Shown: positions 1 through 37,561, numbered from the stretch's first letter. The stretch is DNA of 37,561 nucleotides from an uncultured Actinomycetes bacterium (GCA_903918325.1 CAIXDY010000035.1:1-37561), one strand, 5' to 3'. Notes: generated from the sequence alone by a model not told the origin. A program made the numbers and translations.

Positions 1-1167
1 GCTTTCTAATTTGAGTGCTGACATAAATGCATCGACCACTTCTTGCTTGCTCCATGGCTTAGGCGCTTGTGTAATAAAGAAGTCGTTAAGTGCAATATCG
101 GCTAACTCATCGATATCACCTTCGACAAAGCCCAGGGATGAAAGAATCGGGAATTGAAGTTGAGCCAGAATCTTTCGGACTGCATTTACGCATCGAGATC
201 CATCTTTAGAGCCATCTTGTGGAACACCCATTGCATCAGCGATTCGCTCCATCTTTTCAGGAACAATCTTTGCTTCACGAGTAAGGGTTTCAACTAGAAC
301 TAATCCAATTGTTAAACCATGTGGAACATGCTTTAGGCCTCCAATAGCTTGACCCAATGAATGCTCGGCTGTGCAGTCAGAGATATTCATTGTTAAACCA
401 GCCATCATGCTGCCTGATGCCATTCCAGCACGAGCAACTTTGTTATTACCATCTTTAAAAGCTGCAACTAACGCTGGAGTCATCATGCGAACGGCTTCAT
501 AACCAATTGCATCGCCGATAGGTGTGCTGCATTTAGCGATGATTCCGGCAATTGCTTGAGCCAGTGCATCGATACCTGTATTTGCCGTCATTGAAGGTGG
601 CATCGAATACGTAAGAACTGGATCAACTAATGCAACTTGCGCGCGAAGATTTCCATTTGCAATACCAGCTTTGCGACCCGCCTCTGGATCGGAGATAACT
701 GAACCACCGGAAACTTCAGAACCGGTTCCAGCCGAAGTTGGAAGAGCAATGAGTGCAAGTGTTGGTGCTGGATATACCGGGGCTTTAGATTGAAATTCAC
801 GGAAAGTGCAGTTGAGTTGTGCGCACAAGCGGGCAGCTTTTGCGGTGTCAATAACTGAGCCACCACCAAGAGCAACTACAACATCTGATCCAGCGGCTTT
901 AAGGGCGGCAATTGCATCATCCACCATTTGAATTGTTGGCTCACCGGCAGGCTTTTCAAAAATAGTAGTAGTGATTCCAGTGGCAGTTTTCATTTGCTCA
1001 ATGAGCTTTGCGGCAGCTGGATTGAATTTTTCAATATCTTTATCAACCATCAAAAAGACTTTGCTTGTTCCGAGTTCGGCAACAACTGCTGGCAAAGTCT
1101 CTGCCACACCTTCTCCAAAGCGGACTTTAACTGGAAGGTGGTTATTAAATGCAGTGATGTTGTCCAC
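1..1167 (-). CDS. Iron-containing (group III) alcohol dehydrogenase family protein, 3' end runs off the window
   Basis: Not in the ORF track because it has no stop inside the window. My translation from GTG at 1167 (RBS AAGGAG at 1174-1179) reads MDNITAFNNHLPVKVRFGEG...ALGGGSVIDTAK...LPTSAGTGSEVS...LVDPVLT...GIDALAQA...EHSLGQ...VPHG, which are Fe-ADH family motifs. Confidence 0.9.
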   Translation of the reverse strand, partial: MDNITAFNNHLPVKVRFGEGVAETLPAVVAELGTSKVFLMVDKDIEKFNPAAAKLIEQMKTATGITTTIFEKPAGEPTIQMVDDAIAALKAAGSDVVVALGGGSVIDTAKAARLCAQLNCTFREFQSKAPVYPAPTLALIALPTSAGTGSEVSGGSVISDPEAGRKAGIANGNLRAQVALVDPVLTYSMPPSMTANTGIDALAQAIAGIIAKCSTPIGDAIGYEAVRMMTPALVAAFKDGNNKVARAGMASGSMMAGLTMNISDCTAEHSLGQAIGGLKHVPHGLTIGLVLVETLTREAKIVPEKMERIADAMGVPQDGSKDGSRCVNAVRKILAQLQFPILSSLGFVEGDIDELADIALNDFFITQAPKPWSKQEVVDAFMSALKLES

Positions 1168-1202
1168 GGATAGCTCCTTGATTAATTGGGATTGATTGAA
1201 TT

Positions 1203-2459
1203 CTATATCGATTGGGGCTTTTTAGAGTAGCGGCTCAGAATTAGATGCAGCGCGATGCCAATGGCCATGCCCCAAATTAAGTCAATTGCGACGGTGCTGA
1301 TTGCCGTTACGACCAGCGTTGCCGCTTCAGATTTAGTGGTCCTTAGCGATTCCATGATCGAAACTGGATTAAGAATCCGATAACTAGTTCCCAGCAATAA
1401 ACCAGCAATAACTGCCGTTGGTATCTGGCTTACTAGTGGCGCAGCAATGATTGCAATAAATAAAAGTACCAAGGCGTGAAAAACCGATGCGAGTCGAGAA
1501 GTGGCATGCGACCTTACGTTCACACTTGTACGAGCGATTGCACCTGTAGCTGGCATCCCGCCAAAAAGTGAGGCAACTAAAGTTGCTAAACCCTGGCCAA
1601 ATAATTCTCGGTTTGGTTCGAATCGCTCTGAGCTGTGTGCGAGTCCATCGGCAACGCGTGCAGAAAGTAGAGATTCAACGGCAGCAAGAAGTGCGATCCA
1701 GAGCGCCGGAATCAGCAGGGCGCTTAGATCATCAAATATCGGTTTTTGATACGTTCCAAGAGACCGGGGGATAGTTCCAATAGTTGCCACGTTAATTGCG
1801 AAAACTTTCACGATTATCGTCATGAGTAAAAGTGCAACGAAACTAGCTGGTATGTGAAATTTAAATTTAAAGTGATGAGTTATAGAGGGCCAAGAAAACT
1901 TAATAACCAAAGTAATTGCTACCACTAAAAGCGATGTGTAGTTGAGTCCGGCGTGCAGAGCATCTGTAACGGTATTCCATGCAACTATGTAGCTTTTTTC
2001 TCCAGCTCCCTTAGCAATTCCCAACGCTAGCGGGATTTGCTGCAGCGAGATTATTAAAGCGATACCTACTGTGAAACCTTCAACGACTGTCCATGGCACT
2101 CTATTAATTACTGCGCCAAGTTTAAAGATTGCCATTGCAATCACCATGACACCTGCCATCAAACCCAGTGCCGGGATTGCCGAGATTCCGTAAGTATGAA
2201 CAACTGGAATCAAAATAACTGTCATCGCACCGGTAGGACCACTGACTTGGTATTTAGATCCACCAAATACTGCAGCAATAAAGCCGGCGATAATCGCCGT
2301 GGTTAAACCGGCTGCAGCTGACATTCCCGATGTAATTCCAAAACCGATTGCCAGGGGCAGAGCAACTATGGCCACAGTTAAACCAGCGATCAGATCAGTG
2401 AATAAATCTTTACGGTTTCTAGCGAATTCATTTCTGCTGGGCCAGAAGGAGAAGAACAT
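1203..2459 (-). CDS. SulP/SLC26 family anion permease, transmembrane core only (no STAS domain)
   Basis: Motifs DLIAGLTVAIVALPLAIGFG, GGSKYQVSGPTGA, NRELFGQG and PATGAIART. I prefer ATG 2459 over the track start at 2507 because TACACT lies 5 nt upstream of it and 2507 abuts the divergent gene. Confidence 0.88.
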   Translation of the reverse strand: MFFSFWPSRNEFARNRKDLFTDLIAGLTVAIVALPLAIGFGITSGMSAAAGLTTAIIAGFIAAVFGGSKYQVSGPTGAMTVILIPVVHTYGISAIPALGLMAGVMVIAMAIFKLGAVINRVPWTVVEGFTVGIALIISLQQIPLALGIAKGAGEKSYIVAWNTVTDALHAGLNYTSLLVVAITLVIKFSWPSITHHFKFKFHIPASFVALLLMTIIVKVFAINVATIGTIPRSLGTYQKPIFDDLSALLIPALWIALLAAVESLLSARVADGLAHSSERFEPNRELFGQGLATLVASLFGGMPATGAIARTSVNVRSHATSRLASVFHALVLLFIAIIAAPLVSQIPTAVIAGLLLGTSYRILNPVSIMESLRTTKSEAATLVVTAISTVAIDLIWGMAIGIALHLILSRYSKKPQSI

Positions 2460-2510
2460 AAGTGAGTGTAAGCAGACTATTGCTCCGTTGTCAGTTACCG
2501 TTATCACCTT

Positions 2511-3707
2511 ATGAGTACTGATTTAATCACCATTGCAACGCGTGCGCGTAATGGGCTCTGGGCCACCTTTTTCTTTATGGGTGTTGTCTCTATGGCTTGG
2601 GTTGCGCGCATCCCAGAAATTCGTGATGCCAATGGATTAAACAACGGACAGCTTGGCTTAATCTTGTTAGCTAGCACTATTGGTGCACTCATCGGAGCAC
2701 AACTTGCTGGCCGGTTAGTCCACTCGTATGGAACTAAAGCAGTAATTCGAGTCGCAATCATCATCATGCCGGTTGGTTTGATTTTGATGGGTCTTTCAAC
2801 TTCGCCATTAACGTTGATTGCCGGGCTATTCATAATGGGCCTTGGATATTCCAGTATGGATATTTCTTCAAATACTCAAGCAGTAGTCATTGAAAAACTT
2901 ATGGGACGTCGCGTTATGTCCTCCTTTCATGCGCTGTGGTCATCTGGAGCATTTGCAACAACTGTGCTTGGTGGATCAATTGCAAAGCATGTGACACCTC
3001 GCGCAAATTTAGTGGGTGTAGGTATTGCTTGCTTCTTCTTATTCATCCCAGCAGTTCGTTTATTACTTCCCTCAACTTTAGATGAGCATGATGGCGGCGA
3101 TGAAGAAACGCAAGCCAAGATTCCGCTATTTGGAAAATCAGTTCTGCCGCTATGGGGGATGGGAATTGGTTTACTTGGCGGTCTTATTGCCGAGGGTGCC
3201 TCAAGTGATTGGGGTGCAATTTTGTTGCGCGATGACATGGGCTTTGGAATTGGCGTGAACGCCTCAGCTTTTGCCGTCTTTTCATTAGCAATGATTACTG
3301 CCCGCTTTTTGGGCGATAGAACTCTGGATTACTTTGGCCCCAGAAAGACGGTGCTATACGGGGGTTATTTAGGCGGATTGGGACTTGGGCTGGGAATTGC
3401 AATCGGGGTTCCACTTTCGACTTCACACCCACTTGTGGCTTTAGTAATTGTAAATATTGGTTTTGCATGTGCTGGAATTGGAATTGGTCCAATGTTTCCG
3501 GCTTATATTTTGGCAGCATCTGAAGTACCAGGAATGGCCTCCTCGGTTGCAATTGCTCGAGTAGGTGTAATCGGCTTGTTTGGTTATTTCATTGGTCCAT
3601 CGGTGACCGGTGCTTTAGCTCAATTAATCTCTTTACCGGTTGCAATGACGTATCCAGTTCTTATGTTGATTCTGGCTGGGTATCAATCACACGTCATTAA
3701 AAAATAA
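2511..3707 (+). CDS. MFS transporter (YbjJ-like)
   Basis: About 12 hydrophobic segments; motif A-like GRLVHSYGTK and GDRTLDYFGPRK; MSSFHALWSSG and EGASSDW are typical of this MFS group. Confidence 0.85.
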   Translation: MSTDLITIATRARNGLWATFFFMGVVSMAWVARIPEIRDANGLNNGQLGLILLASTIGALIGAQLAGRLVHSYGTKAVIRVAIIIMPVGLILMGLSTSPLTLIAGLFIMGLGYSSMDISSNTQAVVIEKLMGRRVMSSFHALWSSGAFATTVLGGSIAKHVTPRANLVGVGIACFFLFIPAVRLLLPSTLDEHDGGDEETQAKIPLFGKSVLPLWGMGIGLLGGLIAEGASSDWGAILLRDDMGFGIGVNASAFAVFSLAMITARFLGDRTLDYFGPRKTVLYGGYLGGLGLGLGIAIGVPLSTSHPLVALVIVNIGFACAGIGIGPMFPAYILAASEVPGMASSVAIARVGVIGLFGYFIGPSVTGALAQLISLPVAMTYPVLMLILAGYQSHVIKK

Positions 3708-3736
3708 AGCCCCCACAGATTTCTCCGTAGGGGCTT
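3707..3736. terminator. Probable terminator hairpin between the convergent MFS and DoxX genes
   Basis: Inverted repeat AAGCCCC...GGGGCTT between converging stops. The A-run at about 3699-3708 gives a U-tail on the minus strand. Confidence 0.6.
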
Positions 3737-3749
3737 CATCAGTTACTAA

Positions 3750-4163
3750 TTAGAAGTTAAAGAATGCACCCGTAATATGTGGTCCGAAATTAGCTCCAGA
3801 ACCAACTAGTACAAAGATGATTAATGCTGCGCCTGCAATTGAGAGATTCTTAAAGAAGTTATTCATCTCATTTTGCTTAGCTGTGGCATCACTCTCTTTC
3901 CAGAAAGCATGCATTAAGAAAGCTGTTGGGATTAAGAAGATTGCGATAAGCAATGCGCCAAGATCTGCATAAATTCCTAGAGCGACATACAGGCCGCCAA
4001 TCAGAATCATCAAACCTGATACTGCGACGCTGAGCTTTGCTGCGGGGACCTTCTTATACGTGGCATATCCAGCCATGGCATCTAGTTTGATCAGGTGCAT
4101 GATCCCTGAGTTAATGAAGATCAGAGCAAAGAGGATGCGACCGATAACGAGTACTGCGTTCAT
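3750..4163 (-). CDS. DoxX family membrane protein
   Basis: GRILFALIFINSG...H, MHAFWKE and FFKNLSIAGAAL are DoxX/SURF4-type motifs; RBS AAGGAG upstream. Confidence 0.88.
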   Translation of the reverse strand: MNAVLVIGRILFALIFINSGIMHLIKLDAMAGYATYKKVPAAKLSVAVSGLMILIGGLYVALGIYADLGALLIAIFLIPTAFLMHAFWKESDATAKQNEMNNFFKNLSIAGAALIIFVLVGSGANFGPHITGAFFNF

Positions 4164-4203
4164 AGGGCTCCTTTAGTGTGGTGAATTCGTTCGAGGCTAA
4201 TTT

Positions 4204-4221
4204 TAATTGAAGTTTCAACTA
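4204..4221. promoter_or_regulatory. Palindromic operator, MarR/RosR-like, upstream of doxX
   Basis: TAATTGAAGTTTCAACTA has a TTGAA-N2-TTCAA core and overlaps a minus-strand -10 (TAAAAT, 4200-4205). The regulator assignment is inference. Confidence 0.5.
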
Positions 4222-4256
4222 TTTTCTCTAGGCGACACGCTCGCGCACTTGCCATT

Positions 4257-4278
4257 TGTCAGCCCAAGGGGCTATTTT
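4257..4278 (+). promoter_or_regulatory. RecA-NDp / PafBC-dependent promoter
   Basis: TGTCAG-CCCAAGGGGC-TATTTT matches TGTCRG-N10-TANNNT with exact spacing. Confidence 0.75.
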
Positions 4279-4294
4279 TCGAACATCTGTTCGA
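4279..4294. promoter_or_regulatory. LexA (SOS) box, actinobacterial type
   Basis: TCGAAC-ATCT-GTTCGA is a perfect match to TCGAAC-N4-GTTCGA and covers the expected transcription start upstream of an error-prone polymerase operon. Confidence 0.93.
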
Positions 4295-4326
4295 ATACCC
4301 ACAGCCTCAGAAAGGCGCCCGCCGCA

Positions 4327-4608
4327 ATGTCAGTCCCACAGGTCAATCCCGCCCACGACGTAACAATCGATGGTGCAACAACACCTATTGAGTTCACTTT
4401 TAAGGGTCGACGCTTTCGCATTCATGCAGTTTTATCCAGGTGGTGCGAAGCAGGTGGTTGGTGGAATCGCATTAGCGATGGCAAGTACAGACCTGATGAT
4501 CAAGCCCGGGCTTTGTGGCGTGTAGAAGCTGCACCCATTGGGGCGTTAACAACTTTTGAATTAGAACGCGATGAACTTAGCGGTCAGTGGATTATCCGTA
4601 ACGTATGA
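4327..4608 (+). CDS. Small DUF6504-like protein (93 aa), putative DnaE2 accessory factor
   Basis: True start is probably ATG 4327 (AGAAAGG RBS at 4309-4315, downstream of the SOS box). Pattern P-x-x-F-x-F-x-GRRFRIxxVLxRW-x-E-x-G-x-WW...WRVEA...FEL...W. Its stop overlaps the dnaE2 start (ATGA). Confidence 0.75.
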   Translation: MSVPQVNPAHDVTIDGATTPIEFTFKGRRFRIHAVLSRWCEAGGWWNRISDGKYRPDDQARALWRVEAAPIGALTTFELERDELSGQWIIRNV

Positions 4609-7600
4609 GCTTTATTCATTTAAATGTTGCTAGTGCCTATTCACTCAAATACGGAACAACACAACCTGCTGATTTAGTAGAACGTGCTGCCGAATTTGAA
4701 ATGCCCGCACTGGCATTAACTGATCGCGATGGTCTAGCTGGTGCTATTCGTTTTGCCCAAAGCTGCGTTGATTTCGGTATCGCTCCCATTATCGGAGTGA
4801 ACCTGGCAGTTGATATGGGCGGGGCAAATAATCGCATCACATTGTTAGCACATAGCGATGGGGGATGGCGCTCGCTCTGTCGATTACTGACCAGCCTTGC
4901 AATGACTAGTGATAATCGCAACCCAGCACTGACACTTGAATTCTTACAACGTTTTAACCATTACAGCACCAACATCTATGCCCTACACGGTCCGCAATCT
5001 ATGGTCGGTTCATTGATTACCGATAATCGAATCGATGCCGCCTTTACGGCCTTTAATCTCATGCGCGATTTATTTGCCGGTAATGCCATTGAATGTGTAT
5101 CGCACTTAGTTGCCGGCAAAGGCCCACGCTCCACTTCTCACGCAGCTAAATCACTTATTTTTGCCCGTGACCACGATATAGATGCAGTCATTACCAATGC
5201 CGTGCGAATGCGAGATCGCACCGATGGGCCAGTAGCCGATGTTTTAGATTGCGCTCGCCAATTAGTGCCCCTACATCCGCGCCATGTTGAACGGCGCAAT
5301 GCTGAAGGTTTTTTAAAATCTAGCGATGAAATGATTTCGCTAGCCGCAGAAATTGCACGGGCTGCGGGGGAGCGAACTCCGCGGCAACTACTTGCAACAA
5401 CGCGTGCCTGGGCTGAACGTTGTTTGCTATCGCCGCAACGCGATATTGGTTTAGGTGGAGCGCATCTACCCGAAGCACATGTAGTGGGCGTTGATTCAGC
5501 CCATGAAATGCGGGTATTGCTACGTACACGCAGTGAAGCTGCAATTAACTGGCGCTATAGCGATAGCGCAACAATTAAAAAAGTGCGCACACGTTTAGAT
5601 GATGAACTATCAACAGTTGCAACGTTGGGTTTTGAATCATATTTTTTAACCGTTGCCGATATCTGTGACATGGCACGGGGCGCTGGTATCCGGGTAGCGG
5701 CCCGAGGCAGTGGTGCAGGTTCATTAATCTGTCATTTGCTCGGAATATCTGGTGTTGAACCATTACAACACGGTCTCTTGATGGAGCGCTTTTGTTCACC
5801 GTTGCGTCGAGCATTGCCAGATATCGATATCGATGTTGAATCACATCGCCGTCTTGAAATCTACGACATGGTTTTTAAACGTTATGGAAATAGCGAGTGG
5901 GATACACCAGGAAATCAATCACGGTGTGCCACCGTTGCAATGGTTGATACATACCGGGCCCGGCATGCAATTCGTGATGCAGGTGCTGCTCTGGGCTTAC
6001 CCAGCATGGAGATCGACATGTTAGCTAAATCCATGCCGCATGTGCGTGCCCGCAATATCTCTAAAACCTTAGAGAACCTGCCCGAACTTCGTTCTCTCAA
6101 TATCTCTGCGCCACTGACTGCAATGACAATTGCATTAGCAGAGCGGCTCGATGGTCTGCCACGTCATTTATCGATGCACCCGTGTGCCATTGTTTTATCT
6201 GATGGGGGATTACTCGATCGCACGCCCTTGTTATCAAATGCCAGCGGTTATCCCATGGTGGTCTTTGATAAAGATGATGTCGAAGCAATTGGTTTATTAA
6301 AACTTGATGTCTTAGGTGTGCGCATGCAGTCGGCGATTTCATATGCCGTAGCCGAAATAGCGCGCACCGAAGAAAAGAGCGTTGATATTGATTCAGTACC
6401 TTTAGATGACCCCGATACATATTCACTGATTCAATCCACCAATACCTTGGGTTTATTTCAAATTGAATCTCCTGGACAGCGCGAATTAATTGGAAAGTTA
6501 GAGCCAAGAACATTTACTGATTTAATTATTGATATCTCACTCTTTCGCCCCGGCCCAGTTAAATCCGACATGATCACCCCTTTTCTTAAAGCCCGCCACG
6601 GCTGGGCAAAGGCGCAAATCATTCACCCTGATCTCTATGAAATTCTGCGCGATACCGAAGGCGTTGTTGTTTTCCATGAACAGGTTATTGAAATCATTGC
6701 AACCATGACTGGCTCTTCCTTAGCTAGCGCTGACGAAAAACGACGAGCGTTGGGGGATAAAGCGGGTCAACAAGAAGTCTGTGACTGGTTTTTTCCTGCA
6801 GCGACGGCGCGCGGTTATGAGCTAGCAATTATTAACCAAATCTGGGAAGTCTTGCGGGCCTTTGCATCCTTTGGTTTTTGCAAAGCGCATGCTGCAGCTT
6901 TTGCGTTGCCTACATATCAATCAGCTTGGTTAAAAACGCATTACCCAGCAGCATTTTTAGCGGGTGTACTGACTCATGACCCTGGCATGTACCCCAAACG
7001 TTTAATCGTCGATGAAGTGCGGCAAATGGGATTAACCGTTGCACCCCTTGATATCAATGAATCTGATGCGGTGTATCGGGTTGAAGATAAGGGTCAATCA
7101 ATTCGTATCGCACTTTCTACGCTTGCCAAGATTAGTGATGCTGAAATCGCATCGATTATCGCGGGCCGTCCATATATAGATCTCACTGATTTTGTACGCC
7201 GGGCTGGTTGCAGTGCACCAGTTACCGAGAGTGCAATTCTTACTGGCGCTTTTGATCGTTTGCACACCGAAGTTAATCGCCGTGATTTACTGTTGCATTT
7301 TTCTGATCTACAAAAGTCTCCTAGTGCTGGCGTCACTGGCGCCCAAATGAATTTAGCTTTTCCCGCCCCCGTATTAATCAGCAGCGGTTTGCCAGATATG
7401 ACACCGGCCGAAAGTGTTAAACATGAAATCGAGCGGTTGGGAATGGATATGTCGGCCCACATGATTGAGTTTTATAGCGATTTCCTTAACGCTATAGGTG
7501 CGGTGCGTTCGGCAGATTTATTATCTCAACGCTCGCGCTCATCAGTTTTAGTTGCCGGAATAAAAGTTGCCATGCAAACACCTCCAGTACGCAGCGGTAA

Positions 7601-7832
7601 GCGGGTTATCTTCGTAACTCTTGATGATGGATACGGTTGTAGTGATTCAACATTTTTTACCGATACCCAAGCCGACTATGCCAACACGCTCTATTCCTCA
7701 TCTCTGCTACTGATTCGTGGCATTACTCGACGCACGGGCGCACGGGGTATTTCATTACGAGCAACAGGTGCGTGGGATCTGCGCGCGGCCTATGAAAGTT
7801 GGCGCACAAAAGAAAGTACGCTGGCAATATGA
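4605..7832 (+). CDS. dnaE2: Error-prone C-family DNA polymerase DnaE2 (variant without the SRDFH tail)
   Basis: RGSGAGS, PDIDIDVE, LLKLDVLG and GFCKAHAAAFA are present. PHP metal ligands are degenerate (HLNVAS, TDRD, TNAVR). A second dnaE copy is in the window and this one is LexA-controlled. Confidence 0.92.
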   Translation: MSFIHLNVASAYSLKYGTTQPADLVERAAEFEMPALALTDRDGLAGAIRFAQSCVDFGIAPIIGVNLAVDMGGANNRITLLAHSDGGWRSLCRLLTSLAMTSDNRNPALTLEFLQRFNHYSTNIYALHGPQSMVGSLITDNRIDAAFTAFNLMRDLFAGNAIECVSHLVAGKGPRSTSHAAKSLIFARDHDIDAVITNAVRMRDRTDGPVADVLDCARQLVPLHPRHVERRNAEGFLKSSDEMISLAAEIARAAGERTPRQLLATTRAWAERCLLSPQRDIGLGGAHLPEAHVVGVDSAHEMRVLLRTRSEAAINWRYSDSATIKKVRTRLDDELSTVATLGFESYFLTVADICDMARGAGIRVAARGSGAGSLICHLLGISGVEPLQHGLLMERFCSPLRRALPDIDIDVESHRRLEIYDMVFKRYGNSEWDTPGNQSRCATVAMVDTYRARHAIRDAGAALGLPSMEIDMLAKSMPHVRARNISKTLENLPELRSLNISAPLTAMTIALAERLDGLPRHLSMHPCAIVLSDGGLLDRTPLLSNASGYPMVVFDKDDVEAIGLLKLDVLGVRMQSAISYAVAEIARTEEKSVDIDSVPLDDPDTYSLIQSTNTLGLFQIESPGQRELIGKLEPRTFTDLIIDISLFRPGPVKSDMITPFLKARHGWAKAQIIHPDLYEILRDTEGVVVFHEQVIEIIATMTGSSLASADEKRRALGDKAGQQEVCDWFFPAATARGYELAIINQIWEVLRAFASFGFCKAHAAAFALPTYQSAWLKTHYPAAFLAGVLTHDPGMYPKRLIVDEVRQMGLTVAPLDINESDAVYRVEDKGQSIRIALSTLAKISDAEIASIIAGRPYIDLTDFVRRAGCSAPVTESAILTGAFDRLHTEVNRRDLLLHFSDLQKSPSAGVTGAQMNLAFPAPVLISSGLPDMTPAESVKHEIERLGMDMSAHMIEFYSDFLNAIGAVRSADLLSQRSRSSVLVAGIKVAMQTPPVRSGKRVIFVTLDDGYGCSDSTFFTDTQADYANTLYSSSLLLIRGITRRTGARGISLRATGAWDLRAAYESWRTKESTLAI

Positions 7833-9019
7833 GTGAAGAGGTCACTGCCCAAGCAACGATCCTTCATGTTGATATGGATGCATTTTTTGCATCAGTTGCC
7901 GAGCGCGATAATCCAGAGTTAAAAGGTAAGGCCGTAGTTATCGGTATGGGCGCACGTGGCGTTGTATCGGCGGCAAACTATGAAGCCCGCAAATTTGGTA
8001 TTCACTCGGCAATGCCGGTGGGCCGCGCACGTCGCTTAGCACCACATGCAATTTTCTTGCCAGTTGATATGCCGCGCTATCAAGAAGTCTCCGAACATGT
8101 CATGGAAATCTTCCAAAGCTTTACGCCATGGGTAGAACCGATTTCATTAGATGAGGCTTTTTTAGATGTAACTGGTTCGCAAAAATTACTGGGGACTGGC
8201 CGCGAAATTGCTGCAGCGATTCGCAAGAAAGTAGAGGATCAAGAGGGCATCACGTGTTCAGTAGGAATTGCACCTTCTAAGTTCATTGCAAAGTTAGCTT
8301 CGGCGCACTGCAAACCAAATGGAATGTTAGAGATAACTGCCGATCGCATTCTTACTTTTTTACATCCATTGCCGATTCAAGCAATGTGGGGAGTGGGGCC
8401 TAAAACCGCTGAAGTACTTGAACGGCTTGGTCTTCGCACCATTGAAGATATTGCAAAGCTACCTCGGACAACATTAATTCGCGCTTTAGGTGAAGCTAAT
8501 GGAGCCTCGTTGTATGAACTGGCATGGGGGCGCGATTACCGGGATGTAACACCGGAAGAGCCCGATCGCAGTATCAGCGCCGCTGAAACTTTTCCGCAAG
8601 ATTTAGATAACCCAGAAGAGATCCTTACCGAATTTTTGCGGCTGACAGAACGCGCTACTGCCAGATTGCGCGACCGTGAATTATTTGCAAAGACAATAAG
8701 CATCAAAGTGCGCTTTGCTGACTTCTCAACAATTAATCGCAGCAAAACTTTGCCGCTACCAATTGACAGTACTCACGATGTGTATGACGTAGTACGCCAG
8801 CTCTACCAAGCACTTCGCATCGAGAAAGCCAGACTTCGTTTAGTGGGAGTGTCACTGGAGAATTTGAGCCACGGTGCACCTGTGCAGTTAGTGCTCGGCG
8901 AGCGCGAAATAGGGTGGCGACAAGCTGAAGGAGCTATGGATAAGGCCCGTGCGCGCTTTGGACGCGGAAGTGTGCGCCCAGCCCGCCTGATAAAGAGCAG
9001 TGAAGAGGATGAGGATTAG
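7829..9019 (+). CDS. dinB: DNA polymerase IV (Y family), catalytic residues intact
   Basis: HVDMDAFFASV, SAANYEARKFG, SLDEAFLD and the little-finger motif RLVGV. Start at ATG 7829 overlaps the dnaE2 stop (ATGA). Confidence 0.93.
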   Translation: MSEEVTAQATILHVDMDAFFASVAERDNPELKGKAVVIGMGARGVVSAANYEARKFGIHSAMPVGRARRLAPHAIFLPVDMPRYQEVSEHVMEIFQSFTPWVEPISLDEAFLDVTGSQKLLGTGREIAAAIRKKVEDQEGITCSVGIAPSKFIAKLASAHCKPNGMLEITADRILTFLHPLPIQAMWGVGPKTAEVLERLGLRTIEDIAKLPRTTLIRALGEANGASLYELAWGRDYRDVTPEEPDRSISAAETFPQDLDNPEEILTEFLRLTERATARLRDRELFAKTISIKVRFADFSTINRSKTLPLPIDSTHDVYDVVRQLYQALRIEKARLRLVGVSLENLSHGAPVQLVLGEREIGWRQAEGAMDKARARFGRGSVRPARLIKSSEEDED

Positions 9020-9063
9020 TTTTTAAGTAGCCAGAGCGCATGTCTGTGTTCTATTGTTGGCCC

Positions 9064-9405
9064 ATGCCGTTGTCAGATCACGAAAAGCGAATGCTTCAAG
9101 AGATGGAAGCTGCCCTCATGACTGAGGATCCACGCTTAGTTTCTGCCCTTTCCGGGGATGCTAAGCCTTTAGGTCGTAACCGCATTCTCCTTGGCCTAGC
9201 TCTTATTGTTCTCGGCATCGTTGTTCTCTTTGGCGGCCTTATTGCAAAGCTGACACCAGTTGGCGTTCTCGGTTTCATCATCGCGCTAGGTGGGGTAATC
9301 ACAGCTATCTCTTCCATGGGACGGCCGTCATTGCCCAAGGGCAAGGGTGGATCAAAGCTCGGCGCTCGCATGGAACAACGGTGGGATAAGCGCAATAACC
9401 AGTAA
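9064..9405 (+). CDS. DUF3040 family small membrane protein
   Basis: MPLSDHEKRMLQEMEAALMTEDP, two TM helices and a C-terminal RMEQRWDKR; usual position upstream of actinobacterial mraZ. Start at ATG 9064. Confidence 0.85.
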   Translation: MPLSDHEKRMLQEMEAALMTEDPRLVSALSGDAKPLGRNRILLGLALIVLGIVVLFGGLIAKLTPVGVLGFIIALGGVITAISSMGRPSLPKGKGGSKLGARMEQRWDKRNNQ

Positions 9406-9427
9406 ATAGTTCGTAGGTTTCACATCC

Positions 9428-9453
9428 AGGGCTCCCGAAAGGGGGCCCTTTTT
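9428..9453 (+). terminator. Rho-independent terminator
   Basis: GGGCTCCC-GAAA-GGGGGCCC stem with a GNRA loop, followed by TTTTT. Confidence 0.88.
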
Positions 9454-9467
9454 CATGCTCAGAAGCG

Positions 9468-9544
9468 GTGGGGGCCGATGGGGGCAAAGGGGAAAATAGT
9501 GGCGAAAGGTGGTTGAAAAAGGAGGAAAGTGGAGTAAAGTGGGG
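9468..9544 (+). repeat. MraZ-binding direct repeat array (about 10 bp period, 8 units)
   Basis: GTGG or variant cores at 9468, 9478, 9489, 9499, 9509, 9519, 9529 and 9539, most separated by A-rich spacers, upstream of mraZ. Confidence 0.8.
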
Positions 9545-9595
9545 AATTAAGCGCGGAAAGTAAGCGCAGCGAACCTGGGGAAGGGGGCGCTGAAA

Positions 9596-10027
9596 ATGTT
9601 TCTTGGCACCCACGAGCCACGTCTTGATGACAAAGGTCGCCTGATTTTGCCCGCGAAGTTTCGCGAAGAGTTAGCTGCAGGTTTAGTTATTACTAAAGGC
9701 CAAGAACGTTGTCTTTATGTTTTTCCATCACATGAGTTTTCTGTAATTACCGAAACGCTAAAACAAGCGCCAGTCACTGCGAAATCAGCACGCGATTACA
9801 TGCGTGTGATGTTTGCAGGTGCACACGATGAAATTCCAGATCGCCAAGGTCGCGTAACTATTCCGCAAGGGCTTCGTACATATGCAGGTCTTGAAAAAGA
9901 TTGCATTGTTATTGGTGCAAATACTCGCGTTGAAATTTGGGATGCAACTTCTTGGAATGAATATCTAGCAGATCGCGAAAAGGGTTTTGCTGATGTTTCA
10001 GAGGAGGTATTCCCGGGCTTGTTCTAA
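9596..10027 (+). CDS. mraZ: Transcriptional regulator MraZ
   Basis: [19 protein letters not shown] and DRQGRVTIP (two SpoVT-AbrB repeats); 143 aa; first gene of the dcw cluster. Confidence 0.97.
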
Positions 10028-10130
10028 CTCTCTCGTTTGTGGCCACCGCCGACCTTTCGAAAATATCGGCGCCCCTTCCCCGGCGCCGCTATCAAACAGA
10101 TCCGTCGGCCGGCGGTGACCAGAGATGAGA
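10028..10130 (+). ncRNA. mraW RNA motif (actinobacterial cis-regulatory hairpin)
   Basis: Apical stem CGGCGCC/GGCGCCG (10067-10088) closes the loop CCUUCCCC. Outer pairing is TGGCCACCGCCGAC with GTCGGCCGGCGGTGACCA. It lies between mraZ and rsmH (mraW), as known for this motif. Confidence 0.85.
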
Positions 10131-10181
10131 GCACTGCAGTAAAGAAGAAAGTTCGAATCGCTTAATTGAAAGGGGGAAGAT

Positions 10182-11135
10182 ATGACTAGCAATATTGCAC
10201 ATGTATCTGTGATGCGCGATCGTTGTATTGATTTATTGACCCCTGCAATTACCGCAGCTACACATCCAGTTGTTGTTGATGCAACCCTTGGTTTTGGCGG
10301 ACACACTGAAGCGTTACTTACTAAATTTCCACATTTAACCGTCATTGGAATCGATCGCGATACTGATGCACTTGCGGCAGCAACTGCCCGCTTGGCACCA
10401 TTTTCTGATCGGCTACTGACATCACATGCAACTTTTGATGCTATTGCAGATGTAGTCGCCTCACATGGTTTCACAAAAATCGACGGCGCTTTATTTGATC
10501 TCGGTGTCTCATCAATGCAATTGGATCAAAGCGAACGTGGTTTCTCTTATTCTCAGGATGCTCCACTTGATATGCGCATGGACCGCACCCAATCTTTGAC
10601 TGCGGCAGAGATTGTCAATACATATGCACCAGGGCAATTAGTAAAGATTCTGCGCACATATGGTGAAGAAAAGTTTGCAACTCGAGTTGTTGAATCAATC
10701 GTTAAAGCTCGTGCCATTGCACCGTTGAATTCAACGTCGCATTTAGCTGCACTAGTAAAAGATGCGATTCCTGCAGCTACGCGTCGTACAGGTGGAAATC
10801 CAGCAAAGCGTACTTTCCAAGCACTTCGTATCGAAACTAATGATGAATTAGGTGCAATTACGCGCGCGCTTCCCGCAGCTCTGAGTTTGCTCAATGTCGG
10901 CGCACGTCTAGTGGTGATGTCTTTTCAGTCTCTAGAAGATCGAATTGTTAAAGAGCTTTTCATTGCATCAACTACTTCAGGAACTCCACGCAATCTTCCT
11001 TTTGAACTTCCAGAATTTGCCGCCAAATTTTCACTTGTAGTTCGCGGAAGTGAAACACCAACTGAACAAGAACTCAACGAGAACCCACGCTCGGCATCAG
11101 TTCGTTTGCGTGCAATCGAAAGGATAGCTGCATAA
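10182..11135 (+). CDS. rsmH: 16S rRNA m4C1402 methyltransferase
   Basis: VDATLGFGGH, DLGVSSMQLD, PLDMRM, FQALRI, SLEDRIVK and NPRSAS. Confidence 0.97.
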   Translation: MTSNIAHVSVMRDRCIDLLTPAITAATHPVVVDATLGFGGHTEALLTKFPHLTVIGIDRDTDALAAATARLAPFSDRLLTSHATFDAIADVVASHGFTKIDGALFDLGVSSMQLDQSERGFSYSQDAPLDMRMDRTQSLTAAEIVNTYAPGQLVKILRTYGEEKFATRVVESIVKARAIAPLNSTSHLAALVKDAIPAATRRTGGNPAKRTFQALRIETNDELGAITRALPAALSLLNVGARLVVMSFQSLEDRIVKELFIASTTSGTPRNLPFELPEFAAKFSLVVRGSETPTEQELNENPRSASVRLRAIERIAA

Positions 11136-11542
11136 TGGCCATGACCGCTTTCGCTCCAGCGATTACACGTTCTCGAGAAAAGATTGTTACAAAGACGGCT
11201 GAAGTTGCACTCAAACTTGTTCCAGATGCATCGGCTGATACACAAGAGAGTCGTAAGTATTTTGCTAAATTTGTTTCAGTAATTGGTGTTTTCACTCTTC
11301 TGTTTTTGCTTTTTATTAATACTTTATTAGCCCAGGATGCTTTTACCTTAAGCCATCTTAAAGTTGAAGCCAAGATGGTCAGTGATCAGCGCGAAGCCAT
11401 TGCGCGCCAAATGGATAATCTTTCTTCACCTGAAAATCTTGCAAAAGCTGCTACTGCGCTAGGCATGAAACCATCTGATAGCCCAACATATTTAAATCTC
11501 GATCAAGTTGTAGATACCCAGAAAGTTACAACGCATGGGTAA
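11135..11542 (+). CDS. ftsL: Cell division protein FtsL-like
   Basis: Single TM, then a coiled coil ending SSPENLAKAATALGM; lies between rsmH and ftsI. Confidence 0.75.
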   Translation: MAMTAFAPAITRSREKIVTKTAEVALKLVPDASADTQESRKYFAKFVSVIGVFTLLFLLFINTLLAQDAFTLSHLKVEAKMVSDQREAIARQMDNLSSPENLAKAATALGMKPSDSPTYLNLDQVVDTQKVTTHG

Positions 11543-13334
11543 TTTCTCTCTCACACATAATCGAATTCGAAGCCTGATATTTGTTATGGCTTTGGTTATG
11601 TTTCTATTTGGACTGCGCTTAGTTCAAGTTCAAGCGGTTCAAGCAGGGGAGTATCGAGCACGTGCAGTAAATGAAATGGAAAATACAAAATCCTTGCCAG
11701 CGCCTCGAGGAGTAATTACCGATATAAATGGCGTTGCTTTCGCACGCAGCGTTGCGGCAATCAGCATCGTTGTGGATCAAACTCAAATTACTGATCCAGC
11801 GCGAGTAGCCAATTTTGTCGCTCCTATAGTGGGATTAACTGCTGCCGAAGTTCAAGCAAGCATTTCGGGTACTCGCAAATGGAATATGGTTTTGCAAAAT
11901 GGGCAACCAGCTGTGTGGCGCAAACTTTCGGCAGCCCTTGCTGATTACAACGCGCCACTTCCGGCAATGAGCCCACAAAGAATTATTGGGTTTTATCCAG
12001 AGCGTGGATATATTCGTGACTATCCATCAGGTTCCTTAATTGCTTCCTTAATTGGTTTCGTCAACCGCGCGGGTGTTGGCGCAACGGGACTTGAATCAAG
12101 CATGAACTCAGTGATTTCCGGGGTGGATGGCAAGTATTCATTTGCTAATGGTTACGGCGCTGAAATTCCGGGATCGCAATCTGAAATTATTCCTGCACAA
12201 AGCGGAACTTCAGTTCGTTTAACTATAGATCGCGATGTGCAGTGGGTAGCAGAAGCTGCAATTGCCCAAGCAGTTAAAGCATCTGGGGCAATCAGTGGCA
12301 CAGTCATTGTGATGAACCCTAAAACGGGAGAAATTTTGGCGCATGCAACTGCACCTACATTTGATCCTAATAACACGTCAAAAGTTTCTTTAGCTGCCAT
12401 GCGAAATCCTTCGGTACAAGATGTTTATGAACCAGGTTCAACGGGCAAAGTAATGACTATGTCGGCTGCGATCGAAGAAAAGAAAGTTACTCCGGATACT
12501 GTCTTTACGGTTCCTTACGCGCTTTCACGCGCAGGTTCTATATTCCGCGATCACCAAAAACATGCGACGCTGCGATTAACGACTTCAGGAATTTTGGCAG
12601 AATCAAGCAACACTGGCTCAATTCAAGTAGGAGAACTACTTTCACATGATGTTCTGTATTCATATTTAACTAAATTCGGTGTTGGAACAAAAACTGGATC
12701 TGGATTGCCTGGCGAATCAGCAGGAATTTTGCCTAAAGTTGCGAGTTGGTCGGGCACTACAGCACCAACGGTGGCATTTGGTCAGGGCTATTCCTTAACT
12801 GCCATGCAAGCCACAAGTATTTTTGCAACTATTGCAAATGATGGTGTGCGAGTTTCCCCAACTGTAATTGCTGGAACTAGTGATGCAAGCGGAAATTTCA
12901 CTCCGGCCGCGGGACGGACAAGCCAACGCGTGATAAGTGCCGAGACTGCACAAACTATGCGATTGATGATGGAGAGTGTTGTTTCAGCAAATGGAACCGC
13001 TCCGACCGCAGCAATTCCCGGTTACCGCGTGGCCGGAAAGACTGGAACTGCAATGCGCGTAGATGATTCTTGCGGTTGCTATCGCGGATATACCGCCTCA
13101 TTTATTGGTTTTGCTCCGGCAGATAAACCAGCTTATGTAATCAGCGTGACGATTCAGGATCCAAAAGGTTTGCACTGGGGTGGAGCTCTTGGTGGGCCAG
13201 TGTTTAAGAAAGTTATGACTTTTGTTTTACAAAGCCGACACATCGCTCCAACAGGAACCACAATTGTGCCCGTTGCCTTAAATGAGAAAGAACTTCTAGC
13301 TAAGAAGGCTGCGAATGCAACGGCCACTAAATAG
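11535..13334 (+). CDS. ftsI: Class B penicillin-binding protein (PBP3/FtsI)
   Basis: N-terminal TM, RGxIxD, transpeptidase motifs EPGSTGK (SxxK), SSN (SxN) and KTG. Confidence 0.95.
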   Translation: MGNFSLTHNRIRSLIFVMALVMFLFGLRLVQVQAVQAGEYRARAVNEMENTKSLPAPRGVITDINGVAFARSVAAISIVVDQTQITDPARVANFVAPIVGLTAAEVQASISGTRKWNMVLQNGQPAVWRKLSAALADYNAPLPAMSPQRIIGFYPERGYIRDYPSGSLIASLIGFVNRAGVGATGLESSMNSVISGVDGKYSFANGYGAEIPGSQSEIIPAQSGTSVRLTIDRDVQWVAEAAIAQAVKASGAISGTVIVMNPKTGEILAHATAPTFDPNNTSKVSLAAMRNPSVQDVYEPGSTGKVMTMSAAIEEKKVTPDTVFTVPYALSRAGSIFRDHQKHATLRLTTSGILAESSNTGSIQVGELLSHDVLYSYLTKFGVGTKTGSGLPGESAGILPKVASWSGTTAPTVAFGQGYSLTAMQATSIFATIANDGVRVSPTVIAGTSDASGNFTPAAGRTSQRVISAETAQTMRLMMESVVSANGTAPTAAIPGYRVAGKTGTAMRVDDSCGCYRGYTASFIGFAPADKPAYVISVTIQDPKGLHWGGALGGPVFKKVMTFVLQSRHIAPTGTTIVPVALNEKELLAKKAANATATK

Positions 13335-14805
13335 CAACAATAAAAAACTTAGCGCTTTGGCCGCCATTATTGGTGCTGATTGTGAAGTGAGTGAAATTAG
13401 TTCTATTGAAATTTCTGGGATAACGCAATCAAGTAGTGCAGTCACAACGGGAGATCTTTTCATCGCTCTGCCCGGACAAAATCACCACGGTGCTCAGTTT
13501 GCAGCCGATGCGATTTCTCGGGGAGCAGTTGCAGTTTTAACCGATGCCGAAGGCGCAGCGCAGATCAAAGGAATTCCAGTTTTGATTTCCAGTAATCCGC
13601 GCCGTGCTGCAGGCATCGCAAGTGCTTGGTTTTATTCCGAACCAATGCGCGATCTGTATAGCGTGGGTGTGACTGGGACAAATGGTAAGACGACAGTTAC
13701 AACGCTCTTACATCAGATCATGACAAGTGCCGGACGCGACAGTGGATTGATTGGAACTGTTGAAGTGCGCATCGGATCTGAGTCAATAGCAAGTAAGCGA
13801 ACAACCCCGGAGAGTAGTGATTTACAAGCACTCTCTGCCGTTATGCGCGAGCGTCATATGCGAAATTTAGTAATGGAAGTTTCAAGCCATGCAATAACTT
13901 TAGAACGAATTCGGGGTAGCCACTTCGCTGTTGTCGGATTTACTAATCTTTCCCAGGACCACTTGGACTTTCATAAGGATATGGAAGATTATTTCCAAGC
14001 AAAAGCTAAATTATTCACTTTTGAATACGGAGATTTAGCGGTTATTAATATTGACGATACATATGGCAAGCGCTTAGCGGCGCAAACTGAATTACCGGTT
14101 CTGACTGTGTCCCGGTTAGATACCCAGGCTAACTGGCACTTCAGTGCAATTACCTCAGATTATGTTGGAGCGTCAGTATCCATACGAGGCAGTGGCGGGA
14201 TTTTAATTGAGGGTAAAACGCAGTTACATGGCGGATTTAATTACGACAACTTATTAATGGCAGTTGCGATAGCGGTGGAAAGTGGAATTGATCCCATTGA
14301 TATCGCCGCAATCCTTCCTTCGCTCACTGGGGCCGCTGGCCGGCTTGAAGCGGTTAATCTTGGGCAGAATTTCACCGCGCTTGTCGATTATGCGCATTCA
14401 CCAGATGCAGTTAAAAGAGTGTTAGAAACCGCGCATGAAATTAGCGATGGAAAAGTCATTGCAGTTTTAGGCTGCGGGGGAGATCGAGACAAAACTAAGC
14501 GGACTTTGATGGGACAGGTTCTGCATGAAGGTGCCGATATCGCTATTTATACAAGTGATAATCCACGCTCGGAAAAACCTGAAGAGATTTTGGTGCAGAT
14601 GGTGCTCGATATTCAAGTAACGCCGCCAAATGAAGTAATTGTCGATCGAGCACAAGCAATTCAAAGTGCAGTGAATTTAGCGCAAGCTGGCGACGTGGTA
14701 ATAATTTTGGGAAAGGGCCACGAAAAAGGCCAAGAAGTCGCGGGAATAGTGCATGAATTTGATGATCGAATTGAATTAGCTAAAGCAATTGAGGATAAAA
14801 AATGA
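13315..14805 (+). CDS. murE: UDP-MurNAc-L-Ala-D-Glu:diaminopimelate ligase
   Basis: GVTGTNGKTT, MEVSSH, DHLDFH, DYAH, GCGGDRD and GKGHE. The DNPR motif indicates DAP specificity. Confidence 0.96.
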   Translation: MQRPLNSNNKKLSALAAIIGADCEVSEISSIEISGITQSSSAVTTGDLFIALPGQNHHGAQFAADAISRGAVAVLTDAEGAAQIKGIPVLISSNPRRAAGIASAWFYSEPMRDLYSVGVTGTNGKTTVTTLLHQIMTSAGRDSGLIGTVEVRIGSESIASKRTTPESSDLQALSAVMRERHMRNLVMEVSSHAITLERIRGSHFAVVGFTNLSQDHLDFHKDMEDYFQAKAKLFTFEYGDLAVINIDDTYGKRLAAQTELPVLTVSRLDTQANWHFSAITSDYVGASVSIRGSGGILIEGKTQLHGGFNYDNLLMAVAIAVESGIDPIDIAAILPSLTGAAGRLEAVNLGQNFTALVDYAHSPDAVKRVLETAHEISDGKVIAVLGCGGDRDKTKRTLMGQVLHEGADIAIYTSDNPRSEKPEEILVQMVLDIQVTPPNEVIVDRAQAIQSAVNLAQAGDVVIILGKGHEKGQEVAGIVHEFDDRIELAKAIEDKK

Positions 14806-16178
14806 TCACCTTAACTGCAGGCGAAATCGCCTTATTAGTGGGTGGGCAAATTTATTGCGATAAAGATTTACTTGTATCGAAAGCGCCGGTCTTTGATTCG
14901 CGACTAGCAACACCAGGATCTTTCTTTCTAGCCCTTAAAGGCGAGAAAGCCGATGGACACGAGTTTGCCGCTGATGCTTACCGTAATGGCTCGATGTTTG
15001 CTTTAACCTCACATCGCATTGATGGTCCATGCATTGTTGTAGGCGACGTCGTAGAAGCACTATCAATTATCGCAACTTTTGTTCGAAAGCGTTTAGATAA
15101 GTTAACGGTCATTGGAATCACTGGATCGCAGGGCAAGACAAGTACGAAAGATTTATTAGCTCATATGTTGGGTGCAGTTGGACCAACAGTTGCTCCGGGG
15201 GGCTCTTTTAATAATGATCTTGGCCTTCCAGTAACTTTATTGGAATGCGATGACCGAACTCGTTTTTGTATTTTAGAAATGGGCGCACGACATCAGGGCG
15301 ACATTGCACGTCTGTGCTCGATTGCTGCGCCAAATATCGGTGTTGTACTTACGGTTGGAACAGCTCACATTGGAGAATTTGGTTCGCAAGCCGCAATTGC
15401 CCAAACAAAAGGGGAGTTGATCCAGTCACTTGCACCGGATGGAATCGCAATTTTAGGTTCGTATGATGAATTCACGCCAGCAATGATTAACTTGCATAAA
15501 GGAAAAACAATTATTTTCGGTGAAAAAAGCGATGTGGAAGTCCGTGCTACCGATGTTGAAATGCGCGAAGGACGCCCACATTTTGATTTAGTGACACCGG
15601 CTGGAAGAGACGCGGTTGGCATGAGACTTATTGGCGCACATCAAATTTCTAATGCACTTGCTGTTGCCGCAGTTGGTACTGCACTTTCTTTGCCACTGGA
15701 ATTAATCGCCAGCTCATTATCTACCGCTGAAATTTCAAGTAAGTGGCGTATGGAAATGCATGAGTGTGAAGATTTACTCATCATTAACGATTCCTATAAC
15801 GCCAACCCAGCTTCGATGGCGGCAGCCCTTCGCACACTCGTTCTATTTGCTCAAGAACGGGGAGGAGCTGCGTGGGCATTTGTAGGAAAGATGCACGAAC
15901 TCGGCGAGTCACAAGCCGAACAGAGCGCAAAAATTGGCACCCTTGCCCTTGAACTTGGTATCGATCACTTAGTTGTAGTCAATGCCCCAGAGTATGGATC
16001 TCCCGAAGGATCTATGAGCGTTCATCATCGTCCCACAATCGATTCAGCCTTGGATTTATTGGAACATTTCGCCCCTGGCGATGTAGTTTTAGTAAAAGCT
16101 TCACGTTCAGAACAATTTCAAGTTTTAGCAAGTGAACTAGAAAGATTATGGTTAGAAAAGGTGGGGGCTATAGAATGA
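14802..16178 (+). CDS. murF: UDP-MurNAc-tripeptide:D-Ala-D-Ala ligase
   Basis: GITGSQGKTSTK, SFNNDLGLP, LEMGAR, NDSYNANP and VLVKASR. Confidence 0.96.
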   Translation: MITLTAGEIALLVGGQIYCDKDLLVSKAPVFDSRLATPGSFFLALKGEKADGHEFAADAYRNGSMFALTSHRIDGPCIVVGDVVEALSIIATFVRKRLDKLTVIGITGSQGKTSTKDLLAHMLGAVGPTVAPGGSFNNDLGLPVTLLECDDRTRFCILEMGARHQGDIARLCSIAAPNIGVVLTVGTAHIGEFGSQAAIAQTKGELIQSLAPDGIAILGSYDEFTPAMINLHKGKTIIFGEKSDVEVRATDVEMREGRPHFDLVTPAGRDAVGMRLIGAHQISNALAVAAVGTALSLPLELIASSLSTAEISSKWRMEMHECEDLLIINDSYNANPASMAAALRTLVLFAQERGGAAWAFVGKMHELGESQAEQSAKIGTLALELGIDHLVVVNAPEYGSPEGSMSVHHRPTIDSALDLLEHFAPGDVVLVKASRSEQFQVLASELERLWLEKVGAIE

Positions 16179-17239
16179 CAAGAATTTTGATTGCAGGTGC
16201 AATCGCACTGGCATTTGCCCTCTTTGGAACTAAAGGTTTAATCCACATTCTTGCTGGACGTGGTTATGGCCAAATAATCCGCGATGATGGTCCATCGACG
16301 CATAAAACTAAACATGGCACTCCTACTATGGGCGGCATTATTTTTATCTCAGCAGCCATCATTGGTTACTTAGTTGCACATCTATTAACGAGTACGCCGA
16401 TGACTACTTCCGCCCTGCTTGTGATTGGCTTAGTAATTGGTTTAGGTTTTGTAGGTTTCTTAGATGATTGGCTAAAAGTTTCTAAACAAAATTCACGTGG
16501 CTTAAAAGGTCGATATAAATTATTGGCTCAGGCTGGGCTTGCTGGGGCTTTTGGTTTCTTTGGTTTACGTTTTCCCGATGAGTTTCATTTGACTCCAATT
16601 TCACAGTATCTTTCAGGAGTAAGCGAAACCACAATATTTCTTGGAACTGGCCTTGTAATTATCTTCATTATTTTGATGGTGATGTCGGCAAGTAATGGAG
16701 TAAATCTGACGGATGGTTTAGATGGTTTAGCAACCGGTGCCACCATCATGACTTTCTTAGCCTTTGTTTTAATTGGAGTTTGGGAGTTTGGTCAGAGTTG
16801 TGCGATTGGCGCTATTGCAACCACGAGCTGTTATCAAGTTCGAGATCCACTTGATTTAGCCGTTCTTGCTGCAGCATTTGCTGGCGGATGCACAGGTTTC
16901 TTGTGGTGGAACACGGCCCCAGCAAAAATAATTATGGGAGACACCGGTTCTCTTGCGCTGGGTGCTGCGATTGCTGGATTTGCGGCGACTTTACGCGTAG
17001 AACTTCTTCTGATTCCACTAGGTGGACTGTTTGTAATAATCACCATGTCGGTTGTTATTCAAACGCTGTATTTCAAAATCAGTGGGGGAAAGCGCGTATT
17101 TAAAATGGCGCCGCTACATCATCACTTTGAACTCAAAGGCTGGGCCGAAATTACTGTTGTAATTCGTTTTTGGATCATCGCTGGCTTGAGTGTTGCTGGG
17201 GGAATTGGTCTCTTCTATGCCCAGTGGGTAGTTAAGTAA
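16175..17239 (+). CDS. mraY: Phospho-MurNAc-pentapeptide translocase
   Basis: KHGTPTMGG, GFLDD, NLTDGLDGL, MGDTGS and MAPLHHHFE. Start at ATG 16175 (ATGA overlap with murF). Confidence 0.96.
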   Translation: MTRILIAGAIALAFALFGTKGLIHILAGRGYGQIIRDDGPSTHKTKHGTPTMGGIIFISAAIIGYLVAHLLTSTPMTTSALLVIGLVIGLGFVGFLDDWLKVSKQNSRGLKGRYKLLAQAGLAGAFGFFGLRFPDEFHLTPISQYLSGVSETTIFLGTGLVIIFIILMVMSASNGVNLTDGLDGLATGATIMTFLAFVLIGVWEFGQSCAIGAIATTSCYQVRDPLDLAVLAAAFAGGCTGFLWWNTAPAKIIMGDTGSLALGAAIAGFAATLRVELLLIPLGGLFVIITMSVVIQTLYFKISGGKRVFKMAPLHHHFELKGWAEITVVIRFWIIAGLSVAGGIGLFYAQWVVK

Positions 17240-17244
17240 CTCCT

Positions 17245-18639
17245 ATGCCACTGACTAGTGCTGGCGAAAAAATCCTGATTCTTGGTGCAGGTGTGACTGG
17301 CAATTCGGTTGCTCGCGCACTTCACAAGCGAGGTGCAATAGTCACGCTAGTAGATGAAAACCCAGCTGCGGTAAGTGAATTTGAAATTATAAAAGTTTCC
17401 GAGGTTAAACTTTCAGAATTTAATAGCGTCGTGGTTTCACCTGGCTGGCGCCAGAATCATCCTTTGATCCTGCAAGCACTTGCCCAAGGCATCCCATTGC
17501 TGAACGAGATTGATTTAGCGTGGCACATTAAAAATGAAGTTGCGCCAAATCAGCGATGGATTGCCTTGACGGGTACTAATGGAAAAACTACAACGGTCGA
17601 AATGGCTGCAGCAATGGTACGGGCAGGTGGTTTACATGCAACCGCATGTGGCAACGTTGGAGATACCGTTATCGATGCTCTTGAACAAAGCCACACCTTT
17701 GATGTCCTAGTTCTTGAACTCTCATCTTTCCAACTGCATTGGTGCAAAGAAGCACAGTTTGTTGCAAGTGCCATTCTCAATATTGCCGATGATCATATTG
17801 ATTGGCATGGAAGTTTTGATGAATACGCTCAAAGTAAGATTTCTTTACTTGATCGTTCCACTACCGCAATTCTCAATGGCGATGATTCGCAGGTGGTGCA
17901 ACGAACTGCACATTGGCAGGGGCGTAAAGTGTTTTATTCCCTGGATACTCCAGCTCCTGGTGAAATAGGTTTAGTTGAGGAGTTACTTGTTGATCGTGCA
18001 TTTGTGGCCGATCCTCAAGAAGCGGCCATGTTTGCCGAACTGTTAGAAGTAAAACCAACGGTTCCGCACAATGTTTCTAACGCTTTAGCAGCTGCGGCTC
18101 TAGCCCGCACCGTTGGTGTAAGTCATGAAGATATTCGAAAGGCGATACAGGATTTTCGAACTGGCCGACACCGCATTGAAACCATTTTAGAATCAGATTC
18201 AATTACTTGGGTTGATGATTCCAAAGCAACTAATCCCCATGCTGCGGCTGCAGCACTGATGTCTCACGAATCAGTTATCTGGATTGCTGGAGGATTAGCT
18301 AAAGGTGCACAGATGGGGGAGTTAGTAGCTAAAACTTCGCAGCGAATTAAAGCGGCAATTCTGATTGGGGCCGATCGGGATTTGATTGAAGCAGCTTTTG
18401 TTCAATTTTCCCCGCAGACTAAGCGAGTAATGATCGATCCTGGAAGCGAGTATGTAAAAGGCGGCGATTCAAATTCTTTGATGGAAAATATTGTTACGTG
18501 CGCAATCCAGCTTGCAGACAAGGGTGACAGTGTCTTACTAGCGCCAGCATGCGCATCGATGGATCAATTTCTTTCATATGCCGATCGTGGTGACCGTTTT
18601 GCACAAGCCGTTAAGAAGTTGGTTGCGCATGCAAACTGA
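17245..18639 (+). CDS. murD: UDP-MurNAc-L-Ala:D-Glu ligase
   Basis: ILGAGVTG, SPG, TGTNGKTTT, ELSSFQL, DDSKATN and LLAPACASMDQF. Confidence 0.96.
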   Translation: MPLTSAGEKILILGAGVTGNSVARALHKRGAIVTLVDENPAAVSEFEIIKVSEVKLSEFNSVVVSPGWRQNHPLILQALAQGIPLLNEIDLAWHIKNEVAPNQRWIALTGTNGKTTTVEMAAAMVRAGGLHATACGNVGDTVIDALEQSHTFDVLVLELSSFQLHWCKEAQFVASAILNIADDHIDWHGSFDEYAQSKISLLDRSTTAILNGDDSQVVQRTAHWQGRKVFYSLDTPAPGEIGLVEELLVDRAFVADPQEAAMFAELLEVKPTVPHNVSNALAAAALARTVGVSHEDIRKAIQDFRTGRHRIETILESDSITWVDDSKATNPHAAAAALMSHESVIWIAGGLAKGAQMGELVAKTSQRIKAAILIGADRDLIEAAFVQFSPQTKRVMIDPGSEYVKGGDSNSLMENIVTCAIQLADKGDSVLLAPACASMDQFLSYADRGDRFAQAVKKLVAHAN

Positions 18640-19801
18640 GCGCCGTGAAACGTTTTTTACTAAGCCAGTAAATCTCTACTACATGCTGGTAGGCAGCACG
18701 CTGACTTTGAGTATGTTGGGTTTGATTATGGTCTTCTCTGCATCTTCAATCTATTCCCTTGAAAATAAGGGCTCAACTTATGCAATTGTTTTACGACAAT
18801 TTATTTTCTTGGCCATGTCAATCCCGATGGCCTGGGTGCTTTCACGGTTTTCACTTGCTCGCTGGAAACTAATTGCCCGTTTTGGCGTTTTAGCTTCTTT
18901 GGCCCTTCTTGTAATAGTTCAAGTGCCGGGTGTTGGTAAGAGTGTCAACGGTAATCACAACTGGATTAGTTTGGGTTTTGTGGATGTGCAGCCCAGCGAA
19001 GTGGCAAAGTTTTTGATGGTTCTTTGGGCCGGTTTTATTTTAGCTAAACGTGAACGCACTGGTGAGGTGCAGGCCAATGTAATTAAGTTAATTGCGCCGG
19101 CATATTTATTATGTATTTTGCTCGTTCTCTATGGCAGCGATTTAGGTACGGCCTCGGTTTTCGCCTTTGTTTTAGCTGGATTGTTATGGGTATCAGGTGT
19201 GCGCTTAGGTGCATTTGCGGTCGTATCAGGCATCGGCTTCTTAGGAATTGCTGGATTAATTTTGGCTGCACCATATCGAGTACAAAGATTTGCAGTTTTT
19301 CTGCATCCATTTGCCGCAGGTCAGTATAAAAGTTATGGATGGCAACCCGCGCATAGCCTTTTAGGTCTAGCTAGTGGTGGATTATTCGGTGTAGGTCTGG
19401 GTGCAAGTCGTCAAAAATGGGGAAACCTACCTGAAGCACACACAGATTTTATTTTTTCAGTCATTGGTGAAGAGCTAGGTTTGTTTGGAACTATTGCAAC
19501 ACTCTTACTTCTTTCAATTCTCATTTTCTCTATCTTTAAAATTGCGTTGCGCGCTAATGATCCCATGGTGCGTTATGTCAGTTGTGGAATTGGATGTTGG
19601 ATTGGCATACAGACAATTCTCAATGTTGGATCGGCAATAAGCGTGCTACCTGTAGTTGGAGTAACTTTGCCTTTACTCTCATATGGAGGTTCGGCACTGA
19701 TTGCTACGTATATGGGCATAGCTTTTGTCATCGGTGCTGCCCGTAGAGACCCGATTATTTATAGCGAACTCAAGAAAACTGGTATCCCATGGCTACGATA
19801 A
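18629..19801 (+). CDS. ftsW: SEDS peptidoglycan polymerase FtsW
   Basis: MVFSAS, QPSEVAK, DLG, LPEAHTDFIFSVIGEELG and LPLLSYGGS. Probable start at ATG 18629. Confidence 0.95.
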   Translation: MQTERRETFFTKPVNLYYMLVGSTLTLSMLGLIMVFSASSIYSLENKGSTYAIVLRQFIFLAMSIPMAWVLSRFSLARWKLIARFGVLASLALLVIVQVPGVGKSVNGNHNWISLGFVDVQPSEVAKFLMVLWAGFILAKRERTGEVQANVIKLIAPAYLLCILLVLYGSDLGTASVFAFVLAGLLWVSGVRLGAFAVVSGIGFLGIAGLILAAPYRVQRFAVFLHPFAAGQYKSYGWQPAHSLLGLASGGLFGVGLGASRQKWGNLPEAHTDFIFSVIGEELGLFGTIATLLLLSILIFSIFKIALRANDPMVRYVSCGIGCWIGIQTILNVGSAISVLPVVGVTLPLLSYGGSALIATYMGIAFVIGAARRDPIIYSELKKTGIPWLR

Positions 19802-20868
19802 TTTTTGCCGGCGGCGGTACTGCTGGACACATTGAACCAGCCTTAGCGGTAGCTCGTGAATGGAAAAGCGCACACCCAAAAGATGACATTGTTTTTCTAG
19901 GAACAATACATGGATTAGAAAATGCAATCGTCCCTGCAGCCGGGTTTACGTTGGCACATATTCCACGTGTCAGCATTTCACGCAAGCCCTCATTAAGTTG
20001 GCTACAGATTCCATTCGATTTATTTCGATCAGTTGCAGCTGCAGGTTCAATTATTAAAAAAGCCGACTTACTCATCGGTTTTGGTGGTTATGTAAGTGCG
20101 CCGGCGTATATTGCCGCGGGTTTGCGTCGAATCCCTATCGTGATACATGAAGCAAATGCCAAACCCGGTTGGGCAAATCGCTTAGGCGCGGTATTCACAA
20201 AAAATTTAGCCGTGGCTTATGGAGTTTCTTCAGGGGCTTTCTCCAATGCCCTACTTACTGGACTTCCACTTCGAAGCGATGTGGCAACCGCTCTCATTGA
20301 TGCCGAGAAAAATTGGTCACAAGCCCGTCATGATGCAAAAGCACGATTAGGTTTTGATAATTCTAAGCCGCTGGTTTTTGTTATGGGTGGCTCTCAAGGA
20401 TCAGTTGCCATTAACTCAATCATCGCCACAGCATTACCTGAGATGATGTCGCACAATATTTCGCTCTTGCACTCAGTGGGTCGACGCAATGAATTACCTC
20501 AGAGCACTGATTCTTATCGCCCAGTCGCCTATGTAGATGCAATGGCCGATGCTTACCTAGCTAGTGATCTGATTATCGCTAGAAGTGGGGCGGTGACGTG
20601 CAGCGAATTTCGAGCTTTGGGTCGTTATGCCTTATTTGTACCGCTACCAATTGGAAATGGCGAACAGTTCTATAACGCAAGCCAACTAGTTCAGGATGGT
20701 CGTGCCACTGTAATCGCACAGAAAGATTTCACCGCTGAGTTTTTAGTTTCTCAAATTCAGAACATTTTACTTGATGCCGAAAAATCTCAATTGGAAGGCT
20801 CTACCCTTGATGCATTAGCGGCACAAAAGATTGCTGCGCTTGGAGAATTTGCGATGGGTGGCAAATAA
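19789..20868 (+). CDS. murG: Lipid II GlcNAc transferase
   Basis: AGGGTAGHIEP, GFGGYVS, HEAN, GGSQG, RSGA and EQxxNA. Confidence 0.96.
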   Translation: MATIIFAGGGTAGHIEPALAVAREWKSAHPKDDIVFLGTIHGLENAIVPAAGFTLAHIPRVSISRKPSLSWLQIPFDLFRSVAAAGSIIKKADLLIGFGGYVSAPAYIAAGLRRIPIVIHEANAKPGWANRLGAVFTKNLAVAYGVSSGAFSNALLTGLPLRSDVATALIDAEKNWSQARHDAKARLGFDNSKPLVFVMGGSQGSVAINSIIATALPEMMSHNISLLHSVGRRNELPQSTDSYRPVAYVDAMADAYLASDLIIARSGAVTCSEFRALGRYALFVPLPIGNGEQFYNASQLVQDGRATVIAQKDFTAEFLVSQIQNILLDAEKSQLEGSTLDALAAQKIAALGEFAMGGK

Positions 20869-22253
20869 TGAAGCCAACACTTTCTTCACTTATAGGTAAG
20901 CGCGTACATTTTATTGGAATTGGCGGCGCAGGGATGAGCGGCCTTGCCAGAATTTCGCTCTCGCATGGTATTCACGTGAGTGGATCAGATGCTAAAGACT
21001 CATCGGTTGTAAAAGCTTTGCAAGCACTCGGTGCACGTATTTCAACTTCACATCATGCCGAGAATGTAGAAGGCGCAGACTTAGTTGTTTACTCAACCGC
21101 GATTTCCCAGAGCAATCCGGAATTACAACGTGCTAACGAGTTAGGTTTGATAATTCTGACTCGCGCTTCCGCACTTTCTATTTTGATGTCTGAGTCGAAA
21201 AGTATTGCGGTAGCAGGAACGCATGGAAAAACAACTACGTCATCAATGATGGCTGTGGCCCTTCAAGCCTGCGGGGCTGATCCATCTTTTGCAATCGGTG
21301 GAACTATCACCGCCTCTGGCTCCAATGCACATCGCGGTACTGGTGAAATCTTTGTTGCAGAGGCTGATGAATCTGATGGATCTTTCATTGAATATCGGCC
21401 ATTTGCGGCAATTGTTACAAACGTGGAACATGATCATGTCGATTATTTTGCTACCCCAAAAGCAGTAGAAGATGCCTTTAAAGATTTTGTTGAAACAATT
21501 AGCCCTCAAGGTTTCCTCACATATTGCGGTGATGATGCGGGTGCTCGAAAATTGGCATCGCACGTTTCGTCATGCGAGCTGATTTCATATGGCACCGCCG
21601 ATGATTGCGATTTGAAATTAGACTCCATCGAGTTAGCCGCAATGGGCTCAAAAGCGCGCGCTATTTGGCGTGGGAAAACCGTTGGTTTTATTGAATTACA
21701 GGTGCCTGGTCACCATAACTTGCTCAACGCTGCAGCGGTTTTGGCAACAGGACTGAATCTTGGTTTTAGCGCCCCCGATTTATTAACTGGCCTTGCTACT
21801 TTCCATGGAACTGGTCGACGTTTTGAAGTGAAGGGAACTGTCCATGGAATTCGAGTGGTTGATGATTATGGCCACCACCCAACCGAGATCGATGTAACGC
21901 TAGAGGCTGCACGTCGCTTTGCCGGAGATGGACGACTTTTAGTTATTTTTCAGCCACATCGCTATTCACGCACGCAAGCTTTTTATAAGGAGTTCGCGAT
22001 TGCGCTCTCAAAAGCCGATGCGGCGTATGTGTTAGAAATATATGCAGCCAGTGAGAAAAGTATTCCAGGTGTCACCTCACGCTTAATCACTGACCTCATG
22101 ACTAATGGACAATACATTCCCAATTTTGTCGAAGTCACTGATGCCGTTATTAACTCAGCACAACCTTTGGATGTCATTATGACTTTAGGCGCCGGTGATG
22201 TCAGTTCGCTTGCACCCATCATTGTCGATGGTCTGAAACGACGTTTTGATTAA
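20868..22253 (+). CDS. murC: UDP-MurNAc:L-Ala ligase
   Basis: HFIGIGGAGMSG, AGTHGKTTTS, EADESDGSF, DDYGHHPTE and FQPHRYSRT. Confidence 0.97.
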   Translation: MKPTLSSLIGKRVHFIGIGGAGMSGLARISLSHGIHVSGSDAKDSSVVKALQALGARISTSHHAENVEGADLVVYSTAISQSNPELQRANELGLIILTRASALSILMSESKSIAVAGTHGKTTTSSMMAVALQACGADPSFAIGGTITASGSNAHRGTGEIFVAEADESDGSFIEYRPFAAIVTNVEHDHVDYFATPKAVEDAFKDFVETISPQGFLTYCGDDAGARKLASHVSSCELISYGTADDCDLKLDSIELAAMGSKARAIWRGKTVGFIELQVPGHHNLLNAAAVLATGLNLGFSAPDLLTGLATFHGTGRRFEVKGTVHGIRVVDDYGHHPTEIDVTLEAARRFAGDGRLLVIFQPHRYSRTQAFYKEFAIALSKADAAYVLEIYAASEKSIPGVTSRLITDLMTNGQYIPNFVEVTDAVINSAQPLDVIMTLGAGDVSSLAPIIVDGLKRRFD

Positions 22254-22895
22254 ATGAAAAACAAGCGCCTTATTGCTTTAATTTCAATCCTTCTACTTGC
22301 CGTAGCTTCCTATGTTCTGGGCTGGTCCACCTTGCTCACAGTTAGAGGTATCGAAGTGACTGGTACATCGGCAAATCTGACTTCCCAAGTTTTCAAAGGG
22401 GAAAAATTAGCCCGAGTAGAACCGCGCACAGTTGCAGCTTCCTACCAAAAATATGATTTCATCGAATCAGCACAAGTCTCACGCAACTGGCTTACTGGCA
22501 AAGTCACAATTGCAATTACCGAACGCACTCCAATTGCAATCTATAACGGTGCAGCTATTGATAAGCAAGGCAAAGCTTTTGTACCTCATTCGGGGGCTGA
22601 AAAAAATCTCCCGCTGATTTCGGCAGCTACAACTGCCGATGCCATAACGGCCGTCAATTTCTTTAAAACTCTTCCTCCAGAAATCACCTCTCACTTGACG
22701 CTGTTAAAAATGCTCAGTGGTCAGGCTTACCAGTTGAGCATCGATCTGGGGGATAGGAAACTTCAACTTCGATGGGGTACTGCTACTGAAAACGCTCTGA
22801 AAGTAAAGGTTTATAAGGCTTTAATGGCACAACCTGAAAATGCAAAAATAAGACGTATGGATCTTTCTGCTCCCCATGCACCAATCGTTAAATAA
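22254..22895 (+). CDS. ftsQ: Cell division protein FtsQ/DivIB (short)
   Basis: N-terminal TM, POTRA-like segment ending ITERTP, C-terminal DLSAPHAP; lies between murC and ftsZ. Confidence 0.8.
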   Translation: MKNKRLIALISILLLAVASYVLGWSTLLTVRGIEVTGTSANLTSQVFKGEKLARVEPRTVAASYQKYDFIESAQVSRNWLTGKVTIAITERTPIAIYNGAAIDKQGKAFVPHSGAEKNLPLISAATTADAITAVNFFKTLPPEITSHLTLLKMLSGQAYQLSIDLGDRKLQLRWGTATENALKVKVYKALMAQPENAKIRRMDLSAPHAPIVK

Positions 22896-22986
22896 ATATT
22901 TTTAACGACACAATAAATAATTCATGTCGGTATTTGATTAAGCGCCTCGCGCACTTTACGTTCGCCTTATCGAAAAACGTTGAATT

Positions 22987-23009
22987 ATAAGGCTCAAGTA
23001 GAGGTTTAT
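22987..23009. promoter_or_regulatory. Imperfect palindrome upstream of ftsZ (FtsR/MerR-type operator candidate)
   Basis: ATAAGGCTC-AAGTA-GAGGTTTAT, with arms matching 7/9; RBS AAGGAGG at 23017-23023. Confidence 0.55.
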
Positions 23010-23029
23010 GGTTCCCAAGGAGGATACAC

Positions 23030-24163
23030 GTGGCTTCACCGCAGAATTATTTAGCAGTCATCAAAGTTGTTGGAATTGGTGGCGGTGGAGTTAATGCAAT
23101 TAATCGAATGATTGATGTGGGACTTAAAGGTGTTGAGTTCATTGCAATTAACACTGATGCACAACATTTGTTAATGAGTGATGCTGATGTGAAATTAGAT
23201 ATTGGTCGAAAGACAACTCGTGGTCTGGGTGCCGGAATGGATCCTGAAAAAGGTCGCGAAGCCGCACTTGATCACGCTGATGATATTGAAGAAATTTTGC
23301 GTGGAGCAGATATGGTTTTTGTAACTGCCGGTGAAGGTGGAGGCACCGGAACTGGTGCAGCTCCAATCGTTGCAAAAATTGCAAAAGATATTGGTGCATT
23401 AACAATTGGTGTTGTAACTCGTCCATTTTCCTTTGAAGCGAAATTGCGTTCGACTCAAGCCGATATTGGAATTGAAGCTTTGCGTGAAGAAGTCGACACT
23501 CTCATTGTGATTCCAAATGATCGCTTACTTGCTATTTCAGATCGCACAATTACTTTAGCCGATGCATTTAAGAGTGCAGACCAAGTTCTCTTATCTGGCG
23601 TACAGGGAATTACTGAAATCATTACTCAGCCAGGTTTAATTAACTTAGACTTTGCCGATGTTAAAGCGGTTATGTCCGGCGCTGGTTCTGCACTTATGGG
23701 TATCGGATCTGCTCGTGGCGAAAATCGCGCACTTCGTGCCGCTGAACTTGCAATCTCGTCACCACTTCTTGAAGCTTCAATAGATGGGGCAATGGGCGTC
23801 CTGCTTTCGATTTCTGGCGGTTCTGATTTAGGTCTCTTTGAAGTTAACGAAGCGTGCGAGCTCGTGCAATCAGCAGTGCATCCAAATGCTAAATTCATTT
23901 TTGGAACAACTATCGATGATGCACTCGGAGATGAAGTTCGTATTACGGTAGTTGCCGCTGGTTTTGAAGGTGGCGAACCCCGCAAGGTATCAACGCCAGT
24001 TATCAATGCTGCGACGTTAGGTGGAGTAGCAGATCCCTTGCCCGCCAATGATCCAATCTCTGTAGCGCTAGAGCTCGGTGATGAGCCAACTCCGCGACGT
24101 CGAGTTACTTTCGAAGAACTCGTAGCTGAGGATGAGATCGACGTTCCAGACTTTATGAAGTAA
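23030..24163 (+). CDS. ftsZ: Cell division protein FtsZ
   Basis: [28 protein letters not shown] and C-terminal DVPDF; GTG start with a strong RBS. Confidence 0.99.
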
Positions 24164-24169
24164 AGGCAG

Positions 24170-24829
24170 TTGCCTTCTCTTTTTACCGATCGGCGCAATG
24201 GTGCAAGCCTTGCGCCTTTTGATTCATTTAATCTAGCTCTACATGTTGGTGATAGCGCCGAGCTAGTTGCACAGAACCGTAAAGCTCTGGCCGCAATCAC
24301 TGTGCCATTGCAGTTTATGAATCAAGTCCATGGTGATGTGATTACTCAAATTTCACATATCCAAAGTGAACCAACGAGTGATGCACTTATTACAACCCAA
24401 ACTGGAATCGCCTTAGCTGTAATGGTGGCCGATTGCATTCCGCTGTTGCTCTCTTCAACCACGGTGGTAGCGGCAGTACATGTTGGGCGTCGCGGATTAA
24501 TGAATAACATTGCACTAAAAACTATTGATGCAATGAAAGCTCTGGGTGCGACAAATATTCATGGACAGCTAGGACCTTCAATTTGTGGTCGCTGCTATGA
24601 AGTGGGGCAAGAATTAGCTGATGAAGTAATTGCGCAACATCCAGCGGCTGCAGCTCTCACGCATGTGGGAACACATGCACTAGATCTGCCCGCGGCATTG
24701 GTTGCACAATTGAAAGCCAACGATGTTACGTATGAGGCAAGCGCAATATGCACGTTAGAGGACCCGAACTATTTTTCATATCGCAGGCACAACATCACGG
24801 GCCGCACGGCTGGGGTCATTTGGTTATGA
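24170..24829 (+). CDS. pgeF: PgeF/YfiH (YlmD) peptidoglycan editing factor / purine nucleoside phosphorylase
   Basis: FNLALHVGD, MNQVHG, ADCIP, GPSICGRCYEVG and YFSYRR. Confidence 0.9.
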   Translation: MPSLFTDRRNGASLAPFDSFNLALHVGDSAELVAQNRKALAAITVPLQFMNQVHGDVITQISHIQSEPTSDALITTQTGIALAVMVADCIPLLLSSTTVVAAVHVGRRGLMNNIALKTIDAMKALGATNIHGQLGPSICGRCYEVGQELADEVIAQHPAAAALTHVGTHALDLPAALVAQLKANDVTYEASAICTLEDPNYFSYRRHNITGRTAGVIWL

Positions 24830-25488
24830 GCCGTCACAATGAAATTGCAACTAACTTAAATCTGGTCAAAGATCGAATCGCAGCTGCCGCCTCCAAATCT
24901 GGACGAAGTGTTGGGGAGATAACTTTGATTGCAGTGACCAAAACTTTTCCAGCAAGTGATGTAGAAATCTTAAAGACTTTGGGAGTCACAGATTTTGGTG
25001 AGAATAGGGATTCTGATGGCGCTGGTAAAGCCATTACCGTGAGCGGAACGTGGCATTTTCAAGGCCAGATCCAAAGCAATAAATTAAAGTCAATTACTTC
25101 ATGGGCCCATGTCATTCACTCACTCGATGACATGAAACATTTTGAAATCATTGAACGCGTAGCTGCGCACCCACTGGATATTTTCTGCCAAGTTTCACTC
25201 GATGGCGCCGAAGGTCGTGGGGGAGTCCAGCAGGAAAAACTCTATGAATTGGCACAGGCAATTCAAATCTCCAGCCACCATCATTTAGTGGGCCTTATGG
25301 CCGTTGCCCCTTTAGGGATGTCGAGCGCTAGCGCCTTTGAAATGCTGGCGAAAATTCATCAGTCATTTATTCGCGATTTCCCAGAAGCTAATAAATTATC
25401 GGCTGGAATGAGTGGAGATTTTGAGGAAGCAATCGCTTATGGAGCGACACATATTCGGGTCGGCAGTTCAATCCTCGGTTCGAGATAG
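24826..25488 (+). CDS. yggS: PLP homeostasis protein YggS (YlmE)
   Basis: LIAVTKTF, FGENR, WHFQGQIQSNK, SAGMSGDF and THIRVGSSILG. Start at ATG 24826. Confidence 0.94.
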   Translation: MSRHNEIATNLNLVKDRIAAAASKSGRSVGEITLIAVTKTFPASDVEILKTLGVTDFGENRDSDGAGKAITVSGTWHFQGQIQSNKLKSITSWAHVIHSLDDMKHFEIIERVAAHPLDIFCQVSLDGAEGRGGVQQEKLYELAQAIQISSHHHLVGLMAVAPLGMSSASAFEMLAKIHQSFIRDFPEANKLSAGMSGDFEEAIAYGATHIRVGSSILGSR

Positions 25489-25509
25489 CTGAGCAGGTAC
25501 CGTTTACAC

Positions 25510-25986
25510 ATGGCTAATCCACTCAAGCGCGTCGCAAACTACTTAGGTTTGATGGACGACCCAGAATTCGATACACCAGTTTCAACTTCAGTTCCTGCCG
25601 TGCCTTCCTCTAATGAAGTGCGCATTAAGCCGCGCGCAGCACGTCCAGTTTCCTCAGTTGTCACTTCAACTATTCATGAAGTAGCTCCACAACTTGATCT
25701 TCCAGTTCTAGATCGAATCGTGACACTTCATCCACGTTTTTATAATGAGGCCCGCACAATCGGTGAGCACTTCCGTTTAGGAAATCCAGTAATTATTAAC
25801 TTAACTGACATGGATGAATCTGAACACAAGCGCCTAGTTGATTTTGCAAGTGGTCTTGCATTTGGTTTGCATGGAACTATTGAGCGAGTGACAAAAAAGG
25901 TTTTCCTTCTCTCACCAGCAAATGTTTCAATCGGCACTGAAGATAAATCAGCTGCTGCGCAAGCAAGCTTCTTTAACCAGAGCTGA
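25510..25986 (+). CDS. sepF: Cell division protein SepF
   Basis: N-terminal amphipathic helix LKRVANYLGL; core EARTIGEHFR...PVIINL...KRLVDFASGL...FLLSP. Confidence 0.95.
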   Translation: MANPLKRVANYLGLMDDPEFDTPVSTSVPAVPSSNEVRIKPRAARPVSSVVTSTIHEVAPQLDLPVLDRIVTLHPRFYNEARTIGEHFRLGNPVIINLTDMDESEHKRLVDFASGLAFGLHGTIERVTKKVFLLSPANVSIGTEDKSAAAQASFFNQS

Positions 25987-25991
25987 TCTTC

Positions 25992-26273
25992 ATGCGCATA
26001 GGCACGTTGCTTGCTGACGTTCTGCAATTATTTCTTTTCGCTTTACTTGCGCGTTTAATTCTGGATTATGTGCGTATGTTTGCGCGAAACTGGCGCCCCA
26101 AGGGATTAGTTCTCATTCTTGTAGAGCTGGTGTATTCAATTACAGATAAGCCCATGCGATTTGTTGGTCGTTACATTCCGCCGCTTCGTTTAGGCACGGT
26201 AAGTCTTGACCTAAGTTTTATTGTGCTCTTTTTCGGAGTCCAACTCTTGATTGGATTTGTCAGCCAGCTTTAG
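25992..26273 (+). CDS. yggT: YggT/YlmG (SepG) membrane protein
   Basis: WRPKG, YSITD and IPPLRLGTVSLDLSF; follows sepF. Confidence 0.9.
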   Translation: MRIGTLLADVLQLFLFALLARLILDYVRMFARNWRPKGLVLILVELVYSITDKPMRFVGRYIPPLRLGTVSLDLSFIVLFFGVQLLIGFVSQL

Positions 26274-29200
26274 AAATTTTAATTTCTAGACCAAATTCTC
26301 CATCAACAATTTCAATCGTTGAATCTTGAACCATGCTCACAGCAAGTACTTCATCCTTGATATGGGCATCATCGGAAGCGATGGCTTGTGTGATTTCGGC
26401 TGAGGCATTCCAGGACACATTGATGCGATCTGAAATTTCGAAGCCGTCACTCTTTCGTCGTTCCTGAATGAATCGAATTACCTCACGGACAAGGCCCGCA
26501 GTAAGTAACGCCGGGGTGAGCTCTAGATCCAGGGCAACGCTCTCACCCTCATGGGATGCAACCATCCATCCTGACTTAGGCACTTCAGTGACAACTAGAT
26601 CTTCAAGCGAGATTTCCCAGGTACCCACAGTTGTCGTACCACTGGCACGCAACGTTTTTACTAAGGCAGTTGCATCACTTGTTGCAATAGCTTTAGCAAT
26701 CTCTTGAACTGCGCCACCAAATTTTGCGCCTAGCGATTTGAAGTTAGCTTTAATGGAGATATCAACTAAATCACCATCGGCATCGGCAATGTCTTGCAAG
26801 TTAATGACATTGAGTTCATCGGCAATTTGTTCACGCATTTCTACGGGCAATGCCGACCAACCGCTAGCTGCAATAAGCGCGCGTCCTAAAGGTTGACGAA
26901 TTTTGATTCCAGATTCTGCACGTGATGCACGACCGAGTTCAACGATTCGACGAGTAAGAGCAACTTGTTCGCCCAGTGTGCGGTTCATTGCCGCAGCATT
27001 AGCAACTGGGAAATCAGACAAATGTACGGATGCAACTGCCTTTGCATCGGCTGGAATAACTAACTCTTGCCACACTTGTTCGGTGATAAATGGAACCATG
27101 GGCGAAAGTAATTGAGTGAGCGTTACTAAGCATTCATGCAAAGTTGCTAAAGCGCTTACATCGCCATCCCAGAATCTGCGGCGAGAACGACGCACGTACC
27201 AGTTAGAAAGATCATCAATGAAGCGGGCTAGCGCACGACCAGCTACTTGTGAATCGAAATCAGTGAGCGCTGCGTCGACTTCTTCGATCAGCAGGTTTAA
27301 TTCAGAGATGATCCAGCGATCCATGAGTGGACGATCGGCAAGTTGTGGACTCTGACTTAATTCGAAATTTGACGCATGTGCATAGAGAGCATGGAATGAC
27401 ACGGTATTCCAGTACGTCAATAAAGTTTTGCGTACAACTTCATTAATCGCTTCGTGACCTACGCGGCGTGCAGCCCAAGGGGAACCCGCAGCCAACATGT
27501 ACCAACGCACAGCATCAGCCCCGTGCTGATCCATCAGCGCCATTGGCTCCAACACATTGCCCAAGTGCTTACTCATTTTGCGGCCATCTTTATCCAAAAT
27601 ATGTCCAAGGCAGAGCACGGTTTTGTACGAGGATTTATCAAATACCAAAGTTCCAATAGTCATTAATGTGTAGAACCAACCGCGAGTCTGGTCGATAGCT
27701 TCGCAAATGAAGTCGGCTGGGTAAGACTCTTTAAATTTTTCTACCGAACCCTCTTTATGCGGATAACCCCATTGGGCAAAAGGCATTGCGCCAGAGTCAT
27801 ACCAACAGTCAATTACTTCTGGAACGCGCACCATTGTTGAGTCACACTCTTTGCAAGGAAAAGTGATGTCATCAACGAAGGGACGATGGGGATCAAGGTT
27901 TGAAAGTTCCTTGCCCGCTAATTGACCTAATTCAGCTAATGAATCTATGCAAATTTCATGTTTGTTGTCGCAATGCCAAATTGGAAGCGGAGTTCCCCAA
28001 AAGCGATTTCGAGATAAAGCCCAATCGATATTGTTATTGAGCCAGTCACCGTAGCGGCCTTCTTTGATAGTTTCTGGATGCCAATCCGTTGCCGCATTTT
28101 CACGCAGCAATGCATCTTTAATAGAAGTAGTGCGGATGTACCACGATGGTTGTGCGTAATACATCAAAGGGGTGTGGCATCGCCAGCAATGAGGATAGGT
28201 GTGTTCGTACGGTTGATGCTTGTATAAAACTCCACGAGCTTTCAACTCTTTAACCAGAGTTTTATCGGCTTCTTTAAAAAACATTCCGCCTACAACTGGA
28301 ACATCGGCTAAGAAATGACCATCAGGTGCAATTGGATTCACTACCGGCAATCCATATGCACGGCACACTTGTAAGTCATCGGCACCAAATGCGGGGGATT
28401 GGTGAACTAATCCAGTTCCATCTTCAGTTGTGACATAGGTGGCTAACACTACGAAATGTGAATCAGGGATTTCTACAAAATCGAAGGGACGCTTATACGT
28501 AATTCGCTCTAAATCCTTACCCAACATTTTCTTAAGGATTTTCTTTTCGCCCTTCACGCTTTCAATAAGAGCTTCGGCTACAACCAATACTTCTGAAACT
28601 TCATCCACGGTTACTTCAACGGCCACATAATCAACATCTGGGTGCACAGCAATGGCGGTATTAGAAACTAAAGTCCATGGTGTTGTAGTCCAAACAAGCA
28701 GTGAAGCATTGAGCGAAACTAAATCACCTGAAGTAACGGGGAAGCGAACATAGACAGATGGGTCAACAACGCTCTCGTAACCTTGAGCTAACTCGTGATC
28801 TGAAAGCCCAGTTCCGCATCGAGGGCAATATGGTGCAACGCGGTGATCTTGTACGAGTAAACCCTTTTTCCAAATCTCTTTAAGTGACCACCACACACTT
28901 TCAACATATTCAGGCGACATAGTCCAATAAGCCTGATCGAAATCCACCCAAAAACCCATGCGGTCAGTCATGTCGGTAAATGCGCTGACGTGACGTTGTA
29001 CTGATTGGCGACACTTGTCGTTGAAAGCTGCGATTCCATATTTCTCGATATCGCCTTTACCCGCAAAACCTAATTCTTTTTCAACGGCAATTTCAACGGG
29101 CAAACCATGACAATCCCAACCAGCTTTGCGGATTACATGTTTACCTTTCATCGTGTGAAAACGAGGAAAGACATCTTTAAATACACGGGCTTCAATGTGG

Positions 29201-29373
29201 TGAGTTCCCGGCATTCCATTTGCAGTTGGTGGACCTTCATAAAACATCCATGCCGGTGCGCCTTCTCGGGCCGATACGGTTTTTTCAAAAATTTGGTTAT
29301 CGCGCCAGAATTTTAAAATCTCATGTTCGACGGCAGGTAGATCTACCGCTGCAGCAATTGCGCGAAATGACAT
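26260..29373 (-). CDS. ileS: Isoleucine--tRNA ligase, type 2 (IleRS2)
   Basis: EGPPTANG, GWDCHGLP, WTTTPWTL, GTGLVH, DWALSRNRFWGTPLP, DQTRGWFY, KMSKH and SNWYVR. The long C-terminus with REVIRFIQERRK and no C-terminal Zn finger indicates type 2. Confidence 0.97.
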   Translation of the reverse strand: MSFRAIAAAVDLPAVEHEILKFWRDNQIFEKTVSAREGAPAWMFYEGPPTANGMPGTHHIEARVFKDVFPRFHTMKGKHVIRKAGWDCHGLPVEIAVEKELGFAGKGDIEKYGIAAFNDKCRQSVQRHVSAFTDMTDRMGFWVDFDQAYWTMSPEYVESVWWSLKEIWKKGLLVQDHRVAPYCPRCGTGLSDHELAQGYESVVDPSVYVRFPVTSGDLVSLNASLLVWTTTPWTLVSNTAIAVHPDVDYVAVEVTVDEVSEVLVVAEALIESVKGEKKILKKMLGKDLERITYKRPFDFVEIPDSHFVVLATYVTTEDGTGLVHQSPAFGADDLQVCRAYGLPVVNPIAPDGHFLADVPVVGGMFFKEADKTLVKELKARGVLYKHQPYEHTYPHCWRCHTPLMYYAQPSWYIRTTSIKDALLRENAATDWHPETIKEGRYGDWLNNNIDWALSRNRFWGTPLPIWHCDNKHEICIDSLAELGQLAGKELSNLDPHRPFVDDITFPCKECDSTMVRVPEVIDCWYDSGAMPFAQWGYPHKEGSVEKFKESYPADFICEAIDQTRGWFYTLMTIGTLVFDKSSYKTVLCLGHILDKDGRKMSKHLGNVLEPMALMDQHGADAVRWYMLAAGSPWAARRVGHEAINEVVRKTLLTYWNTVSFHALYAHASNFELSQSPQLADRPLMDRWIISELNLLIEEVDAALTDFDSQVAGRALARFIDDLSNWYVRRSRRRFWDGDVSALATLHECLVTLTQLLSPMVPFITEQVWQELVIPADAKAVASVHLSDFPVANAAAMNRTLGEQVALTRRIVELGRASRAESGIKIRQPLGRALIAASGWSALPVEMREQIADELNVINLQDIADADGDLVDISIKANFKSLGAKFGGAVQEIAKAIATSDATALVKTLRASGTTTVGTWEISLEDLVVTEVPKSGWMVASHEGESVALDLELTPALLTAGLVREVIRFIQERRKSDGFEISDRINVSWNASAEITQAIASDDAHIKDEVLAVSMVQDSTIEIVDGEFGLEIKISKAG

Positions 29374-29380
29374 AAAAAAT

Positions 29381-29552
29381 CCTCCACGAGTAAGTCCTAC
29401 CTCTGGAGGGACGTGACCTGCTGGCGCAGATCTCGCGGTACCACCCGCCTTGCGTGAAATTCACGCCACTTGTAACCCTTGCAGTTGGTTCTAGATGAGT
29501 TTGCACTCATTTCTTCCAACAAGCTCGTGAGGTGATGGCCCCGTCAACGCCT
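29381..29552 (-). ncRNA. Translational T-box riboswitch (ileS, ultrashort stem I)
   Basis: Minus strand: stem I GCGUUGACGGGG-CCAUCA-CCUCACGAGC with Ile specifier AUC (29534-29536); T-box GGGUGGUACCGCG (29434-29446) with 3' partner CGUCCC; anti-SD CCUCC (29405-29409) complementary to SD GGAGG (29381-29385). A -10 TACGAT lies at 29570-29575. Confidence 0.93.
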
Positions 29553-29646
29553 AATTGTGCAAGGGCTCAATCGTATCGTCTAAGTAGAGGAAAAATCGCC
29601 GTGGCGTAATTGGTAACGGCCCCATATTGGCAATAAGGTTCGCGAC

Positions 29647-30438
29647 ATGCCTAAGAAGCCCGTCAAAAAAGCTGCAGCCAAAAAGGCTCCTGCAAAAAAG
29701 GCTCCTGCTAAAAAGGCTCCAGCAAAAAAGGCGCCGGCCAAGAAAGCGGCAGTAAAAAAAGCTCCGGCAAAGAAATCTGTAGCCACAAAGGCTCCTGCTA
29801 AAAAGGCAGCTATTAAAAAGGCTACGGTAAAAAGCATTCCAGTTAAAAAAGCTCCAGGTAAGCCATTCCCGTCCAAAACAACTTTGACCGTTGATGAGAA
29901 ATCCCAAACGGTTTCGGTCTCCACCATCACCGCGCCAGTTACCGCGCCAGTCGTTGAAGAACGCCGACTGGTGATGCCACCACCACCGCGCCCTACCAAG
30001 AGTGGGAAAAAAATTGCTCCACTGAAGCCAATTAAAGTTGCACCAACGCCAATCGTTGTCAGCGACTCTGAATCGCCGTGGACTGCGGCTGAATTAAAAA
30101 GTATTCGCACCGAAATTTCAAAAGAATTAGATCGTCTGCGGGTAGAGCTTGCAAAAGTTGAAGTTGAAATGGATTCATTGATTCAAGAATCTGGCGAAGG
30201 TGCTGGTGATGACCAGGCCGATGCTGGAACAAAAACTTTTGAACGCGAACATGAAATGTCCCTCGTTATAAATGCACGTGACATGGTCTTACAAACCGAG
30301 CGTGCCCTTGATCGAATTGATTCAAAGACCTACGGAAACTGCGAAGAATGCGGAAGTGCAATTGGAAAGGCTCGCTTACAGGTATTTCCTCGAGCCACTT
30401 TGTGCATGCTCTGCAAGCAGAAGGAAGAACGGCGCTAG
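29647..30438 (+). CDS. DksA/TraR C4 zinc-finger protein with N-terminal histone H1-like PAKKA repeats (DdbA-like)
   Basis: Lys/Ala/Pro repeats in residues about 1-75, a Pro-rich linker, a coiled coil with a DDQAD tip, and the Zn finger CEEC...CMLC. Confidence 0.9.
29665..29862 (+). repeat. Degenerate 15-bp coding repeats (KKAPA)n
   Basis: Tandem AAAAAGGCTCCWGCW-like units with synonymous third-position variation. Confidence 0.85.
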
Positions 30439-30440
30439 CA

Positions 30441-30923
30441 GTGCGCGTATGGCGCACACTCTTAGGTGTTGCCCTGTTGGTTTGGACCACCGATGTAGCC
30501 ACGAAGATTTGGGCAGTTAACTCACTTTCACATCGTGGCGCAGTCAAAATTATTGGTTCATTCTTTCAACTCAACTTTGTTCGCAATTCTGGTGCTGCAT
30601 TTTCATTTGCACCGGGTGCGACGCTTTTTCTCTCAATCTTTGGAATAGTAATTCTGCTCGGCATTGCTTATTACGCAGTTTCACTCACCTCGAAAGGGTG
30701 GGCGCTGGTTTTAGGGCTGGTTATGGGTGGAATCTTGGGCAACCTCACTGATCGAATTTTTCGTGAGCCTGGATTATTGCGCGGCCATGTCATCGATTGG
30801 TTGCAGCTTCCGCACTGGCCTATTTTCAATATCGCCGATTCTGCCATCGTAATTGCAGCAGTAATATCAATGGTACTTTCAGCAAGAAATATTTCACCTA
30901 TTACTAAAAATGAGTTGATATGA
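30441..30923 (+). CDS. lspA: Lipoprotein signal peptidase II
   Basis: D-x-x-TK, RNSGAAFS, GNLTDR, VIDW and FNIAD. Probable GTG start at 30441. Confidence 0.94.
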   Translation: MRVWRTLLGVALLVWTTDVATKIWAVNSLSHRGAVKIIGSFFQLNFVRNSGAAFSFAPGATLFLSIFGIVILLGIAYYAVSLTSKGWALVLGLVMGGILGNLTDRIFREPGLLRGHVIDWLQLPHWPIFNIADSAIVIAAVISMVLSARNISPITKNELI

Positions 30924-31861
30924 GCGAACGTGAACAACGTACTTTGTCAGTGCCAGAAGGCGTGGCCGGCGAACGTATTGATAGCGCGCTAACACGTGTA
31001 CTTGGCCTTTCACGTACGGCCGTAGTTAAGTTGCTTGATGACGGCGATATAACAACTTCGGGCAAAGCAATGAGTAAATCCGATCGAGTAGCCGCCAATC
31101 AAATTATTGAAGTTTTGATGCCAGCCCCTATTAATCAAGATCCTATTCCGTTGACACCACTAGAAGGTCTAACAATTGTTTACGATGATGATGCCATTGT
31201 TGTAATAGATAAACCTGTGGGATGTGCTGCGCACCCAAGCCCGGGATGGATGGGACCAACCGTTGTTGGCGCACTTATGGCAGCCGGATATTCAATTTCT
31301 ACAAGTGGTGCAGCCGAACGCCAAGGAATTGTTCATCGATTAGATGTTGGAACCAGCGGATTGATGATTGTTGCCAAAAGCGATCGCGCTTTCACTGTCC
31401 TCAAAGATGCTTTTAGAAATCGGAGCGTTGACAAGGTTTATCATGCATTAATTCAAGGTCACATGGATCCGACTAATGGAACTATCGATGCACCAATTGA
31501 TCGACACCCAAAAGAGGATCATCGTTTTGCTGTTGTTGCTACAGGCAAAGATTCCATAACGCATTATGAGGTTATCGAGTTTTATCGTGGTGTCTCACTT
31601 GTAAAAGTAGAGTTAGAAACTGGTCGCACACATCAAATACGTGTGCATTTCTCAGCGCTCAATCATCCGTTAGTTGGCGATACAACCTATGGCGCAGATC
31701 CGGTTCTAGCGAAATCCCTTGAGATGCGACGCCCGTGGCTGCATGCCAAAGAGCTCGCCTTCGCGCATCCCATAACTGGCCAGGCCATGAGATTTACCTC
31801 GGAGTACCCAGCCGATCTCACACGCTCATTGGCGTTGCTATCTGATGCAGTTCTGCCTTAA
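30920..31861 (+). CDS. rluD: RluA-family pseudouridine synthase with S4 domain (RluD-like)
   Basis: GERIDxxL S4 domain, DKPVG, GIVHRLDVGTSG, LETGRTHQIRVH and LHA. Confidence 0.9.
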   Translation: MSEREQRTLSVPEGVAGERIDSALTRVLGLSRTAVVKLLDDGDITTSGKAMSKSDRVAANQIIEVLMPAPINQDPIPLTPLEGLTIVYDDDAIVVIDKPVGCAAHPSPGWMGPTVVGALMAAGYSISTSGAAERQGIVHRLDVGTSGLMIVAKSDRAFTVLKDAFRNRSVDKVYHALIQGHMDPTNGTIDAPIDRHPKEDHRFAVVATGKDSITHYEVIEFYRGVSLVKVELETGRTHQIRVHFSALNHPLVGDTTYGADPVLAKSLEMRRPWLHAKELAFAHPITGQAMRFTSEYPADLTRSLALLSDAVLP

Positions 31862-31880
31862 GCAATAATCTACGTCCACC

Positions 31881-34800
31881 ATGTCTGAGAAAAACTTCGT
31901 ACACCTTCACGTTCACACCGAGTATTCGATGCTCGATGGTGCAGCGCGGGTTCCAGATTTAATGGCCGAGGTTGCACGCCAAGAAATGCCAGCTATTGCA
32001 ATGACCGATCATGGAAATGTTTTCGGAGCTTATGAATTTTATAAGCAAGCAAAAAAAGTTGGTGTTAAACCAATTATTGGAATTGAAGCCTATGTCGCGC
32101 CTGAATCACGTTTTGATAAAAAGCGTGTGCAATGGGCAAGCGGTGGCGAAGACGACGTCTCTGGTGGTGGCGCATACACGCACATGACGATCTTGGCTGA
32201 AAATAATGTTGGTCTTGGAAATCTTTTTCGCCTCTCATCCCTTGCCTCACTTGAAGGTTATTACTACAAACCGCGAATGGATCGCGAACTTTTATCCAAG
32301 TATGCAACTGGATTAATCGCAACAACGGGTTGCCCGGGCGGCGAAATTCAAACTCGTTTGCGCATGGGGGCATACAAAGAAGCCATTAAGGCAGCAAGTG
32401 ATTACCGCGATATTTTTGGCGAAGGCAATTTCTATCTTGAAGTAATGGACCATGGAATCGAGATTGAAAGCCGAGTCAAAAGTGATCTACTCAAGCTAGG
32501 CAAAGAACTTGGTTTACCGTTGCTGGCAACAAATGATCTTCACTACACATTGCAATCAGATGCTGGTGCACATGAAGCGTTATTGTGCGTTCAGTCTGGT
32601 TCGACGCTAGCGGATCCTAAGCGCTTCAAGTTTGATAACGATTCTTTCTACGTAAAAACCGCGGCCCAAATGCGCGAACTATTCAAAGAGATTCCTGAAA
32701 GCTGCGATAACACCTTGCTCATTGCCCAACGCTGCGATGTAACAATGCGCGAAGGCGAAAACTTGTTGCCACAATTCACGGTACCAGCCGGTGAGACTGA
32801 AGATTCATGGCTAAAGAAAGAAGCCATCACCGGAATGAAAAACCGTTTAGGTGCAAAACTCACCCCAACACATGAAGCCCGATTGGAATATGAACTGGGC
32901 GTAATGGAAAAGATGGGATTTCCGGGTTACTTCCTTGTAGTTGCCGACTTAGTTGGACACGCAAAAAAAGTTGGAATTCGTGTTGGTCCAGGCCGTGGTT
33001 CGGCGGCCGGTTCCCTTGTTGCATATTCACTTGGTATTACTGGTCTTGATCCACTCGAACATGGTTTGTTGTTTGAGCGCTTCTTAAATCCAGAACGTAT
33101 TTCAATGCCCGATATTGATCTAGATTTCGACGAACGCCGTCGCAGCGAAATGATTCGTTATGCCACCAATAAATATGGTGAAGACCGAGTCGCGCAGATC
33201 ATTACTTACGGAACTATTAAATCTAAACAAGCCATCAAGGATTCAACACGAGTACTCGGTTATCCATACGTTATTGGTGAAAAACTTACTAAGGCATTAC
33301 CACCATCAGTAATGGGTAAAGATATTTCTTTAGGGGGAGTCTTTGATCCAAAAGATGATCGATACGGTGAAGCGGGAGAATTTCGCTCACTGTATGAATC
33401 TGATCCTGATTCAAAGCGGGTAGTAGATACTGCGCGAGGATTGGAAGGCCTCAAGCGTCAATGGGGTGTTCACGCTGCCGGTGTAATTCTTTCGCGTGAA
33501 CCGTTGTTAGATGTAATTCCAATCCATAGACGTGAAGCCGACGGCGCAATCATTACCCAGTTTGATATGGGAGCTTGTGAATCAATTGGCCTACTCAAGA
33601 TGGACTTTTTGGGCCTTCGAAACCTTTCCGTTCTAGATGATGCACTTATTAATATCAAGGAAAATCAAGGCATTGAAGTTGTGCTTGAAGATTTAACCCT
33701 TGATGATAAAAAAACTTATGAACTCTTATCGCGCGGTGACACATTAGGCGTATTCCAACTCGATGGTGGGCCTATGCGCGCACTGCTGAAGTCAATGTCG
33801 CCCGACTCTTTCGAAGATATTTCAGCGGTTATCGCGCTTTATCGTCCGGGACCAATGGGTGAAAATGCTCATAATAACTATGCCGATCGAAAAAATAATC
33901 GTAAACCGGTCGAACCAATTCACCCAGAATTATCTGAACCTTTGCAGGAAATTTTGGGCGATACGTATGGACTCATTGTTTACCAAGAGCAGGTAATGGC
34001 AATTGCACAAAAAGTTGCTGGTTTCTCCCTTGGTCGCGCAGATCTGCTGCGTAAAGCTATGGGTAAGAAAAATAAAGATATTTTGGACAAGGAATACATT
34101 CCTTTCGAGGCTGGCATGCAAGCAAATGGATTTTCAACTGCAGCAATAAAGCGCCTCTGGGATGTTTTGATTCCATTCTCAGATTACGCATTCAACCGTG
34201 CGCACTCTGCAGGTTATGGCGTGGTCTCTTATTGGACGGCATATCTAAAAGCTAACTATCCAACGGAGTACATGGCAGCGTTGCTAACAAGTGTTCGCGA
34301 TGACAAAGATAAGTCAGCCTTGTATTTGAGTGAGTGTCGCCGCATGGGTATTAAGGTTTTGCCACCAGATGTCAATGAGTCCAATGGTGAATATACCCCG
34401 CGCGAAAAAGATATCCGTTTTGGTTTAGCGGCAATCCGAAATGTTGGCGAAGGTGTTGTTGCTTCAATTAAAGCTTCACGCGAAAATAAGGGTCGTTTCA
34501 CTTCTTTTGGTGATTTCTTAGCCAAAGTAGATGCGCAAGTGTGCAATAAGAAAACAATTGAATCCCTGATTAAAGCTGGAGCATTTGGTTCACTCGGTGC
34601 AACACGTAAAGGTTTGGTGGCTATCCATTTAGAAGCAATTGACTCGGTCATTGAAAGTAAGCGGGCTGAAGCCATTGGCCAATTTGATCTTTTTGGTGGC
34701 GAGGCAGTTACCGAACTCTCTGGTTTGGATATTGAAATCCCAGCAGGTGAGTGGGATAAATCAATGCTGCTCAGTTATGAGCGCGAAATGTTAGGCCTAT

Positions 34801-35378
34801 ATGTATCGGATCATCCACTGCTTGGTGTCGAACATGTCTTGCGTGCAAACACGGATATGTCCATCAGTGAATTAGTTGATGAAGGTGCTCAGCATGAATC
34901 AATTGTCACAATTGGTGGCTTAATCACAAGTGTTACACGCAAAGTTTCCAGACAGGGTGCATCGTGGGCAGTAGTCACCGTTGAAGATCTTGAAGGTTCC
35001 CTTGAAGTTCTATTTTTCTCTAATACCTACAACCAATACTCAATGTCACTAACTGAAGATCGAATTGTCACTGTGAGAGGTCGCGTAGATCGTCGCGAAG
35101 AGAATTTGCGTTTCACCGCACTTGAAATGTCGATGCCTGACATTTCCGCCGGCCCAACTGGACCGCTAGTTATTTCATTGCCAATGTCGCAGTGCACACC
35201 ACCAGTTGTTGATCGGATTAAAGAGATTTTGAGATCGCACCCAGGAAAACGTGAAGTTCATCTTTCACTTGGTGAAAACGGAAGCAATACCGTGATGAAA
35301 ATTGATGCATCCGTCACAGCATCACCATCGTTGAGCGCGGATCTTAAATCTATTCTTGGCCCTAACTGCCTCGTATAA
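31881..35378 (+). CDS. dnaE1: Replicative DNA polymerase III alpha subunit with intact PHP proofreading site
   Basis: HLHVHTEYSMLDG, TDHGN, GIE, YTH, TGC and NDLHY (PHP ligands); GRGSAAGS, PDIDLDF and KMD; clamp motif QFDLF; no intein seen. Confidence 0.97.
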   Translation: MSEKNFVHLHVHTEYSMLDGAARVPDLMAEVARQEMPAIAMTDHGNVFGAYEFYKQAKKVGVKPIIGIEAYVAPESRFDKKRVQWASGGEDDVSGGGAYTHMTILAENNVGLGNLFRLSSLASLEGYYYKPRMDRELLSKYATGLIATTGCPGGEIQTRLRMGAYKEAIKAASDYRDIFGEGNFYLEVMDHGIEIESRVKSDLLKLGKELGLPLLATNDLHYTLQSDAGAHEALLCVQSGSTLADPKRFKFDNDSFYVKTAAQMRELFKEIPESCDNTLLIAQRCDVTMREGENLLPQFTVPAGETEDSWLKKEAITGMKNRLGAKLTPTHEARLEYELGVMEKMGFPGYFLVVADLVGHAKKVGIRVGPGRGSAAGSLVAYSLGITGLDPLEHGLLFERFLNPERISMPDIDLDFDERRRSEMIRYATNKYGEDRVAQIITYGTIKSKQAIKDSTRVLGYPYVIGEKLTKALPPSVMGKDISLGGVFDPKDDRYGEAGEFRSLYESDPDSKRVVDTARGLEGLKRQWGVHAAGVILSREPLLDVIPIHRREADGAIITQFDMGACESIGLLKMDFLGLRNLSVLDDALINIKENQGIEVVLEDLTLDDKKTYELLSRGDTLGVFQLDGGPMRALLKSMSPDSFEDISAVIALYRPGPMGENAHNNYADRKNNRKPVEPIHPELSEPLQEILGDTYGLIVYQEQVMAIAQKVAGFSLGRADLLRKAMGKKNKDILDKEYIPFEAGMQANGFSTAAIKRLWDVLIPFSDYAFNRAHSAGYGVVSYWTAYLKANYPTEYMAALLTSVRDDKDKSALYLSECRRMGIKVLPPDVNESNGEYTPREKDIRFGLAAIRNVGEGVVASIKASRENKGRFTSFGDFLAKVDAQVCNKKTIESLIKAGAFGSLGATRKGLVAIHLEAIDSVIESKRAEAIGQFDLFGGEAVTELSGLDIEIPAGEWDKSMLLSYEREMLGLYVSDHPLLGVEHVLRANTDMSISELVDEGAQHESIVTIGGLITSVTRKVSRQGASWAVVTVEDLEGSLEVLFFSNTYNQYSMSLTEDRIVTVRGRVDRREENLRFTALEMSMPDISAGPTGPLVISLPMSQCTPPVVDRIKEILRSHPGKREVHLSLGENGSNTVMKIDASVTASPSLSADLKSILGPNCLV

Positions 35379-35420
35379 ATTTACGCACCCCACGCTAGAG
35401 CCAACCGTTACAATTTGACG

Positions 35421-36728
35421 GTGATTCGCACAGTGGACCTTCGTGGACAGGTAATGTCAAAAGCTCAGTACAGCGCCGAGCTTCCGCGTGCCGTTTTGGA
35501 CATTGATGCAGCGATGAAATTAATCGAACCAATTCTGCACCGAGTAAAAACAGGTGACGAGACTGAACTTATCAAGTTAGCTCAAGAATTCGATGGTGTA
35601 GCACCGCAATCAATTCGCGTTCCACCGAGTGCAATTTCTGCTGCCCTCAATACGTTGGACCCAAAAGTTCGAACAGCCTTAGAGCTTTCAATCGAGCGCG
35701 TTAGAAAAGTCCATACCGATCAAATTCGCAGTGATAAAACCACCACGGTTGTAGAGGGTGGAACCGTAACTGAAAAATGGATTCCAGTAGATCGAGTTGG
35801 CCTTTATGTTCCTGGTGGTCAGGCGGTTTATCCCAGTAGTGTGATTATGAATGTTGTTCCGGCGCAAATTGCGAAAGTTTCATCAATCGCCGTTGCATCC
35901 CCGCCACAAAAAGATTTTGGCGGTTTACCTCACCCAACAATTCTTGCCGCTTGCGCACTTCTTGGCATCACTGAAGTTTTTGCGGTTGGGGGAGCCCAAG
36001 CGATTGCACTATTTGCTTACGGTATGGATGGTGTGTGCGAGAAATGTGATCTTGTTACGGGTCCTGGAAATATTTATGTAGCCGCTGCCAAGCGCGCATT
36101 ACGCGGTGTAATCGGAATTGATTCTGAAGCTGGACCTACAGAGATCGCGATTCTGGCCGATTCTTCTGCAATCGCTGCCGATGTTGCCGCTGATTTAATC
36201 AGCCAAGCTGAGCACGATGTAATGGCCGCTGCAGTTTTAGTTACTGACTCTATAGAACTCATGCAAGGTGTTAATGCCGAACTAAAAAAACGCGTAGCCG
36301 CTACTAAGCATTCAGATCGCATTACAAGTGCATTGACTTCAATTCAATCGGCAATTGTGCTCGTCGATGATATGTCGCAAGGAATTGACGTTGTTAATGC
36401 TTATGCTGCCGAGCACTTGGAAATTCAGACTAAAAATTCACACCACGATGCAGCCAAAATTCGTAATGCAGGCGCAGTCTTTATCGGCCGATTTTCACCT
36501 GTTTCACTTGGTGATTACTCTGCGGGTTCAAACCATGTACTGCCAACGGGCGGTTGTGCTTGTCATTCCAGCGGCTTATCTGTGCAAACTTTTTTGCGCG
36601 GATTACATTTCATTGAATACAGTCAAAGCGCTTTCAGCGATTTAGTTCCAACAGTAGTTACGTTGGCCAATTCTGAGGATCTACCTGCACACGGTGAAGC
36701 GATGACGGCCCGATTGGAAAATCTTTAA
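35421..36728 (+). CDS. hisD: Histidinol dehydrogenase
   Basis: [29 protein letters not shown] and [16 protein letters not shown] 35421 is preferred (TACAAT 6 nt upstream); TTG 35415 is the alternative. Confidence 0.96.
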
Positions 36729-37561
36729 ATGACTTGGCCACAATGGTTACCGCTGCGCACGGAGTTAAAACCACTCACTCCCTACGGCGCACCACAAGTT
36801 CCGGCGCGAGCTTCTCTCAATACAAATGAAAATCCATATTCACCATCGCCTGCACTTCAAAGGGCTATTGCTGATGCTGTTTTGAGACAAGCCGCTCAAC
36901 TCAATCGTTATCCCGATCGCGATGCAACCAAACTTCGCACACAATTATCTGAGTACATCAATGGTTTGAGTTCTACTTCTTTTAGCGCAGAAAATATTTG
37001 GGCGGCCAATGGAAGTAATGAGATCATTCAATCCATTTTCTTAGCTTTTGGAAGTGGCGTGGCTCTGGGTTTCACACCTTCATATTCAATGCACCCACTT
37101 ATCGCCAAAGTCACTGGTACTGCGTGGATAGATGGTGCACGAAATGCAGATTTCTCGCTCAATGTAAATGATGCACTAGCTCAAATTCAGCAACATAAAC
37201 CGGTTTTAACTTTCATTACTACCCCAAATAATCCAACTGGGGGGTCGATTGCAATTTCCGACATCCAACTACTAGCCGATGCAACGGCAATGGTTGGTGG
37301 GTTGTTAGTTGTTGATGAGGCTTACGCTGAATTTTCTCAGGAAGTATCGGCAGTTACTTTGATTAAAGATAACCCGCATGTTCTTGCTATCCGTACTATG
37401 AGTAAAGCTTTTGCTTTTGCTGGTGCACGAGTGGGTTATTTAGTCAGCGATACTGCAGTAAAAGATGCGATGTTAGTAGTCCGTCTGCCGTATCACCTCA
37501 GTGCGCTGACGCAAGCAGCAGCATCTGTAGCGATTGATTTCAAAGATGAACTACTTGGCAC
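36729..37561 (+). CDS. hisC: Histidinol-phosphate aminotransferase, truncated by the window end
   Basis: My translation: MTWPQWLPLR...PYGAPQ...LNTNENP...NRYPDR...NGSNE...PNNPTG...VDEAYAEF...RTMSKAFAFAGARVGY. Confidence 0.95.
   Translation, partial: MTWPQWLPLRTELKPLTPYGAPQVPARASLNTNENPYSPSPALQRAIADAVLRQAAQLNRYPDRDATKLRTQLSEYINGLSSTSFSAENIWAANGSNEIIQSIFLAFGSGVALGFTPSYSMHPLIAKVTGTAWIDGARNADFSLNVNDALAQIQQHKPVLTFITTPNNPTGGSIAISDIQLLADATAMVGGLLVVDEAYAEFSQEVSAVTLIKDNPHVLAIRTMSKAFAFAGARVGYLVSDTAVKDAMLVVRLPYHLSALTQAAASVAIDFKDELLG

What the first reader, a model, noticed from the sequence alone, without database searches (positions are those of the whole stretch)
4257..9019. ImuA/ImuB-free damage-inducible cassette: DUF6504-like ORF + DnaE2 + active DinB
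Seen: three genes chained by ATGA overlaps (4605-4608, 7829-7832) behind one SOS box. DnaE2 keeps its catalytic Asp residues but has a degenerate PHP site and lacks the C-terminal SRDFH tail. The Y-family partner keeps DMDAFF and SLDE. Known: the canonical mutasome is ImuA'-ImuB-DnaE2, where the catalytically dead ImuB supplies clamp binding and a DnaE2-binding C-terminus. Inference: here those jobs may be split among a 93-aa adaptor, a clamp-binding DnaE2 and an active DinB, forming an alternative two-polymerase translesion system. Similar gene orders exist in other actinobacteria, but I know of no mechanistic characterisation. Caveat: dinB may also have its own promoter (TACGCT, 7817-7822).
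Basis: partly seen in the sequence, partly recalled or inferred. Interest (0 to 1): 0.78.

Follow-up and report, generated by a model that had tools for sequence, protein, structure and literature searches.

The report
SOS-controlled split-ImuB polymerase operon
This is a three-gene cluster behind a DNA-damage (SOS) repressor site that likely encodes an error-prone DNA-copying system of a kind already catalogued by computation in 2026, here in a stripped-down form in a small-genome freshwater actinobacterium.

Summary
An SOS box (4279-4294), the same motif that precedes recA and lexA, fronts three ATGA-coupled genes: DUF6504 (93 aa), dnaE2 and dinB, both polymerases with intact catalytic residues. 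The cluster is not wholly ImuB-free: DUF6504 is a free-standing ImuB C-terminal domain (ImuB-C; hhalign 93% to ImuB tails). The DinB tail carries a clamp-type motif and a RecA-NT-like motif, and an ImuB-C/DnaE2-PHP model scores 0.65 against a best control of 0.19. This matches the DnaE2B-PolY-[ImuB-C]-RecA module predicted in PMC12926913 (2026); I found no experimental test of it. The scan found this cassette before on other DNA (e1-5206443 and at least 24 genomes). Additions here: the HEPN gene and leader motif of soil relatives were not found in 121 genomes and 90 loci of this family; dinB likely has its own leaderless promoter; and closed relatives show dinB moved away, ImuB-C plus dnaE2 missing together, or ImuB-C missing alone. 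The parts are therefore modular, and an obligate two-polymerase complex is unproven. Verdict: new member of a known, untested kind.

The parts
4249..4278 (+). Promoter-like site: -35 TTGCCA (4249-4254), 18 nt, -10 TATTTT (4273-4278), directly abutting the SOS box
   Evidence: 1 found, 0.6 expected in shuffles, so weak alone; the same layout is seen by eye in related loci
4279..4294 (.). SOS (LexA) box TCGAACATCTGTTCGA
   Evidence: same core upstream of recA and lexA of this genome; present in 79 of 79 related loci
4327..4608 (+). DUF6504 = standalone ImuB-C, 93 aa, predicted all-beta; W39, W45, W46, W64 and W88 invariant in 43 homologues; residues 37-46 form the predicted DnaE2 interface
4605..7832 (+). 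dnaE2, DnaE2B-type, 1075 aa: degenerate PHP, catalytic D406/D408/D568, (HhH)2, OB, no SRDF tail
7344..7361 (+). DnaE2 clamp-type motif QMNLAF (aa 914-919), aligned with QFDLF of DnaE1
   Evidence: binding is inferred
7817..7822 (+). TACGCT, likely the -10 element of a leaderless dinB promoter, 6 nt before the ATG and inside the dnaE2 3' end
   Evidence: no transcript data
7829..9019 (+). dinB, Y-family polymerase IV with intact DMDAFF (aa 15) and SLDE (aa 106), 396 aa; NCBIfam PRK03858, 384 bits against a cut-off of 367
8885..8896 (+). DinB clamp-type motif QLVL (aa 353-356)
   Evidence: Q in at least 90% of 25 tails; binding is inferred
8906..8989 (+). DinB RecA-NT-like motif (helix, then RFGxGSV)
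   Evidence: best non-self domain among 1205 long segments of the genome is the RecA N-terminus (8.6 bits, i-E 0.092; next 4.1)
9428..9449 (+). First terminator-like hairpin on the + strand after dinB; it lies beyond the DUF3040 gene (9040-9405), which may be co-transcribed
   Evidence: 3 sites found, 2.4 expected in shuffles

Best explanation
[quoted passage not shown] Shown here: the box, the coupled genes, the intact catalytic residues, the ImuB-C homology and the failure to find imuA or full-length imuB. Inferred: LexA cleavage after DNA damage frees the promoter; ImuB-C docks on the metal-less PHP domain and licenses DnaE2; RecA takes the place of ImuA on the DinB tail; DinB and DnaE2 share the clamp, DinB inserting across lesions and DnaE2 extending without proofreading. 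DinB is likely also made at a basal, LexA-independent level from its own leaderless promoter, so the ImuB-C/DnaE2 pair is the induced core and DinB a semi-independent partner.
For: Regulation: box shared with recA and lexA and kept in 79 of 79 loci. ImuB-C identity: PF20114 hits the last ~75 aa of 5 of 6 proteobacterial ImuB proteins (E 2e-4 to 0.16, below cut-off) and, above cut-off, the 80-aa D. deserti protein between imuY and dnaE2 that PMC8072749 calls ImuB-C. hhalign of a 75-sequence profile built without ImuB against 6 ImuB C-termini gives 93.3%, E 2.8e-7, with four controls below 1%. Complex model: 0.65 against a best control of 0.19; the mark was reached by 116 of 157 solved and 2 of 215 mismatched pairs; runs agree in at least 92% of contacts, partner pLDDT at least 66; the interface includes invariant W39 and W45. 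It is the same PHP/ImuB-C contact that PMC12926913 models for the mycobacterial mutasome. RecA-NT. Tree: this DnaE2 groups with Streptomyces and Arthrobacter DnaE2, apart from 9 ImuAB-linked DnaE2, Deinococcus DnaE2 and DnaE1 (support 0.999). No second Y-family gene above cut-off in 121 family genomes. dinB promoter: TANNNT 5-7 nt before a start codon in 57 of 76 unique upstream sequences (53 of 53 closest kin) against 143 of 7987 background codons.
Against: No transcript, binding or mutagenesis data exist for this locus. The RecA-NT match is weak (i-E 0.092); a narrower profile missed RecA and a PDB search with the tail profile found no RecA chain. hhalign against 4 actinobacterial ImuB tails alone gave only 2.5%. 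The DnaE2-DinB contact was not modelled here. Among 18 single-contig relatives, dinB lies far from dnaE2 in 2 and one keeps dnaE2-dinB with no ImuB-C found. In S. coelicolor the related DnaE2 was not needed for UV resistance or mutagenesis (PMC3273824). The assembly is 88% complete in 200 contigs.
Confidence: 0.75

Rival explanations
1. Two independent modules are co-regulated by gene order only: an ImuB-C/DnaE2B pair and a DinB-RecA pair that do not form one complex. The ImuB-C/dnaE2 unit sits upstream of a resident dinB that has its own promoter.
For: dinB is far from dnaE2 in closed genomes G001 and G019, and is kept in G035 where neither ImuB-C nor dnaE2 was found. No GAAC-N4-GTTC box was found near these three detached dinB genes. 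Likely internal promoter. DnaE2B with ImuB-C alone occurs in Arthrobacter (PMC12926913).
Against: The three genes stay together in 14 of 18 single-contig family genomes and 60 of 60 close loci. A DinB homologue also follows within about 1.5 kb in 12 of 15 more distant class stretches fetched around DUF6504. PMC12926913 reports four-protein AlphaFold-Multimer models at ipTM 0.84 in 5 species.
Confidence: 0.35
2. One obligate four-protein mutasome (ImuB-C, DnaE2B, DinB, RecA) in which DinB serves mainly as a scaffold, like ImuB, and only DnaE2 makes the mutations.
For: The parts add up to those of ImuA-ImuB-DnaE2. In D. deserti both ImuY (predicted inactive) and DnaE2 are needed for UV mutagenesis (PMC8072749). 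Translational coupling at both junctions.
Against: DinB catalytic motifs are invariant in 58 of 58 close homologues and kept in detached copies; DinB survives where dnaE2 was not found (G035).
Confidence: 0.15
3. DnaE2B/ImuB-C does damage-induced gap filling or restart synthesis rather than mutagenic bypass, and DinB accounts for the mutagenesis.
For: S. coelicolor dnaE2 is UV-induced yet dispensable for UV resistance and mutagenesis, whereas dinB1 and dinB2 contribute (PMC3273824). This DnaE2 groups with the Streptomyces type.
Against: The Streptomyces system lacks ImuB-C (PMC6511836). The PHP proofreading site is degenerate here. DnaE2 with ImuB-C is needed for mutagenesis in D. deserti, though that DnaE2 falls in another branch.
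Confidence: 0.15

Closest known systems
DnaE2B-PolY-[ImuB-C]-RecA putative mutasome of Actinobacteria (PMC12926913, NAR 2026; representative Tessaracoccus lapidicaptus VEP41449-41451; sections 14, 20, 22, 23, passages and supplement parts 1-2 read)
   Same: Standalone ImuB-C, DnaE2 outside the ImuAB-linked branch, apparently active PolY with a RecA-NT-like tail, no imuA/imuB found. The representative's accessions are consecutive in the order ImuB-C, DnaE2, PolY.
   Different: Here in genomes of about 1-2 Mb, whereas that paper finds DnaE2 typically in fairly large genomes. The SOS box, ATGA coupling and dinB promoter are not described in the parts I read. Its DnaE2 table rows were cut from the held supplement, so I could not see how it classed the 6 Planktophila and 3 Nanopelagicus genomes in its dataset.
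Standalone ImuB-C domain (PMC3765255, 2013; PMC6511836, 2019; passages read, and section 17 of the latter)
   Same: Small all-beta tryptophan-rich domain next to DinB and/or DnaE2 in SOS operons; RecA proposed to replace ImuA.
   Different: In the passages read, the 2013 and 2019 papers list ImuB-C with an active PolY without DnaE2, or with DnaE2 and an inactive PolY or none; the active-PolY plus DnaE2 plus ImuB-C type is named in the 2026 paper. The string 'DUF6504' occurs in 0 papers searched.
[quoted passage not shown]
   Same: SOS-controlled, no imuA, standalone DUF6504/ImuB-C directly before dnaE2.
   Different: ImuY is predicted inactive and lies upstream; lexA is in the operon; its DnaE2 falls in another branch; imuY and dnaE2 have been tested genetically.
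Streptomyces dnaE2-dinB2 operon (PMC3273824, passages read)
   Same: SOS box, dnaE2-dinB order with an ATGA overlap, same broad DnaE2 branch; UV induction was shown there.
   Different: No ImuB-C; DinB2 is classed as inactive (PMC6511836); dnaE2 deletion had no UV phenotype.
Canonical ImuA'-ImuB-DnaE2 mutasome (M. tuberculosis, Caulobacter, Pseudomonas)
   Same: SOS-induced DnaE2 with dead PHP; the modules Y-polymerase body, clamp motif, RecA-NT and ImuB-C are all present.
   Different: No ImuA or full-length ImuB found; the Y-polymerase keeps its catalytic residues; ImuB-C is a separate protein; DnaE2 lacks the SRDF tail and sits in another clade.

Membership tests
DnaE2B-PolY-[ImuB-C]-RecA module | [quoted passage not shown] | tested here: met
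   PF20114 above cut-off; PF20114 on ImuB tails and on D. deserti ImuB-C; hhalign 93.3% with controls below 1%. Weak (2.5%) against actinobacterial ImuB tails alone.
DnaE2B-PolY-[ImuB-C]-RecA module | DnaE2 of the DnaE2B branch with intact polymerase site | tested here: met
   Three Asp invariant in 62 of 62; groups with Streptomyces and Arthrobacter DnaE2, split support 0.999 on 271 columns of 42 sequences
DnaE2B-PolY-[ImuB-C]-RecA module | Placement in the same DnaE2B subgroup as the Tessaracoccus representative | not tested
   VEP41450 was not fetched; the paper's DnaE2 rows are cut from the held supplement
DnaE2B-PolY-[ImuB-C]-RecA module | Apparently active Y-family polymerase | tested here: met
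   DMDAF and S[LVI]DE in 58 of 58; PRK03858 above cut-off; sequence only
DnaE2B-PolY-[ImuB-C]-RecA module | RecA-NT motif in the PolY tail | tested here: inconclusive
   The RecA N-terminus is the top non-self hit among 1205 segments, but i-E 0.092; missed; position and pattern fit the published description
DnaE2B-PolY-[ImuB-C]-RecA module | No imuA or imuB in the genome | tested here: met
   7 ImuA-like and 7 ImuB queries hit only dinB in G000 (88% complete); an ImuB query finds at most one match of 28% identity or less in each of 41 genus genomes, at the dinB position where cross-checked; an ImuA' profile over 4 closed relatives gave 2 weak hits, one checked and found to be RecA
DnaE2B-PolY-[ImuB-C]-RecA module | ImuB-C contacts the DnaE2 PHP domain | tested here: met
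   Model only: 0.65 against best control 0.19; mark reached by 116 of 157 solved and 2 of 215 mismatched pairs
DnaE2B-PolY-[ImuB-C]-RecA module | All four proteins form one complex that makes damage-induced mutations | not testable with these tools
   Needs biochemistry and genetics; the full complex exceeds the 1000-residue limit
Canonical ImuA-ImuB-DnaE2 mutasome | imuA and full-length, catalytically dead imuB | tested here: not met
Canonical ImuA-ImuB-DnaE2 mutasome | DnaE2 of the ImuAB-linked (DnaE2A) clade, usually with an SRDF[H/R] tail | tested here: not met
   outside the ImuAB-linked clade; SRDF in 0 of 61
Streptomyces DnaE2B-iPolY-RecA | Inactive PolY partner and no ImuB-C | tested here: not met
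   DinB catalytic motifs intact and ImuB-C present
LexA (SOS) regulon, actinobacterial type | CGAAC-N4-GTTCG operator at the promoter, shared with recA and lexA | tested here: met
   induction itself not measured

The most novel reading that the evidence does not exclude
The smallest freshwater actinobacteria keep a minimal two-active-polymerase mutasome as one of about three LexA-boxed loci: a basally made DinB-RecA unit is switched, on SOS induction, into a hand-off machine by ImuB-C/DnaE2B, with both polymerases on the clamp. The family's natural variants (dinB detached, ImuB-C missing, ImuB-C plus dnaE2 missing, HEPN gene and leader motif missing) would then map which parts of this untested system are core.
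Probability: 0.3. Interest if true: 0.55.

Novelty: new member of a known kind. Interest (0 to 1): 0.27.

Why it matters
The system type is predicted but, in the papers I could search, untested, and the function of ImuB-C and of DnaE2B is open. This copy is the simplest version seen here: three coupled genes, one SOS box, no HEPN gene, no leader motif. That makes it a convenient object for reconstitution. It also shows that genomes of 1-2 Mb keep DnaE2 (115 of 121 family genomes), against the reported trend toward large genomes, which bears on stress-induced mutation in abundant lake bacteria. It does not add a new kind of system.

Tried and rejected
Novel adaptor unrelated to ImuB: rejected. 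Small ORF starting at TTG 4207 (133 aa): rejected, because that frame runs across the promoter and SOS box, and close homologues align from the ATG at 4327. Fold search of the 93-aa model (pLDDT 77.7): no Foldseek match at E 0.001 or better; best VIA Z 5.8, cystatin-like, within background; uninformative, though in line with the paper's 'no close PDB structure'. RecA-NT tests that failed: narrow profile, PDB search, and no PF13438 hit at E 0.01. Loss of the ImuB-C interface in DnaE2 of relatives without ImuB-C: no clear pattern by eye, inconclusive. No solved DnaE2 or mutasome structure was among the 9 PDB hits. Literature searches with no result: 'DUF6504', 'Planktophila'+'DnaE2', 'Nanopelagicales'+'SOS'+'error-prone'+'polymerase'; 'standalone ImuB-C' gave 2 papers; one search listed no deletion study of a standalone ImuB-C (listing only). 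Most subscription papers are outside this library. The ESM Atlas returned DUF6504 clusters and one unnamed cluster.

Full report
Source and observation. The window is contig C35 of a 1.23-Mb, 200-contig assembly, 88% complete, 45.6% GC. Where its closest loci carry a genus name it is mostly Ca. Planktophila, and others are titled Nanopelagicaceae. The box TCGAACATCTGTTCGA (4279-4294) abuts a promoter-like -10. The exact core occurs 5 times in the assembly; three copies are upstream of this operon, recA and lexA, and two are inside ORFs. In the 80 closest loci (of 344 confirmed) the box is in 79 of 79, dnaE2 is adjacent in 77 of 77 and dinB in 60 of 60 loci with enough sequence. A separate replicative dnaE1 lies at 31881-35378.

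The small ORF is ImuB-C. It scores above cut-off for PF20114. The same model rang in the Caulobacter control genome, hit the last ~75 residues of 5 of 6 proteobacterial ImuB proteins below cut-off, and hit above cut-off the 80-aa D. deserti protein between imuY and dnaE2, which PMC8072749 names ImuB-C (passages). A 75-sequence profile built without ImuB matched 6 ImuB tails at 93.3% (E 2.8e-7), with three other windows and reversed tails below 1%. Against 4 actinobacterial ImuB tails alone it gave 2.5%, and against all ten 90.7%. The AlphaFold model is all-beta (pLDDT 77.7). The complex with DnaE2 1-300 scored 0.65 against a best control of 0.19; the mark was reached by 116 of 157 solved and 2 of 215 mismatched pairs (counts hold only roughly with my own alignments), runs agreed in at least 92% of contacts and partner pLDDT was at least 66. 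The interface joins residues 37-46, including invariant W39 and W45, to PHP residues 167-178 and 205-234. This supports binding and does not show it.

The polymerases. DnaE2 keeps D406/D408/D568 in 62 of 62 sequences, has degenerate PHP motifs, lacks SRDF in 61 of 61 homologues, and has Q[ML]N[LI]xF at the position of the DnaE1 clamp motif. PMC3919608 describes the SRDF tail and non-canonical clamp motifs in DnaE2 (passages). On 271 core columns of 42 sequences it groups with Streptomyces and Arthrobacter DnaE2, apart from ImuAB-linked DnaE2, Deinococcus DnaE2 and DnaE1 (support 0.999). DinB passes PRK03858 and keeps its catalytic motifs in 58 of 58. Its tail has QLVL followed by a helix and RFGxGSV. 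A profile of 27 tails ranks the RecA N-terminus first among 1205 long segments of the genome after DinB itself, but weakly (8.6 bits, i-E 0.092); two other tests missed RecA.

No ImuA or full ImuB found. G000 has one PF00817 match, and 14 ImuA-like and ImuB queries hit only dinB (the ImuA' labels of the actinobacterial queries rest on gene position). In 121 family genomes, 116 have a Y-family match and none has a second gene above cut-off: G016 has a sub-cut-off hit and G117 two overlapping pieces at one place. An actinobacterial ImuB query gave at most one weak match in each of 41 genus genomes. An ImuA' profile found its control and two weak hits in 4 closed relatives; the one I checked is RecA.

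Distribution and modularity. PF20114 was found in 105 of 121 family genomes and 159 of 301 class genomes (the class tally includes unpublished G144 and G150, and no other claim rests on them). DnaE2 was found in 115 of 121. Of 18 single-contig family genomes, 14 have the full three-gene cluster. G001 and G019 have dinB hundreds of kb away, G035 has dinB but neither ImuB-C nor dnaE2, and G009 has dnaE2-dinB without ImuB-C. A family-level profile found no ImuB-C in G009, G035, G040 or G093 while finding the control G001. Genus g10 is 0 of 9 for PF20114 and has the box directly before dnaE2 in 5 of 6 loci fetched, the sixth ending at the contig edge. These are samples, and kin are not independent.

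dinB promoter. TANNNT stands 5-7 nt before an in-frame start in 57 of 76 unique upstream sequences (53 of 53 closest kin, 4 of 23 others, one of them masked), against 143 of 7987 ATG/GTG triplets inside dnaE2. The serine codon that supplies the first T is AGT in 60 of 61 dnaE2 ends, whereas AGT is 955 of 5222 serine codons in these genes and the serine position five codons upstream varies. This fits a leaderless promoter but is not a transcript map.

Stripped-down form. Earlier scan notes reported a HEPN gene and a leader hairpin in this operon in other actinobacteria. I checked both. The ImuB-C to dnaE2 gap is 425-750 nt in 28 of 28 class loci where both genes were seen (2 of 30 lacked dnaE2 in the stretch), and 9 of 10 gap ORFs scanned are PF18726 HEPN. 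PF18726 was found in 0 of 121 family genomes. A [CT]TCGACCC leader motif follows the box in 27 of 30 class loci and 0 of 90 family loci; I did not fold it.

What is known. PMC3765255 defined standalone ImuB-C (passages). PMC6511836 described ImuA-less variants with RecA-NT motifs (passages and section 17). [quoted passage not shown] Its dataset holds 6 Planktophila and 3 Nanopelagicus genomes, but the DnaE2 rows were cut from the held supplement, which bears on whether this lineage is already listed. PMC3273824 shows UV induction of Streptomyces dnaE2-dinB2 and no UV phenotype for dnaE2 loss (passages). The scan itself has an earlier report on the same cassette in another Planktophila genome and 25 notes in at least 24 genomes.

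Verdict. Real, conserved and correctly located; a new member of a kind predicted in print and, as far as searches show, not yet tested. The ImuB-C/DnaE2B pairing is the best-supported link. The RecA link rests on a weak motif match plus the published pattern. Whether DinB and DnaE2 act in one complex remains open.

Noticed in passing
L147-L149, L151, L152 (genus g10, e.g. G009:C1:1195800-1202600): SOS box directly before dnaE2, then an active dinB, with no ImuB-C found in the genomes searched. This would be an actinobacterial DnaE2B-PolY-RecA system, a type that PMC12926913 reports from Bacteroidetes.
   Followed up: partly
G001, G019, G035 (genus g2; L154-L158): dinB is detached from imuB-C-dnaE2 in two closed genomes and shows no SOS box nearby; a third closed genome keeps dinB while neither ImuB-C nor dnaE2 was found.
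   Followed up: partly
L159:1102-2741 (G066): A 1.6-kb insert with an AbiEii-like nucleotidyltransferase gene (PF08843) sits between imuB-C and dnaE2, and a second SOS box stands just before dnaE2.
   Followed up: partly
L094-L123 (class loci): A PF18726 HEPN gene between imuB-C and dnaE2 and a TCGACCC-containing leader motif are common in other actinobacteria and were not found in this family; earlier scan notes reported both.
   Followed up: partly
L153 (G040:C1:84800-91200): dnaE2-dinB with neither an SOS box nor ImuB-C in the stretch, although DnaE2 keeps interface-like residues; possibly a recent loss.
   Followed up: partly
G000:C160:46-1157: Two boxes (413 exact, 475 with one mismatch) lie between lexA and a divergent gene for a small protein with a LysM-like C-terminus (judged by eye), resembling SOS cell-division inhibitors (recalled). 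With recA and this operon these are the only exact promoter boxes in the assembly.
   Followed up: no
window 9040-9449 and 9596 onward: A DUF3040 gene follows dinB before the first terminator-like hairpin; mraZ and what appears to be the cell-division cluster come next, and dnaE1 lies 23 kb downstream in the same contig.
   Followed up: no
L124 (NZ_CP110115.1) and L125 (NZ_CP108868.1): Plasmid-borne relatives of this DnaE2: with DUF6504 and an SRAP gene in Arthrobacter, and next to a Ku gene in Streptomyces; most of the top 40 plasmid hits are from Streptomyces.
   Followed up: no
L172-L177, L180, L183, L186: DnaE2 of several soil-type actinobacteria carries long low-complexity insertions at the clamp-motif position that are absent from the compact 1075-aa protein here.
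   Followed up: no
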